IMG/VR virus record: IMGVR_UViG_3300048694_000674
Location: 64,001 to 128,000 of that record
Reading direction: 5' to 3' (one strand)
Length of the DNA: 64,000 bases
From: a virus
In this document: positions 1 to 64,000 of the stretch, piece by piece
Numbering within the stretch: position 1 is the stretch's first letter
Layout: each line of letters starts with the position of its first letter
The notes under the pieces: generated by a model
Databases searched by the model: none
The model's input: the letters and a program-made list of their open reading frames with translations, nothing else
What the model was told of the DNA's origin: nothing
Made by a program: the position numbers and the translations under genes

Positions 1-1
1 A

Positions 2-2344
2 ATTTCAACTAAGGCGTTTTCAACATTCACTGGATCTCATCTTACGGTAACAAAACAGGCTGTTACTCTCACAACAATAAATCCAGTAATCTCAACATCA
101 ACATCTACAATCACTTCAAGTAGCACACAATCATTCGTAAACACACAAACAATACCAGATAATGTTATAACACAAACAATTTATAACGATATTGCTAATA
201 CTACAACAATACAAAATCCTTCAAGTACAGTATATAACTTTATTGTTCAACAAACTTCTGACACTAATGGTCCAGAAAACAACAGTGGAGCTGCGGACGA
301 TCCAATCGCTCAGTTTTTCAGAGTAAACACTGGCGAAAGTTCATCAGGTGTATTTGCTACATCTCTGGAAATATATTTCAAACAGAAGCCAGCTACAAAC
401 ATTAATGGTGTTACTGTTTATATTTGCGAACTTAACAATGGATATCCTGATAGCAGTAAAATTCTTCCTTATTCAATAAAACATCTTACATGGGATAATA
501 TTGTTGTAACTACTGATTCAACAACATCAACTAAGTTTACATTCGATTGTCCAATATTCATGAACAACAACAAAGAATACGCTTTTGTTGTGAAGCCAGA
601 CAACAATGATGTCGATTACTGGGTATATTCTGCAGAGCTTGGTGAAGTTGATCCATATCAAAATATTCAAGTATCAAGTATACCAGTTGTTGGTACTGCA
701 TTCTATAGCGCAACAGAAAAAGCTTGGACAGCTCTACAAACAGAATATATTAAGTTCAAATTAAATGTTGCTCTGTTCGCAACATCTGATACAGGAACAG
801 CGTATTTCAATAATGATGATAAAGATTATCTTACGGTATATAACGTTGGTAGAACAGCTGCTAAAGATATAACTCCAGGAGATTATGTTTTCCAAGCATC
901 AAATTCAACTCCATCAACAGCAAACACCAAAATATTTGGTGTACTGAAATCATATGATGATGTTAATGGAATTATGTATGTACTGAATACTTCTGGAAAT
1001 AATTATACTTCAAATACTTATCTTCAAGTACATAGATTTGCTAACTCTTCTGTTACAATCAACGGAACAAATGTTAATACAAGTACAATTATTGCTTGGG
1101 CAAATACAGGAAGCTTCCATACTCCTGTGATTGATGCAGCTCAAATTCGTTTTGCTCCTATGACTCCAGGTGGTACAAACATCACTTATGGTTATCAGGG
1201 TACAAGCAATGCATATGTAACTGAATCAGGATATAATAACGTTGTACAGGGATACGAAAGAGAATTCAGAGATCAGGAAAGAATCGTTGCAAGTTATTCT
1301 GACCCATCTGCTCCAGCTAACTATAGTGCACAAATTAAAGCAGATTTGTCGACAATATCTGTATATACATCTCCTGTTATTGACTTGACATCATCAAATA
1401 TGTTCACATACAAGAACTTGGTTGATCCAGTTGCGTTCAATTATGGTGAATATCTTAACAATGGTAATTCATCAACGAAGTATGTTTCTCAGGTAATTAC
1501 ACTCGCTCCAGGTCAGGATGCTCAGGATCTTCAGGTTATTGTTACTGGTAGTCGTCCTGTTGGAACTGATATCAAAGTTTATGCTAAATTCCTTAATGCT
1601 CAAGATGGCGAAACTATCATTGATAAGTCTTGGTCGCCATTGTATAATTCAGGTTATGACACCTATACAGATCCAGCAAATATTGGAGATGTGAAGGAAT
1701 ATACATTCAAAACATTCCCATACTATGGATTGGTCAAAACATCTGGCACTATTTCTACCAGCGGTACAACTGTAACTGGTGTAGGTACAGCATTTGATAC
1801 AGAGCTCGCTGTTGGTTGGTATATCAATATGGCAGCTACTGCTACACAGCAGGAAACATCAAGAAAAGTTGTTGCTATTGCTAATAGCACTTCATTGACT
1901 CTTGATAGTGCATTTACCTATAGTTATTCTGGGCAACCATACTATCTTGTTCCACCACCAACCACAGCTTATAGATCTAAGTACAGTAATACTGCTCTTG
2001 CTGGAACTGTTTCTACATATACTACAAATAATAGTATTATTGGTAACGGGACTAACTTTACTGGCGATTTCCGCGCAGGTAGTATCATTTACGTAAATGG
2101 AGACAGCCAAGTTATAACTTCTATTGCTAACTCTACTTTATTGTATGTTGGTAAACCGTGGACAGCAAATAATAGTAGCAATGTTTATAGCATTCAGACG
2201 CTTGCTGGTATGACATATCTGAATAACAACAACAATCTTTATACGAACTACAAGCAGTTCCAGCTAAAGGTTATCCTCCAATCTAATGATAGCTCGAAAG
2301 TTCCAATTCTACAGGATGTTTCGGCAGTGGCTCTACAGCTGTAA
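2..2344 (+). CDS. Large baseplate/structural protein (DUF4815/VrlC-like), 5'-truncated by window edge
   Basis: Frame of ORF 560..2344 is open back to base 2 and contains DDPIAQFFRV...GVFATSLEIYFKQKP. C-terminus YKQFQLKVILQSNDSSKVPILQDVSAVAL is typical of this T4-like virion protein. Confidence 0.7.
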   Translation: MSTKAFSTFTGSHLTVTKQAVTLTTINPVISTSTSTITSSSTQSFVNTQTIPDNVITQTIYNDIANTTTIQNPSSTVYNFIVQQTSDTNGPENNSGAADDPIAQFFRVNTGESSSGVFATSLEIYFKQKPATNINGVTVYICELNNGYPDSSKILPYSIKHLTWDNIVVTTDSTTSTKFTFDCPIFMNNNKEYAFVVKPDNNDVDYWVYSAELGEVDPYQNIQVSSIPVVGTAFYSATEKAWTALQTEYIKFKLNVALFATSDTGTAYFNNDDKDYLTVYNVGRTAAKDITPGDYVFQASNSTPSTANTKIFGVLKSYDDVNGIMYVLNTSGNNYTSNTYLQVHRFANSSVTINGTNVNTSTIIAWANTGSFHTPVIDAAQIRFAPMTPGGTNITYGYQGTSNAYVTESGYNNVVQGYEREFRDQERIVASYSDPSAPANYSAQIKADLSTISVYTSPVIDLTSSNMFTYKNLVDPVAFNYGEYLNNGNSSTKYVSQVITLAPGQDAQDLQVIVTGSRPVGTDIKVYAKFLNAQDGETIIDKSWSPLYNSGYDTYTDPANIGDVKEYTFKTFPYYGLVKTSGTISTSGTTVTGVGTAFDTELAVGWYINMAATATQQETSRKVVAIANSTSLTLDSAFTYSYSGQPYYLVPPPTTAYRSKYSNTALAGTVSTYTTNNSIIGNGTNFTGDFRAGSIIYVNGDSQVITSIANSTLLYVGKPWTANNSSNVYSIQTLAGMTYLNNNNNLYTNYKQFQLKVILQSNDSSKVPILQDVSAVALQL

Positions 2345-2345
2345 T

Positions 2346-2570
2346 ATGATGAATAAATATAGAAGAACAAATGTTGAAGGTCTAGTAGAGGATCCAGTTT
2401 CTGGCGCAATATTGAATATAAACAATGGTGCGCTAGAAGCATACAAACGCCAAAAAGCTGTTTTGGAGAATTCCAAAGAATCTCAGAAACGGATTGATAA
2501 AATAGAAGACGATATTGATGATATCAAACAAATGTTGCAACAGCTGTTGATGAAGAGACAAGAAGAATGA
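2346..2570 (+). CDS. Small conserved virion-region protein with C-terminal coiled coil
   Basis: GLVEDPVSGAILN motif, then coiled coil. ATG at 2346 directly follows the upstream stop. Confidence 0.65.
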   Translation: MMNKYRRTNVEGLVEDPVSGAILNINNGALEAYKRQKAVLENSKESQKRIDKIEDDIDDIKQMLQQLLMKRQEE

Positions 2571-3280
2571 CAATTTTAATACAAAATACTTCGGTAACAA
2601 ACACCTTTGATTTCTGGCGCAATCGTACAAACGAAATAGCGACAGCAATGTCAAACTCTGTTGTTACTGTCAATTCAAATACAGCTACGGGTAATGCGGC
2701 TATTTCAGGAACGTTTACAGCTAACAATCTAGCTCTTGGAACTGGTGCTGCTTATGTTATGATCGGTAATACTACGGTCAATGCATATATGAATACATCA
2801 TCGGTGTTTCTAGGTAATAGTACAGCAAACATTGTATTAACAACAACAGCATTGACGATCTCTACCAATTCTACTGCAAATATTATATTATCAACACCGA
2901 CGTATACACAGTACTCAAACGGTCAGTATTATCTTAATGCCAACGGTAACTGGGCAGTTATTGCTCCTTCTGGAACAGGCACTCAGACAATTCAAACAAC
3001 TGGAACTAGTGCTGCTGACTTAGATAACTTCTCTCCTAATACATACAATGTTGCGGAGTATATTGTTTCAGTAAAAGATAACAATGCAAACAACTACTTT
3101 ACTGGTAAGTTTATTGTGGCGCATGATTCTGGAACTGCATATATTACTCAATATGCTACATTTACTTCGAACTCAACTATTGGTACATTTGCGTCAACTA
3201 TTGCTAGCGGAAACGTCTATTTCAGATTCACACCAACGTCATCTAATACCACAGTCAAATATTTTAGGTCAATCGTATAA
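2567..3280 (+). CDS. Virion structural/fibre-associated protein
   Basis: TNTFDFWRNRTNE N-terminal motif seen in T4-like fibre/baseplate proteins; S/T/N-rich; ATGA overlap. Confidence 0.6.
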   Translation: MTILIQNTSVTNTFDFWRNRTNEIATAMSNSVVTVNSNTATGNAAISGTFTANNLALGTGAAYVMIGNTTVNAYMNTSSVFLGNSTANIVLTTTALTISTNSTANIILSTPTYTQYSNGQYYLNANGNWAVIAPSGTGTQTIQTTGTSAADLDNFSPNTYNVAEYIVSVKDNNANNYFTGKFIVAHDSGTAYITQYATFTSNSTIGTFASTIASGNVYFRFTPTSSNTTVKYFRSIV

Positions 3281-3921
3281 TGGCAACAAAGGCTAACATA
3301 AACATTGATCAGGGAACTTCTTTTACAACCTACATTACTCTTACGGACGATGCAGGTAACGCACTAGATTTGTCTGCATATAGAGCTGAATCACAAATTC
3401 GTCGTTGGTATAATTCGATCAATTGTTTTAGCTTTGATACTTCGCTTTCATTAGGGCAGATTGCCCTTTCGATGAATGCCGAAACAACTGCCAAGCTTAC
3501 ACAACAGCGCTACCTTTATGACGTTGTTCTTTTCGATGGCAGCAATACTTCTACTCGTGTTGTAGAAGGTATGATTACCGTAAACTTTGGTATTACAAAA
3601 CCAGTAAACACTACCTATTATTATGGTATTCTAGTCGGCAACGTACAGGGAACTATTTGTACAGGTGATACTGTTTATCAGTCTAATGGCTCAGCTAACG
3701 TTACTGGTATTGTTTATGACATTGAAGGACCGCTGCTTGGCTATGGTTCGAACAATGCAGCGAATACAACAAATAGAGTAACAAGTAATACAGTTCTTAT
3801 TAAGATCTCTGATGCGTCAGGTTCATTCTCAACTACTGCAGATAGCGGTTATATTATAACAAGTTCGAATACAAACGCTAATGGTAATGTCCTATCGATT
3901 ACACAGTATGTAACGAGGTAA
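3280..3921 (+). CDS. Virion structural protein (baseplate/fibre adaptor-like)
   Basis: ANINIDQGTSF...LDLSAYRAESQIRR...RYLYDVVL...TRVVEG pattern common in T4-like tail modules. Confidence 0.6.
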   Translation: MATKANINIDQGTSFTTYITLTDDAGNALDLSAYRAESQIRRWYNSINCFSFDTSLSLGQIALSMNAETTAKLTQQRYLYDVVLFDGSNTSTRVVEGMITVNFGITKPVNTTYYYGILVGNVQGTICTGDTVYQSNGSANVTGIVYDIEGPLLGYGSNNAANTTNRVTSNTVLIKISDASGSFSTTADSGYIITSSNTNANGNVLSITQYVTR

Positions 3922-3927
3922 ACGGTT

Positions 3928-4188
3928 ATGGCTATAAATGCAGTCATAAAAAGACCGAACCTGATTATAGCGAATACTGCTCCGCTTACAACAACTCAGT
4001 CTAACCCAGCGATAGAGCTAAAAAACAATTCTTCTGGTGTAAGCCAGAATTATCTCTCACATCTACTTGATGTTACAATAGACCATCCAACTGATGGCCA
4101 GGTCTTAACTTACAATGCGAATACTGGCAAATATGATTTAGCTTCAGTGCAAATCGGTGAAGCCAGCCTTGATGGTGGAAGTTTCTAG
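3928..4188 (+). CDS. Small fibre-associated protein
   Basis: LLDVTIDHPTDGQVLTYN motif; ends LDGGSF like the next fibre (LDGGTF). Confidence 0.55.
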   Translation: MAINAVIKRPNLIIANTAPLTTTQSNPAIELKNNSSGVSQNYLSHLLDVTIDHPTDGQVLTYNANTGKYDLASVQIGEASLDGGSF

Positions 4189-4190
4189 TA

Positions 4191-4198
4191 TATAAATA
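4191..4198 (+). promoter_or_regulatory. T4-type late promoter TATAAATA
   Basis: Exact gp55 consensus in the intergenic gap before the fibre gene. Confidence 0.75.
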
Positions 4199-4229
4199 AA
4201 TATAAAGAATAATAACAAGGATTCCAGCC

Positions 4230-5810
4230 ATGGCAAACAAAATTCAGATTAAAAGAAGTGCTACTACAGAAACACCTACCTCGCTAAATGCGGGCGAACT
4301 TGCGTTTTCTAACGTAGTTGGTGGTTCTGGTGTACTGTTTATTGGCTCGACCGATGGTGGAACTGTTGTTCCTATCGGTGGTGTAAGAAATCCTGGCGTA
4401 CTTACTGCTAACCAAGCATTGGTTGCTAATACGACTTCTGGTATCGACAAGATTATTACTGCTAATTTAGCTGTAACAAGCGTTTGGGCTAATGGTTCAT
4501 CTGGTTCTGTCGGCAATTTACTTTATTCTAATGGTTCTGGTGTTTTCTGGGCGGCTCCAGCCCCATCAGTATCAGGTTCAAATACACAAATTCAGTTTAA
4601 TGATTCTGGTTATTCTAACGCTGTTTCTGCATTTACATTTGATAAAACTATAAACAAGCTTTCAGTAGCAAATATTGATACTACGACAATTTATTTTGGT
4701 TTATCAGGTAGCATTGATTATGCAAACTATACTGGTACAGCTTATAATGCTAATAATGCAACCAATTTTGATGGATCTAATTCTACAACATGGCAAGGTT
4801 ATATTACCAGCAATGCAGCTGCAGCGTATACAAATGCTACTTCATATGCTGACACTGTAGCAGGAACTGCTTACTCAAATGCTACCAGCTACGCAGATAC
4901 AAAAGCAGGTACAGCATACTCTAACGCTACGTCGTATGCAGACACTGTGGCTGGCACAGCCTATTCTAATGCTACTTCATATGCTGATGCGAAAGCAGCA
5001 AACGCTTACTCGAATGCAATGTCAGATACGCTATCTCGTAATGGTAGCTATACAGGCAATAACACATTCGGTGGAACAAATACTGTATTCAATTCGAATG
5101 TTGTATTCGGCGGTAGTATTACTAGCTCTATTACACCAGCTGCCAATGTTACATACAATATTGGTACGAACTCAATGCGTTGGAATGAAATCCACGCTTC
5201 TAATGTCCATTCTGTAACTGGTTACTTCGATGGCAACGTTGAAGTTGCTGGCGATCTTATCGTTTCTGGTAACGTTACAACAACAAACGTAAATTCTGTT
5301 ATCATATCTGATCCTTTAATCTATCTCGCTGGTAATAACTACTATGCTGACTTGGTAGATATTGGTTTTGTCGGTAACTACTATGATGGCGCCAATCAAC
5401 GTCATACTGGTGTGTTCCGTCATGCTTCAACAGATGAATACTATGTATTCCATAATCTGACACAGGAACTTTCAGGTAACACTGTTGTTGACATCAACGA
5501 TAGTTCATTCCAGCTTTCTACTTTGAACACCTATCTAAAATCTGGTGGTCTAGTATCCAACAGTTCGAACGTTCAAATTACCGCTAACAGCACAGTTGGC
5601 GTTAATATTACTGGTAATACATTGACATTATCTACTCCTCTTGCAGGAACATCTGGTGGTACTGGATTAAATACATATACTGCAGAAGATATTCTTGTTG
5701 CTAATGCAACCAATGGATTCCGTAAGCTTAATGTTGGAACAGAAGGTTATGTCCTTCAAGTTTCATCAGGTGTTGTTGCTTGGAACTCATTAGATGGTGG
5801 TACGTTCTAA
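4230..5810 (+). CDS. Tail fibre protein
   Basis: N-terminal IQIKRS...LNAGELA fibre motif, 15-aa coiled-coil repeats, DPLIYL/DIGFVG module. Confidence 0.7.
   Translation: MANKIQIKRSATTETPTSLNAGELAFSNVVGGSGVLFIGSTDGGTVVPIGGVRNPGVLTANQALVANTTSGIDKIITANLAVTSVWANGSSGSVGNLLYSNGSGVFWAAPAPSVSGSNTQIQFNDSGYSNAVSAFTFDKTINKLSVANIDTTTIYFGLSGSIDYANYTGTAYNANNATNFDGSNSTTWQGYITSNAAAAYTNATSYADTVAGTAYSNATSYADTKAGTAYSNATSYADTVAGTAYSNATSYADAKAANAYSNAMSDTLSRNGSYTGNNTFGGTNTVFNSNVVFGGSITSSITPAANVTYNIGTNSMRWNEIHASNVHSVTGYFDGNVEVAGDLIVSGNVTTTNVNSVIISDPLIYLAGNNYYADLVDIGFVGNYYDGANQRHTGVFRHASTDEYYVFHNLTQELSGNTVVDINDSSFQLSTLNTYLKSGGLVSNSSNVQITANSTVGVNITGNTLTLSTPLAGTSGGTGLNTYTAEDILVANATNGFRKLNVGTEGYVLQVSSGVVAWNSLDGGTF
4824..5021 (+). 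repeat. 45-nt (15-aa) tandem repeat AYSNATSYADTxAGT, about 4.5 copies
   Basis: Visible directly in protein and DNA. Confidence 0.85.
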
Positions 5811-5823
5811 AAGGAAAAATATT

Positions 5824-6021
5824 ATGGATGTTGAATTTGTTAATGCTTATATTGAAAAGCTTTTAAATGAAGTGATGGAATTAACTAAGACAAAAATGTT
5901 ATTGGAAACACAGTTAGTCATTGCTTCTAAAACAGTGACTAGCTTGAAGTCTGAAAACGAGAAGTTACAAAACTCACTAAATAAAAAGTCTTCTAAAACT
6001 AAAGAAGAAAACAGTTTCTAA
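5824..6021 (+). CDS. Small coiled-coil protein
   Basis: AGGA RBS then ATG 5824; heptad pattern. Confidence 0.6.
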   Translation: MDVEFVNAYIEKLLNEVMELTKTKMLLETQLVIASKTVTSLKSENEKLQNSLNKKSSKTKEENSF

Positions 6022-6053
6022 ACCTCGGTATATACCGATTATGAGGATGCCAT

Positions 6054-8627
6054 ATGGCAAAAATTCAGATCAAGCGCACGTCTGTATCTGGACGCACGCC
6101 GAATACCACTAACTCAGGCAACGGTCAGTATATTGACTCTGGCGAATTTGCGCTAAACCTTGCAGATGGTATTCTGTATTCCTCAAATGGTGGTCTTATC
6201 GCAATCGGTGCTAACAACGTTGATGTTAGCGTATCAAACTCAATTAACATCGGTAATAGTAGCTCATATGTATTTGCCAATTCAACTATAATTGGTGGTA
6301 ACAGCTACAATAATCCTGCACTATTTGCACCAAATGTTAATGATCCTTATTGGTCATTTGGTTCGTTTGCCAACAGCACCGACTTCTTTATGCAAACAAG
6401 ATTCTGGGGCGGTAATGATACCAATCACGGATTCAGAATTTTCGATACAAATAGCAATACGGTTCCTTTTAAAATAGATGGTACAGGATATGTCTATTTC
6501 GACAAACTGAAAGCAAACAATACTTCAGGATCTTCTGGTCAAGTTCTTACATCAAATTCTACTGGTGGTCTATATTGGCAATCTCCTGGTGCATCTAGTG
6601 TTGATACTGATGCGCAATATACTTGGACGAACACTCATACTTTTCAGAATACTATCACATTCAGCTCTCGATTAAATGTTGGATCTAATGTATCAGTAAA
6701 CACTTCTATGATTTCTGTTGGTAATGCAACAGTAAATACTCAAATTGTTGCTGGTAACGTTATACTCCATGGTTCAGCGATAACAATTACTAACTCAACA
6801 TCGCAAATTATTATTAATGACGCTGGATATAGTATTACAGATATATCTACTGGCTCTAACACTGTTGCCAATTCATCATCTATTGTTATCGACGGTCAAT
6901 ATGTTCTCACATCAGCAACAGCTGGTGTTGCGAACGATGCATTACATTTAGGTGGTGTTGCACCAGAAGGGTATCAAACTACTGCTGGGTTAGCATCAAA
7001 TGTGGCTACTTTAACATCCAACAATACATCGTTTGTTGGATCTGTAACAGCTGCAAATGTTGTATCTAATGGCCAACTACAATCAAATCTAAGTAATTAT
7101 CAAACAACTGCAGGACTTGCTGGTAACGTGGCTACACTTGCCGCCAATTCTGCAAGCTATCTTGGAACTGTTGCAGCAGCATCCTACGTACAAAATACTG
7201 ATTCTAGAACACTTTCTGGTAATCTAAATTTCACTGGTGTAAACACATATTTTAGCAGTACAACATATTTCAATGGCAATGTGACATTTACAAACAATGC
7301 TATGATTGTTGCTAATGGATCTGGTGGAGCAAATGGAACTGTTCTTGTTTCTAATGGAACATCAATTTACTGGTCTAACAGTATTAGTACAGGTACAGTT
7401 GTTGCAACTAGCGCTCAGATTGCTGATGCTGTTAATGTTGGTAATAGCACAGTTAATGTTAGCATCAATTCTACAAGTATTTTCGTTGGTAATAGTGTAT
7501 CTAATACTGTTGTCAATACTACATTCATCGCAGTAAGTAATACTCTAAGCAATTCAGAAATATCACCACAAATGATTTTTGTTGGTAATACTTCTGCTAA
7601 TACTCTTGTAGATTTGTCTGGCGCTGGTAATAGCGTAACTGTAAGCTATGCTACACTTTATACAAACGGGTATTGTGTTGTAAATACAGCATCAAACCAT
7701 GGTGTGTTATATACCACTGGCTTAACTGTATCGATATCTAATACATCAGTCCCATATCTTAATACTGCAAATTATCCAGCTGGTTTTTTAATAAGAAAAG
7801 GTGGTATTGGGTCTAACAGTTTCTCGTTTAATATAAGTCCTTCTACCTTTGCTTCTGGTGCAAGAATTATTACATCAGCTATAAGAAGTGCTAATGTTAT
7901 TACTATCAGAACTTCACAACCACACCAATTAACAAATAATGATTTAGTAACGTTTACTGGAATTACTGGAACACTTTATACATTTATTCCACCAACTTCT
8001 ATCAATATTTCAACTGTAAATGGCGATCCTTCTGCATTTACTTACAATTGCGGTAATAATATTGGTGGAAGTATATCTGGTAATACTTACACATTTCCTA
8101 CGATGACGTCATCAGCTACTGGACCAATATTGATGGTAATCAGTAAACCAAATAATGGTTTTACAGTTGGTCAATATGTTGCCATTTCTGGTGTAACGAA
8201 TGGATCACCTGCAGGAACTTTTTATCCATCATCAAGAGGTAGTATTAATAATTATTTCAATATAAACAAAACATGGTCCATATATGCTGCAAATAGTACC
8301 ACATTTACGATCAAAGTAGGAACAAAAGTTAGCACATCGGGACCCATGGGTGGTACTGGTACAATTACTGGAGCAGCTGCGATTGCTGGTGTTTCCTACG
8401 ATGAAACCGCACCATTAACACCAGGTTCAGGGCTAGTAATACAATCATTTACTGCAAATACATTAGGTGGTGGAGCTGTTGCTAGATCAGCAAATCCAAT
8501 AGGTATTACTATTTCAAACAGTTCGTTCCAAGTTAAAGCAACACCAAATTTCTTGTACATAGGTTCAACTTCCGCAGGTTATCTATTCACGCCAACTGGC
8601 GGTAGCGCCACTTCAGGTATTCCATAA
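6054..8627 (+). CDS. Tail fibre protein
   Basis: IQIKRTSVSGRTP...GEFALNLADG N-terminus; GQVLTSN..YW modules; shares YQTTAGL modules with the next gene. Confidence 0.7.
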   Translation: MAKIQIKRTSVSGRTPNTTNSGNGQYIDSGEFALNLADGILYSSNGGLIAIGANNVDVSVSNSINIGNSSSYVFANSTIIGGNSYNNPALFAPNVNDPYWSFGSFANSTDFFMQTRFWGGNDTNHGFRIFDTNSNTVPFKIDGTGYVYFDKLKANNTSGSSGQVLTSNSTGGLYWQSPGASSVDTDAQYTWTNTHTFQNTITFSSRLNVGSNVSVNTSMISVGNATVNTQIVAGNVILHGSAITITNSTSQIIINDAGYSITDISTGSNTVANSSSIVIDGQYVLTSATAGVANDALHLGGVAPEGYQTTAGLASNVATLTSNNTSFVGSVTAANVVSNGQLQSNLSNYQTTAGLAGNVATLAANSASYLGTVAAASYVQNTDSRTLSGNLNFTGVNTYFSSTTYFNGNVTFTNNAMIVANGSGGANGTVLVSNGTSIYWSNSISTGTVVATSAQIADAVNVGNSTVNVSINSTSIFVGNSVSNTVVNTTFIAVSNTLSNSEISPQMIFVGNTSANTLVDLSGAGNSVTVSYATLYTNGYCVVNTASNHGVLYTTGLTVSISNTSVPYLNTANYPAGFLIRKGGIGSNSFSFNISPSTFASGARIITSAIRSANVITIRTSQPHQLTNNDLVTFTGITGTLYTFIPPTSINISTVNGDPSAFTYNCGNNIGGSISGNTYTFPTMTSSATGPILMVISKPNNGFTVGQYVAISGVTNGSPAGTFYPSSRGSINNYFNINKTWSIYAANSTTFTIKVGTKVSTSGPMGGTGTITGAAAIAGVSYDETAPLTPGSGLVIQSFTANTLGGGAVARSANPIGITISNSSFQVKATPNFLYIGSTSAGYLFTPTGGSATSGIP

Positions 8628-11600
8628 TGACTGACGTATTTCAATCTAAATTACTAACAGACAGTTTAATTATTCAATCAGTACCAGAACTTGACGGTAT
8701 TGCGAATACTGATGCAAATAACTTTTTCGTTAATACAAGTACAATTCATATTGGTAATACGTCTGTTTCAGTAACAATAACACCAAATAATGTTACAACA
8801 CCATCAGTTTTCGTTGGCGATGCTTTTCAAAATACAACTATTACACCAACAACATTAACAATACTTGATATTACTGGTGCAAATACTTACATTGACAACT
8901 TTATTGCATCTTTTCCTGCTGAAGTTATAGTTGGTGGTTCGATAACAATTACTGGTGATCTTGCTGCTAATGGCGCGACAGGAAATACTGGCCAAGTATT
9001 AGTATCAGATGGAAATGGTAGTATATACTGGGGTGACGCTAATAATACAGCGTATCTCGGTGGTGTTGCTGCAGCTGGCTATCAAACTACTGCTGGGCTT
9101 TCAGCTAATGTAGCTACTCTTACTGCGAACAATACATTATATCTTGGAGGAACTGCAGCTGCTGGTTATCAAACTACTGCTGGCTTGAATGCAAATATTG
9201 CTGCATATCTTCCAAACTATACTGGTACAGTAAATGCAACAACAATAAATGCTACGACTGCAACGTTTACTGGTAATGTATCTGTTTCTAGTCTTATTGT
9301 AACTGGCAACGTAGAAGTTATCGGTGCAAATAATCTTTCTATTTCAGATAATATGATCTATCTGAATGCAAATTCAACATATTCTAATCCTGATCTTGGA
9401 TTTGCTGGCAATTATAATGATGGTACATATCATCATGCTGGTTTCTTTAGAGATCATTCTTCTGGCGTTTGGAAAGTATTTGATAACTATGGACCAGAAC
9501 CAGATGCATCTCAGTATATTGATCAAACAAATACTACATTCCATATAGCTAACTTCCAAGCAAATGTTGTTTATGTCGGTAACACTAGTGTTTACTCAAC
9601 AGTAAACACAACAAACTTTACAGGAACTGCCAATAATACTTTATTCGTCGGCTCAGTATCTGCTGCAAATGTAGTATCAAATGCGCAGCTATCGGGTAAT
9701 TTAGCTAGTTACGCAACAACATCTAGTTTGTCTAGTTATCAAACAACTGCTGGTCTAGCAGCTAACGTAGCTACACTGACATCTAATAATTCAACTTATT
9801 TAAATGGTCAGCCAGACACATACTATACGAATGCAACAAATATTAGTTCTGGTACACTTGCTTGGGCAAGAGCTCCTGCAGGCACAGTAAACACTTCTGG
9901 TAATTTTATTATCGGTGGTAATCTCAATTTCACTGCATCAAATACATATTTCACTACAGCAATCTATGCTGCTGGTCAGGTTGTAATTAATCCTAGTGGC
10001 GATTTGGTTATCTCCAATGGAGCTGGTATCCAAGCGAATGGCACATTTGGTACAGCTGGTCAAATTTTATATACCGATGGTAGTGGTAATGATTATTGGG
10101 GCGATCCAGGAACGACAATTGCAACTGCAAACAATGCACTATATCTTGGTGGTGTCGCTGCTGCTGGTTATCAAACTACTGCTGGATTAGCATCAAATGT
10201 TGCAACGTTAACAGCGAATAATACTAGCTTTGTTGGTTCAGTATCTGCTGCAAACGTAGTATCAAACGCGCAATTATCAGCTAATTTAGCTAACTATCAG
10301 ACAACTGCTGGCTTGAACGCAAATATTGCTGCTTATCTACCAACTTATACTGGCGTGGTAAATGCATCATCTCTTACATTAGGTACAGCTGTAACTGTTA
10401 ATTCCACAGGTCTTTATACTGGTACAACAACGGATACAACAACTGGTACTGGCGCAACTATTGCTAATGATACATTGATTTTTATTGGTAATAATACTAT
10501 CAATACATCAATTACCGCTGGTTCTATATCTGTTAATGGTACGGCGGTAGTTGCCAACAGTACTGGTATTTTTACAACTAGTACAGTTAATGCAGCTTCG
10601 CACACAACAGGCGCAACTGGAACAGGTACAGGCGGCATTTCAGCCAATGTTACCACTTTATTGATTGGTAACAATACTATCAATACAACAATTACTTCTG
10701 CAGGATTGACTGTTAATGGAACTGCAGTAGTCGCCAACTCTTCTGGCGTATATACCACTGGTACAATTAATGCTACTTCTTTTACGATTGGTACGACAAC
10801 AACAGTAAATTCAACTGCAGTATATGTTTCAAATACAACTGGTAACGTAACAATTGGACCTTACGGCGTAACTATTACAGCCAATGGTTTAGGTTACCTT
10901 ACAATGGGTAATACCACCGTAAATACTGTCGTTAACGCAACATCAGTTTATATAGCCAATACAACTGGTAATGTTATTATGTCTCCCTATGGAATCACAG
11001 TAGCTGCCAATGGTCTTGGTTTTTATAAACTTGGCAACTCAACAGTAAATTCGACATCTAATGCATCTGGATTCTTTACAACTGGTACAGCTAACGCTTC
11101 ATCATTAACTGTTGGCACTAATTTTATTGCAAACACAACACAGCTGACAATAACAATCCCACTTTCTGCTAATGGTGGCACAGGATCAGCTGGGCAGGTA
11201 TTGACTTCTAATGGTGCTACTGGCGCTCCATATTGGGCAACTGGTGGTGGTGGTGGATTTTCGAACGGGCAATCTATATCTGTAAATAATTTCGTAATTA
11301 CTGGAGCTTTTACAGCAAATAGCGCTAATGGTACAGCAGGACAAATTCTTACCTCCAATGGTTCCGCAACATACTGGTCAACTTTACCATCAGCTGTAAG
11401 ACAACAATTTACAGGCGACGGTTCAACGACAATATTCACAGTTACTGGTGGGTATTCAGCCAATAATTTGGATGTTTTTGTTAATGGTGTTAAAGTAAGA
11501 AATGGTACAGATGTAACAGTAACGAATGGATCTACATTTACATTTACATTAGCTCCACCTAACGGTTCATTAATTGATGTGATCGGTTCAGCAGCATCGG

Positions 11601-12019
11601 GCGGCGGCGGTTTCACAAATGGTCAGTCGATATCAGTAAACAATTTCGTAATTACTGGTGCATTTACAGCAAACAGTTCTAATGGTACAGCTGGCCAAGT
11701 ATTAACAACTAATGGTTCTGCTACATACTGGTCAACAGTATCTATTCCTATGGTCGTTGTTACTGGAACAACTCAGACAGCTACTATAAATAACAGGTAT
11801 GTACTGACCAATGCTGCGGCAACAACAGTAACGTTACCAGCATCTCCTTCTGCTGGCGATACTCTTTATATTGTTGTAGCAAATGGCTTAGCAACAAATA
11901 TAGTTGCCAGAAATGGTAATAAAATTATGTCTACTAGCGAAGACTTAACATTAGATGTGAATTATTATTCGTTGGGTCTTATGTATGTTAATTCAACTTT
12001 AGGATGGGTGATTATATGA
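8627..12019 (+). CDS. Long tail fibre protein
   Basis: 1130 aa, repeated YQTTAGL and GTAGQxLTSNG modules, C-terminal TVTLPASPSAGD...ARNGNKI...GW domain. Confidence 0.72.
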   Translation: MTDVFQSKLLTDSLIIQSVPELDGIANTDANNFFVNTSTIHIGNTSVSVTITPNNVTTPSVFVGDAFQNTTITPTTLTILDITGANTYIDNFIASFPAEVIVGGSITITGDLAANGATGNTGQVLVSDGNGSIYWGDANNTAYLGGVAAAGYQTTAGLSANVATLTANNTLYLGGTAAAGYQTTAGLNANIAAYLPNYTGTVNATTINATTATFTGNVSVSSLIVTGNVEVIGANNLSISDNMIYLNANSTYSNPDLGFAGNYNDGTYHHAGFFRDHSSGVWKVFDNYGPEPDASQYIDQTNTTFHIANFQANVVYVGNTSVYSTVNTTNFTGTANNTLFVGSVSAANVVSNAQLSGNLASYATTSSLSSYQTTAGLAANVATLTSNNSTYLNGQPDTYYTNATNISSGTLAWARAPAGTVNTSGNFIIGGNLNFTASNTYFTTAIYAAGQVVINPSGDLVISNGAGIQANGTFGTAGQILYTDGSGNDYWGDPGTTIATANNALYLGGVAAAGYQTTAGLASNVATLTANNTSFVGSVSAANVVSNAQLSANLANYQTTAGLNANIAAYLPTYTGVVNASSLTLGTAVTVNSTGLYTGTTTDTTTGTGATIANDTLIFIGNNTINTSITAGSISVNGTAVVANSTGIFTTSTVNAASHTTGATGTGTGGISANVTTLLIGNNTINTTITSAGLTVNGTAVVANSSGVYTTGTINATSFTIGTTTTVNSTAVYVSNTTGNVTIGPYGVTITANGLGYLTMGNTTVNTVVNATSVYIANTTGNVIMSPYGITVAANGLGFYKLGNSTVNSTSNASGFFTTGTANASSLTVGTNFIANTTQLTITIPLSANGGTGSAGQVLTSNGATGAPYWATGGGGGFSNGQSISVNNFVITGAFTANSANGTAGQILTSNGSATYWSTLPSAVRQQFTGDGSTTIFTVTGGYSANNLDVFVNGVKVRNGTDVTVTNGSTFTFTLAPPNGSLIDVIGSAASGGGGFTNGQSISVNNFVITGAFTANSSNGTAGQVLTTNGSATYWSTVSIPMVVVTGTTQTATINNRYVLTNAAATTVTLPASPSAGDTLYIVVANGLATNIVARNGNKIMSTSEDLTLDVNYYSLGLMYVNSTLGWVII

Positions 12020-12744
12020 AGAAAATTTTTATTGGTACTCCTGCATATGATGGTAAAGTCGATGTTCCTTATGCGATGGCGCTGCTGGATACATGCGAAT
12101 TATTGAAGTCCTGTTTTTATGAACCAATCGTAAGAGTTCCTGTTTCTGGTTCTCTTCTTGTTGCAGAAAGAAATAGATTAATTGAAATGTTTTGGCAATC
12201 AAATGCTGATTATATGTTGTGTATTGATAGCGATTTAGGTTGGAATCCATATTCAGTAATAAGATTATTAAATTCTGGTAAGGACGTATGCGGTGGTGTT
12301 TATCCTGGCAGAAAGGGAAATGGATTTACATTTAGACCATCTCTTCAGCCAGATAAACAAATTGAAATGTGTCCAGAAACTAAATTGTTGAAAATGGAAT
12401 ATATTCCAGCTGGATTTATGCTTTTTAGTAGAAAAGTTATTGCTGCTATGAGAGAGAAATTTCCAGAACTATATTATTCCCCAAAAGATCCAAGAAATGA
12501 TTCTGAAAGTGCATTTTGTTTCTTTGATACACAGGTTTATGAAGGCGAATTTTGGGGCGAAGACTACGTATTTTGTAGAAGGGTAAGAGAAGCTGGTTTT
12601 GATATTTGGGTTGATCCGATGATTGAGTTTAATCATGGTGGAACATGTGGTGCATTGATTCAGTCTCTTACTACTGATAAGAAATTAGCAGGGGTAACAG
12701 AAATAAATGACATCACCAGCGAAATCCAGCACGCCTCAGCTTAA
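12016..12744 (+). CDS. GT-A fold glycosyltransferase-like protein
   Basis: IFIGTPAY, RN..., LCIDSD (DxD), GFML, GEDYVFC...H.G motifs. Confidence 0.7.
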   Translation: MKKIFIGTPAYDGKVDVPYAMALLDTCELLKSCFYEPIVRVPVSGSLLVAERNRLIEMFWQSNADYMLCIDSDLGWNPYSVIRLLNSGKDVCGGVYPGRKGNGFTFRPSLQPDKQIEMCPETKLLKMEYIPAGFMLFSRKVIAAMREKFPELYYSPKDPRNDSESAFCFFDTQVYEGEFWGEDYVFCRRVREAGFDIWVDPMIEFNHGGTCGALIQSLTTDKKLAGVTEINDITSEIQHASA

Positions 12745-13876
12745 CATTGGTGAATTTGTTACCGTTGTAAGTGCTAATTTAGTTCATCAATCAACATTAT
12801 CTGCACCATCAACTGTTCAGAATAAATTTCTGACAGTTGGCGGTTATTATAACCAAGCAGATTATCCTGCTCTTTATGCTCAAATTGGATTGATAGGCGC
12901 ATTCCCAACTACACCAAGAACATCTAATACTAGCTCAAATATAAACTCAGTAACCTATGGTAATGGTCTATATGTTTATGGAGGAGCTGGTGGCGTATTG
13001 GCAACTTCTACGGATGCGATAACTTGGGCAACACAAGCGAGTGGCACAACATCAGTAATTAACTCAGTAACCTATGGTGCTGGTGTATACGCATATGCTG
13101 GAACTGGTGGTGTATTAAAAACATCTACAGATGGTGTTACTTGGACGACACGAACATCTGGAACCGCATCAGCTTTACAAGTAATCACATATACTAATGG
13201 TATATTTTTGTATGGAGGAGCTGGTGGAGTATTGGCAACTTCTACTGATGCTATTACTTGGTCGTCAAAAACTTCTGGAACTACTTCTCAAATAAACCAC
13301 ATAACCTATGGTAATGGTTTATATTTTTATGATACAAATCCAGGTTCTGCGAACGTTGGTTCATCATCAGATGCAACAACATGGACAACAACTATTAATA
13401 CTGGTTTAACAGCAACAATTAAGACTGGTGTTGTTTATGGTAATGGTATATATGTGGTTGGTGACAGATTAGGATCCGTGGCTACATCAACTAACGGTAC
13501 ATCTTGGTCAAATACCAAACCTACTTCAACTGCAATTATTCATATGGCGTATGGTAATGGGTTATTTGTTTATGGCGGTGTTGCTGGTATTCTTGCTACT
13601 TCTGTTGATGGTGTTACATGGACAACTGTATCTTCAAATACAACATCAACAATACAGTGGATAACTTATGGAAATAATTTGTATGTTTATGTTACGCAAT
13701 TGGGAGGAATTATAACATCAAAATCATTTACAGCAGAATATTCTACCTATTATGATGCAACAAGTCAATTTTATGCGCCAGCTTTTACATCTACTGATTT
13801 GTTGACAGTTCAAGCAACATCAACATTGTTATCTTCAGCTGTTTATACTACTACGTATGTGAGGGCAAAAAAATGA
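12707..13876 (+). CDS. Beta-propeller (BNR/Asp-box repeat) virion protein in a split tail-collar-like frame
   Basis: About 39-aa repeats YGNG.YV.GG.GG..TSTDG.TWT; YNQADYPALY N-terminal and FYAP...YVRAK C-terminal. Confidence 0.65.
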   Translation: MTSPAKSSTPQLNIGEFVTVVSANLVHQSTLSAPSTVQNKFLTVGGYYNQADYPALYAQIGLIGAFPTTPRTSNTSSNINSVTYGNGLYVYGGAGGVLATSTDAITWATQASGTTSVINSVTYGAGVYAYAGTGGVLKTSTDGVTWTTRTSGTASALQVITYTNGIFLYGGAGGVLATSTDAITWSSKTSGTTSQINHITYGNGLYFYDTNPGSANVGSSSDATTWTTTINTGLTATIKTGVVYGNGIYVVGDRLGSVATSTNGTSWSNTKPTSTAIIHMAYGNGLFVYGGVAGILATSVDGVTWTTVSSNTTSTIQWITYGNNLYVYVTQLGGIITSKSFTAEYSTYYDATSQFYAPAFTSTDLLTVQATSTLLSSAVYTTTYVRAKK

Positions 13877-15093
13877 CATCGATTAAAAAACTAAGCTCTC
13901 CTCAAGTAGAATTTGGCGAATACTTTACAGCTGTATCAGCAAATATTATTCATCAAGAAACACGTGGAGCAAATTCTGTTCAAAATGATGCTAACAATTC
14001 TGCTGTGTTTCTCAAAGATAATGCTGCATATAGTCAGGCGACATATCCAGATCTGTATAATAGACTTGGACTAATTGGAGCTGGTGTTACTACACCAATA
14101 ACTTCTGGTACTGCGGCTACAATTCAAAAGATTGTATATGGGAATGGAATTTATCTTTATGGAGCTTCTGATGGAACTGTGGGGACTTCTACTGATGGTG
14201 TAACTTGGACAACTAGATCTGTCACAACTGTTACTGCTATAGTTGATTTAGATTATGGTAATGGTATTTTTGCTTTTGCTGCTAACCCACAATCAGTAAG
14301 ATATGGAACTTCTACTGATGGCGTAACTTGGACAACACAAACTTCTGATTCGAATCCAGTCGTTGCATTGACTTATGGAAATGGTATATTCATAGTAAGC
14401 AAAAGTTTAGGTGGTGGTACAGGCGCGTCTTTGCAAAAATCTACAGATGGACTCAACTACAGCACAACGGGTATTGCAACTCCATCTTCTTCATCACCAA
14501 TTAACAGTCTTTTTTATGCCTCTAGTGGATTATGGCTGTGTTGTAATCAAGACGCAACACAGTATGTAAAATCTTCAACAGATAATGGAGCATCATGGTC
14601 ATCTTCTGGTACATTAGGTTTTGGTGCATCGACAGCAAAAACATTTGGTTATGGTAATGGTTTATATGTTTTAGTTTCAACAAATGCAACTTTATACACA
14701 TCAACCAATGGAACAACATGGACATCCAGAACTTCTGGTACTGCATCAGCTATTAATACGGTAACATATGGTAATGGTTTATATGTTTATGGAGCTGCTA
14801 GCGGTACATACGTTACATCAACAGATGCAATTACATGGAATCAAGCTTTATCAGTTGTTGGTTCTATTACCTTTTCCTGTTCTTCATACATGAATAGTAA
14901 ATATTATTTTGGAGGCGGTTCTGGTTCGATAACAACATCAACAACTATGACAAATGTTGAATATTCTCCATATTATACTGCCGCTTCTCAATTCTATATA
15001 CCACCACTAACAGAATCAAGTACTTTGACGTTGCAAGCAACAACCACTTTATTATCTTCAGCAATTTATTCAACTTATATAAGAGCAAAATAA
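13873..15093 (+). CDS. Beta-propeller (BNR/Asp-box repeat) virion protein, paralog 2
   Basis: Same repeats and terminal motifs (YSQATYPDLY; FYIP...YIRAK). Confidence 0.65.
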   Translation: MTSIKKLSSPQVEFGEYFTAVSANIIHQETRGANSVQNDANNSAVFLKDNAAYSQATYPDLYNRLGLIGAGVTTPITSGTAATIQKIVYGNGIYLYGASDGTVGTSTDGVTWTTRSVTTVTAIVDLDYGNGIFAFAANPQSVRYGTSTDGVTWTTQTSDSNPVVALTYGNGIFIVSKSLGGGTGASLQKSTDGLNYSTTGIATPSSSSPINSLFYASSGLWLCCNQDATQYVKSSTDNGASWSSSGTLGFGASTAKTFGYGNGLYVLVSTNATLYTSTNGTTWTSRTSGTASAINTVTYGNGLYVYGAASGTYVTSTDAITWNQALSVVGSITFSCSSYMNSKYYFGGGSGSITTSTTMTNVEYSPYYTAASQFYIPPLTESSTLTLQATTTLLSSAIYSTYIRAK

Positions 15094-15094
15094 A

Positions 15095-17920
15095 ATGAGC
15101 AATGCTAGTAATTTCAGACCAGATCCAGTATCTTTACCAATAGGTACAGTAAAGAAAGAAATATTCGTTGGTACTCCTAATACTGGAGTGACAACTCCAA
15201 CAACTCTTACTGAAAATGGTGTTTGGCTTTTATCTGGTTCTACTTATGCACAAGCAACGTATCCAGCGCTATATAACCAATTAGGATTGTTACGTGGTAC
15301 AAGCCCAATACCAAAAACAACTGGCAGTACAACAACAATTAATGCTGCAGTTTATGGTGCTGGTCTTTATGTTCTTTCTGCAACTGATGTTTATTTAACT
15401 TCGACTGATACAAATGTTTGGACTACGAGATCTTCTGGTACATCATCGATAATATATTCAACAGCATATGGTAATGGAATTTATCTTTATGGCGGAGCTG
15501 GCGGCGCTCTAGCAACTTCTACAGATGCAATAACTTGGACTCAAAGAACATCTAACTCATCGACATTTTTATATACATTGGCGTATGGTAATGGCGTATA
15601 TCTTTATGCAGGATCTGGTGGTGGTTTAGGATCTTCTACAGATGCAACAACATGGACAACAAGAACTTCAGGAACAAGTTCTGCAATACAAGATCTTGCA
15701 TATGGTAACAGTTTATACGTATATGTTGGGGCTGGTGGTGTAACAGGCACATCAACAGATGGTATAACTTGGACATCAAGAACATCTGGTGCTGCGAATG
15801 GCGGTTCTACTACTACTCAGGCTTTAAATGGTGTTATCTACGCTAACGGATTGTATGTTTCAGGAGGAGCTGCTGGTACAATTATAACAAATACAAACCC
15901 AAATGGAACTAACTGGACAACCAGAACTTCTGGAACTGCATCAATTATATATTCTGTTGCTTATGGCGCTGGCGTTTATGTATACGCTGGGGCTGGTGGT
16001 GTATTAGCTTCATCAACTGATGGTACAACATGGACATCCAGAACTTCTGGTACAACATCTATTATTCTTGATATTGTTTATGGTAATGGCGCTTTTACGT
16101 ATGTTGGCGTTGCTGGTGCCACTGGTTATTCAACTGATGGTATAACTTGGTTTTCAGGTATTTCGTTGACAACATCTTCATATGAATCTGTTACTTATGG
16201 TAATGGTGTTTATGTTACTGGAGGTTATGGTGGATTATTAAAAATTTCAACTAATAATTTGACAAACTGGTCTCCATATTCAAACTTTATAACATATGGT
16301 AATGGTAAATTTGTTTCTGCTTCTCAGGCTTATGTAGAAACATCAACGGATGCTTATACTTGGACAGCAAGAACTGCATATACAAATAAAGCAATATCGT
16401 TTGTAAATTATACCAATGGTATCTATGTATATACTGGATTACTTGGTAACTACGGATCATCAACAGACGGTATAACTTGGTCAGCAAGAAATGTTGATAC
16501 AGGATCTGTTCTTAGAGCGACGGCGTATGGTAATGGTACTTATGCGATGGGTGGAACTGGTGGCGCTCTTTTATCAAATTCAGATTCAACGCTGAAATTA
16601 TTCACATCTAGAACTTCTGGCACTGCTTCACAAATTTTAGCAATGGTATATGGTAACGGCGTTTTTGCTTATGGAGCAGTCAGTGGTGGTTTAGGATCTT
16701 CTACAGATGCCATTACGTGGACAGCAAGAACTGCAGTAAATACATCCACAGTAAATGCTATGGCATATGGCAATGGTACATATGCGCTTGGAGGAAACCT
16801 TGGTGTATTAGGATCTTCTACAGATGCCATTACGTGGACAGCAAGAACTGTTGTAAACACATCAACAGTATATGGAATGACTTATGGCAACAGCTTATTT
16901 GTTCTTGGCGGTCATTTAGGGTTAATTGCTTCATCACCCGACGCTATTACTTGGACATCAAGAACAGTTGTAAATACTTCAACAGTATTTGCTGTTACAT
17001 ATGGTAATGGTACATATGTTGTTGCTGGTCATCTTGGCGTTTTAGGAACAAGCACAGCTCCAGCAACTGTCGCTTTTTCTGCTAAAACATCTGGTACAAC
17101 ATCTTCTATTCGTAGTTTGACGTATGGTAATGGTATTTATGTATTTGGTACAGATGCTGGTGGTATTAGCTCTTCTACAGATGCAACAACATGGAATGCA
17201 AGAACTTCTGGAACGACAGTTACAATTTGGTCGCTTAGTTATGGTAGTGGTACTTTTTATTATGTTGATAACAATGGATCTGCTGGTACTTCTACTGACG
17301 GCACTACTTGGTTACCATACAAAGCAGGTCCAACAACATCAACAATAAACAGTGTTGTTTATGGCAATAGTTTATATTTATTTTCTGGAACTGGTGGTTA
17401 TTTAGTAACAACAACCAATTTCAATACATGGACAGTTCAAACATCTGGCACAACATCTAATATTATTGCAGTATCGTATGGTAATGGATTGTTCCATTAT
17501 GGTGGTGTTGGTGGTGTGTTAGCCTCTTCTACTGACGCTGTTACTTGGACAGCTAGAACACCTGGAGTGGGAACAGCAACTATTGAATCTATAACTTATG
17601 GTAATGGTAATTATACTTTAGTTGCTGATTCTGGCTGGATGAGTACATCAACAGATGGTATTACTTGGAATCTAAAACCAACAAATACCACCTCTACGCT
17701 GAATAATATAACATATGCTAGTGGAGCTAATACGCATCTGATAAGTGGTATTACTGGTTATTTCGCTGTGGCAAATAACACATCATTGATAAATTATTCG
17801 CCTACATATGATGTTAGCACTAATTTCTATGTACCATCATTTACTGGTCAGGGAACATTTGGTACAGTTACTTTAGGTTCTCAGCCTGTAATACAAACAT
17901 ATGTGAAAGGTAAAAACTGA
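15095..17920 (+). CDS. Large multi-propeller (BNR/Asp-box repeat) virion protein, paralog 3
   Basis: About 20 repeats; YAQATYPALY; FYVP...YVKGKN. Confidence 0.65.
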   Translation: MSNASNFRPDPVSLPIGTVKKEIFVGTPNTGVTTPTTLTENGVWLLSGSTYAQATYPALYNQLGLLRGTSPIPKTTGSTTTINAAVYGAGLYVLSATDVYLTSTDTNVWTTRSSGTSSIIYSTAYGNGIYLYGGAGGALATSTDAITWTQRTSNSSTFLYTLAYGNGVYLYAGSGGGLGSSTDATTWTTRTSGTSSAIQDLAYGNSLYVYVGAGGVTGTSTDGITWTSRTSGAANGGSTTTQALNGVIYANGLYVSGGAAGTIITNTNPNGTNWTTRTSGTASIIYSVAYGAGVYVYAGAGGVLASSTDGTTWTSRTSGTTSIILDIVYGNGAFTYVGVAGATGYSTDGITWFSGISLTTSSYESVTYGNGVYVTGGYGGLLKISTNNLTNWSPYSNFITYGNGKFVSASQAYVETSTDAYTWTARTAYTNKAISFVNYTNGIYVYTGLLGNYGSSTDGITWSARNVDTGSVLRATAYGNGTYAMGGTGGALLSNSDSTLKLFTSRTSGTASQILAMVYGNGVFAYGAVSGGLGSSTDAITWTARTAVNTSTVNAMAYGNGTYALGGNLGVLGSSTDAITWTARTVVNTSTVYGMTYGNSLFVLGGHLGLIASSPDAITWTSRTVVNTSTVFAVTYGNGTYVVAGHLGVLGTSTAPATVAFSAKTSGTTSSIRSLTYGNGIYVFGTDAGGISSSTDATTWNARTSGTTVTIWSLSYGSGTFYYVDNNGSAGTSTDGTTWLPYKAGPTTSTINSVVYGNSLYLFSGTGGYLVTTTNFNTWTVQTSGTTSNIIAVSYGNGLFHYGGVGGVLASSTDAVTWTARTPGVGTATIESITYGNGNYTLVADSGWMSTSTDGITWNLKPTNTTSTLNNITYASGANTHLISGITGYFAVANNTSLINYSPTYDVSTNFYVPSFTGQGTFGTVTLGSQPVIQTYVKGKN

Positions 17921-17921
17921 T

Positions 17922-18140
17922 ATGCTATTATACAGAATATTAGAAAATGGTTATTATGGTGGTTGTTATCAAGTCCCAGATGATCCAGATGATGTAAATG
18001 GCATTCCTCTTGGCACAACAAAGAAAGCTGTTCCTGATGATATTCCAGAAGGATTGTATCCTTTTTGGGGTGGCTCTGGTTGGAATTTGACGAATATACC
18101 TCCAACCCCACCTCCACCACCCGAAGAAATACCACAATAA
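17922..18140 (+). CDS. Small tail-fibre assembly-like protein
   Basis: ENGYY...IPLGTTKKAVP...PFWGGSGW resembles Tfa-type chaperones. Confidence 0.45.
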   Translation: MLLYRILENGYYGGCYQVPDDPDDVNGIPLGTTKKAVPDDIPEGLYPFWGGSGWNLTNIPPTPPPPPEEIPQ

Positions 18141-18171
18141 ATAGGTATACTATGTTATTTGGAGATATATT

Positions 18172-18885
18172 ATGAAAATAATGATTGCTACGCCTACGCA
18201 AAATAGTATGTGTACTATTAACTATACTGCTTCTATGATTAATCTGTTCAAAGAAGCAGCAAAATATGATGACTTTGAATTAGAATTTTTATATGGTACG
18301 AATGAAGCTCTAGTAACTCATGCCAGAAATTTATGTGTAAATCTTTTTTTAAAATCAGATGCGACTCATTTGCTTTTTATAGATTCGGATATTCAATTTC
18401 ACCCAAGTCAAATTATACAAATGATTAGAACTAAATCTGACTTTGTTTGTGGCATATATCCAAAAAAAAAGATTGATTGGGAAAAGGTAAGAGTTGCTGC
18501 ATTACATGGCGTACAGGCTCAACTATTGCAATCACATTCAAACGAATATTTGGTTGTACCTTCTGCTAATACAGAACCACTAGAAAATGGGTTGGTAGAA
18601 ATTGATAGAGCAGCTACTGGTATGATGTTGATCAGTAAAACTGTATTTGAAACATTGAAAGATAAGGTGAACGCATTCAATCTAGTTGCGCCAGTTCAAT
18701 CCAATATTCAATACGGTCAGGATGAAAAATATTATGAGTTTTTCTATTCTCAAATTGAACCAGAAACTAATTTGTTTCTCAACGAAGATTTTAGTTTTTG
18801 TAAATTGTGGATAGATAATGGTGGTAAGATATACGGCGCACCATGGGTAAAATTGTTTCATGTCGGTAATCATGTTTATGGATGA
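18172..18885 (+). CDS. GT-A fold glycosyltransferase-like protein
   Basis: IMIATP, ARN, LLFIDSD, YPKK, ATGMMLI, NEDFSFC...HVG. Confidence 0.72.
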   Translation: MKIMIATPTQNSMCTINYTASMINLFKEAAKYDDFELEFLYGTNEALVTHARNLCVNLFLKSDATHLLFIDSDIQFHPSQIIQMIRTKSDFVCGIYPKKKIDWEKVRVAALHGVQAQLLQSHSNEYLVVPSANTEPLENGLVEIDRAATGMMLISKTVFETLKDKVNAFNLVAPVQSNIQYGQDEKYYEFFYSQIEPETNLFLNEDFSFCKLWIDNGGKIYGAPWVKLFHVGNHVYG

Positions 18886-18894
18886 GGTATTATT

Positions 18895-19425
18895 ATGAGA
18901 AAAGAATTATTGATTGGTTGTGGAGCTCAGAGAAAAAAGGTTTTGTTCTCAAAAGGAAACGAGAGCTGGAGTAATTTGGTAACATTGGATATTGAAGCTG
19001 TTCATAAGCCTGATGTTATTCATGATCTTTGTGTTTTACCATATCCTTTTGAGAGTGATGAATTTGATGAAATTCATGCCTACGATGTTTTAGAACATAC
19101 TGGACAACAGGGAGATTATAAATTCTTTTTTGCTCAGTTTAGTGAATTTTGGAGAATACTAAAACCGAATGGTATGTTATTCGCAAAATGTCCTTCTTAT
19201 AAATCGAGTTGGGCATGGGGTGATCCAGGTCATACTCGTATAATTCAGTCTAATACTTTGGTATTTTTAAAACAACCAGAATATACTAAGCAGATCGGCA
19301 AATCGCAAATGACTGATTATCGTTCAATATACAAAGCAGATTTCCAAGAAGTATATGTAAAAGAAACAGATGAAGATCTATTTTTTGTTATGAAAGCTAT
19401 AAAACCATCCAGAATAAGCATCTAA
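18895..19425 (+). CDS. Class I SAM-dependent methyltransferase
   Basis: LLIGCG motif I, LDI, DVLEH, EFWRILKPNG, DPGH. Confidence 0.78.
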   Translation: MRKELLIGCGAQRKKVLFSKGNESWSNLVTLDIEAVHKPDVIHDLCVLPYPFESDEFDEIHAYDVLEHTGQQGDYKFFFAQFSEFWRILKPNGMLFAKCPSYKSSWAWGDPGHTRIIQSNTLVFLKQPEYTKQIGKSQMTDYRSIYKADFQEVYVKETDEDLFFVMKAIKPSRISI

Positions 19426-19453
19426 TAAATATAACAAAAAAAGAGAAAAACCA

Positions 19454-19966
19454 ATGACAATCAGTTTAGAATTAGCAAAAGTCGCTCAGTATGTTTCAGT
19501 CAATACATCTTCGAATGTAGTGACTTCGAATGCAACATTGGCATTGTCTGGTTCGTCTTCTTCTCTTGGTACGTTATTATTAAATGCAGCCGAAACTACT
19601 AACGTTTCTGCAACAGCTGCCAATAGTACTATGACATATTATTTGTCTAGCCAATCTGTAATGTATTTGACGACAAATGCTGCAGCTAACTGGAATCCAA
19701 ACGTAGCATTTTCTTCTGGAACTACTTTGAATACTGCTCTGACAACTAACCAAGCTATTACATTTGTTATGATGGTTACTCAAGGAACTACTGCTTATTA
19801 TAGTAATACAATTTATGTTGATGGAACGCAAGTAACACCAAAATGGCAAGGTGGATCAGCCCCTACTGCAGGTAATGCTTCTGGCGTTGATATATATACA
19901 TATACAATAATTAAAACTGCTAGTGCTACATTTACGGTATTCGCTTCGCAGACACAGTTTAAGTAA
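19454..19966 (+). CDS. Fibre-tip adaptor-like structural protein
   Basis: VTQGTTAYY...KWQGGSAPTAGNASGVDIYTYTIIKT, a known tail-fibre end domain. Confidence 0.55.
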   Translation: MTISLELAKVAQYVSVNTSSNVVTSNATLALSGSSSSLGTLLLNAAETTNVSATAANSTMTYYLSSQSVMYLTTNAAANWNPNVAFSSGTTLNTALTTNQAITFVMMVTQGTTAYYSNTIYVDGTQVTPKWQGGSAPTAGNASGVDIYTYTIIKTASATFTVFASQTQFK

Positions 19967-19975
19967 GAGGAAATT

Positions 19976-21379
19976 ATGCCTACAATTATTACTCGTGGTG
20001 CTGCTTCTCCGCGTGGATTTGGATTTGGATACAGTTCATCTTTAACAAATTATATTGCATATCAGTCTTTTACACAACCCCCTTATAGCACAGTTCATGC
20101 GTACGGATCTTGTACAGATAGTTCAGGTAATTTTTACTATGTTGGAAAGGGCGCATATACTACTAATTCAGGATTATATTTACAAAAACAAGATTCAAAA
20201 GGTAATACAATATGGACTCAAGGATTCAATGATACTCATTTAAATGATATTTGTTTTGGATATCTATTCAATATTGGAACTTGTATAGATGTTGATTCGT
20301 CAGGAAATATTTATGTTGGTGGAAGTACTTATATAGTAAGTACAGGTTTTACTTATGCTTTTATTATAAAATTTGACTCTACTGGTTCGTTACAATATGA
20401 AAAGAAAATTCTTTATAGTTCTGGTACAGGCACAGATCCTATTTGTGTGAGTGGATTGAAATGTGATCCATCATCAGGATATATTTATGTGGGTATTCAA
20501 TTAGACAATTCAAGTTATGGATTAATAAAATATGATTCAACTTTGACATCACAATGGAAATACAGATTAGCTGGCGCTCGTACATTTTATCAAGACTATT
20601 CATATATATATGGTTCAACAAATAATATGGCTTTAGACAGTTCAGGAAACATTTATGTTAATATAGTAACAACTGTTACTTATTCTGGAGATAGAGCAGG
20701 TTTTATAAAATTTGATAGTTCAGGAAATGTATTACTTGAGCGCAGATTAGCTACAGGAGGTAATTCATATTATGGTGGATTTGGTATATGTTTAGATTCA
20801 TCAAATAATATTTATATTACTTCTGGATATAACAATTCTTCATATGTTAATGGTTTTCTTTCAAAATTTGATTCAAGTGGAACATACCTTTGGAGTTATT
20901 ATATAGCAACTGCTAGTCCATCCCATACTATTGCAAATTGTCTATCAGTCGATAGTAGTAATAATATTTATGTTGGAGGCGGAACTGGTATATCTGGTGC
21001 TGGTAATGCCTTTATTATGAAATTTAATTCAAGTGGAACTATACAATATCAAAGAAATATAGGTGATGCAGGCACTATAGTTGTTAATAGATATGTTACA
21101 TCTTTAATAATGAACGGTAAAAATGCATTTTATATAACTGCATATGGAACAAATACTCCATTTATAGCAAGTTTACCATTAGATGGTTCTAAAACAGGAA
21201 CTTACACAGTAGGAGCTTATTCAGTTGTTTATACTGCTTCATCGTATACTATAAGTTCAATATCGCTTACTGATTCTGCAGGAACTAGATCAACAAGTTC
21301 AGGAGCTGTTATGTCTGAAAGTACTGCAACACAAACACAAACTACTGCTACATCTACAAACAGTGTTAAAGTAATATGA
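19976..21379 (+). CDS. Beta-propeller (SBBP-like DSSGNIYV repeats) putative adhesin
   Basis: Repeated DSSGNIYV...IIKFDSSG..Q[WY] blades. Confidence 0.65.
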   Translation: MPTIITRGAASPRGFGFGYSSSLTNYIAYQSFTQPPYSTVHAYGSCTDSSGNFYYVGKGAYTTNSGLYLQKQDSKGNTIWTQGFNDTHLNDICFGYLFNIGTCIDVDSSGNIYVGGSTYIVSTGFTYAFIIKFDSTGSLQYEKKILYSSGTGTDPICVSGLKCDPSSGYIYVGIQLDNSSYGLIKYDSTLTSQWKYRLAGARTFYQDYSYIYGSTNNMALDSSGNIYVNIVTTVTYSGDRAGFIKFDSSGNVLLERRLATGGNSYYGGFGICLDSSNNIYITSGYNNSSYVNGFLSKFDSSGTYLWSYYIATASPSHTIANCLSVDSSNNIYVGGGTGISGAGNAFIMKFNSSGTIQYQRNIGDAGTIVVNRYVTSLIMNGKNAFYITAYGTNTPFIASLPLDGSKTGTYTVGAYSVVYTASSYTISSISLTDSAGTRSTSSGAVMSESTATQTQTTATSTNSVKVI

Positions 21380-21678
21380 GATACATTAAGCTAGAAACCT
21401 TAGAATACCCACGACACCAAGGGGATATTCGACTTGAATATCCAGAAATGGGAGAACAATTTGTTTGTCCAGATACATATGCTTTTGTTGATTTGGATTT
21501 AACACCTGAGTACGATCCAGATACACATACATTCGAATGGCAGTTTCCTTCTAATGAAAATGGAAAATGGATTCAAAAAGCAAAGGTAAGATTATTAACT
21601 CAAGATGAAATTGATAATAAAAACAAATTTATAAATTTAAATCAAGTATATGGGACTGCACCAGATGTTATCGGTTAA
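21376..21678 (+). CDS. Small fibre-associated protein
   Basis: EYPRHQGDIR...PEYDPDTH...W pattern; ATGA overlap. Confidence 0.5.
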   Translation: MRYIKLETLEYPRHQGDIRLEYPEMGEQFVCPDTYAFVDLDLTPEYDPDTHTFEWQFPSNENGKWIQKAKVRLLTQDEIDNKNKFINLNQVYGTAPDVIG

Positions 21679-22012
21679 ACCAATCGAAAATATTGGCGAT
21701 CTTCGTGGTGGTATATATGACTTCGAAAAATCAGGAGATATTTTACCGAAGCACGTTCACACTGAAGACAATGTTCACATAACTATTGTCGCTCGTGGAC
21801 GTATCAAAGCTTATAGCCATGATTGGGAACAAGAAGGATCTGCAGGTCAAATACTCAACTTTCGACCCGATGAGCCTCATGAAATTATGGCCTTGGAAGA
21901 CAATACTCGTATTATCAATATACAGAAAAAGATGGGCGGAGTTTATTCTTCAGATACAGACTTATTGAGTTTGGACAGGGAAACATCGACTGCAACCATC
22001 GACCAACTATAA
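21665..22012 (+). CDS. Cupin-domain protein
   Basis: HxH (HVH)...H...PHE metal-binding cupin motifs. Confidence 0.7.
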   Translation: MLSVKPIENIGDLRGGIYDFEKSGDILPKHVHTEDNVHITIVARGRIKAYSHDWEQEGSAGQILNFRPDEPHEIMALEDNTRIINIQKKMGGVYSSDTDLLSLDRETSTATIDQL

Positions 22013-22015
22013 ATA
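22008..22015 (+). promoter_or_regulatory. T4-type late promoter TATAAATA
   Basis: Exact consensus upstream of 22045. Confidence 0.7.
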
Positions 22016-22044
22016 GAAATAAAAACACAAAGGGAATATAAGTT

Positions 22045-22455
22045 ATGGCTGGTTTATCATTTAATGTTCAATCTGGTGTAAATCTTCAGAGCAATACGAT
22101 TCAGAATTATACTGAATTTGCTACTGGATCTTCATTTACAGGAACTTCTGCTACAGTTCCATCTAACACCAACGTTGTCCGATATATTCTGAATAACAAT
22201 ACAACAATCACTCTTCCATCAAGTCAGCCAGGAGTTTCAAACGCTCTCAAGACGATTGTTCTTATGTTCACACAGGATGCTACTGGTGGAAGAACGATGA
22301 CACTGGCAGCTCCTTCTGGAGAATCAATCAAATACAATAACGCATCTACACAACCAGCAGTTGTTAGTGGAGCTGGCAAAACAACAATCTATACATGTAT
22401 GAAATTTGACTCTGACACTGTTTGGCGTGTAGCTCTTTCTTATATCGACGCTTGA
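22045..22455 (+). CDS. Fibre-tip adaptor-like structural protein
   Basis: LMFTQDATGGRT motif typical of phage fibre-end domains. Confidence 0.55.
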   Translation: MAGLSFNVQSGVNLQSNTIQNYTEFATGSSFTGTSATVPSNTNVVRYILNNNTTITLPSSQPGVSNALKTIVLMFTQDATGGRTMTLAAPSGESIKYNNASTQPAVVSGAGKTTIYTCMKFDSDTVWRVALSYIDA

Positions 22456-22471
22456 TAAAGGAGTTAACGCG

Positions 22472-24247
22472 ATGCCAGGAATAGCATTTTCGCTTTTAAT
22501 GAAGTCGATTGTACCAGCCAATACTCAGACGTTTACGGCTAATGGTACATATACTGTTCCTTATGGTGTAAGAAATATCACAGTATCAAACGTCGGTACA
22601 GCAGGTAATCCTGGCAATCCAGGGAATCCAGGAGCCTCTGGTAATGCTGGTGGTACAGGAAATCCAGGTAATGCTGGCAATCCAGGAAATAACGGCGCTG
22701 CAGGAGCAGCAGGTAATGCTGGTAATCCAGGAAATAATGGCGCAGGTGGTGCTGCAGGTAATCCAGGAAATGCTGGATCTCCTGGTAATGCTGGTAATCC
22801 AGGAACTCCAGGATACGGTGGTAATGGCGGCGCAGGTGGTTATGCTGGTGGTGCTGGTAATCCAGGATATAACGGTTCTGCAGGTAACGGTGGCGCTGGC
22901 GGTCCAAATGGTGGTCCAGGAAATCCAGGAAATGCTGGCAGTATTGGTTATGATCCATCAAACGATACATACTACGGAATAAACGGTAATCCAGGTAATC
23001 CAGGAGCAAGTTATTCTGGTGGTTACTCTGGTGGCGCTGGCGGACCAGCTTCATATGTTTACGATTACAATTATAATGTTTCTTATTATAACGGTAGTGG
23101 TGGTACTGGTGGATCTGGTGGATCTGGTAGCCCAGGAAATCCAGGCTCTGCTGGTGGCGCTGGGTATTCAGGTTATCCTGCAACTGGCGGTTATCCAGGA
23201 AATCCAGGATCATATGGTAGCGCAGGTTCTGCAGGAAATCCAGGATCTGCAGGTAATTCTGGTACAGGAACGCCAGCTGGTAACGCAGGTAACAATGGAA
23301 ATCCAGGAACGGGTACACCTGCAGGTGGAGCTGGAAGTGATGGTACAAATGGTACATCAGGAAATCCTGGAGCTGCAGGTAATGCTGGCGCAGATGGTAC
23401 AAATGGAACTGCTGGTAATCCAGGAAATGGCAACGCAACATTCTACAACAATTCTTATTTTACACTAACATTTACAGCTGGTAATGGTGGTACTGCAGGT
23501 ACTAAAGGAACTGGTGGTGCAGGAGGAAATGGTGGCGCTGGCGGTAATGGTGGCACTAAAGGAACTGCTGGTAATCCAGGAAATCCAGGAACATACGGTA
23601 ATGCTGGTACTAAAGGAAATCCAGGCAATGCTGGTACATATGGTAATGGTGGTAACGGTGGTGCTGGCGGTGCTGCAGGTAATGCTGGTGGATTAGGAGC
23701 TCCAGGAAATCCAGGAAATGATGGTACTGCTGGTAATGGTGGTTCTGCAGGAAATCCAGGTAATCCTGGTAATGCAGGAAATCCAGGAGGTGGTGGTACA
23801 GGTGGTAACTCTGCTACAGGATTTGGTTCTCCAGGAGCTGGTGGACCAAGTAATCCAGGAACTGCTGGTAATGCTGGTACAGGCGCTACTGCTGGTAATC
23901 CAGGATATTCAGGAAATCCAGGAAATGCTGGTACGCCAAGTTATGCTGGTTCAGGTGGATCTGGTAGTCCAGGAAATCCAGGAAATCCAGGAGTAGCAGG
24001 AAACCCAGGAAATGGCGCAACAGCAGGAAATCCAGGATCTGCAGGTAATTCTGGTACAGGTGCTACTGCTGGTAATCCAGGAAATCCAGGATCTGCTGGT
24101 AACCCAGGATCTGCTGGCAATTCTGGAACTGCAGGTGGAGCTGGTAACGGTACAACAACACAATCTTCAAATACTGTATCTTTGGTAACATACAACTTTA
24201 CAGTAGCTCCAGGAGGATCAACTACAATATCATATGCTAGACAATAA
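22472..24247 (+). CDS. Glycine-rich G-X-Y repeat protein (collagen-like or polyglycine-II adhesin)
   Basis: Long runs of GNP/GNA/GSA/GTA triplets, flanked by TFTANGTYTVPYGV and FTVAPGGSTTISY. Confidence 0.75.
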   Translation: MPGIAFSLLMKSIVPANTQTFTANGTYTVPYGVRNITVSNVGTAGNPGNPGNPGASGNAGGTGNPGNAGNPGNNGAAGAAGNAGNPGNNGAGGAAGNPGNAGSPGNAGNPGTPGYGGNGGAGGYAGGAGNPGYNGSAGNGGAGGPNGGPGNPGNAGSIGYDPSNDTYYGINGNPGNPGASYSGGYSGGAGGPASYVYDYNYNVSYYNGSGGTGGSGGSGSPGNPGSAGGAGYSGYPATGGYPGNPGSYGSAGSAGNPGSAGNSGTGTPAGNAGNNGNPGTGTPAGGAGSDGTNGTSGNPGAAGNAGADGTNGTAGNPGNGNATFYNNSYFTLTFTAGNGGTAGTKGTGGAGGNGGAGGNGGTKGTAGNPGNPGTYGNAGTKGNPGNAGTYGNGGNGGAGGAAGNAGGLGAPGNPGNDGTAGNGGSAGNPGNPGNAGNPGGGGTGGNSATGFGSPGAGGPSNPGTAGNAGTGATAGNPGYSGNPGNAGTPSYAGSGGSGSPGNPGNPGVAGNPGNGATAGNPGSAGNSGTGATAGNPGNPGSAGNPGSAGNSGTAGGAGNGTTTQSSNTVSLVTYNFTVAPGGSTTISYARQ

Positions 24248-24266
24248 ATTGAAAGGATAACTTATT

Positions 24267-24962
24267 ATGTTTTTTGGTGATGATAAAATTAAATTTATGT
24301 GCGATCCAAGAATGATAGAGGTAATACCAAAACCTTATCCAGCAAGAAAGTATATTCCAGATTGGTATAAAAAGCTTTCAAACCATTGGATGGATAAAGA
24401 TGGTTATGAAACGCCAACAATCAAAAGATGTCCACCATTCCTTGATGCAATGTCAGCTGGTTGGATTATACCTTTCCCAGCAGACACATACGTTCAAGTA
24501 TTTGATGATGGTTCTGGAATAAAATGGAAAACAGATTTCTTTGCTGATACAATTTCAACACATAGTTTGAACCAGATAGAAACTCATCCAAAAGTTCCTA
24601 CTGTGCCCGTAAAGGTTTTGAATTACTGGATGATTCAAACTCCTCCAGGATGGTCTTGTGCTTTTGTGCCACCTCTAAATAGACCAGACGATGTTTTCGA
24701 TCTATTATCTGGTATTGTTGACACAGATAAAAACTTTTGGGAATATGTAAATTTCCCAGGATTTCTCAAAGCAAAGGAAGGCTCGTTCAAAATACCGAGC
24801 GGTCATCCTATGATGCAGGTAATACCATACAAAAGAAACTTCAACAAAGAAGCAGAAGTCAGAGCACTTACTCCAAGAGAAATGCAAAAAGTGCAGAAAC
24901 ATCGCGATAAACATTCAGCAAATTTTAGTAATTATAGAAACAACATGTGGGAAAAGAAATGA
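24267..24962 (+). CDS. Conserved phage protein (DUF6065-like)
   Basis: P.PARKYIPDWYK...TIKRCPPFLDAM.AGWIIP...TPPGWS...GIVDTD...PMMQVIP. Confidence 0.6.
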   Translation: MFFGDDKIKFMCDPRMIEVIPKPYPARKYIPDWYKKLSNHWMDKDGYETPTIKRCPPFLDAMSAGWIIPFPADTYVQVFDDGSGIKWKTDFFADTISTHSLNQIETHPKVPTVPVKVLNYWMIQTPPGWSCAFVPPLNRPDDVFDLLSGIVDTDKNFWEYVNFPGFLKAKEGSFKIPSGHPMMQVIPYKRNFNKEAEVRALTPREMQKVQKHRDKHSANFSNYRNNMWEKK

Positions 24963-25495
24963 TTACAAATCCTCTTTATTGGTCATGGAAAAAAGAAATA
25001 CCAGATTCTGTTTGTGATGCTATTATCGAAGAAGGTAAAAAGTTAGAATTGAAAGATGGTCTTGTTGGAGATGAAAAAAAGCTAAACAAATCTATCAGAA
25101 ACTCTCAAATAGGTTGGTTCTCGAATATTACATGGGTTGCTGGTATTATGCGACATTATACTGAAGTTGCAAATAATCAGGCTTGGAATTTTAAACTAGG
25201 ATACATACAAAATCCACAGTTTACGATCTATTCAAAAGGTGGATTCTATGGGTTTCATCAGGATTCTAGCGTTGTCAACGATGGTATGCGAAAACTGAGC
25301 TGCGTAATAACAATAACCAAACCAGATGAGTATGAGGGCGGCGAATTTGAGTTTGAAGACGGTACAGTTCCAGATATTAAGGAAAGAGGGTCTATTATTG
25401 TATTCCCATCATTCCTTCGTCATAGAGTAAGCCCAGTTACTTCAGGAACAAGGTATTCATTGGTCTCTTGGTATGAAGGTCCGAAGTTTATATAA
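24959..25495 (+). CDS. 2OG-Fe(II) oxygenase (prolyl-4-hydroxylase/PKHD-like)
   Basis: HxD (HQD), RKLS, YEGGEF, FPSFLRHRVSPVTSGTRYSLVSW. Confidence 0.85.
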   Translation: MITNPLYWSWKKEIPDSVCDAIIEEGKKLELKDGLVGDEKKLNKSIRNSQIGWFSNITWVAGIMRHYTEVANNQAWNFKLGYIQNPQFTIYSKGGFYGFHQDSSVVNDGMRKLSCVITITKPDEYEGGEFEFEDGTVPDIKERGSIIVFPSFLRHRVSPVTSGTRYSLVSWYEGPKFI

Positions 25496-25498
25496 ATA
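25491..25498 (+). promoter_or_regulatory. T4-type late promoter TATAAATA
   Basis: Exact consensus upstream of gp13. Confidence 0.75.
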
Positions 25499-25526
25499 CA
25501 AATAAACACTAATAATAGGGTCCAAA

Positions 25527-26264
25527 ATGGCTGTTCCAAGAACCAGAGATGAATTCAAGACATATTGCCTTCGTAGATTAGGAGCTCCTGTTATTGAAAT
25601 TAACGTCGATGATGATCAGGTCGATGATCGTGTGGACGAAGCTATTCGCTATTATTGGGACTATCATTTTGATGGCGCAGAAAAGGTTTACTACAAGTAC
25701 AAAGTAAACGCTGTTGACATAACAAACAGATATATCACAATGCCAGACAACATCATCGGCGTTGTCAATCTATTCCCTATCGGTCAGGCTCTCAATACAA
25801 ACAATCTGTTTAATATTCGTTATCAAATTGCATTGAACGATCTTTATACTTTGACATCAGTTTCGATGGTACCATACTATATGGCGCTTACTCATGTTCA
25901 GTTTCTTGAACAGTTTCTTGTTGGCCAGCAGCCACTCCGCTATAACAGAATGATCAATAAGTTGTATATCGATATGGACTGGACAATCATCAATGAAGGC
26001 GATTATCTAATCGTCGAAGCATATCAGGTTGTTGATCCAGCTGTTTATCCAAAAGCATTTGGCGAACGCCTACTACAGAACTATGCTTCTGCGTTGATCA
26101 AAGAACAGTGGGGAACGAATTTAAAGAAATTTGGTGGTATGCAACTTCCAGGTGGAATTACATTTAATGGCCAACAAATATATGATGAAGGTCATAATGA
26201 AAGATTAGAAATTGAGAAACAAATCTATGATAGCAGCCTACCAATTACAGATATGATAGGCTAA
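25527..26264 (+). CDS. gp13: Neck protein gp13
   Basis: YCLRRLGAPVIEINVDDDQ...QWGTNLKKF.GMQLPGG. Confidence 0.92.
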   Translation: MAVPRTRDEFKTYCLRRLGAPVIEINVDDDQVDDRVDEAIRYYWDYHFDGAEKVYYKYKVNAVDITNRYITMPDNIIGVVNLFPIGQALNTNNLFNIRYQIALNDLYTLTSVSMVPYYMALTHVQFLEQFLVGQQPLRYNRMINKLYIDMDWTIINEGDYLIVEAYQVVDPAVYPKAFGERLLQNYASALIKEQWGTNLKKFGGMQLPGGITFNGQQIYDEGHNERLEIEKQIYDSSLPITDMIG

Positions 26265-26266
26265 TT

Positions 26267-26989
26267 ATGGCAACCAATTTCTACTTCAATAATTTTAAGC
26301 AGTCACAAGAACAAAACCTGCTTGAAAATTTGATCATTGAAGCGATCCGTATATATGGTGAGGATATGTATTATATCCCACGTAATATTAATAATCTAGA
26401 TCAGCTCTATACAGCCGACGATCAATCATCATATACACAAACATTCATGCTTGAGTTCTATATCAAGTCCGTTGATGGTTTTTCTGGTGATGGTAACTTC
26501 ATGTCTAAGTTTGGTCTTGAGATTCGCGATCAGGTTGTATTCTCTGTCGCACAAAAAGTATTCAATCAGGAGATTGGTTCCTATACTACATTGACAAGAC
26601 CACGTGAAGGTGATCTAATATTCTTTCCACTGAACAACAAATGTTTTCAGATCAAGTATGTAAATAAGTTTGAGATGTTTTATCAGTTAGGCGCATTACA
26701 GACATGGGAAATGACTTGTGAATTGTTCGAGTATTCTAACGAAGTATTCAATACAGGTATACCAGAGATCGACGCTATTCAGACTAATTTCAGTACCAAC
26801 ATAATTGATTATAGCGTAAAAGACGAACAAGGTCAAGCACTTTTAGACGAAGAAGGAAATTATATTGTTATGGAGCAATATGATTTAGCAACAATTATTG
26901 GTACTGGCGAGAATGATATTATTCAACAAGAATCAGATCAATTTGTTGACTTTACGGTTCAGGATCCATTTAGCGAGGGTCATGTGTAA
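26267..26989 (+). CDS. gp14: Neck protein gp14
   Basis: EAIRIYGEDMYYIPR...SKFGLEIRD...RPREGDLI...CELFEYS. Confidence 0.92.
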   Translation: MATNFYFNNFKQSQEQNLLENLIIEAIRIYGEDMYYIPRNINNLDQLYTADDQSSYTQTFMLEFYIKSVDGFSGDGNFMSKFGLEIRDQVVFSVAQKVFNQEIGSYTTLTRPREGDLIFFPLNNKCFQIKYVNKFEMFYQLGALQTWEMTCELFEYSNEVFNTGIPEIDAIQTNFSTNIIDYSVKDEQGQALLDEEGNYIVMEQYDLATIIGTGENDIIQQESDQFVDFTVQDPFSEGHV

Positions 26990-27567
26990 TGTACACATAT
27001 TTAATTGGATGGAGCGATAAAAATATATTTTATTATGGTGTTCGTTATGCAAAAAAATCTGATCCAAACGAATTGTGGAAAACATATTTTACTTCTTCAA
27101 AATATGTAAAATCATTTAGAGAAAAAAATGGCGATCCAGACATAATTCAAATAAGAAAAACATTCAATGATAAAAAAGCAGCTATATTGTGGGAACATAA
27201 AGTTCTCAAAAGATTAAATGTGGTAAAGGATGAAAAATGGTTAAATAAAACAGATAATTTCGCAATCGATTACACATCATCAAAAAGAAATACAATTCCT
27301 GGTATGTTAGCTTCGAAGAAAAAAATTAAAGGTAAAACTTACGAAGAACTTTATGGTCTTGAAAAGGCTGCATTTTTAAAAGAAAGATCAAAAGGAATTA
27401 TGGAAGAGAATTGGAATAACCAAGAAACAAGATTAAAAATGTCAAAAAAACCTTCTGATACTTCGAAATATAAAGAAGCTGCATTGAAAAGATGGGCTAA
27501 CAAAGAACAACGCGAAAAGCTTTGTGCTAGTATGCGTGGTGTTTCTAAAAAGTCCAAGGAGGTGTAA
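26989..27567 (+). CDS. GIY-YIG (Seg-like) homing endonuclease
   Basis: YTYLIGW...YYGVRY...YFTSS...E...LN; Lys-rich C-terminus; AT-rich; sits between gp14 and gp15. Confidence 0.75.
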   Translation: MYTYLIGWSDKNIFYYGVRYAKKSDPNELWKTYFTSSKYVKSFREKNGDPDIIQIRKTFNDKKAAILWEHKVLKRLNVVKDEKWLNKTDNFAIDYTSSKRNTIPGMLASKKKIKGKTYEELYGLEKAAFLKERSKGIMEENWNNQETRLKMSKKPSDTSKYKEAALKRWANKEQREKLCASMRGVSKKSKEV

Positions 27568-27568
27568 C

Positions 27569-28408
27569 ATTTTCGGGCATAATTTTTACTACCAAACGAT
27601 TCGTAAATACGTTGCGCTATTTGGCACATTATTCAACGATATTCATATCTCAAGAACAGATAAGAATGGGAATCTTGTTGCATATATGAAGGTTCCAATT
27701 ACCTACTCAGCAAAAGATAAAATGCTGGCGCGTATTCAACAGGATCCTAATATTGACCGACCAACAGCAACGATACCACTTCCTCTTATGACATTTGAGC
27801 TTACATCAACAACATATGATGGCGATCGTAAGTTACCAACTATCAATAGATCAGCTACCAAGAATGCAAACAACAGCAATATTGTAAATTATCAATACAA
27901 TCCTGTGCCATATAATTTTGGATTCCGACTGAATATTCTTGTTAAAAATGCAGAAGATGGTACAAAAATTGTTGAACAGATCCTCCCATTCTTTACACCA
28001 GACTTCACTGTCACGGTTCAACTAATACCTCAGATGAACGAATTGAAAGATATTCCTGTTATCCTCAACAGTATTTCACATGAAGATACGTACAGCGGCG
28101 ACCTAAAAGAAAGACAGACTCTAACATGGACTCTTGACTTTACATTGAAGGGTTATCTGTATGGTCCAATCAAAACATCGAAGATTATCAAGTATGCAAA
28201 CGTATATTTCTATACACCATCTGTTCCAGATGGTCAGTTAGTAGCAGCTGTTGGGAATACAGCAAATGTTTCATATATACATATACAGCCAGGATTAACA
28301 GCAAATGGTATGCCAACATCAAATGCTGCTTTATCAATACCTGTAGCTGACATTAATATAACTGATGATTTTGGATATGTAATAGAGAAGGTAGATGCCC
28401 CAGAATAA
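27569..28408 (+). CDS. gp15: Tail sheath stabilizer/terminator gp15 (probable ATT start)
   Basis: FGHNFYYQTIRKYVALFGTLFNDI...VPITY...PVPYN...EQILPFF; AAGGAGGT precedes ATT at 27569. Confidence 0.88.
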   Translation: MFGHNFYYQTIRKYVALFGTLFNDIHISRTDKNGNLVAYMKVPITYSAKDKMLARIQQDPNIDRPTATIPLPLMTFELTSTTYDGDRKLPTINRSATKNANNSNIVNYQYNPVPYNFGFRLNILVKNAEDGTKIVEQILPFFTPDFTVTVQLIPQMNELKDIPVILNSISHEDTYSGDLKERQTLTWTLDFTLKGYLYGPIKTSKIIKYANVYFYTPSVPDGQLVAAVGNTANVSYIHIQPGLTANGMPTSNAALSIPVADINITDDFGYVIEKVDAPE

Positions 28409-28817
28409 TAATGATCCTATTGGTAAGGCGCTTAATCTCGCACCAATAACAACTGAGAATGCTGTCAAGTCTATAGTCGCCAAAGCGCATGACGATTCAG
28501 CTAAAAATGATTTCGAAATGGCTCGTTCAAATATACATGAGGTCATTCAGAATGGCGTCAATGCAATGGAAAAACTATCACAGATTGCTGACAGCAGCCA
28601 ACATCCAAGAGCATTCGAAGTTCTAGCAAAGCTTATGGAAACAATGCTTCAGGCGAATAAAGATTTACTTGCGCTTCAAAAAGATATTCGTGAGATAGAT
28701 GCTAAAGACACACCAACAAACGAACAAGCAAAGTCAGTTACCAATAACCTTTTCGTAGGATCAACAGCAGATCTCCAAAAAGCAATAGAAAATATGAAAA
28801 ATGGAAATAGATCTTAG
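28395..28817 (+). CDS. gp16: Terminase small subunit gp16
   Basis: DFEMARSN...SQHPRAFEV...NNLFVGSTADLQK. Confidence 0.88.
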   Translation: MPQNNNDPIGKALNLAPITTENAVKSIVAKAHDDSAKNDFEMARSNIHEVIQNGVNAMEKLSQIADSSQHPRAFEVLAKLMETMLQANKDLLALQKDIREIDAKDTPTNEQAKSVTNNLFVGSTADLQKAIENMKNGNRS

Positions 28818-30450
28818 TAGTCTAAAAGGTTATAATGGTAATCTTCTATTAAAAAGATCCAATCAGAATATTGAATGGACTCCTGAATTAGTTGAAGAAT
28901 ATGTCAAATGTTCCAACGATGTAATATACTTCACAGAAAAGTATATGAAAATCATCAACATTGACAAAGGTCTAGTTAGCTTTACACTCTACGAATATCA
29001 AAAAGAAATGCTCCAGTCGATGCAGGAGAATCGTTTTACGATTATTGCTACTGCTCGTCAGGCTGGTAAGTCGACTGTAACCTGCGCATTTATATTGTGG
29101 TATATCATTTTCCATGCTGAAAAAACTGTTGCGTTGCTGGCTAACAAAGGCGAAACAGCGAGAGAAATTCTTGGTCGTGTTCAGCTAGCATATCAACACC
29201 TACCTAAATGGCTGCAACAGGGCGTTAAAGAATGGAACAAGGGTTCTATGGAACTCGAAAACAACAGCCGTGTTCTTGCTGCAGCTACATCATCAGATGC
29301 CATTCGTGGTTATTCTATTAATCTTCTGTTTATCGACGAAGCTGCATTTATTGAGAACTGGGATACGTTTTTTACATCAGTTTATCCTACAATTTCTTCT
29401 GGTAAAGAATCTAAGATTGTTCTTGTTTCCACACCAAACGGATTGAACCATTTTTATTCATTGTGGATCAATGCCAAAGAAGGAAGAAACGGATACAACC
29501 CAATACAAGTAACATTCGATAAAGTTCCTGGACGCGATGAAAAGTGGAAACAAGAAACACTAGCTTCAATGAATTTCGATATTCCTAAGTTCGAACAGGA
29601 ATACTGCGTCGAATTTATGGGTAGCTCTGGTACTCTTATTGCTGGCTGGAAACTAAAGGAGCTCGTTCATCAAACACCAATAACGCATAAAGAAGGGCTG
29701 TCACAATATTTCCAGCCAAAGGAAAGACATGTCTATGTTACTGTTTGTGACGTTTCCAGAGGTAAGGGACTAGACTATTCAGCATTTCACGTAATAGATG
29801 TTACCTCTATGCCATACGTTCAGGTTTGTTCATATAGAAGCAATACAATAACACCAGTAGATTATGCGGCTGTTATTTTCAGAGTTTCAAAGGCATATAA
29901 CAATGCTTCTGTTCTTGTTGAAATTAACGATATCGGCGAGCAGGTAAGCAGCTCTCTTCATTATGATTTCGAGTATGAGTATGTTCTGTTTACTGAAAAT
30001 GCAGGTAGAGCTGGTAAACGTGTCTCCGCTGGTTTCGGTGGCGGTAGCGTAGATAAAGGTATCCGTACAACAAAACAGGTCAAAGCAACAGGCTGTGCTA
30101 TTCTAAAACTGCTGATCGAACAGAATCAGCTGGTAATAAACGACTTCCATACTATAGAAGAACTGGCTACGTTTTCTCGAAAGAAAAATAGCTATGAAGC
30201 GGAGGAAGGTAAACATGATGATATGGTTATGCCTTTGGTATTGTTTGCTTGGTTATCAGACCAGCAATACTTCAAAGACTACACCGATATAAATACCTTA
30301 TTAAAGCTCCGAGAAAAAACTGAGGAAGACGTCCTCAATGACCTTTCTCCTTTTGGATTTGTTGATGATGGTCGAGGCGATTTTATAGATGATCTCGACT
30401 TGCCCCCATCAGGTAATTGGATGTTTGGAGTAGAAAATGAAAAATTATAA
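28801..30450 (+). CDS. gp17: Terminase large subunit gp17
   Basis: RQAGKST Walker A, LLFIDEAAF Walker B, DVSRGKGLDYS and HDDMVM nuclease motifs. Confidence 0.96.
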   Translation: MEIDLSSLKGYNGNLLLKRSNQNIEWTPELVEEYVKCSNDVIYFTEKYMKIINIDKGLVSFTLYEYQKEMLQSMQENRFTIIATARQAGKSTVTCAFILWYIIFHAEKTVALLANKGETAREILGRVQLAYQHLPKWLQQGVKEWNKGSMELENNSRVLAAATSSDAIRGYSINLLFIDEAAFIENWDTFFTSVYPTISSGKESKIVLVSTPNGLNHFYSLWINAKEGRNGYNPIQVTFDKVPGRDEKWKQETLASMNFDIPKFEQEYCVEFMGSSGTLIAGWKLKELVHQTPITHKEGLSQYFQPKERHVYVTVCDVSRGKGLDYSAFHVIDVTSMPYVQVCSYRSNTITPVDYAAVIFRVSKAYNNASVLVEINDIGEQVSSSLHYDFEYEYVLFTENAGRAGKRVSAGFGGGSVDKGIRTTKQVKATGCAILKLLIEQNQLVINDFHTIEELATFSRKKNSYEAEEGKHDDMVMPLVLFAWLSDQQYFKDYTDINTLLKLREKTEEDVLNDLSPFGFVDDGRGDFIDDLDLPPSGNWMFGVENEKL

Positions 30451-30453
30451 ATA
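30446..30453 (+). promoter_or_regulatory. T4-type late promoter TATAAATA
   Basis: Exact consensus upstream of gp18. Confidence 0.78.
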
Positions 30454-30497
30454 ATTTGTAGAATTACAAATACCTTTTCTATGGAAGGAGAGTCCAA

Positions 30498-32882
30498 ATG
30501 CCATTTCAACTTAGTCCAGGCGTAAACATCACTGAAATCGACCTGACAACAATTGTTCCTGCAGTTGCCACATCAACTGGCGCTATTGCAGGTGTTTTCA
30601 ATTGGGGTCCGATCGGTGAACGTGTTCTGATTGATTCAGAAACTGCGCTATTAAATACTTTCGGTAAGCCAAATGCTAACAACGCAGAAACATGGTTCAC
30701 TGCAGCTAACTTCTTGGGCTATACAAATAGCCTTTATGTAGTTCGTGCTGCTAACACAACTGCAACAGAAGCTAATACCGTTTCTGCAAAGAACTCATAT
30801 GCTAACGTAGGTTCGGTTTCAAACGGCGCTATCGTTCTCAATAACAACGACTTTGCTGCAAAAGACGGTACATTCGATACAGACATTCTATTCGCTTCTC
30901 GTTATCCAGGCGATATTGGTAACTCACTAGAAATTTCTGTTTGCGATACAGCAAATGCATATTCTTCAAATATTGAGTTAATCTCCTCAACAGCTGCTGT
31001 ATTCAACCTACAGGCTAATGCTACTGGTGTTGATACTACATCAAATACTATCCTTCTTGTAAATGCTAACACAAAGGTAGAAGTTGGCTCAAGACTCGTT
31101 TATACAGTTCCAGCTGGTAACACCGCAATCGGCGGTCTAAACGGTGGTTCGGTTTATTACGTTTCATTCGTTAACAGCTCTGCTTTTGCCCTTACAACAA
31201 GTCCAGGTGGTCCAAACGTAAATATCACAGAATCAAGAACTGGTGTTGCTGAAACTCACACTGTTTCTAACTTCCAGGACACAAAGGCTACTTTCTCAAT
31301 TACTATTGGTTCTCGTTTCGCAACAGTAGCTGCTACATCAACTAGCGGTAACGTAACTGCCGCAAACGCATTGCTTACTTCTGTATTGGGCGGTCTAACT
31401 GTTGGCGATAATGTTACACTCGGTAACAGCTCAATTGGTATTCAGTACAATACTATTAGATCCATAACAAATAGCTCAAACGCTACTGTATCAACTGGCA
31501 CAGTAGTATTCGATAACATCTATAGCCTAAGCAAAGACTTTGTTGCTAATACATCAGAGAACGGTACAGCAACATCTGTTCTAATCAATCGTAAATGGGC
31601 ATATTTCAATGTAATCGAAAGTGCTCCAACAACATCAGAATATGTTTCTGGATTTGGAAACTCATCTGCTGTTGATACAATGAGCATCGTTGTTGTTGAC
31701 CAGGACGGTCGTTTCACTGGCACTCCAGGCGCTCTTCTTGAAACATACGTAAATGTTTCACGTGCGAAAGATGCTAAGACAGTTGGCGGTCAAACAAACT
31801 ACTACAGAAACTTGATCAATAACAGTTCAAGATACATCTGGGCTATCAATGATCGCTCAAATGCTGCTTCAAACACTGCAATGAATATTGCTTCTTCAAC
31901 TAACTATACACCTCTAACACTTTCGTTCGTTGGTGGTGCTGATGGTTATACAGAATCAACTGTTCCTCTATCAGTAATTACAAGCGGCTATCAGTTGTTT
32001 GCTTCTCCTGAAGATGTTGATGTTTCTCTCATCCTTCAAGGTAAGCCAATCAGCGGTTCTACTTCATCTGGTGGATTCACAGTTGGCAACTTCCAGCTAG
32101 CAAATTATCTAATCGATAACATTGCTGACGTAAGAAAAGACTGCGTTGTATTCCTTACTCCAGATGACGCTATTACAACAGGTAATGTCGGTAACGAATC
32201 TTCAGCAATTGTTGCTTGGAGAAACGTAATTCACGATAGCTCATATGCTGTAATGGACTCTGGCTACAAGTATATGTACGATCGTTACAACGACCTATAT
32301 CGCTATGTACCAACAAACGGCGACGTAGCTGGTCTTTGCGCTCGTACTGACTCACAGCGCGACCCATGGTGGTCACCAGCTGGTCTAAATCGTGGTCAGA
32401 TCAGAAACGTAGTAAAAATGCGTTACAATCCAGGCAAGTCAGCAAGAGACAACCTTTACAAGAATGGTGTCAACCCAGTTGTATCATTCCCAGGAGAAGG
32501 AACTGTTCTTTATGGCGATAAGACTCTTCAGTCTAAGCCATCAGCATTCGATCGTATCAATGTTCGTCGTCTGTTTATTGTTCTGGAGAAAGCAATTGCA
32601 ACTGCTTCTAAGTTCACTCTATTCGAGTTCAACGATGAGTTTACAAGAGCGCAGTTCAAGAACTTGATCACTCCTTATCTTCGTGACATTCAGGGTCGTC
32701 GTGGTATCACTGACTTCTTGGTTGTTTGCGATAACACAAACAATACGCCTCAGGTGATCGATTCGAATCAGTTCGTCGGTGATATCTATATTAAGCCAGC
32801 TCGTTCAATCAACTTCATTCAGCTTAACTTTGTTGCTGTCGCTACAGGTGTTCAGTTCTCTGAAGTTGTTGGCAAGTTCTAA
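30498..32882 (+). CDS. gp18: Tail sheath protein gp18
   Basis: LSPGVNITEIDLT...WWSPAG.NRG...FDRINVRRLF...IKPARSINFI. Confidence 0.96.
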   Translation: MPFQLSPGVNITEIDLTTIVPAVATSTGAIAGVFNWGPIGERVLIDSETALLNTFGKPNANNAETWFTAANFLGYTNSLYVVRAANTTATEANTVSAKNSYANVGSVSNGAIVLNNNDFAAKDGTFDTDILFASRYPGDIGNSLEISVCDTANAYSSNIELISSTAAVFNLQANATGVDTTSNTILLVNANTKVEVGSRLVYTVPAGNTAIGGLNGGSVYYVSFVNSSAFALTTSPGGPNVNITESRTGVAETHTVSNFQDTKATFSITIGSRFATVAATSTSGNVTAANALLTSVLGGLTVGDNVTLGNSSIGIQYNTIRSITNSSNATVSTGTVVFDNIYSLSKDFVANTSENGTATSVLINRKWAYFNVIESAPTTSEYVSGFGNSSAVDTMSIVVVDQDGRFTGTPGALLETYVNVSRAKDAKTVGGQTNYYRNLINNSSRYIWAINDRSNAASNTAMNIASSTNYTPLTLSFVGGADGYTESTVPLSVITSGYQLFASPEDVDVSLILQGKPISGSTSSGGFTVGNFQLANYLIDNIADVRKDCVVFLTPDDAITTGNVGNESSAIVAWRNVIHDSSYAVMDSGYKYMYDRYNDLYRYVPTNGDVAGLCARTDSQRDPWWSPAGLNRGQIRNVVKMRYNPGKSARDNLYKNGVNPVVSFPGEGTVLYGDKTLQSKPSAFDRINVRRLFIVLEKAIATASKFTLFEFNDEFTRAQFKNLITPYLRDIQGRRGITDFLVVCDNTNNTPQVIDSNQFVGDIYIKPARSINFIQLNFVAVATGVQFSEVVGKF

Positions 32883-32915
32883 TAAATAGATAAAACTCGA
32901 AAGGGAGTATAATAA

Positions 32916-33512
32916 ATGGCTTCAGGTTTCAATATTAGCACTTTTAAGTCAAGAGGTCTAACTCTTGGCGGTGCTCGTCCTTCGCTGTTCGAAGTGTACT
33001 TGTCAATTCCACCATTCGTTGCGGCAGATACTGGATCGGATACCAAATTCCGATTCACCTGCCGTGCGGCACAACTACCAGCTGCTACAGTTAGCGCGAT
33101 CGATGTAAATTACTTCGGTCGTCCTATTAAATTTGCTGGCGATAGAACATTTGCTGATTGGACAGTAACAGTAATGAACGACGAAGATTTCCTCGTTCGC
33201 TCAATGTTCGAAAAGTGGTCAAATGCTCTAAACAAGCTACAGGCTAACGTTCGTCAGGCTTATGGTTCAGAAAACGACTATAAGGCAACATTGAATGTTC
33301 TCCAATATTCAAAGTCTGGTAATCTAATCCGTGGTTACGATATTATTGGTGCTTTCCCAACAACAGTTGATTCTATCGACCTAAATTGGGATGCAACAAA
33401 CCAGATCGAAACATTCGGTGTTACATTCTCTTATGATTATTGGTTGCCAACTGATGGTACAGAGCTAAGAAATGCTTATCTTGGTTCTGCAACATCGCCT
33501 GTTTCAACTTAA
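32916..33512 (+). CDS. gp19: Tail tube protein gp19
   Basis: GGARPSLFEV...AGDRTFADWTVTVMNDEDF. Confidence 0.94.
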   Translation: MASGFNISTFKSRGLTLGGARPSLFEVYLSIPPFVAADTGSDTKFRFTCRAAQLPAATVSAIDVNYFGRPIKFAGDRTFADWTVTVMNDEDFLVRSMFEKWSNALNKLQANVRQAYGSENDYKATLNVLQYSKSGNLIRGYDIIGAFPTTVDSIDLNWDATNQIETFGVTFSYDYWLPTDGTELRNAYLGSATSPVST

Positions 33513-33594
33513 TATATATGATGATAGCCTCTTTTAGATTAATGTAATTTTAGAGAGGGGCTACCCAGCCCCTCATCTATTTGAAGGAACAAAA

Positions 33595-35322
33595 ATGGCA
33601 GAATTATTTGGATTCGAATTCAAAAGAAAAGTAACAGTAGATAAACAACAGCCTTCTTTTACACCAAAAGATACTGATGATGGTGCAGTTGTTGTTGCTG
33701 CTGGTGGTTCTTTTGGAACGTATGTTGATCTTGATGGTACAGTAAGAACAGAAGCAGAGTTAGTAACAAAGTATCGTGAAATGGCATTGCAGCCTGAATG
33801 CGATTCAGCTGTTGATGAAATTATCAATGAATCAATGTCTATTGATGAAGAAGAGATTGTAAAGATTAATCTCGATCAATTAGAAGTTACCGAAACAATC
33901 AAAAAAGCTATTCGCGATGAGTTCAATAATGTACTAAACATTCTTGATTTCAATCGTCATGCATATGAAATATATCGCCGTTGGTATGTTGATGGTCGTC
34001 TTTATTACCATGTTGTTATTGATGACAAAGATCCAAAGGCAGGTATCAAAGAAGTCAGATATATTGACCCACGCAAAATTCGTAAAATTCGTGAAGTCTC
34101 TAAGAAAAGAGCAATTGGTGGCGAAACTAATGAAGCTGTCATCACTAAGGTTCAGAACGAATATTACATTTACAATGACAAAGGTTTCAACTATGGCAAC
34201 AAATCAGTAGGTCCAACTACCACTGGTTTACGTATTGCCAAAGATTCTATTCTTCATATTACATCTGGTTTGACAGACACAAATGGTACGATGGTTCTGT
34301 CATATCTTCACAAATCAATCAAAGCATTAAATCAGCTGCGCACTCTTGAGGATGCATTAGTTATTTATCGTCTTGCTCGTGCGCCAGAACGTCGTATTTG
34401 GTATATTGATGTTGGCAATCTCCCAAAGATCAAAGCTGAACAGTATGTTCGTGATATTATGGTCAAACACAAAAATCGTTTGATCTATGATGCTGAAAGT
34501 GGAAATATCAGAGACGATCGCAAATTTATGACTATGCTCGAAGACTACTGGCTACCAAGACGTGATGGTGGTAAGGGTACAGAAGTTACAACACTTCCTG
34601 GCGGTCAAACACTCGGACAGATGGACGATGTTCTTTATTTCCAGAAAAAGTTTTTCCAAACACTCAATGTGCCTGTTAACAGACTTAATTCAGATGCATT
34701 GTTTTCATTAGGTCGTGCAACAGAAGTTACTCGTGATGAATTGAAGTTTTCTAAGTTTATCTCGAGACTCCGTGGTAAGTTTGCTTATCTGTTTGTCAAA
34801 ATGCTTGAGAAGCAATTGGTATTGAAGCAGGTAATGACAATCGAAGACTTCGAGAACATTTCACCTGATCTCAAGTTTGACTTCTCTAAGGATAATTACT
34901 TCACTGAATTAAAAGACGGTGAAATTATCGAGAACAGAATTAATCTTGCTCGTAATCTACAGGATATGGTTGGTAAGTATTATTCGAATGAGTGGCTCCG
35001 TAAAAACATTCTTCAACAATCAGAAGATGATATCGAAGAGATGGATGAACAAATCGAAGAAGAAGCAAACTCTGGCGATCCTCGTTGGTTGAATCCTCAG
35101 TTGCAACAAAACGAAATGATGCAACAACAAATGGGTGAAACAGAACAACAGGCATTAGCTTCTGATGAAGATACTGATGCTACCCCAGCCACTGATGAGA
35201 AAAACAAAAAGATTCAGAATGCAAAAGCTCAGTATGATCTGCTTTCTCAAAAGAAAAACAGAACACTAGCTGATGAAGCTAAATTAAAATCAGCTACTCA
35301 AATATTAGCTCGAAATAAATAA
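33595..35322 (+). CDS. gp20: Portal protein gp20
   Basis: YRLARAPERRIWYIDVGNLPK...EDYWLPRRDGGKGTEVTTLPGG. Confidence 0.96.
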   Translation: MAELFGFEFKRKVTVDKQQPSFTPKDTDDGAVVVAAGGSFGTYVDLDGTVRTEAELVTKYREMALQPECDSAVDEIINESMSIDEEEIVKINLDQLEVTETIKKAIRDEFNNVLNILDFNRHAYEIYRRWYVDGRLYYHVVIDDKDPKAGIKEVRYIDPRKIRKIREVSKKRAIGGETNEAVITKVQNEYYIYNDKGFNYGNKSVGPTTTGLRIAKDSILHITSGLTDTNGTMVLSYLHKSIKALNQLRTLEDALVIYRLARAPERRIWYIDVGNLPKIKAEQYVRDIMVKHKNRLIYDAESGNIRDDRKFMTMLEDYWLPRRDGGKGTEVTTLPGGQTLGQMDDVLYFQKKFFQTLNVPVNRLNSDALFSLGRATEVTRDELKFSKFISRLRGKFAYLFVKMLEKQLVLKQVMTIEDFENISPDLKFDFSKDNYFTELKDGEIIENRINLARNLQDMVGKYYSNEWLRKNILQQSEDDIEEMDEQIEEEANSGDPRWLNPQLQQNEMMQQQMGETEQQALASDEDTDATPATDEKNKKIQNAKAQYDLLSQKKNRTLADEAKLKSATQILARNK

Positions 35323-35335
35323 TTGGAGATGAAAA

Positions 35336-35590
35336 ATGGATGATAATGTAACTGTACAGGATTTGATTTACCATTCTTATGAACAAAAGCCTATTGAGTT
35401 TCAAAACACATTTAATACATTAATGTCTGACAAAATTACTGCTGCTATTAATGATAGAAAAATGGAAGTAGCTCAGACAATGTTTAGAGACCAACAGGAA
35501 TATGAAGAAGAAGATCAAGAGGAACAACCTGATACGGAAATAGAATCAGAAACGGATCAAGAGGAAACATCAGATGGCGAAACTACTTAA
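35336..35590 (+). CDS. Prohead core protein (gp67-like)
   Basis: Small acidic protein directly after portal. Confidence 0.6.
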   Translation: MDDNVTVQDLIYHSYEQKPIEFQNTFNTLMSDKITAAINDRKMEVAQTMFRDQQEYEEEDQEEQPDTEIESETDQEETSDGETT

Positions 35591-36998
35591 AGATATTTTA
35601 AAACAAGCGCACGACACTATCAAGGGAGTTCGTCCATCCACTACTGTTGATGGCTCCATTGGTAAAGATCCTGGCGTTGATTACGATCCAAAAGCTGGTG
35701 ACGAACAAGACTTTGTTGCCAAGCATTCCGTACAGAAATGGGATGACCCGAACGGTAATAGCACTGGCGTATTTACTTCTCAAAAGGGTGAAGCTCCTTA
35801 CCAGAAGCAATCCAAAGGTGTTTACGAATCAAAAAAAGATGAGGACACCAAGTGTAATATGTCAGAAGCTGGCTCTTGGTGTCCAATGCACGAAATGGCT
35901 GACTGCTCAAAAATGACCAAGATTAATGAGATTTCAAAATCGACTCTTGGTTCATACATCAAAAAGTCTTCGCAGGATTTGAAAAATATTGAAGCTGGTC
36001 GCGAAAAGAATGCAGGTTATGCAGCGCATGTAAAAACAAATCGCATGCAAACTAATAGAACCAAAGGTATTAATAGAGCTGTAAATAAACTCGCAAAAGA
36101 AGAAGTTGAGCAGATTGATGAGCTTTCTTCTGCTACGTATAAATCTGCAATGCATAAAGCTTCCAACAGAGCTATGTGGGATCCCCAGGGACCAAAAGGA
36201 CCAATGTATAAAAAATACAAAACAATGGCACAAAAGTTCCGTGATAAAGGAATGGACCAGGAAAAGAAAGAAAAGGCTTCTATGAAAGAAGAAGTCGAGC
36301 TCGATGAAGTATCAAAGGCAACACTTGGTTCTTATGTAAATAAAGCTGATGATTCTGTGAGAGCATTATCAAGAAAAACTGTTGTTGGTAATGCTTCACC
36401 AGAACAAAAAAAGAAATTCTATGACAATAATGATAGAAAAATCGATAAAAGATTTGATTCGATGGATTTAGCTATCAAAAAGTTATCAGGTAAAGCCAAA
36501 GTAAATGCAAAAGAAGAAGTCGAGCTCGATGAAGTAATTACAAAGAAAACATCAGCTGGCGAAGTTATTTCTGACTTCATTCATTCAAAGAATCCTAAGT
36601 TTGCTGGTAAGTCAAAAGAAGAACGTAAGCGTATGGCTCTTGGTGCTTATTATTCAAAGCATCCAGAAAAGTCAAAGAGCGTTAAAGAAGATCTTGCTGT
36701 TCCTTTACTCGGTGGTGAACCACCACGTGGTCATTCAGATGAAGCTGCAGAGATGGTAAAGTCAGAGTTGAAAGCTCTTGCTAATAAAGCAATGCATCTT
36801 ATTTCTCAAATGCCAGACTCAATGCATGTCGAGCCATGGATTCAAGCTAAAATTGCACAAGCAAAAGAACATGTCTCAGCTGTTCACGATTATATGATCT
36901 ATGGCGATCATGATAAGCAAGATGAAAAAGAGCAGATGGACACACCAATGACATTTCCAAATATGTCAGTAGATGTTAATACAGGAAGAAACGTATGA
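35574..36998 (+). CDS. Prohead core/internal head protein with repeated modules (gp68 position)
   Basis: Between gp67-like and gp21; EEVELDE-linked basic modules; FAGKSKEERKRMALGAYY and EPWIQAKI motifs. Confidence 0.6.
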   Translation: MAKLLKDILKQAHDTIKGVRPSTTVDGSIGKDPGVDYDPKAGDEQDFVAKHSVQKWDDPNGNSTGVFTSQKGEAPYQKQSKGVYESKKDEDTKCNMSEAGSWCPMHEMADCSKMTKINEISKSTLGSYIKKSSQDLKNIEAGREKNAGYAAHVKTNRMQTNRTKGINRAVNKLAKEEVEQIDELSSATYKSAMHKASNRAMWDPQGPKGPMYKKYKTMAQKFRDKGMDQEKKEKASMKEEVELDEVSKATLGSYVNKADDSVRALSRKTVVGNASPEQKKKFYDNNDRKIDKRFDSMDLAIKKLSGKAKVNAKEEVELDEVITKKTSAGEVISDFIHSKNPKFAGKSKEERKRMALGAYYSKHPEKSKSVKEDLAVPLLGGEPPRGHSDEAAEMVKSELKALANKAMHLISQMPDSMHVEPWIQAKIAQAKEHVSAVHDYMIYGDHDKQDEKEQMDTPMTFPNMSVDVNTGRNV

Positions 36999-37243
36999 TT
37001 TACAAACTATTAGGCGATGAAGTCAATATTAATAGTACAGCTAATAATGTTGGTTCGAATAGACTGGTCCGTGTTGTAAATGCAGGAACTGGTAACACTG
37101 TTTTGCTTGTAAGATATGCAAATGGCACTCAATATGCTTCAACAACTGTTCTTGCTAATAGCGAAATAGTAATTCTTAAAGATTCAACAGATCTTATTAT
37201 TGGCAGCAATATGTTTGCAACTGCCGTAGCTTATAAGGCATAA
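36995..37243 (+). CDS. Small head-region protein
   Basis: ORF coupled to neighbours, upstream of gp21. Confidence 0.55.
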   Translation: MIYKLLGDEVNINSTANNVGSNRLVRVVNAGTGNTVLLVRYANGTQYASTTVLANSEIVILKDSTDLIIGSNMFATAVAYKA

Positions 37244-37245
37244 AA

Positions 37246-37914
37246 ATGAAACTTATTACCGAACTTTTTGAAGACGTTCAATATATCGCCGAAGCAAAAG
37301 AAAACGGTGATAAGGAACACTTCATTGAAGGTGTATTCCTTCAGGCTAACCGTAAAAACCGTAACGGACGTGTGTATCCATTGAACATAATGGAAGGCGA
37401 AGTTAATCGTTATATGGATGAGGTTGTTAAACACAATCGCGGATATGGCGAACTTGGTCATCCACAAGGACCACAAATTAACCTCGACAGAGTATCACAT
37501 ATTATTACAGAGCTTCGTCGTGATGGCGACAACTTCATTGGCAAGGCAAGACTTACCGATACTCCTATGGGCAATATCGCAAAGGGTCTTCTAAAGTCTG
37601 GTGCTAATCTTGGTGTTTCTTCTCGTGGTATGGGAACACTTACACCAAGCAAAGACGGATCAATGGTTGTTGGACCTGATTTTCGTCTTGCTACTGCAGC
37701 AGATATCGTTGCTGATCCTTCCGCTCCAGATGCCTTTGTTAAGGGTATTATGGAAGGCGTAGAGTGGATTTATGATCCTGTCAAGGATTCATGGCATGAA
37801 GAAAAATTAGATAATATGAAAAAAGCTATGCATAAAATGACAATGGACCAGATTGAAGAAAGCAAATTTGCTATTTTCGAATCATATCTAACATCTTTAA
37901 TGACTAAAAAATAA
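37246..37914 (+). CDS. gp21: Prohead protease gp21
   Basis: NRNGRVYP, GELGHP, LGVSSRGMG, DIVADPSAPDA. Confidence 0.96.
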   Translation: MKLITELFEDVQYIAEAKENGDKEHFIEGVFLQANRKNRNGRVYPLNIMEGEVNRYMDEVVKHNRGYGELGHPQGPQINLDRVSHIITELRRDGDNFIGKARLTDTPMGNIAKGLLKSGANLGVSSRGMGTLTPSKDGSMVVGPDFRLATAADIVADPSAPDAFVKGIMEGVEWIYDPVKDSWHEEKLDNMKKAMHKMTMDQIEESKFAIFESYLTSLMTKK

Positions 37915-37918
37915 TTTT

Positions 37919-37926
37919 TATAAATA
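37919..37926 (+). promoter_or_regulatory. T4-type late promoter TATAAATA
   Basis: Exact consensus upstream of gp22. Confidence 0.78.
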
Positions 37927-37960
37927 ATTGTAAATTATTCTAGGTATAGGAGACCTTTAA

Positions 37961-39001
37961 ATGACAGACCAAGTAGAAAACGTTGAAGCTATCGAAGAAG
38001 GCACACTAGCTGCTAGCTCTCTTCAACCAGCTTCCAAGCCAGTTGGATCAGATCCAAAATCACGTATCGAAATGATGCTTTCCGTTATCCGTGGTATTGA
38101 CTCAATGCCAAAGAAAGATTTCGTAAAGTGGTTCGATCAACAGCAAGCTGTATTCGGTCCTGGTAAGGATTACGGCGTTGGCGATAAGTCAGCTGCAAAT
38201 CAAGCTACTATCGACATGACAACTGGTAAGGGTCCAAAGACACGCGACGCAATGCCGAAGCTCAATGTTAAGGAAGACGTCGAAGAAATGTTCTCTGGTT
38301 CAGATCTTTCTGAAGAGTTCAAAGACAAGGCAGCAACACTTTTCGAAGCAGCCATATCTGCTCGCATTATTGCTGAACAGGCTCGTCTCGATGAAGAAAT
38401 GGAAGTAAAGCTACAGGAAGCCATTTCTGAAATCAATGAAGAATTAACAACAAAAGTTGATTCATATCTCGACTATGTTGTCGAGCAATGGTTAGAAGAT
38501 AATGCCGTTGCTATTGAATCAACACTACGTAACGAAATTATGGAAGAATTCATGGATGGTCTAAAGGGACTATTCGCAGAGCATTACATCGACGTTCCAC
38601 AGGAAAAGGTTGATGTTATTGAATCACTTGCTTCTAAGATCGAAGAGCTCGAAGGAAAGCTCGACGAACAGATCACAGAAAACACTGAAATCAAGCGTTC
38701 TCTTGTTGATTCTGAAAAGAAGGAAGTATTCGAGTCATTCCTTGATGATCTTGCACTAACACAGCAAGAAAAGTTCAAAGCATTGGCAGAAGGCGTTGAC
38801 TTTGATGGCGACATTGAAGTTTATGCAAAGAAGCTAGCTATCATTAAGGAAAACTATTTTGCTACAGAGAAGAAGGCTCCAGGGTCAACTAATATTGTTG
38901 AAGAAACCTTTGAAGCTGAGACAGATACAAAAAATGTATCCGTTAAAGACCCTGCAGTAAATCGCTACGTAGAAGCTATTTCAAGATCATTGAAAAAGTA
39001 A
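37961..39001 (+). CDS. gp22: Prohead scaffold protein gp22
   Basis: LSEEFKDKAATLFEAA...VDSYLDYVVEQW, acidic coiled coil. Confidence 0.92.
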   Translation: MTDQVENVEAIEEGTLAASSLQPASKPVGSDPKSRIEMMLSVIRGIDSMPKKDFVKWFDQQQAVFGPGKDYGVGDKSAANQATIDMTTGKGPKTRDAMPKLNVKEDVEEMFSGSDLSEEFKDKAATLFEAAISARIIAEQARLDEEMEVKLQEAISEINEELTTKVDSYLDYVVEQWLEDNAVAIESTLRNEIMEEFMDGLKGLFAEHYIDVPQEKVDVIESLASKIEELEGKLDEQITENTEIKRSLVDSEKKEVFESFLDDLALTQQEKFKALAEGVDFDGDIEVYAKKLAIIKENYFATEKKAPGSTNIVEETFEAETDTKNVSVKDPAVNRYVEAISRSLKK

Positions 39002-39005
39002 CAAT

Positions 39006-39013
39006 TATAAATA
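39006..39013 (+). promoter_or_regulatory. T4-type late promoter TATAAATA
   Basis: Exact consensus upstream of gp23. Confidence 0.8.
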
Positions 39014-39046
39014 TTTAACTAACCCAGTATAGAAAGGGAGACAAAA

Positions 39047-40450
39047 ATGTATCTAGCTGAGGAAATTCAAAACAAGTGGGCGCCAGTCCTTGACCATGAA
39101 GGTCTTGGTGCTATTAAGGATCAAACTCGCCGTTCAGTAACTGCAGTTGTCCTAGAAAACACAGAGCGCGCACTTCGCGAAGCTGGTGCTCATGGTTCAT
39201 ACCAGACTCTTACAGAATCACCAACAGCTGCTTCTGTAATTCCAGCTAACTTCATGGGCGGTTCAAGCTCAACAGCTGGTTCTGGTGGTATCGATACATT
39301 CGATCCAGTATTGATTTCACTCGTTCGTCGTGCAATGCCAAACCTTATTGCCTATGACATCTGCGGCGTTCAGCCAATGACAGGTCCAACTGGTTTGATT
39401 TTCGCAATGCGTTCGAAGTATAACAACCAAGGTAACGGTACTTCTGCTTCATCTTACGGTGGATCACAGGACAACGAAACCTTCTACAACGAAGTTAATA
39501 CTGCGTTCTCAACTGTCGTTGCTAACAAGACTGGTCTTGGTAACAACTTCACTGGTACAATTCCAGGCAATTCAAACACAACACCATTGACATCTCTTTC
39601 GAACTATAATACTGGTTCTGCTATGGCAACAGCTCAGGCTGAAGCTCTTGGTACATACCAGAATTCAGACTTCGCTCAGATGGCATTCAGCATTGAGAAG
39701 GTAACTGTAACTGCTCAGTCACGTGCTCTCAAGGCAGAATACTCAATGGAACTCGCTCAGGATCTTAAGGCTATCCATGGTCTTGATGCTGAAACAGAAC
39801 TTGCTAACATTCTTTCAGCTGAAATTCTTGCTGAAATTAATCGTGAAGTAGTTCGTACTATCAACATCACTGCTGTTCCAGGCGCTCAGGACAATACAAC
39901 TACTGCTGGTGTATTCGATCTTGACACTGACTCAAACGGTCGTTGGTCAGTTGAAAAGTTCAAGGGACTTATGTTCCAGCTAGAGCGTGAAGCTAACCAG
40001 ATTGCTAAGCAAACCCGTAGAGGAAAGGGTAACATCGTTATCTGTTCTTCAGACGTTGCTTCTGCTCTTCAGATGGCTGGTGTTCTCGACTACGCTCCTG
40101 CTCTCAACTCAAACAACCTACAAGTAGACGATACAGGTAACACTTTCGCTGGTGTTCTCAATGGTCGCCTTCGTGTTTACATCGACCCATACGCAATCGG
40201 TGGTAACTATCTAACTGTTGGCTATAAGGGTTCTTCAGCATTCGATGCTGGTCTCTTCTATTGCCCATATGTTCCACTCCAAATGGTTCGTGCAGTTGAT
40301 CAGTCAAGCTTCCAACCAAAGATCGGCTTTAAGACTCGTTACGGAATGGTCGCAAACCCATTCGCTGAAGGTCTTAACAAGGGATCTGGTGAGCTTGTTC
40401 TTTCAACAAACAAGTACTATCGTCGCGTTATCGTCAATAATTTGATGTGA
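39047..40450 (+). CDS. gp23: Major capsid protein gp23
   Basis: LVRRAMPNLIAYDICGVQPMTGPTGLIFAMR...ELAQDLKAIHGLDAE...FQPKIGFKTRYG. Confidence 0.98.
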   Translation: MYLAEEIQNKWAPVLDHEGLGAIKDQTRRSVTAVVLENTERALREAGAHGSYQTLTESPTAASVIPANFMGGSSSTAGSGGIDTFDPVLISLVRRAMPNLIAYDICGVQPMTGPTGLIFAMRSKYNNQGNGTSASSYGGSQDNETFYNEVNTAFSTVVANKTGLGNNFTGTIPGNSNTTPLTSLSNYNTGSAMATAQAEALGTYQNSDFAQMAFSIEKVTVTAQSRALKAEYSMELAQDLKAIHGLDAETELANILSAEILAEINREVVRTINITAVPGAQDNTTTAGVFDLDTDSNGRWSVEKFKGLMFQLEREANQIAKQTRRGKGNIVICSSDVASALQMAGVLDYAPALNSNNLQVDDTGNTFAGVLNGRLRVYIDPYAIGGNYLTVGYKGSSAFDAGLFYCPYVPLQMVRAVDQSSFQPKIGFKTRYGMVANPFAEGLNKGSGELVLSTNKYYRRVIVNNLM

Positions 40451-40485
40451 CGGGCTACTTTTCGCCTTATTTGGTGAATAAATAT

Positions 40486-40512
40486 ACCAGGGGCTTCGGT
40501 CCCTGGTTTTTT
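40486..40512 (+). terminator. Intrinsic terminator after gp23
   Basis: ACCAGGGG-C(TTCG)G-TCCCTGGT hairpin followed by a T-run. Confidence 0.85.
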
Positions 40513-40570
40513 ATTGTCCGTCGCGGAGTACCATTCCCACGGACTCTATATCTTATAAGGAGATACAGCG

Positions 40571-41269
40571 ATGTCAAAAGAAAAATACGGTTTCGTTTAT
40601 TTATGGTATGATCGCAAACATAAACGATATTATGTTGGTTGTCATTGGGGAACTATTAATGATGGTTACATTTGTTCTTCTGATTGGATGAGAAAATCTT
40701 ATAAAAGAAGACCAGAAGATTTTAAACGTAAAATTTTAAAAACAAATTTATCTCGAATTGATATGTATGAAGAAGAACAACGATATTTAAATATGATAAA
40801 ACCTGAAGAAAGAAAAATACGATATTATAATCTTCACATAAAAAATGGCAACCTTTGGCACAAATACCCAGAATCAGTAAAAACTGTTGGTCAAAAAATA
40901 TCATATTCAAAAACTGGCAAAAGTGTGGCTGTTCCTGCGGATAGAGGCGCTAAAATATCTGCATCAAAAAAGGGTAAACCACTCACAGAAAAACATAAAA
41001 TAGCTCTGCGAGGAATAAAAAAGAAACCACACACAGATGAATGGAAACAACAAAATTCTATTAGAATGAAGGAACAATGGTCTGATGGTTCAAGAAAAAG
41101 AGCAGAACCAAAGAAAACTATGAGCCGAGAAGATCAAGATAAATTGTGTTCAGAACAACTGAAAAATAGATGGTCTGATCCAGAATGGGCTATGAAACAA
41201 AAAGAGGCTTTGAAAACTGCTTGGGCTAAAAGGAAAGAAAAACTAAATAGTTATGAATTGGCTCATTGA
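40571..41269 (+). CDS. GIY-YIG (Seg-like) homing endonuclease
   Basis: GFVYLW...YYVGCHWG...YICSS...E...YYN; NUMOD3-like KGKPLTEKHK tail. Confidence 0.78.
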   Translation: MSKEKYGFVYLWYDRKHKRYYVGCHWGTINDGYICSSDWMRKSYKRRPEDFKRKILKTNLSRIDMYEEEQRYLNMIKPEERKIRYYNLHIKNGNLWHKYPESVKTVGQKISYSKTGKSVAVPADRGAKISASKKGKPLTEKHKIALRGIKKKPHTDEWKQQNSIRMKEQWSDGSRKRAEPKKTMSREDQDKLCSEQLKNRWSDPEWAMKQKEALKTAWAKRKEKLNSYELAH

Positions 41270-41308
41270 AGGCTAAGATGAACAAGACGGTTTCAAGCCG
41301 CAAACTAG

Positions 41309-41336
41309 AGGGGAGCCGAAGCTCCCCTTTCTTTTT
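41309..41336 (+). terminator. Intrinsic terminator
   Basis: AGGGGAGC-CGAA-GCTCCCCT followed by TTCTTTTT. Confidence 0.85.
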
Positions 41337-41338
41337 GC

Positions 41339-41367
41339 TTGACAAATTTGTAAATTACCAGTATAAT
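41339..41367 (+). promoter_or_regulatory. Sigma70-type promoter TTGACA-N17-TATAAT
   Basis: Perfect consensus upstream of gp3. Confidence 0.75.
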
Positions 41368-41416
41368 CATATTGTGGGCATGATAATAAATAGATAAAGG
41401 TAATTGGAGAATATAA

Positions 41417-41941
41417 ATGACTGCTATTGACAATACGCCTGAGAATAAGAATTTTCTTAGCCCACTTAATTTCAGATTCTCTATCAAGAGAGCACCACAT
41501 GTTAACTTTTTCTTACAGAAGGTTAACATCCCCGAAATATCATTACCAGAAATTGAGATACCTACTCAGTTTGTTCCTATTCCAACTCAGTACACTCACT
41601 TACAGTATGGTAAGTTTGCAATAACATTCAAAGTTGATGAAGACTTTCAGAATTATCTCGAGCTGCATAATTGGATTAGAGCTCTTGGTTTCCCAACAGA
41701 CTATAATGAATACAAGTCTATTGCTGATATTCCAGAGTATACAGGCGAAGGTATTAGATCAGATATCTCTCTGATTGCTCTAAACTCAGCCAAGAATCCA
41801 AACTATGAATTTACATTCATCGATGCATTCCCAATATCTCTTGGTGATATTGTTTTTGATACAACTGACACAGACGTTCAGTATATAACAACGACAGCTG
41901 AATTTATCTATACATACTACAATATCACTAAAATTACTTGA
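41417..41941 (+). CDS. gp3: Tail tube terminator/completion protein gp3
   Basis: NFLSPLNFRF...VDEDFQNYLELHNW...F.DAFPISL. Confidence 0.88.
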   Translation: MTAIDNTPENKNFLSPLNFRFSIKRAPHVNFFLQKVNIPEISLPEIEIPTQFVPIPTQYTHLQYGKFAITFKVDEDFQNYLELHNWIRALGFPTDYNEYKSIADIPEYTGEGIRSDISLIALNSAKNPNYEFTFIDAFPISLGDIVFDTTDTDVQYITTTAEFIYTYYNITKIT

Positions 41942-41966
41942 CTTTTTCTGAAAAGTATAGTATTAT
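41938..41966 (+). promoter_or_regulatory. Sigma70-type promoter TTGACT-N17-TATTAT
   Basis: Near-consensus upstream of uvsY. Confidence 0.65.
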
Positions 41967-41996
41967 ATAATATGATTGGTTTGAGGATACTATATT

Positions 41997-42431
41997 ATGT
42001 TGTTAGAAGCCATTTATGATGAATGGAAAAAAGATTCAGAAATAGACAAGACAGAACTTGGGGATGAGTCGATTGCCATACCTAAGTTACATCACAAGTA
42101 TTATCAGATATTCACAGCTGAAAGATTACAGCTTCGTAAGCTTGAAGCACAGATGAAAACATTGAAGCTGCAGAAGTATGAGTTCTATACACAGGGTCCG
42201 TCAAAAGAAACACAGGATAAAGGTTGGGAGCTTCCAGGTAAAGGTATGATTCTAAAACAAGAAATGCCTATGTATCTGGAAGGCGATAAAGATATTATCG
42301 AGTTATCATTAAAGATTGGATATCAACAAGAGAAGTGTGAATTACTTGAATCAATTATCAAGAGTCTTACCAACAGAGGCTTCCAGATAAAAGCAGCAAT
42401 TGATTTCATGAGATTTACGATGGGAGCATAA
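41997..42431 (+). CDS. uvsY: Recombination mediator UvsY
   Basis: W.KDSEID...IPKLHHKY...NRGFQIKAAIDFMRF. Confidence 0.9.
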   Translation: MLLEAIYDEWKKDSEIDKTELGDESIAIPKLHHKYYQIFTAERLQLRKLEAQMKTLKLQKYEFYTQGPSKETQDKGWELPGKGMILKQEMPMYLEGDKDIIELSLKIGYQQEKCELLESIIKSLTNRGFQIKAAIDFMRFTMGA

Positions 42432-43882
42432 TGGATATAATTGAGATAATCAAAGTAGATGAAACATACAATAAGATAAAATGTGATCCTGGTATTGCTT
42501 TTGAATTGAATGATCATTTTACATTCGAAGTTCCTGGCGCTAAATTTATGCCTGCAGTTAGGAACAAATTTTGGGATGGAAAAATTAGATTGTTCAATGC
42601 ATTGACATGTCACATCTATGCTGGTCTCAATAAGTATATCGAAGAGTTTGCTCAAAAAAGAAATTACAAAGTTGAATACAATTACGATATCTCAGCTGAA
42701 GAGTTTTCCGTCAAAGAAGCCAATGACTTTGTTGACTCGCTGAATATTCCATCGAAGTTTGAACGTCGAGATTATCAAATTGATGCCTTTGTTTATGCTA
42801 TCCGCAACAGACGAGCAATGATGCTTTCTCCAACAGCATCTGGTAAGTCGTTCATCATCTATCTAATTACGAGGTATTACAATGCCCGCACTCTTATTAT
42901 CGTTCCAACTACTTCTTTGGTTAGTCAGCTTGCTTCTGATTTTGCCGATTACGGTTTTGCTTCTGATAAGTTCGTCCATAGAATCTTCTCAGGACAGGAT
43001 AAACAAACGTCTAAACCAATTACAATCTCAACATGGCAGTCGATTTACAAACTGGATAAAAAATACTTCGAACAATTTGATGTGGTCATAGGAGATGAAG
43101 CACACTTATTCAAAGCTAAATCTCTTACGAGTATTATGTCTAAGCTGGGCAGCTGTCCACATCGGTTTGGTTTCACTGGTACTCTTGATGGAACTCAAAC
43201 ACATAAGCTCGTCCTCGAAGGTTTGTTCGGTTTGGTGCGAAAGGTTACAACAACATCTGAATTAATTGAACAAAAGCATCTTGCCAACTTTATGATCAAG
43301 GCTATTGTTCTCAAGTATTCAGATGAAATAAAGAAACAGATATCTAAATACGATTATCAGGCAGAACTAGACTTCCTGGTAAGGAATACAGCAAGAAACA
43401 ATTTCATAAAGAATCTTGCTCTGTCGCTAAAAGGTAATACGCTTATACTATTTCAATTTGTCGAAAAACACGGCGATGTTTTACATGACATGATAAAGAA
43501 TGCTACTGATCAGCCTGTTTATTATGTCTATGGTGGAGTTGATGGAGAGGAACGTGAACAAATTCGTAAGATTGTGGAGGAGCAACAAAACGCTATTATC
43601 GTCGCTAGCTCAGGAACTTTCTCCACAGGTGTTAACATTCGCAACCTGCATAACGTTATATTTGCTAGTCCTTCAAAATCCAAAATACGAAATCTTCAGT
43701 CAATTGGTCGCGGACTACGTAAATCAGACAGTAAAGACAGCGCTACTCTATATGACATCGCTGACGATATGACATGGAAAAATAGAAAGAATTATACTAT
43801 ACTACATTTTATGGAACGTATGAGAATATATAATGAAGAGAAATTTGACTACAAAATTTACCCAGTAAATCTAAAGGCATAA
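42431..43882 (+). CDS. uvsW: DNA helicase UvsW
   Basis: PTASGKS, DEAH, GFTGT, QSIGRGLR. Confidence 0.95.
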   Translation: MDIIEIIKVDETYNKIKCDPGIAFELNDHFTFEVPGAKFMPAVRNKFWDGKIRLFNALTCHIYAGLNKYIEEFAQKRNYKVEYNYDISAEEFSVKEANDFVDSLNIPSKFERRDYQIDAFVYAIRNRRAMMLSPTASGKSFIIYLITRYYNARTLIIVPTTSLVSQLASDFADYGFASDKFVHRIFSGQDKQTSKPITISTWQSIYKLDKKYFEQFDVVIGDEAHLFKAKSLTSIMSKLGSCPHRFGFTGTLDGTQTHKLVLEGLFGLVRKVTTTSELIEQKHLANFMIKAIVLKYSDEIKKQISKYDYQAELDFLVRNTARNNFIKNLALSLKGNTLILFQFVEKHGDVLHDMIKNATDQPVYYVYGGVDGEEREQIRKIVEEQQNAIIVASSGTFSTGVNIRNLHNVIFASPSKSKIRNLQSIGRGLRKSDSKDSATLYDIADDMTWKNRKNYTILHFMERMRIYNEEKFDYKIYPVNLKA

Positions 43883-43884
43883 TA

Positions 43885-44439
43885 ATGGCATCGAAAAAGC
43901 ATTACGTAAATAATAAAGATCTTTATCTAGCGATGGTGAAATTTAAAGAAGCTGTTGACAAAGCGCAAAAAGAAAACAAGCCACTCCCAATAGTTCCTGA
44001 CTATGTTGGTACTTGTTTTATGTTGATATGCAATAAGCTTTCAACCAAACCAAACTTTATGAATTATTCATATAGAGAAGATATGGTTGCTGATGGTATA
44101 GAGAACTGTGTTGCTGCAGCTCACTCTTTTGATCCATCGAAGTCAAACAATCCATTCGCTTACTTTACGCAAATTGCTTGGAATGCTTTTATTAGAAGAA
44201 TCGCCAAGGAAAAGAAACAGTCATATATCAAACATAAAAACTTTGAACACAGCAATTTACTTGACGAATTACTAGAAGAGAGTTATAATACAGGTAAGTC
44301 GACTTATAATGAATATTCAGACGATATTATCAGAAATTTTGAAGATAAATTGGTCAAGAACTCGAAGAAAACAAAGGTAAAACTTGAAAAATTTATAGAG
44401 GAAGACGACAGTGAACAAACTACATCTGGTTCCAGCTAA
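43885..44439 (+). CDS. gp55: Late sigma factor gp55
   Basis: HYVNNKDL...PNFMNYSYREDMVADGIENC...NPFAYFTQI. Confidence 0.95.
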   Translation: MASKKHYVNNKDLYLAMVKFKEAVDKAQKENKPLPIVPDYVGTCFMLICNKLSTKPNFMNYSYREDMVADGIENCVAAAHSFDPSKSNNPFAYFTQIAWNAFIRRIAKEKKQSYIKHKNFEHSNLLDELLEESYNTGKSTYNEYSDDIIRNFEDKLVKNSKKTKVKLEKFIEEDDSEQTTSGSS

Positions 44440-44602
44440 TATTATTGATCTTGTTGAAAAGATCAAGGACAAAAATATTAGAGATAGCGAACGAAACAAT
44501 TATATTGTTAGACTAGAAACTACTGCTTCATATATTAATGAATCATTGTCTAAGAATAAAATGAATCAACAACAACTTATGAGAAAGAATCAGAATCGCT
44601 AA
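44411..44602 (+). CDS. Small hypothetical protein
   Basis: Coupled between gp55 and gp47. Confidence 0.55.
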   Translation: MNKLHLVPANIIDLVEKIKDKNIRDSERNNYIVRLETTASYINESLSKNKMNQQQLMRKNQNR

Positions 44603-45657
44603 TGAAGATTGCTTTGATTACGGACACTCATTGGGGTGTCAGAAATGATAATGTTGCGTTCTTAGATGACTCGAAGAAATTTCTAGATACAATCTTTTTT
44701 CCATATCTGGAGAAGAATGGTATTACTACAGTCGTTCATCTTGGTGATCTGGTCGATCGTCGCAAGTATATCAACATTAATACTGCTACTCGTCTCAGGA
44801 AAGATTTTCTTGAGCCATTGAGTAAGTATGATGTTCATATCATTGCTGGAAATCACGATACATATTTCAAAAACACAAATGAGATCAACTCTCTCAGAGA
44901 GCTACTGCCTTCATATCCTTATAAGATATATGACAAGTTCCCACAAGAAGTTGAATTTGATAACTCAGTAATTCTAATGACTCCATGGATCTGCGATGAA
45001 AACAGAAAACTATCTTTTGAAAAAATCAGATCAACTCCATCGCAGATCCTCATGGGACATCTGGAAATCGCTGGGTTTGAAATGTATCGAGGGTCTATGG
45101 TCTCTCATGGCGAAGATCGCACGAGCTTTGACAGATTTGATATGGTACTGTCTGGCCATTATCATCATCGTTCTAGTGATGGCTGCATTTACTATCTTGG
45201 TAATCATTGTGAGTTTACCTGGAGCGATTATGATGATCCTAAAGGATTTCACATCCTCGATACAGAAACGAGGGACTTGACTTTTATACGAAACCCATAT
45301 AGAATGTTTGATAAGGTTTGGTATGATGATGCACAAGAAAGTTTAGATCCAGCTAATATGGAAATATCGCATCTAAAAGGTAAGATCATCAAAGTCATTG
45401 TACAAAACAAAACCAATCCTTACAAGTTCGATTTGTTCATAAACAGTTTAGAAAAGATTGGTGTTCTGGATATGCAGATTGTTGAAGATCATTTGAATCT
45501 CGCCTTTGAAGATGATACATCTATTGTGAATGAAGCAGAATCTACAATAGACATATTCCGTCATCATATTGAGCAGATCAATATTCAAAATCTTGACAAG
45601 AAAAAACTCGAAGCTACGATCGTCGATCTCTATCAAGAGGCATTGACTATAGAATGA
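44602..45657 (+). CDS. gp47: Recombination endonuclease gp47 (Mre11-like)
   Basis: DTHWG, GDLVD, GNHD, GHYH phosphoesterase motifs. Confidence 0.95.
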   Translation: MKIALITDTHWGVRNDNVAFLDDSKKFLDTIFFPYLEKNGITTVVHLGDLVDRRKYININTATRLRKDFLEPLSKYDVHIIAGNHDTYFKNTNEINSLRELLPSYPYKIYDKFPQEVEFDNSVILMTPWICDENRKLSFEKIRSTPSQILMGHLEIAGFEMYRGSMVSHGEDRTSFDRFDMVLSGHYHHRSSDGCIYYLGNHCEFTWSDYDDPKGFHILDTETRDLTFIRNPYRMFDKVWYDDAQESLDPANMEISHLKGKIIKVIVQNKTNPYKFDLFINSLEKIGVLDMQIVEDHLNLAFEDDTSIVNEAESTIDIFRHHIEQINIQNLDKKKLEATIVDLYQEALTIE

Positions 45658-47360
45658 TTTTATTTAAAACATTGCGTTGGAAGAACTTCCTTTCAACTGG
45701 TAATATATTCACAGAAATTTCTCTCAATAAATCATCATCGACATTGATTGTTGGTGAGAATGGTGCAGGCAAATCAACCATTCTCGACGCATTGACATTC
45801 TCATTGTTCGGTAAACCATTCAGAAAGATCAACAAACCACAGCTACTTAACAGCATAACTCAGAAGGGTCTTGTTGTTGAGATTGAGTTTGATATTGGAT
45901 CGAACAAATATAAGATAATTCGTGGGCTGCGACCAAATATCTTTGAAGTGTATATGAATGATAATCTGCTTAACCAAACAGCAGAGATGAAAGATTATCA
46001 GGAAATACTTGAGCGTCAGATACTCAAGTTGAATTATAAGTCATTCTGTCAGGTTGTTGTTCTTGGATCAGCTTCCTTTGTTCCATTCATGCAGTTAGCT
46101 GGTGGTCAGCGTAGAGAGATTATTGAGGATCTGCTTGATCTACAAATCTTTACGATTATGAATAGTTTGCTGAAAGATAAGATATCTGTCAACAATGAAA
46201 ACTTGGCAGAAATATCTTCAGATCAAAAAGTTGTTACTGAAAAGTTGAAGATCATTCAGCAACATCTGCTCGAGAAACAAAACAGTAATGATAAGATCAT
46301 TAGAGAGAAACAAGATCTTCTGATCGAAACAATAGTAAAGATTGAGGATCTGCAGAACAAATACTTCAAAATAAAAGTTTCTATTGAGAATGAGAAGGAA
46401 AAGGTAGCTGACTCTGAATCAATAACAAGTAAGATAACAAAACTTGAACAGCTGAAGCATAAGATTGAAGCAAAGAAAGCTCTGATCTGTAATGACATTG
46501 AGTTTTTCAAGAAGCATGAAAATTGTCCAACATGCACTCAATCTATCAGTGCTGAGTTTCGCGAAACAACTATTGAGTCTAAGAATCGCGAAATAGAAAC
46601 GATTGATGTTGGCTTGGTTGATCTTGCCAAGAAATATGATGAAACGAGCGCTCGTCTTAGTGAAATTATGAGCACAAATACTTTAATCAATGATATGCAG
46701 ATTGAAGGTGTTAGAATGAGTTCTAACATTGATAGTTTGATTCGATATAAAGATCATCTTAATAAAGAAATCAACACAATCAACAAAGATCTTGAGGATG
46801 ATGAGGAGAGTAAGATGACTGCTCTTCAACAGGAACTAGAAGATATTGCGACGAGATATAATGATGCAATGGATGAAAAGCAACTATTAACTGCTGCGTC
46901 TTATCTTCTGAAAGATGGTGGTATCAAAGCCAAGATTATCAAACAGTATGTTCCTGTTATCAATAAGCTTATCAATAAGTATCTTAGCGCTATGGACTTT
47001 TTCGTTCAGTTCGAACTTGATGAAGAGTTCAATGAAACTATCAAGTCAAGATTCCGTGATGAGTTCAGTTACAGCTCTTTCTCAGAAGGCGAGAAGATGC
47101 GTATCAATCTTGCTATTCTTTTCACTTGGCGTGCTGTCGCTAAACTGCGTAATTCTGTCAGTACAAATCTACTCATTATGGATGAAGTTATGGATTCATC
47201 GATGGACTCAAATGGAACAGATGAGTTTCTGAAGATATTAAACAACTTGACTTCTGACACAAATACGTTTATAATATCTCATAAAGGTGATCAGCTATAT
47301 GATAAGTTTCCAAACATCATTAGATTTGAAAAGAAACAAAACTTCAGCAAGGTAATATAA
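45654..47360 (+). CDS. gp46: Recombination ATPase gp46 (Rad50-like)
   Basis: GENGAGKST, CPTC hook, FSEGEK, LIMDEV. Confidence 0.95.
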   Translation: MILFKTLRWKNFLSTGNIFTEISLNKSSSTLIVGENGAGKSTILDALTFSLFGKPFRKINKPQLLNSITQKGLVVEIEFDIGSNKYKIIRGLRPNIFEVYMNDNLLNQTAEMKDYQEILERQILKLNYKSFCQVVVLGSASFVPFMQLAGGQRREIIEDLLDLQIFTIMNSLLKDKISVNNENLAEISSDQKVVTEKLKIIQQHLLEKQNSNDKIIREKQDLLIETIVKIEDLQNKYFKIKVSIENEKEKVADSESITSKITKLEQLKHKIEAKKALICNDIEFFKKHENCPTCTQSISAEFRETTIESKNREIETIDVGLVDLAKKYDETSARLSEIMSTNTLINDMQIEGVRMSSNIDSLIRYKDHLNKEINTINKDLEDDEESKMTALQQELEDIATRYNDAMDEKQLLTAASYLLKDGGIKAKIIKQYVPVINKLINKYLSAMDFFVQFELDEEFNETIKSRFRDEFSYSSFSEGEKMRINLAILFTWRAVAKLRNSVSTNLLIMDEVMDSSMDSNGTDEFLKILNNLTSDTNTFIISHKGDQLYDKFPNIIRFEKKQNFSKVI

Positions 47361-47905
47361 TGAATCTGGTAGAGAGCAATGATCCAATCCTTACGACCGA
47401 ATGTGAACCATTCGACTTTCGCAATCCACAATTTGATCCTGTAGATTTTGCGCATCAAATTGTTAAATTTATGTATGATAACAATGGTATTGGTATTTCT
47501 GCCAATCAGGTTGGAATACGTAGCCGTGTTTTTGCTATGCGTTCTTCTCCCCAAAATTTTGTATGTTTCAATCCAAAGGTTGTCCAGCCTAGTGAACAGA
47601 TGGTTGTTCTAGAAGAATCATCATTGACGCATCCTGGACTTATTGTTAAAGTAAAACGACCGCAGCATGTTCGAGTCAGATTCACTACACCAAATGGAGA
47701 AACTAAGACAGAAACATTTACTGGAATGACTGCCAGAGTATTTCAACAAATGGTAGATAATTTAGATGGAGTCCTTTACTTTAATCGTGCTTCGAGGTAT
47801 CATAGAGATATAGCGTTGGAAAAGTGGAGGAAAGGTAATCACTCTACGATTCAAGTTAAACCTAAAGATGGATTGAATAAATATGAATATCTTCTACATC
47901 GATAA
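47360..47905 (+). CDS. def: Peptide deformylase-fold protein with degenerate active site
   Basis: GIGISANQVG and FNP present; EGCLS replaced by ESSLT and QHExDH by QQMVDN. Confidence 0.8.
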   Translation: MNLVESNDPILTTECEPFDFRNPQFDPVDFAHQIVKFMYDNNGIGISANQVGIRSRVFAMRSSPQNFVCFNPKVVQPSEQMVVLEESSLTHPGLIVKVKRPQHVRVRFTTPNGETKTETFTGMTARVFQQMVDNLDGVLYFNRASRYHRDIALEKWRKGNHSTIQVKPKDGLNKYEYLLHR

Positions 47906-48422
47906 AGATCCTGTACAGGCTGCGCAGTGGATGGTTGACAAACATGTTGTCAAGATGATCCTCGAATCAGCACAACTTCTTTCTACTGCACATCGTTTAC
48001 TTGATGGTCGCGAGGTCGAAGGTAAAACTAAGACTGGTCGCAAAGCTCGTCGCTGGGTTCTTGATGATTCTCGCGATCCTGTTATCTATCAGGCTACGCA
48101 TATCAATCATCCTTCTGCTGTTTGGTGTCGTCAGTCTGTTGAAAACTATATCTGGTTAGCAGATCATTTACATGCGCTTATGCAGGAGTATACATATCGT
48201 TATGGTAAGAAGCATGCAGTTGATGGTAATCTATCATACATGCTTATGTCGCCACCAAAAAACTTACAAGAATATGATATGACTACTATGCCATCAGCTA
48301 TGGATGAACAATACAAAATCAGTGACGATCCAATCGTCAACTATCGCAACTACTATAAAGTCGGTAAAGCCAGAATGCATAACTGGAAAAACCGCCAACC
48401 ACCAGAATGGATTACACAATGA
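47883..48422 (+). CDS. Pyrimidine-dimer DNA glycosylase-like conserved phage protein
   Basis: MNIFY.D.DP...DKHVVKMILESAQLLSTAH...HINHPSAVW. Confidence 0.7.
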   Translation: MNIFYIDKDPVQAAQWMVDKHVVKMILESAQLLSTAHRLLDGREVEGKTKTGRKARRWVLDDSRDPVIYQATHINHPSAVWCRQSVENYIWLADHLHALMQEYTYRYGKKHAVDGNLSYMLMSPPKNLQEYDMTTMPSAMDEQYKISDDPIVNYRNYYKVGKARMHNWKNRQPPEWITQ

Positions 48423-48835
48423 GTTTTTATACAGACGTAAAAGATTTTCATATTGCTTTCGGTCAGCGAGTAGGCGAGAAGCCAGAACTTCCAGTTGATT
48501 CAAATGAACGTAAGCTTCGTATAAGACTTCTAAAAGAAGAATTTGAAGAATATATGGCAGCAGAAATTGATGAAGATATTGTCGAGGTTGCTGATGCTCT
48601 TGCTGATCTTATCTACATTGCCTGTGGTACTGCTGTATCTTATGGCATCCCACTTGACAAAGTGTTTGAAGAAGTACATCGTTCAAACATGGCCAAACTT
48701 GTGGATGGTAAGCCACTATATCGTGAAGATGGAAAGGTAATGAAGCCAGAAGGATGGACTGCTCCAGATATTGAAGGCGTATTAAAAAAGTCACAGGAAG
48801 AAATTATTATTCGTAATGCTCAAATTACACTATGA
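48419..48835 (+). CDS. MazG-like NTP pyrophosphohydrolase (DR2231/dUTPase-like)
   Basis: EEFEE...EVADALADLIY...EVHRSNMAK...REDGKVMKP. Confidence 0.82.
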   Translation: MSFYTDVKDFHIAFGQRVGEKPELPVDSNERKLRIRLLKEEFEEYMAAEIDEDIVEVADALADLIYIACGTAVSYGIPLDKVFEEVHRSNMAKLVDGKPLYREDGKVMKPEGWTAPDIEGVLKKSQEEIIIRNAQITL

Positions 48836-48878
48836 TGTTCGTATATATACGATATACGAACTTTGAAAGGAGGCTACA

Positions 48879-50183
48879 TTGGTCAATCAACTTATCATAA
48901 AGAAACTTGATGCTGAAGAAACACTTGGTACATTCATCACCTGTAAAGATTATGCCAATCTGATCATTACTGAAGATTGTGATCTTTATGCAGAGGATCC
49001 TATGGATCCAACTAAAGCAGATGAAGAGAATGTTATCTTCAGATATCGCAAGGGCGTATTTTCTCATGAAGAACGTCGTCGTTGTTATCATGGTCTAAGA
49101 GCAGCTGCTACTGAATCTCAAAATCGTGGTATGGCTGCTGGTCCTCGTGGCGATCAGCTTGGACAGGAAGGACGTGGTAATCGCGATTGGGTTACTGCTG
49201 AACAACTTGACATTCTTTCATTTCTTGCTCGTCCTCTCAATACAATTGATGATGGTGTCGCGCTTGAAGATATTCGCGCAAGTCATCAACAGTTCAAAGA
49301 AAAAGATGAGACACGTGGACAGGTTTGGCTTCGTTCAGAAGTAACGAAGAAGTATCCAGAATACCATGGTTGGTTTGAAAAGTGGGTATCTGGTATTCAT
49401 AATATGTCTCGCGAAGAGCAGAAAGAAGAAGCACAGTTTATCATTGATAACTATATCTCAGACACCAACTACGCGCAGTCAGTAATGTCTGGTATCGCTG
49501 GTTTCTATGATCGTTATCCTCGCATTCCTTATGGTCGTGCTACTTCTTATACTGAAAAACATCCAGAAGATTTTGCTGAATCCTTTCCGTTTCTCAACAA
49601 GTTGAATGATCAGTTTAGAAAACTATTGCCTGTTCGTTGGGCTAATCAACGTGCTTGTGCTGATAAACTTGATCCAAAATTTTTGATTGATGGAACAGTA
49701 TTTACTACGCTAACAGTCAATCATAACTGGCGTACAGCATGTCATCGAGATGCTGGCGATCTTCATGAAGGATTCTCTAACATCTGCGCTCTAGGTAAGG
49801 GTTGGCAGGGAGCTGAATTTATTCTTCCTGAGTTTCGTATTGCTGTGAAACTTGAATCAGGCGATATGTTGCTTGTCAATAATCATGGCGGTATCCATGG
49901 CAATGATGCGCTTGTTGGTGATGATAATGATCGTATGACAATCGTTGCTTACTTCCGCGAAAAGATGATGGATCTTAAGTCCTGGGATTATGAACAGCTG
50001 CGTAAGAAGTATATTGACGAACGTCGCATGAACAAGGAACACAAACACTGGCGCCATCTTTGGAATGGTGTTAGCCCAGATATGTGGCATGAACAGGAAT
50101 GGTATGATTATATGGCTGCGCATAATATGGAAGATCCATATAAAGAAACAAAAGCAGCAAGTCTAGAGGATTTCTTCGTATGA
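48879..50183 (+). CDS. TET/JBP-family 2OG-Fe(II) DNA base dioxygenase
   Basis: FTTLTVNHNWRTACHRDAGD (HxD), GIHGN (distal His), RMTIVAYFRE (2OG Arg); AGGAGG then TTG start. Confidence 0.82.
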   Translation: MVNQLIIKKLDAEETLGTFITCKDYANLIITEDCDLYAEDPMDPTKADEENVIFRYRKGVFSHEERRRCYHGLRAAATESQNRGMAAGPRGDQLGQEGRGNRDWVTAEQLDILSFLARPLNTIDDGVALEDIRASHQQFKEKDETRGQVWLRSEVTKKYPEYHGWFEKWVSGIHNMSREEQKEEAQFIIDNYISDTNYAQSVMSGIAGFYDRYPRIPYGRATSYTEKHPEDFAESFPFLNKLNDQFRKLLPVRWANQRACADKLDPKFLIDGTVFTTLTVNHNWRTACHRDAGDLHEGFSNICALGKGWQGAEFILPEFRIAVKLESGDMLLVNNHGGIHGNDALVGDDNDRMTIVAYFREKMMDLKSWDYEQLRKKYIDERRMNKEHKHWRHLWNGVSPDMWHEQEWYDYMAAHNMEDPYKETKAASLEDFFV

Positions 50184-51163
50184 GTTTACATGCTTTTCTT
50201 GATGAAGAACGTGAGCTACAATGGTTCTACGATAACAATAAACTTAACCAAGGACCGACTATCGGTTATCGTAGAGTATCTGGTAAGATTGGTTTAACTA
50301 AGAATGAAGCTGGTATTCGTGGCGCATGGGTAGATAAGAGAGTTGCTCTTTTCAAAACTCTTGGTTATGATAAGTATCGCATCAAACTTCTTTCTGAAGT
50401 AACAGAAGAAACTAAAGGAGATGGTGTTACTGTTGAAGATGATAACACTGTTTGTGATATTCTCTACCTCGAGTTTGGTGGAACCAATCTACAGTTTTAT
50501 GGTAAGAACTGGGACAAGACGATTGAAATTGTCAAACTTCACAGAGGTAAGAAAAAGGTTTTCGTTTGTGATGATCCAGATCTAACATTCCTCTGGGAAC
50601 TTCTACCCGACGAAGATTGGTCGTTATGGTCAATCGCTGCGAATGCGGTAAACACAGATGAGGTGTTGAAAGTATTAAAAGCGCCAGAAGGTGTTACCTG
50701 CTTTCATCTACCGATGGATAAAGGTATGACTGCTGAAATGTTCAGCGATGGAACTATTCAGAAGATTGTTTACATTGGTCGCAATCAGGGACGTTCTTCT
50801 TATTTCAAAACTTTCGGTAGTTCGCCTTATCTTCAGATAGCTGGTAAGACGAGTGAATGGGAAGATTATCCAAACCTTACTCTTGTTGATATTCCACAAC
50901 AGAAAGATCGTCGTTCGTTTTATCGCAAGTACTATGGTTGTTTGGCTGTATATGATAAAAAGCACGCAGTAACTGGATGGCATACTGGTCGCGCATATCA
51001 TGCTCTTTATGCTGGTGTACCTGTACTTGCTCCTCCTGGAAATGATGGACTTGATTGGACATATCCAATAAACAATGCCAGCGACATTGAAACTTTTGTC
51101 AATATGCCAGTTGAAGAAAGACAAAATATTTGGCACAAACAACTTGACAAAATTCTAAAATGA
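50180..51163 (+). CDS. GT-B glycosyltransferase resembling T4 beta-glucosyltransferase
   Basis: By-eye match to BGT segments: CDILYLEFGGTNLQFYG, VFVCDDPDL, IVYIGR, LAVYDKKH...TGRAYHALYAGVPVL. Confidence 0.6.
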   Translation: MSLHAFLDEERELQWFYDNNKLNQGPTIGYRRVSGKIGLTKNEAGIRGAWVDKRVALFKTLGYDKYRIKLLSEVTEETKGDGVTVEDDNTVCDILYLEFGGTNLQFYGKNWDKTIEIVKLHRGKKKVFVCDDPDLTFLWELLPDEDWSLWSIAANAVNTDEVLKVLKAPEGVTCFHLPMDKGMTAEMFSDGTIQKIVYIGRNQGRSSYFKTFGSSPYLQIAGKTSEWEDYPNLTLVDIPQQKDRRSFYRKYYGCLAVYDKKHAVTGWHTGRAYHALYAGVPVLAPPGNDGLDWTYPINNASDIETFVNMPVEERQNIWHKQLDKILK

Positions 51164-51603
51164 TAGTATCATATGATATTGATGGTGTTCTCGCCGAAGG
51201 ACCACCTCCTTCTGCAAAGAAGTGGGGAAAAATGAATGGAGCTGAGAGATCAGAACGTAAGCGATTCCTTGTAGATTGGTACAGGAATGCTGTTCCTCTT
51301 TTAGTTCCAGAAGAACCCTACTTCTTTGCAATTTCGGCAAGAAAATTTGAACCAGATGTTTATTCTGCTACTCAAATATGGTTGGATACATATTATCCAA
51401 AGAGAGTAGTAGAAACTTTTCTATTGAGTGGATCGCGTTCAGTTATAAATGCTGCGACCTTCAAAGCAGATATTATTTCTAGAAATAACGTCCAGAGACA
51501 TTATGAGGATAACAAAAAAGTTTTGAAGATTATGAAGAATATCAATCCAGAAGTTGAATATTATTTTTGGGAAAAAGGAATGGTGACTCCAGAAAGGTTT
51601 TGA
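51160..51603 (+). CDS. HAD-superfamily phosphatase
   Basis: DIDGVL motif I, SAR, K, YEDN. Confidence 0.75.
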   Translation: MIVSYDIDGVLAEGPPPSAKKWGKMNGAERSERKRFLVDWYRNAVPLLVPEEPYFFAISARKFEPDVYSATQIWLDTYYPKRVVETFLLSGSRSVINAATFKADIISRNNVQRHYEDNKKVLKIMKNINPEVEYYFWEKGMVTPERF

Positions 51604-51887
51604 TGATGAAAAAAATTCCTTATAAATATGCTGAGGACAAAATAATTGCTGACTTCCATGCCTATATAGATAAGACATACGGTCAGCACTATCAGACAGA
51701 AAACAATGTTCAATGCTTCGATGCTTGGATTGCTCTGGATGATGCTACTCCTACTTTCCGTAATACTGCCATCAAATATCTCTGGCGATATGGTAAGAAG
51801 AATGGCAATAACAAAGATGACTTGATGAAGGTCTTGCATTACACAATTATGTGTTTGTATAATGATCATTATAAGGATGGTAAATAA
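51603..51887 (+). CDS. DUF3310-like small nucleotide-modification-associated protein
   Basis: TYGQHY...AIKYLWRYGKKNG.NKDDLMKVLHY. Confidence 0.65.
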   Translation: MMKKIPYKYAEDKIIADFHAYIDKTYGQHYQTENNVQCFDAWIALDDATPTFRNTAIKYLWRYGKKNGNNKDDLMKVLHYTIMCLYNDHYKDGK

Positions 51888-52735
51888 TGGAAATTAAAAT
51901 TGATATCGAAAAGCTAAAAGAGCGTGGATTATTTGTAGCCACACCAATGTATGGTGGTATGTGTGCGGGTATGTTTTCTAAGTCATGCGCCGATCTCTCT
52001 GCTATCTGTACACAGTACGGAATTCCTCTACAGTTCTACTTTCTGTTTAATGAGTCGCTAATTACTCGTGCAAGAAATTATTGCTGCGATGAGTTTATGC
52101 GTTCAAACTCACAACATCTGATGTTCATTGACTCTGATATTGGTTTTAATCCACAGGATGTTATTGCTATGATGGCTCTACAAGCACAAGAGCCAGAGAA
52201 ATATAATATCATCGGCGGTCCTTACCCTAAGAAGTGTATCTCATGGGAAAAGATCAAGGCAGCTGTTGATAAAGGTATTGCTGACGATGATGCAAATATT
52301 CTTGAAAGATTTGTCGGCGATTATGTTTTCAATCCAAAAGGCGGTCAACAATCAATTCCGATCTCAGAGCCAGTCGAGGTTCTTGAAATTGGTACTGGTT
52401 TCATGATGATTGAAAAAGCTTCTATGAAGAAGTTTGTTGATACATATCCTCAATATATGTACAAGCCTGATCATGTTCGTACAGAGCACTTTGATGGTTC
52501 GCGCGAAATTATGATGTTTTTCCAAGCAGAAGTTGATCCAGTATCGAAGCGTTATCTGTCAGAAGATTATTGGTTCTGTCAGAAAGCTCAACAGGCTGAC
52601 ATTCGTACATGGTTCTGTCCTTGGATGAAGCTACAACATGTTGGTAGCTATATCTTTGGTGGGTCATTAGCCGACCTAGCATCTATCGGTGCGTCTGCAA
52701 CAGCAGATCCAGGGCAATTGAAGAAGCGTAAGTAA
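51887..52735 (+). CDS. GT-A fold glycosyltransferase-like protein
   Basis: ATPMYGG, ESLITRARN, MFIDSD, YPKK, GTGFMMI, SEDYWFC, HVG. Confidence 0.72.
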   Translation: MEIKIDIEKLKERGLFVATPMYGGMCAGMFSKSCADLSAICTQYGIPLQFYFLFNESLITRARNYCCDEFMRSNSQHLMFIDSDIGFNPQDVIAMMALQAQEPEKYNIIGGPYPKKCISWEKIKAAVDKGIADDDANILERFVGDYVFNPKGGQQSIPISEPVEVLEIGTGFMMIEKASMKKFVDTYPQYMYKPDHVRTEHFDGSREIMMFFQAEVDPVSKRYLSEDYWFCQKAQQADIRTWFCPWMKLQHVGSYIFGGSLADLASIGASATADPGQLKKRK

Positions 52736-52755
52736 TCTAAAATTGGGAGTATATT

Positions 52756-53418
52756 ATGAAACTTGATGCAAAAACTGTGGGTGTTTTGAAGAACTATTCA
52801 ACAATCAATCCTTCTCTCCTGTTCCGAGAAGGTAATGTCCTTTCAACTATCTCACCATCTAAAACAATTATCGCAAAGGCGACTGTACCAAATACATTCA
52901 ATCGTCGTTGCGCTATCTATGAATTGACAAAGTTGCTTGGTGGTATTTCTCTTTCAGATGATCCAGAAGTTTCTTTTAATGAGACTTCTGTTACTATCAA
53001 GGATGAGAAGACTCAGGCTGCTAGTAGCATTACCTATGCTTCAGAAGCAACTATCAAGGTGCCACCAGAAAAGAATCTTGTATTGCCTTCTGTTGATGTT
53101 TCAGTTGATATTACTGATAATGATTTGAAGTCAATCATTCGTGCTGCTGGAATTTATGGTTTGCCAGCTGTTGCTCTTGTTGGTGATGGTTCTAAGGTTT
53201 CATTTGTTGCAATGAATCCAAAAGATCCTAACAGCAATACCTATAGCATTCCGATTGGTAACACAGAAAAGACATTCAAAGTCGTGTTCAATGTGGATAA
53301 TCTTCTCAAGTTGATGAGTGGCAATTATCATCTTGATGTTTCATCTAAGTTACTCGCCCACTTTGTTGGGGCTGATATTGAATACTGGGTTGCAGTAGAA
53401 ACTAGCTCAACTTTTTAA
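52756..53418 (+). CDS. gp45: Sliding clamp gp45
   Basis: LKNYSTINPS...IYEL..LL...YWVAVE; position before gp44. Confidence 0.9.
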   Translation: MKLDAKTVGVLKNYSTINPSLLFREGNVLSTISPSKTIIAKATVPNTFNRRCAIYELTKLLGGISLSDDPEVSFNETSVTIKDEKTQAASSITYASEATIKVPPEKNLVLPSVDVSVDITDNDLKSIIRAAGIYGLPAVALVGDGSKVSFVAMNPKDPNSNTYSIPIGNTEKTFKVVFNVDNLLKLMSGNYHLDVSSKLLAHFVGADIEYWVAVETSSTF

Positions 53419-53419
53419 G

Positions 53420-53460
53420 TTGACATTTGAGTGGGGAGAGGTTATAATATACTTCTCCCC
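53420..53460 (+). promoter_or_regulatory. Sigma70 promoter TTGACA-N17-TATAAT with the -10 box inside an inverted repeat
   Basis: TTGACA 53420-25, TATAAT 53443-48, flanked by GGGGAGA/TCTCCCC. Confidence 0.7.
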
Positions 53461-53484
53461 AATTTTATATTATGGAGTTATATC

Positions 53485-53820
53485 ATGGAACTGTTGAAGA
53501 GAGAAGATGTAGTTGGTATAGTTTCCAGACACATGGCTACACCATACGCAAATAGTGTATTTGGAACGATGGCGCCTAAATTGAAATGGTGCGATCATCA
53601 TAAAAAACTAGAACCCATTAACAACTTTTATGTAAAGAAAGAACGTCAGCATATTGCCAAAGAAAATTTGACAGTAGATGACTTCAGACATGTTTGTATT
53701 GAGATTTGGGATGAGATGAATGAAAATCTCCGTAACGGATTTGGTTGGGCGACTGATCAAGAAGTTATTGACCAAAACAATGCAAGCAATCTTACAAAAT
53801 TTTTAGTTGATGGAGATTAA
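53485..53820 (+). CDS. Hypothetical protein
   Basis: GGAG RBS; WCDHH...C motif. Confidence 0.55.
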   Translation: MELLKREDVVGIVSRHMATPYANSVFGTMAPKLKWCDHHKKLEPINNFYVKKERQHIAKENLTVDDFRHVCIEIWDEMNENLRNGFGWATDQEVIDQNNASNLTKFLVDGD

Positions 53821-53821
53821 G

Positions 53822-54757
53822 ATGGATCAAGAATTTCTCTGGGTCGAAAAGTATCGCCCAAAAACTATTGAAGATACAATCCTTCCTGCTGATCTAAAGG
53901 CGACGTTTCAGCAGTTTGTTGATCAAAAGAATATTCCCAATTTAATTCTATCTGGCTCAGCTGGTGTTGGTAAAACGACAGTGGCAAGAGCTATGCTTGA
54001 ACAATTAGAATGTGATTACATTATCATTAACGGATCTATGAATGGAAATATTGACACTCTCAGGAATGAAATCCTGTCCTTCGCTTCCACGGTATCTTTC
54101 ACTGGCGGCAGGAAGTACGTTATCCTCGATGAGGCTGATTATCTCAACGCGAATTCCACACAGCCAGCTTTACGAAATTTCATGGAAGAATTCAGCCGAA
54201 ACTGTGGCTTTATACTCACATGTAATTTCAAAAACAGAATCATCGAACCCCTCCACTCCAGATGTTCTGTCATCGATTTTAGGATACCCAAATCAGCTAG
54301 TGCTAAACTTGCTTCCCAATTCTTCAAACGAGTGCAAAAGATACTCAGTGGAGAACTTGTGGACTACGATCCCGCAGTCGTAGCAGAAGTTGTACAAAAG
54401 TATTTCCCAGATTGGCGTCGTGTTCTTAATGAGCTGCAGCGTTATTCAGCAACTGGTAAAATTGATTCTGGCATTCTTGCTAACCTTCAGGAAATTTCTC
54501 TCAAGGAACTGATCAATCTTATTAAGGACAAGAACTTCACAGAAGTCCGTAAGTGGGTTGCCGAGAACGGTTCTGATAACAACACAATCTATCGTAAGCT
54601 CTATGATACCTGTGCTGACTATTTCACACCGAGATATATTCCTCAGTTGATTCTTACCATTTCGCAGTACCAATATCAGTCTGCATTTTCCGCAGATCAG
54701 GAGATCAATCTCTCAGCCTGTCTAGCTGATATTATGACAAACTGCGAGTTCAAGTAA
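53822..54757 (+). CDS. gp44: Clamp loader large subunit gp44
   Basis: LWVEKYRP, GSAGVGKT, ILDEAD, SRC. Confidence 0.95.
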   Translation: MDQEFLWVEKYRPKTIEDTILPADLKATFQQFVDQKNIPNLILSGSAGVGKTTVARAMLEQLECDYIIINGSMNGNIDTLRNEILSFASTVSFTGGRKYVILDEADYLNANSTQPALRNFMEEFSRNCGFILTCNFKNRIIEPLHSRCSVIDFRIPKSASAKLASQFFKRVQKILSGELVDYDPAVVAEVVQKYFPDWRRVLNELQRYSATGKIDSGILANLQEISLKELINLIKDKNFTEVRKWVAENGSDNNTIYRKLYDTCADYFTPRYIPQLILTISQYQYQSAFSADQEINLSACLADIMTNCEFK

Positions 54758-55128
54758 TGAACCCGTTTGATTTTGTTAATGCAATCAATTCAAACAAAAA
54801 GGATCTGATCGTCGATGAAGCCACAGAAAAGGCATATGTTCCGTTTGTTGTAAACAGAGCTTTATCCTATTTCACAGAAACTTTAACAGACGCCCAGATC
54901 ATGACTATGTCAAGCCATCTGGACAAAAAACTTCAATTTCATTATCTTCTAAATAGTGTACGTCGCGCAAAGAGATACTCTAAGTGGGGCAAAAAGAAAG
55001 AAGATAAAGATCTAGAATTGGTCCAAGAGTATTATCAATGTAATCATCAGCGAGCCAAAGAAGCCCTTTCTATTCTTTCTAAAAAGCAGTTGAATATTAT
55101 AAAAGAAAAATTAGAAAAAGGTGGATGA
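54757..55128 (+). CDS. gp62: Clamp loader small subunit gp62
   Basis: YVPFVVNRALSY...QFHYLLNSVR..KRYSKW. Confidence 0.9.
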   Translation: MNPFDFVNAINSNKKDLIVDEATEKAYVPFVVNRALSYFTETLTDAQIMTMSSHLDKKLQFHYLLNSVRRAKRYSKWGKKKEDKDLELVQEYYQCNHQRAKEALSILSKKQLNIIKEKLEKGG

Positions 55129-55129
55129 T

Positions 55130-55528
55130 ATGGTGTCTATAGACTCGCTTATTGAAGTGAAAATTGCAGAGGAAGAAGACTTTCTAAAGATCAAAGAAAC
55201 ACTGACTCGTATTGGTGTAGCATCTCGTAAAGACAACAAACTTTATCAATCATGTCATATTCTCCATAAGCAGGGGAAATATTACATTGTTCATTTCAAG
55301 GAATTATTTGCTCTTGATGGTAAGCCATCTGACTTTACCGAAGAAGATAAAGGTCGCCGTAACACGATCGTTCAGCTTCTTCAAGAATGGGGTCTGATAA
55401 AGGTTGTTGAAGCTGATTCAATCAAGGAACCAAAAGCTCCAATGAGTCAGGTAAAGATTATTCCTCATAAAGATAAAGCAAACTGGACACTCGAAGCAAA
55501 ATATAATATTGGTCGTAAAAAGAAATAA
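55130..55528 (+). CDS. regA: Translational repressor RegA
   Basis: DFLKIKETLTRIGVAS...LYQSCHILHKQGKYYIVHFKELFALDG. Confidence 0.96.
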   Translation: MVSIDSLIEVKIAEEEDFLKIKETLTRIGVASRKDNKLYQSCHILHKQGKYYIVHFKELFALDGKPSDFTEEDKGRRNTIVQLLQEWGLIKVVEADSIKEPKAPMSQVKIIPHKDKANWTLEAKYNIGRKKK

Positions 55529-55543
55529 CAGCGGAGTTATTTT

Positions 55544-55903
55544 ATGTTATTTGGTATGTTTAAAGTGAAAAAAGAAGCGAAAACAGATTCGGAGAAAAAG
55601 CTAGAGAAGCTATCAAATATTCTGTTTCCTCCATTTGAAAAACAAACGCTGAAGAATGGCGACAAGATTCTAATTGATTATTCGATAGACTCGAATCTAG
55701 ATGCTGCTCTGTCAGATCTAGAAGATGGTAATAATGACCCAGCTTCCAGAAAAACAATCAAACTGTGCGTCGATAGATTGATCGAAGCAAGAAAAATTCT
55801 TGAAACTTATGGTGAGTTTGATAAAGATGTCAAGTATATTGTAGTTGATGACTTGAGCAGAAAAGAGGATTCGATCGATGAAAAAGTACAGGCAAAAGAT
55901 TGA
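55544..55903 (+). CDS. Hypothetical protein
   Basis: GGAG RBS, ORF continuous with the operon. Confidence 0.55.
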   Translation: MLFGMFKVKKEAKTDSEKKLEKLSNILFPPFEKQTLKNGDKILIDYSIDSNLDAALSDLEDGNNDPASRKTIKLCVDRLIEARKILETYGEFDKDVKYIVVDDLSRKEDSIDEKVQAKD

Positions 55904-56093
55904 GAACATAGACAAGTTCATCGAATCTCTTGAAGAGATGATTGATGCTCGTGATGATATGTGGGAAGAGGAAAAGTACTCAAACCATAGGCAAATGTGG
56001 AAGATCAAAGAAGAGCGATACCTTCCTGCCAAGGCAAAGCTTCGGGAAGCGCTCCATGACTTTATTGCTGAGGTAATCGAAGAAGATGTCTAA
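55878..56093 (+). CDS. Hypothetical protein
   Basis: GAGG RBS, ORF overlap. Confidence 0.55.
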   Translation: MKKYRQKIENIDKFIESLEEMIDARDDMWEEEKYSNHRQMWKIKEERYLPAKAKLREALHDFIAEVIEEDV

Positions 56094-56152
56094 GTTATTG
56101 ATTTTATTATAGAAAAAAAGTGCTTTACTTATTTCCAAATTTGGCGTATACT
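56090..56152 (+). promoter_or_regulatory. Early promoter (TTTACT-N17-TATACT) with upstream IHF-consensus site
   Basis: TAAGTTATTGATT 56091-56103 fits YAANNNNTTGATW; -35 at 56124, -10 at 56147. Confidence 0.65.
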
Positions 56153-56178
56153 GAGAAAGTCAATAAAGGAGACGGATT

Positions 56179-56352
56179 ATGGTTTTAAGGGAAATTTACG
56201 CTGACTTTCAAAAAATTACCAATATTCAAGAAAAAATTGACTTTCTCAAGGTTTTACAGTCGCTTAACCTCAGTTATGATATAAATTATAATAATCTTAT
56301 AGAAGCTTGGACTGAACGATTGCCCAAAAGTGACGACCAAGCCTCAGAATAA
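56179..56352 (+). CDS. Small early protein (57 aa)
   Basis: AAGGAG RBS, ATG 56179, TAA 56352. Confidence 0.6.
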   Translation: MVLREIYADFQKITNIQEKIDFLKVLQSLNLSYDINYNNLIEAWTERLPKSDDQASE

Positions 56353-56386
56353 GCTTAACCATTAGCCCCAGATCTCGTATTTGGGG

Positions 56387-56471
56387 CTAAGTTATTGATT
56401 TTATTATAGAAAAAAAAAGTTGAAAAAAAGCGAAAAAAGTGCTTTACTTATATCCAAATCGGCGGTAGAAT
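56387..56471 (+). promoter_or_regulatory. Early promoter (TTTACT-N17-TAGAAT) with IHF-consensus site and phased A-tracts
   Basis: Second copy of CTAAGTTATTGATTTTATTATAGAAAAAAA; -35 at 56443, -10 at 56466. Confidence 0.65.
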
Positions 56472-56499
56472 GTATTATAGGTTGATGAAGGAGTTCTAA

Positions 56500-56607
56500 A
56501 TGTCTACCTCTGATATGCTTTATGTGTTCGGTCCTATGATTGGTTTGGTGATTGGAATGATCGTTACTTTCGGTGTCGTTCACTATAATGACGTTCGTGG
56601 TCGTTGA
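56500..56607 (+). CDS. Small membrane peptide (35 aa)
   Basis: AAGGAG RBS; one hydrophobic helix. Confidence 0.55.
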   Translation: MSTSDMLYVFGPMIGLVIGMIVTFGVVHYNDVRGR

Positions 56608-56618
56608 GGAGTTCTAAT

Positions 56619-56972
56619 ATGAGCAATGGTATCGAGCTGTTACTTTCTGATAATCGTGGCATTTATATCCCGCAGCATTGGGCAATGTATTGCCAAGATA
56701 TGGATGGTGTTTCTGCTGAGGATATGGAAATCCTCAAAGCTGGTCCCGATCATGAGTGGTACTGGGAAGCTTGGGATGCTGTTCTCTCCAATGCTTCCGC
56801 TACGCATAACGGCAAAGTCTGGCGCTTGTGGCAGGATGGCGATTTGTTTGCTTACTGCGAAGAGCTGATGACCGATGAGGAATACAAAGGATTCTTCGGC
56901 GAAAATCGGGATGGCGCTTTTCAGCCCGAAGCTGATATCTACGGTGATAATGTTCTAGAAGAGGAGATCTGA
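56619..56972 (+). CDS. Hypothetical early protein
   Basis: GAGGAG RBS; LLSDNRGIYIP...GPDHEWYWEAW...LWQDGDL. Confidence 0.65.
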   Translation: MSNGIELLLSDNRGIYIPQHWAMYCQDMDGVSAEDMEILKAGPDHEWYWEAWDAVLSNASATHNGKVWRLWQDGDLFAYCEELMTDEEYKGFFGENRDGAFQPEADIYGDNVLEEEI

Positions 56973-56973
56973 T

Positions 56974-57135
56974 ATGATGTTTAAGAAATTCGCTCTTGTT
57001 GCTTTGGTTGGTGGTATCGTCGGCGGAACACTGTCCGTAATCCTGCCAGCATCACCGATATCGGCTTTAGCTATCTTCGGTATTTGTTTCGCGATTGGTT
57101 GGTTCTTCAACGATTTTCTAGATAAAATCGCTTGA
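56974..57135 (+). CDS. Small two-TM membrane protein (53 aa)
   Basis: GAGGAG RBS; two hydrophobic segments. Confidence 0.55.
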   Translation: MMFKKFALVALVGGIVGGTLSVILPASPISALAIFGICFAIGWFFNDFLDKIA

Positions 57136-57160
57136 CTAATATCCAAAACTGCGGTATACT
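57132..57160 (+). promoter_or_regulatory. Early promoter TTGACT-N17-TATACT
   Basis: Shares the ATWTCCAAA spacer with the 56124 and 56443 promoters. Confidence 0.65.
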
Positions 57161-57185
57161 TAGTATATGATGAGGAGATGGTGGT

Positions 57186-57473
57186 ATGAGATTCGACGAT
57201 TACGCTTTTGAGCAATGCGCTCGTGCTGTTTATATCATGAACGATTCTGCACGGGAACTCTATGATTCATGGGAAGAACTACGTTCGTTCATGGAATCTA
57301 TGGCTTATCAATATGGCGGAAACGCTGGGTGCACTCATTTCGAAACTGGTGGTTTCTGTCTTTCGTTCTCGCGTTCATCGGTTGATCGCGAAGATTGGTT
57401 TGTAACTGCATCTATTGAGCCATATACAGCTTTGCGATATATTAAATCAATGCAGATTATGCAGCGCATGTAA
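57186..57473 (+). CDS. Hypothetical early protein, 3' end interrupted by an insertion at 57449
   Basis: Removing 57449-57896 restores ...RYIKSVTNVSLEYA* with TAATG coupling to 57927. Confidence 0.6.
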   Translation: MRFDDYAFEQCARAVYIMNDSARELYDSWEELRSFMESMAYQYGGNAGCTHFETGGFCLSFSRSSVDREDWFVTASIEPYTALRYIKSMQIMQRM

Positions 57474-57896
57474 AAACAAATCGCATGCAAACTAATAGAA
57501 CCAACTGTTGATGGCTCCATTGGTAAAGATCCTGGCGTTGATTACGATCCAAAAGCTGGCGACGAACAAGACTTTGTTGCCAAACATTCCGTACAGAAAT
57601 GGGATGACCCAAATGGTAATGGACCAGATGTGTTTCAAGGCACAAATATAAAGTACTCGTTGGATAAAGAAGCTCATCATGGCTATAAGAAGCCAGAAGA
57701 TAAGAGAGTCAACGAATCAAAAAAAGATGAGGAGACCAAGTGTAATATGTCAGAAGCTGGTTCTTGGTGTCCAATGCACGAAATGGCTGACTGCTCAAAG
57801 ATGACCAAGATTAACGAGATTTCAAAATCAACTCTTGGTTCATACATCAAAAAGTCTTCGCAGGATTTGAAAAATATTGAAGCTGGTCGCGAAAAG
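57449..57896 (+). repeat. Circularly permuted, diverged copy of 35643-36064 (prohead core gene)
   Basis: 57449-57504 matches 36009-36064; 57504-57896 matches 35643-36008 with a substituted middle. Confidence 0.92.
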
Positions 57897-57926
57897 GGTG
57901 ACAAATGTGAGCTTGGAGTATGCCTA

Positions 57927-58139
57927 ATGACTAGCGAATTCTTTTCCAAGGAAAACACATTGGTCGAGTTGAAGGAAGAACTGTATACTCGTTTGAGTGA
58001 TGTGCGTCGAGTTATGGCTTTGAAGTCGGGCGACCAAGAAGATTTCTTGGATGGCTTTTACGAAGGTATCAACTGTCGTGCTGCCAATGAAGACTTCTGG
58101 CTGTCGATGCTACTGGATAAATTGGAGAAATCAGTATGA
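57927..58139 (+). CDS. Hypothetical protein (MTSEFFSKE...)
   Basis: GGAG RBS at 57915 and ATG 57927. The longer 57630 ORF is a by-product of the insertion. Confidence 0.6.
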   Translation: MTSEFFSKENTLVELKEELYTRLSDVRRVMALKSGDQEDFLDGFYEGINCRAANEDFWLSMLLDKLEKSV

Positions 58140-58501
58140 CTATGCAACTTTGCCCAGCATTTGTCACAACTACAAATTTGCGTAAGCGTAAGTCAACCAT
58201 GACTGGCAAACAGAAGCTACAACTTCTTGCCCATCAACAGTGGGTTGACTCCATGAAAAAAGGTATGACAAAAGATAAAAAAGTGCTTGACAAATTATGG
58301 AAAACCGAGTATACTAATAATATGGTTGTCGATCGATCTGCTATGCAGAAGTCAGGTTTGGTTTCTGGAGCTTGCGCAAAGCCAGAGGAAAAAGTATATA
58401 CTGGCACCAAGCTTCTTGGTATCGCTACTATGCATAAGAGTAATATGGTTCCTGTCTTCAAAGCTGAAGATGCTGCCGATATTGCTAGTATGAGGAGATA
58501 A
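58136..58501 (+). CDS. Conserved T4-like hypothetical protein
   Basis: KVYTGTKLLGIATMHKSNMVPVF motif. Confidence 0.7.
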   Translation: MTMQLCPAFVTTTNLRKRKSTMTGKQKLQLLAHQQWVDSMKKGMTKDKKVLDKLWKTEYTNNMVVDRSAMQKSGLVSGACAKPEEKVYTGTKLLGIATMHKSNMVPVFKAEDAADIASMRR

Positions 58502-58504
58502 GCT

Positions 58505-58684
58505 ATGGGTAATTATTATATTCAAGCACAGGATAAGTCGGGTGTTTGGCGTACATATCATGTAACACCAGCAAGTCCAAATATGCAAAGAGTTTTGTCA
58601 GAAATGCAATCGTTGAAGCGATCATTTCCTGATTATCGAGTTCGTACCATTGATGATAATGGACGAGTGGTAGATATTCTATAA
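58505..58684 (+). CDS. Small hypothetical protein (59 aa)
   Basis: GAGGAG RBS; internal promoter TTGACA-N17-TATACT at 58287-58315 upstream. Confidence 0.6.
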   Translation: MGNYYIQAQDKSGVWRTYHVTPASPNMQRVLSEMQSLKRSFPDYRVRTIDDNGRVVDIL

Positions 58685-58750
58685 AAGAATATCAAATTGT
58701 GAAATATATCTCATCAAGATGTATAAATAATGTTTAACATGGAGAAACTA

Positions 58751-59011
58751 ATGTCTAAGACTAATCAGGTATTGCAAGCATTTTTGAATGGTGAAGCTCT
58801 TACTGCTTCTCAAATTACAGCTCGTTATGGTATTGCGAATCCTCATGACACTGTTTATAATCTTCGTAACTCTGGATACGCTGTGTATCTGAATACTAAG
58901 AAGAATTCGAAAGGTGTCAGTGTTTCCAAGTATCGTCTCGGCGCGCCAACTCGTAAGGTTGTAGCAGCTGGGATCGCCGCTCTAGGTGTTCGGGAAGCTG
59001 GTCTCGTCTAA
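58751..59011 (+). CDS. Small helix-turn-helix DNA-binding protein
   Basis: GEALTASQITARYGIANP..TVYNLR.SGYAVYLN; GGAG RBS; TATAAATA at 58722. Confidence 0.65.
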   Translation: MSKTNQVLQAFLNGEALTASQITARYGIANPHDTVYNLRNSGYAVYLNTKKNSKGVSVSKYRLGAPTRKVVAAGIAALGVREAGLV

Positions 59012-59035
59012 AAGATAAGAAATAACTTATCGAAG

Positions 59036-59065
59036 GGGCGGGACTGAAAAGTACCCGCCTTTTTT
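59036..59065 (+). terminator. Intrinsic terminator
   Basis: GGCGGG...CCCGCC followed by a T-run. Confidence 0.75.
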
Positions 59066-59070
59066 AGTGC

Positions 59071-59123
59071 TTTACTTTTTTAGTGAAGTATGGTAATATA
59101 AAGAATATGCTGTTTGACATTGT
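59071..59123 (+). promoter_or_regulatory. tRNA-operon promoter (TTTACT-N17-TAATAT) and boxA-like TGCTGTTTGACA
   Basis: Same GTGCTTTACT -35 context as the early promoters; boxA-like at 59108-59119. Confidence 0.55.
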
Positions 59124-59159
59124 TAGAAACCTTTGAGACAACTTCGGTTGTCTCTTCAT

Positions 59160-59264
59160 GGGTGTATCAGAGCGTGGTCTGGCGCAAAGACTGCTAGGCT
59201 TCTCAGTCCGTCTTATTCGCGATACAACGACGGTGGTGACAGAAGTTAGATAGCTGGTACATCC
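59160..59264 (+). ncRNA. Candidate structured ncRNA at the head of the tRNA cluster
   Basis: GGGTGTATCAG pairs with CTGGTACATCC; internal CTTCT/AGAAG, CCGTC/GACGG and GTCT/AGAC stems. Confidence 0.5.
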
Positions 59265-59279
59265 TTGAAGAGATAATGA

Positions 59280-59356
59280 TGGCGCATAGCTCAGTTGATT
59301 AGAGCACGCGATTGATAATCGTGAGGTCGATGGTTTGAGTCCATCTGTGCCAACCA
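59280..59356 (+). tRNA. tRNA-Ile(GAT)
   Basis: Cloverleaf, TT-GAT-AA loop, CCA. Confidence 0.9.
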
Positions 59357-59360
59357 ATAC

Positions 59361-59434
59361 TGGGAAATCGTCTAATGGTAGGACTACGGTTTTTGGGTCC
59401 GTCTATCGGGGTTCGAGTCCCTGTTTCCCATCCA
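59361..59434 (+). tRNA. tRNA-Gln(TTG)
   Basis: TGGGAAA/TTTCCCA acceptor, TT-TTG-GG loop, CCA. Confidence 0.85.
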
Positions 59435-59442
59435 ATAAGTTT

Positions 59443-59517
59443 CTGCGTGTCGCCTAGCCTGGTGTGGCACTTCGTTTGGGACGAAGAATAACGGGAGTTC
59501 AAATCTCTCCACGCAGA
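59443..59517 (+). tRNA. tRNA-Pro(TGG), no encoded CCA
   Basis: CTGCGTG/CACGCAG acceptor, TT-TGG-GA loop. Confidence 0.88.
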
Positions 59518-60209
59518 CATAAGCGACTCCGATGTATAAATAGTAATGTCAATAAAACTGTTATACATCGGAGTGCAGCTTGTTTTATACGATCTATAAA
59601 ATTACTAACAAAATAAACAATAAATTCTATATTGGGATGCATAAAACCAATAATTTAGATGATGGTTACATGGGTTCTGGTAAGCTTATTAGAAGAGCCA
59701 TCTCTAAACATGGAATAGAAAATTTCACTAAAGAAATTCTTCATGTGTTTGATAACGAACAAGATATGAAAAATAAAGAGAAACAGCTTGTTATTCTTTC
59801 TGAAAACACCTACAATCTTTGTGATGGTGGTAAAGGCGGATTTGGTTACATCAATTCGAATCCAGAAAAGTTTTTAACAGAAAAGAGATTAAAATCTCTT
59901 TGGACATCAGAAAAAAGAATAAATCGTTGGCGGGAAAAATATAAAAATGATGTAAAATTTAGAAATGATTGTTTAGAAAGATCTAGGCATGCATTGAAAA
60001 AATATAAAGAAAAATATCCAAAAAGTGCATTTTTTGGGCGAACCCATTCTGAGGAAACAAAAAATAAGATGCGTAAGTCGAAAAATGCTGGTGAAAAAAA
60101 TTCACAGTACGGAACTTGTTGGATAACCAATGGTCAAGAAAATAAAAAGATCAAAAAAGAAGAACTTGACAAATTTATCGAATTAGGTTATTATAAAGGT
60201 AGAATAATT
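59518..60209 (+). mobile_element. Homing-endonuclease cassette A (hairpin leader, GIY-YIG ORF, outward promoter)
   Basis: Shares ends CATAAGCGACTC... and ...GTAGAATAATT with 61773-62457. Confidence 0.7.
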
Positions 60210-60224
60210 AAATTACAAGAATGA
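59580..60224 (+). CDS. GIY-YIG (SegB-like) homing endonuclease
   Basis: TIYKITN...FYIGMH...YMGSG...E...YNL; NUMOD3-like GRTHSEETK; TTG start. Confidence 0.88.
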   Translation: MFYTIYKITNKINNKFYIGMHKTNNLDDGYMGSGKLIRRAISKHGIENFTKEILHVFDNEQDMKNKEKQLVILSENTYNLCDGGKGGFGYINSNPEKFLTEKRLKSLWTSEKRINRWREKYKNDVKFRNDCLERSRHALKKYKEKYPKSAFFGRTHSEETKNKMRKSKNAGEKNSQYGTCWITNGQENKKIKKEELDKFIELGYYKGRIIKLQE

Positions 60225-60392
60225 ACCGTAGGAATGACAGTCTGACTGTCTGATAGTCGGGTAATACAAGCAGAGTGGTTTCTGTGAGTACCGAGTCGCC
60301 TATGCCTCTTGTCGTTGCACTAACCAGCAACGATCGTGTGAGAGAGGGCGCTGTCGCCGAGCAGCAGGAGAGCGTAGGATATACGCATCGGC
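60225..60392 (+). ncRNA. Candidate GC-rich multi-hairpin ncRNA
   Basis: Stems CTGACT/AGTCGG, GCAGA/TCTGT, TCGTTGC/GCAACGA, GCTG/CAGC, GCGTA/TACGC in a non-coding gap. Confidence 0.45.
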
Positions 60393-60400
60393 AATAATTT

Positions 60401-60484
60401 GGAGGTATGCGAGCAAGGTGCTCAAACGGTCTTGAAAACCGTGCCACCGCAAGGTTGATGGTTCGATTCCTTGTACCTCCGCCA
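60401..60484 (+). tRNA. tRNA-Ser(TGA)
   Basis: CT-TGA-AA loop, long variable arm, G73, CCA. Confidence 0.88.
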
Positions 60485-60487
60485 AAT

Positions 60488-60561
60488 ATCAGTGTCGTAT
60501 AATGGTAGTACAACTGTCTCCAAAACCGTTAGTGTGGGTTCGATTCCTACCACTGGTGCCA
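60488..60561 (+). tRNA. tRNA-Trp(CCA)
   Basis: CT-CCA-AA loop, GTTCGA T-loop, CCA. Confidence 0.85.
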
Positions 60562-60602
60562 TCAATAAATATTACAAATACAACTCTATCGGAGTAAATC
60601 AA

Positions 60603-60965
60603 ATGAAAGCATTGGTAGTAGCAAGTATCGTAGCACTTTCATTAGCTGGTTGCGCAAGTACATCTGGTCCAAACCAAACAATTGGAACTGGTGTTGGTGC
60701 AGTTGGTGGATATGGTGTTGCAAGAGCATTAGGAGCAGGACCAGCTGGATCTGCATTAGGAGCTGTTGCTGGTGCTTTGATTGGTAATGAAGTTGGTAGA
60801 AGTATTGATGCTCCGAGACCACAGGTCATCGTTCAAGAGCCGAGATATATTGTACAACAACCAAGATATATTGCTCCTCCACCGCCTCGTCGTATCAGCT
60901 GTTATAGCGTATGGGACAATTACCATGGTCGTTATGTAGAGCGCAGAGTTTGTAATAGATATTAA
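60603..60965 (+). CDS. Glycine-zipper 2TM lipoprotein (SlyB/17-kDa antigen-like)
   Basis: Signal peptide with LAGC lipobox, then GAVGG...GAVAGALIGNEVGRSID. Confidence 0.8.
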   Translation: MKALVVASIVALSLAGCASTSGPNQTIGTGVGAVGGYGVARALGAGPAGSALGAVAGALIGNEVGRSIDAPRPQVIVQEPRYIVQQPRYIAPPPPRRISCYSVWDNYHGRYVERRVCNRY

Positions 60966-60973
60966 AAGATTAT

Positions 60974-61052
60974 TCCCAGGAATCCGAGCATGGTGCATGG
61001 ACTTGCCTGTTAAGCAATGATTAGGTGGGATCGTTACCCACACTGGGAGCCA
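60974..61052 (+). tRNA. tRNA-Asn(GTT)
   Basis: CT-GTT-AA loop, atypical ATCGTTA T-loop, G73, CCA. Confidence 0.8.
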
Positions 61053-61149
61053 AGCTCATAGGGCATAAAGACGTTATGTCGAGTAATCGCAATTTGCGGC
61101 TAAATGATAACCAAATTGTCACCTTGTGTGGCTCCCTATCGAAATCAAT

Positions 61150-61225
61150 GCGAGATTAGCTCAGCTGGGAGAGCGTCTGTTTTACACGCAGAATGTCGGC
61201 AGTTCGATCCTGTCATCTCGCACCA
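61150..61225 (+). tRNA. tRNA-Val(TAC)
   Basis: TT-TAC-AC loop, CCA. Confidence 0.9.
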
Positions 61226-61282
61226 TTTGTTTTTAAACGACTAACATTAGATCCTATTCTTATCCGTTTTATATCATTCTTT

Positions 61283-61359
61283 GGTCTGTTAGTTCAGTTG
61301 GTCAGAACACTCGCCTGTCACGCGAGAGGTCATGGATTCGAGTTCCATACAGATCGCCA
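61283..61359 (+). tRNA. tRNA-Asp(GTC)
   Basis: CT-GTC-AC loop, G73, CCA. Confidence 0.9.
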
Positions 61360-61378
61360 CTTTATGATGGAGTATATA

Positions 61379-61699
61379 ATGAATTCGCACGTGAGTTATG
61401 AATACAATATGATGACACTTGTAGCCAATGCTTGGATCAATGGTGGTAATCTTAATGATCCTATCGTTGTCAATAATATGTGTGGTATGGTATTATATAC
61501 AACAGCAAGTAAGATCATTTTATATTTGTATGCAAATGAAGGTTTAGTGATTCCAGATGATATTCTAGAAATCTTAAATAAGGTTGTGCTTCAGATTACA
61601 ACTCTTGTTCCAGAACTTCGTACAGAAGTCCAAGAAGAAAAGTTACAACCAAAAGATTTTTTGAAGTTACAAAAATTTATCGATGATAATATAAGTTAA
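61379..61699 (+). CDS. Hypothetical protein within the tRNA cluster
   Basis: GGAG RBS, ATG 61379; the upstream extension overlaps tRNAs. Confidence 0.55.
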   Translation: MNSHVSYEYNMMTLVANAWINGGNLNDPIVVNNMCGMVLYTTASKIILYLYANEGLVIPDDILEILNKVVLQITTLVPELRTEVQEEKLQPKDFLKLQKFIDDNIS

Positions 61700-61700
61700 T

Positions 61701-61772
61701 GTTGCTTGGGTGGGACGGTAACGCGCAGGTCTGCAAAACCTTGAGAATCCAGTTCAACTCTGGAAAGCAACT
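61701..61772 (+). tRNA. tRNA-Cys(GCA), no encoded CCA
   Basis: GTTGCTT/AAGCAAC acceptor, CT-GCA-AA loop, U73. Confidence 0.82.
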
Positions 61773-62457
61773 CATAAGCGACTCTGATGTATAAATAGCT
61801 ATATGTAAGTCTCTTTATACATCGGAGTGCAGCTTGTTTTATACAATCTATAAAATTACTAATAATCTTAATGATAAGTTTTATGTTGGTAAACATAAAA
61901 CTATCGATCTTAACGATGGTTATATGGGTTCTGGTAAACTTATCAAACACGCCATAGAAAAATATGGCTTAGAAAACTTTACTAAAGAGATTTTGCATGT
62001 TTTTGATAATGAAGAAGACATGAATAATAAAGAGAAAGCACTTGTTGTATTATCAGAAGAGTCATATAATCTATGTCTAGGCGGTCATGGTGGATTCGGT
62101 TATATCAATAGTAATGAATCGCTGAGAATAGAAAAGAATAAAAAAGCCATGAGAACTGTTATCACCAAATACAAAGAAAAAATGAGTGAATGGGGTTCTA
62201 AGGGCGGTAAAAAGAAATATGAAAAATATGGTGTTAATGAAAAATGGCTTCAAGCTGGACGAACTTCATTTTTGGGAAAACAACATTCGAAAGAAACTAA
62301 AGAATCGATAGGTTTGAAGAATTCTATACACCAGACTGGATCTAAGAATTCTCAATATGGAACCTGTTGGATTACCAACGGTAAAGAAAATAAAAAGATC
62401 AAGAAAGAAGAACTTGACATTTGGATAGAAAAGGGCTATTATAGAGGTAGAATAATT
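61773..62457 (+). mobile_element. Homing-endonuclease cassette B
   Basis: Paralog of cassette A with the same leader and right end. Confidence 0.7.
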
Positions 62458-62472
62458 GCGGGTCTGGTATAG
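61834..62472 (+). CDS. GIY-YIG (SegB-like) homing endonuclease
   Basis: TIYKITN...FYVGKH...YMGSG; stop codon lies inside tRNA-Gly. Confidence 0.88.
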   Translation: MFYTIYKITNNLNDKFYVGKHKTIDLNDGYMGSGKLIKHAIEKYGLENFTKEILHVFDNEEDMNNKEKALVVLSEESYNLCLGGHGGFGYINSNESLRIEKNKKAMRTVITKYKEKMSEWGSKGGKKKYEKYGVNEKWLQAGRTSFLGKQHSKETKESIGLKNSIHQTGSKNSQYGTCWITNGKENKKIKKEELDIWIEKGYYRGRIIAGLV

Positions 62473-62533
62473 AAAGATGTGCCCTAGCCTTCCAAGCTAG
62501 AGAGGACCAGAGCGTTACTGGCGACCCGCTCCA
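62458..62533 (+). tRNA. tRNA-Gly(TCC), atypical T-loop
   Basis: GCGGGTC/GACCCGC acceptor, CT-TCC-AA loop, U73, CCA; T-loop AGCGTTA. Confidence 0.8.
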
Positions 62534-62538
62534 TTCTT

Positions 62539-62608
62539 GTCGCTGTCAGTACTGATGGGAAGTACAGATGGACAACACTAGGACACCGTTCGAATCGGAG
62601 CAGCGACA
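62539..62608 (+). ncRNA. tRNA-like element without a proper anticodon arm
   Basis: Acceptor GTCGCTG/CAGCGAC, D-arm GTAC/GTAC, TTCGAAT T-loop; anticodon region poorly paired; no CCA. Confidence 0.55.
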
Positions 62609-62618
62609 CTCAAATAAT

Positions 62619-62695
62619 GCGCATGTAGTCCAATGGCAGGAGACGACAGTCTTAGAAGCTGTACAGTGTAAGTTCGAGTCTTACCATGCGCACCA
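62619..62695 (+). tRNA. tRNA-Leu(TAG), short variable arm
   Basis: CT-TAG-AA loop, A73, CCA. Confidence 0.85.
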
Positions 62696-62699
62696 ATAT

Positions 62700-62773
62700 G
62701 CCATCTTAGTGTAATGGTAGCACAAGAGTTTGTGGCACTCTTAGCACTGGATCGTAACCAGTAGATGGTACCA
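62700..62773 (+). tRNA. tRNA-His(GTG), no G-1, A73
   Basis: TT-GTG-GC loop, GCCATCT/AGATGGT acceptor, CCA. Confidence 0.85.
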
Positions 62774-62782
62774 TAAGAATAT

Positions 62783-62866
62783 GCTGAGGACGCCTGAGTG
62801 GACGGGCACCCGACTGTAAATCGGACGCTTATAGCATGGTAGGTTCGAACCCTACTCTCAGCACCA
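62783..62866 (+). tRNA. tRNA-Tyr(GTA)
   Basis: CT-GTA-AA loop, long variable arm, CCA. Confidence 0.88.
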
Positions 62867-62870
62867 AATT

Positions 62871-62943
62871 GCCGATGTAGCTCAGTTGGGAGAGCAATCG
62901 CTTCATACGCGACAGGTCGCTGGTTCAAGTCCAGCTTTCGGCA
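62871..62943 (+). tRNA. tRNA-Met(CAT), elongator type (Ile2 not excluded)
   Basis: TT-CAT-AC loop; no encoded CCA. Confidence 0.8.
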
Positions 62944-62945
62944 CT

Positions 62946-63021
62946 GGGGGATTAGCTCAGTTGGGAGAGCGACTGCCTTGCACGCAGTAGGTCAACGGTT
63001 CGATTCCGTTATCCTCCACCA
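62946..63021 (+). tRNA. tRNA-Ala(TGC)
   Basis: CT-TGC-AC loop, G3:U70, CCA. Confidence 0.92.
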
Positions 63022-63028
63022 TTTTTTT

Positions 63029-63104
<76 letters not shown>

Positions 63105-63219
63105 GAGATCGAAATGTGGGGACACCGCACAATAGATAGGCGCCATCTGCGCTGCGCAGGTATAATGCAAGGGTGTTAGGTTTTGATAGTTTGTACCTTA
63201 AACAACTATCAGAGTTTAT

Positions 63220-63295
63220 TGCGGGGTAGAGAAGCGGCATCTCGTCAGCCTCATAAGCTGAAGATCGTGGGTTCGAGTCCCACCCTACGCAACCA
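63220..63295 (+). tRNA. tRNA-Met(CAT), initiator-like
   Basis: GCGGGGTAGAG...CTCGTCAGCCTCATAAGCTGAAG resembles bacterial tRNA-fMet; CCA. Confidence 0.8.
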
Positions 63296-63359
63296 AATTA
63301 GCTATTTACTTTTATTCCGTTATCAGGTATACTATGTGTATATGATGGAGTTCATGACT

Positions 63360-63593
63360 ATGAGTAATGTAGTTTATCTATATAACAGGATAAATAGGAA
63401 GCTTGGCGAAATAAATGGAGTAGTTGTTGAGCATCCTCAAACATGCTACGAATATCTACTCCTTTGTAAAAGGTTTCTAACAGACAACGACTATAGAGAA
63501 GTTCTCTGTGCTATTATGGATCTCGATTACTATAACAAAGCCGAAAAACAGATACAAAAGGTTGTTGACGCTTATCGAGAATTTCGAGTCTGA
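63360..63593 (+). CDS. Hypothetical protein
   Basis: Promoter TTTACT-N17-TATACT at 63305-63333, GGAG RBS. Confidence 0.55.
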   Translation: MSNVVYLYNRINRKLGEINGVVVEHPQTCYEYLLLCKRFLTDNDYREVLCAIMDLDYYNKAEKQIQKVVDAYREFRV

Positions 63594-63620
63594 ATAAATA
63601 TATTACTAGTATGGTTTTTT

Positions 63621-63695
63621 GGACCCATAGCTCAATGGTAGAGTAGCGGTCTTTTAAACCGTTGGTTTCGGGTTCGAGTCCCGATGGGTTCACCA
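63621..63695 (+). tRNA. tRNA-Lys(TTT)
   Basis: CT-TTT-AA loop, CCA. Confidence 0.9.
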
Positions 63696-63841
63696 TTTCT
63701 TTTTAAAGTTTTTTATTATGAATATTCGTGAAATATTATGTGTTTTTATTATGTGTAATTGGATGGCAATATCAGTTGGTATTATGCTGTTTGCCATTCT
63801 AATCTTGAAGTGACTATCTTAAACAACTATGGAGTAAACAA

Positions 63842-64000
63842 ATGCAAAAGACTATCGTAACGGCGCTTGCTATTCTTGCGTCAACAGCTGTAGCTTCCGC
63901 TACTGATCTGCCAAGCAAGAAGGCACCTGCTGTTCCTGTATTTGCGCAGAGCCAGTATTATGTCGGTGGCAATGTCGGGGCAACAACAGGAGCAGATCGC
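63842..64000 (+). CDS. Omp25/Omp31/RopB-like outer-membrane protein, 3'-truncated
   Basis: GGAG RBS; signal peptide, then ATDLPSKKAPA...YYVGGNVG. Confidence 0.65.
   Translation, partial: MQKTIVTALAILASTAVASATDLPSKKAPAVPVFAQSQYYVGGNVGATTGADR

Follow-up and report, generated by a model that had tools for sequence, protein, structure and literature searches.

A unit-length, permuted gene fragment inserted without homology in an early gene of an uncultivated T4-like phage

Near the 3' end of a small early gene, an uncultivated phage genome carries a 448-bp fragment of a variant allele of one of its head-module genes in which the two halves are swapped and the outer ends are neighboring bases of the source. 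We judge it probable, at roughly 0.6, that this fragment passed through a unit-length circle or head-to-tail tandem intermediate that was integrated without homology, and that the insertion is recent. The homology-free gain of DNA by phages is usually deduced from its end products, which leave the intermediate unrecorded; a unit-length permuted fragment, in contrast, records passage through a circular or head-to-tail form. Mini-circles of T4-type phages have so far been demonstrated only between promoter-plus-stem-loop repeats (PeSLs) and only as free molecules. The insert described here would be a natural integration product, and it comes from a place where circles are unexpected. Taken alone, the insert represents one event, in one lineage known only from uncultivated material, and has no evident function, so its value lies in what it says about mechanism rather than in a new biological system.

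Results and Discussion

The genome and the insert

The window analyzed here is a stretch of 64,000 nucleotides, bases 64001-128000 of IMG/VR record IMGVR_UViG_3300048694_000674, which is linear, 141,393 bp long, and estimated to be 85% complete; positions below are those of the window unless given as genome positions. The gene content of the record—tail tube, portal, a gp67-like ORF, a Peptidase_S77 prohead protease, and scaffold—marks this uncultivated phage as a T4-like myovirus. Clamp loader and regA genes precede a series of small ORFs that have sigma-70-type promoters, and a tRNA cluster comes next. Among the known phage genomes in INPHARED there was no DNA match and no close deposited relative, and the sole protein match was a weak one to Prochlorococcus phage P-TIM68; relatives of the phage come from metagenomes only.

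How is the insert built? It consists of two arms, in the order B-A and both in source orientation, and altogether spans 57449-57896. Arm B (57449-57504, plus strand) is a copy of source positions 36009-36064 and matches them at 55/56 positions, the sole mismatch (57456) falling at a second codon position. Arm A (57504-57896, plus strand) is a copy of 35643-36008, 85% identical overall (E 1e-123), with nine differences in its flanks and a replaced middle. At the closure join, where 36064 meets 35643, base 57504 (A) is common to both arms, making a 1-nt overlap. The outer ends correspond to 36009 (at 57449) and 36008 (at 57896), which are neighbors in the source gene; thus, the insert is exactly one unit of segment 35643-36064, cut anew. 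There is no target duplication at the insertion site (57448/57449) and no microhomology at the outer junctions (target AAATC/GGTGAC, source GAAAAG/AATGCAG). A first-pass annotation of this DNA had given the copied coordinates, the B-A order, the adjacency of the outer ends (36008/36009), and a clean insertion lacking target duplication or homology; sequence comparison bears out each of these, the closure overlap of 1 nt being the only shared base.

The same annotation described a permuted piece. The swapped order and unit length agree with that description, but the two arms are mutually out of frame (+1), and the insert is therefore not a permuted coding unit or a functional permuted gene. It covers source codons 24-164 and carries no whole ORF; a search for inverted repeats belonging to it found none. 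If internal repeats of the tail-fiber type and promoter repeats are set aside, the 141,393-bp record contains no other dispersed repeat that is both long and of high identity.

The source gene and its two alleles

The source gene (35574-36998, plus strand) encodes a 474-aa protein and occupies the position of gene 68, between a gene 67-like gene and the prohead protease gene (gene 21). The order runs from portal (33595-35322) through the gp67-like ORF (35336-35590; phrog_1064), the source gene, and an 82-aa ORF to the Peptidase_S77 prohead protease (37246-37914) and scaffold (37961-39001). The first-pass name, prohead-core gene, agrees with this position, but the protein belongs to no Pfam family, its sole PHROG match is phrog_5709 of unknown function, and BLASTP gives it no similarity to T4 gp68 (E = 0.51); "prohead core" is thus a tentative name, taken from gene order only. 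The Atlas model of the protein is largely disordered.

Two further features of the 474-aa protein can be read from its sequence. It is modular, with the motif KEEVE(L/Q)(I)DE(V/L)S occurring three times and a variable module after each copy; these motifs contain L/I-x-E, which we take to be the cleavage pattern of the T4 prohead protease. A C..C.H..C motif at residues 103-120 is invariant among the aligned homologs.

The insert and its resident counterpart (35643-36064, plus strand; codons 24-164) are two alleles of this gene. As had been noticed earlier, they differ by an in-frame middle: 93 nt (31 aa; GPDVFQGTNIKYSLDKEAHHGYKKPEDKRVN) at 57621-57713, plus strand, in the insert vs. 66 nt (22 aa) at 35760-35825 in the resident gene. 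Related forms of the 31-aa middle occur in many of the homologs compared, at up to 79% identity (P0005, P0009, and P0026), and the shorter 22-aa middle is also found in P0002, P0004, and P0021. Both middles are natural forms of the gene family, the 31-aa one apparently the commonest.

Outside the middle, the roughly 10 differences that had been described as mostly synonymous third-position changes proved to be 10 flank substitutions, 9 at codon position 3 and 1 at position 2; 8 of the 9 third-position changes are synonymous, and the other exchanges Glu and Asp. The chance of at least 9/10 substitutions falling at third positions is about 4e-4. This bias implies that insert and resident gene diverged while both were working, selected coding alleles. 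Arm A has 0 stops in 131 codons. Little change has accumulated since the insertion, and the event is probably recent in evolutionary terms.

Which phage supplied the inserted allele? The first-pass annotation pointed to a foreign, co-infecting phage. The nine substitutions in arm A span 35699-35942, around the replaced middle, and the outer 56 and 123 nt carry one substitution only (P about 0.01). Such clustering would fit a sister-strain donor that differed from the resident by a mosaic patch, and it would fit equally well a copy of the phage's own earlier allele, with the resident gene later replaced over that patch. The foreign origin consequently loses its special standing, and the donor may have been a sister strain present in the same, mixed infection or else the lineage's own earlier allele. 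Searches of 5.8 billion proteins with residues 1-175 of the 474-aa protein and with arm A yielded no donor, nor did a search of metagenome contigs with arm A, and a search of IMG/VR with the fusion ORF described below, the closure junction, and the empty-site sequence brought up neither a donor nor a second carrier lineage nor a near-identical strain with an empty site. The best match across all donor searches was 78% identical. Among metagenome contigs and in IMG/VR, no further contig carries the closure junction, and no free circle was found; in proteins and metagenome contigs the insert is confined to a single lineage. Other contigs contain short ORFs that are related to arm A (P0118-P0121); considered as relocated fragments, these were set aside, since all begin with the gene's usual N-terminus and are thus ordinary or truncated genes.

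The interrupted early gene

The target encodes a protein from a family whose members are 89-108 aa long and have no known function; 18 homologs were compared. As now read (57186-57473, plus strand), it encodes 95 aa: 88 native residues followed by MQIMQRM from arm B and a TAA at 57471-57473, so that the protein ends in RYIKSMQIMQRM. This premature end follows from the insert length of 3n+1. The detached native 3' end, VTNVSLEYA plus TAA after a split Ser codon, lies at 57897-57927 (plus strand). When 57449-57896 is deleted, the reading frame continues as RYIKS-VTNVSLEYA and stops at a TAA (57925-57927) that shares a base with the start codon of the next ORF (ATG at 57927; TAATG). The earlier claim that deletion restores the host ORF in frame is thus correct, and the empty site it predicted is what relatives have: the tail is uninterrupted in 18/18 homologs, most of which end like RYIEAVTNRMDAIREMAA or RYIESVKERLTDIRELAA. 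The restored sequence matches these relatives across the join, where TCG GTG ACA AAT corresponds to GCT GTT ACC AAT (EAVTN) of L006 and to GTGACCAAT of L020.

The last 20 nt of the restored ORF resemble the ends of the relatives' tails, and the restored tail is 4 aa shorter than theirs. In the simplest alignment, the 4-residue gap falls after VTN, away from the join; if VTN is aligned against LTD instead, a 12-nt in-frame loss at the target is possible. For the 30 nt to the right of the insert, similarity to the relatives' tails is weakly supported (P = 0.03-0.06). An origin of these 30 nt from the 3' end of p122, alongside the downstream 70-aa gene, was rejected because the similarity is not significant (P = 0.31).

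Damage to the same region has arisen elsewhere. Comparison of L014 (2380-2420) and L015 with L007 (3255-3320) reveals an independent deletion of ~41 bp that removes most of the C-terminal tail of the early ORF and begins just past RYI, two codons from the insertion point in the window. The 3' end of this ORF evidently tolerates damage.

How the insert may have formed

How could an exact, permuted unit of one gene come to lie inside another? In the mechanism that we propose, a 448-bp segment (codons 24-164) of a closely related allele would have closed on itself at a 1-nt match, giving a small circle or its equivalent, a tandem copy arranged head to tail. This form would then have been opened between the bases matching 36008 and 36009, and its ends joined to those of a break in the early ORF, which lay close to the 3' end and separated the Ser codon from the Val codon. 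This joining would have taken place without homology, and neither would target bases have been duplicated nor any base been lost where the circle opened; a host type II topoisomerase acting by conservative exchange, or blunt end-joining, could each have achieved it. In all, the donor must be broken three times and the target once, and three joins must be made. That the outer ends are adjacent source bases follows naturally from a circle, or from a tandem copy trimmed to one unit, and the lack of microhomology together with the lack of base loss at the opening argues for blunt joining or conservative exchange rather than microhomology-mediated repair. We infer a circle as the most economical intermediate. 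The small circle of the first-pass annotation is upheld insofar as the insert is unit-length, permuted, and homology-free, but a tandem copy or swapped fragments would give the same junctions.

The enzymes responsible would be ones that the record does not encode. Type II topoisomerases mediate homology-free exchanges in vitro, according to work cited in PMC11461880 (Ikeda 1986). In the record, 85% complete, we found no gene for a T4-type topoisomerase II or an ATP-dependent ligase, which led us to reject that pair as the phage's own joining enzymes; there was likewise no match to reverse transcriptase (PF00078) or to tyrosine or serine recombinases (PF00589 and PF00239). The joining activity would thus have to be supplied by the host or be encoded in the 15% of the genome that the record lacks.

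The junctions could also have formed with no circle at all, if a linear fragment of a degraded co-infecting phage was cut once and its two pieces were ligated in swapped order into a double-strand break. This route calls for as many breaks (three donor, one target) and joins (three) as the circle does, and blunt end-joining would account for junctions that lack microhomology. Two genes for Seg-like GIY-YIG endonucleases are located 1.7 and 3.9 kb downstream of the insert; they suggest that break-making enzymes operate in this phage, and nothing ties them to the insert sites. However, only 2/8 combinations of order and orientation produce the observed arrangement, both pieces would have to be taken up with no base lost at any of four ends, and the record holds no recognizable ligase gene. 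We therefore regard the capture of two fragments as unlikely.

Is the arrangement real DNA? The record is a metagenome assembly, and a second allele of the head gene in the sample would explain the variant copy if chimeric library molecules or an assembler error had placed it in the early gene. Several observations make such an artifact very unlikely. No junction of the three has more than 7 bases in common with the alternative path; a k-mer assembler could therefore not have created them without reads that contain them, and an artifact would hardly be expected to yield a piece of exactly unit length that leaves a restorable ORF. Furthermore, the same three junctions recur in a second contig of different length (Ga0466935_000003; JGI sample 3300044297; 110,978 bp), which may come from a related sample and so may not be fully independent. 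There, the same insert and the resident gene lie 21,612 bp apart, as in the window, which speaks against a one-off chimera. The two contigs are identical over 4,425 bp around the source gene; across the 6,288 bp that surround the insert they differ at 4 bases, each of which falls within the 3' end of tRNA-Pro. On two contigs each we find the truncated early protein in its exact form, the fusion ORF, and the resident protein of 474 aa.

Replicative template switching after a stalled or broken replication end, with synthesis running from the early gene to 36009-36064, on to 35643-36008, and back to the early gene, is in our view highly unlikely. T4-type phages do replicate via intermediates of recombination, and one proposal invokes illegitimate strand invasion as a way of adding DNA (PMC2993671). 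However, template switching normally uses several bases of microhomology, of which the outer junctions have none, and it leaves as an unexplained coincidence that the exit, at 36008, lies one base before the entry, at 36009.

The remaining candidates were rejected: a transposon or insertion sequence (no inverted repeats, no target duplication, and no ORF in the insert beyond head-gene codons), a site-specific integrase or integron cassette (no PF00589 or PF00239 match, and no core shared by target and opening sites), a diversity-generating retroelement (no PF00078 match, substitutions involving all four bases, and a middle that differs by an indel), and a homing endonuclease or intron.

Expression and consequences of the insertion

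An early sigma-70-type promoter (TTGACT-17-TATACT; 57132-57160, plus strand) stands upstream of the interrupted ORF, as the first-pass annotation had it; it is a member of the repeated promoter family described below, and the insertion point lies within that ORF, 288 nt downstream of the promoter. Downstream of the insert is a 70-aa ORF (57927-58139, plus strand), which has its own GGAG ribosome site and is in frame with arm A; gene callers consequently report a 169-aa fusion ORF (57630-58139) made of arm A and the downstream ORF. The host ORF, arm A, and the downstream ORF share a frame, with a single TAA (57471-57473) between them. Given an insert length of 3n+1, the host and downstream frames must coincide, and only the frame of arm A is a coincidence, of one in three.

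Does the insert have a function? That it might yield an RNA or a peptide had been suggested earlier, and selection might have kept it either as an early head-fragment fusion with the 70-aa protein or as an RNA acting on the head gene. The early promoter upstream, the lack of any terminator-like site ahead of 58034, the open arm A in frame with the next ORF, its intact conserved Cys/His motif, and an internal ATG at 57748 preceded by GAGGAG can all be cited in favor. Yet the frame match is expected one time in three, the 12-nt spacing of that ribosome site is poor, any RNA would be sense rather than antisense, and the insert is known from one lineage only. As an RNA element it was rejected, there being no Rfam match and an unremarkable fold energy (z = -1.9). 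The suggested product thus reduces to an open frame, and retention by selection is highly improbable.

Most likely, the insert is a functionless scar, neutral or slightly costly. In the early protein, the final 9 residues give way to 7 different ones, and translational coupling to the next ORF is broken. A direct repeat of 0.4 kb also results, 21.9 kb away from the source, and in an actively recombining phage this is likely to be a cost.

The order of small genes around the insert differs among relatives. Five of them (L006, L020, L022, L023, and L025) have homologs of the 70-aa ORF (~53% identical) upstream of the interrupted ORF, in the order p122, p70, X, host ORF, p121; the window has p122, a 53-aa membrane ORF, host ORF, insert, p70, p121. 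Small early genes are thus shuffled between lineages.

Relation to known routes of DNA acquisition

How does the insert compare with circles already described for T4-type phages? In RB49 and phi1, mini-circles of ~400-1400 bp arise by homologous exchange between PeSLs and are packaged in ~1 in 100,000 virions, and their re-insertion at other PeSLs has been proposed, not shown; inverse PCR on two essential genes that have no flanking PeSLs detected no circles (Arbiol et al. 2010, PMC2839356). The insert resembles these mini-circles in its origin from a T4-type genome, in size, and in the proposed re-insertion elsewhere, and its target is likewise a hyperplastic early region with promoter repeats and at least one stem-loop motif. 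In contrast to PeSL circles, it comes from within the coding sequence of a conserved head module, with ends (35643 and 36064) at which there is neither promoter nor stem-loop nor any member of the repeat family. Its closure involved 1 nt and its integration no homology, at a site within an ORF, whereas PeSL circles use intergenic PeSLs, and it holds codons 24-164 only, with arms out of frame at closure, instead of a whole ORF. Of the defining features of a PeSL mini-circle the insert shares size alone, and it lies outside the known PeSL mini-circle route.

The closer likeness is to the illegitimate integration of a circle of the Campbell type, which has the same permuted order, adjacent outer ends, and lack of duplication, homology, or base loss. 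Here, we find swapped arms of the same orientation with adjacent outer ends and an empty site that is restored when the insert is removed; the differences are that we infer the circle and that the record has no recognizable T4-type topoisomerase II gene. There is also a resemblance to non-homologous mosaicism by moron accretion, as represented in PMC2839356 (citing Hendrix et al. 2000), in the homology-independent join, which puts new DNA into a new context, and in survival owing to a tolerant spot. Unlike a moron, which is a gene with its own signals, the insert is a nonfunctional, sub-genic fragment from a phage of the same kind, and its permuted order records the intermediate. The insert would thus be a PeSL-independent, sub-genic, homology-free form of circle integration, itself a known type of event.

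Might T4-like phages regularly shed sub-genic circles from throughout their genomes, even from core structural genes, and might these re-integrate without homology in tolerant early regions of the phage itself or of a co-infecting one, with the product in this case also expressed early as a fusion with the downstream protein? We think this quite unlikely. Were it so, phages would have a route to mosaicism that is general and needs no PeSLs, and its footprints, unit-length permuted fragments, could be sought systematically.

Several repeats of other kinds were seen in the genome. Promoter-family copies lie at 56114, 56433, 57122, and 58277, and an extended consensus (A-tract, GTGCTTKAC ... TATACT) is present at these four sites; further copies occur at genome positions 30093-30195 and 128860-128971. 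The phage has at least one promoter-plus-stem-loop motif (56362-56471), in which a stem-loop of the GGGG/CCCC type (56362-56390) precedes AT-rich sequence and then an early promoter, an arrangement that is PeSL-like. A perfect 30-nt repeat is shared by 56090-56119 and 56387-56416. Outside the window, at genome positions 14286-14499 (G000:C1), two adjacent 106-bp copies are 98% identical, with 2 nt between them.

Within the tRNA cluster are two paralogous ORFs (59637-60224 and 61834-62472) with weak matches, under curated cut-offs, to SegE/GIY-YIG endonuclease families, and one of the two also has a NUMOD3 motif match. All four bases at which the second contig departs from the window fall at 59492-59518, immediately beside the first of these ORFs, and they look as co-conversion at a homing site would.
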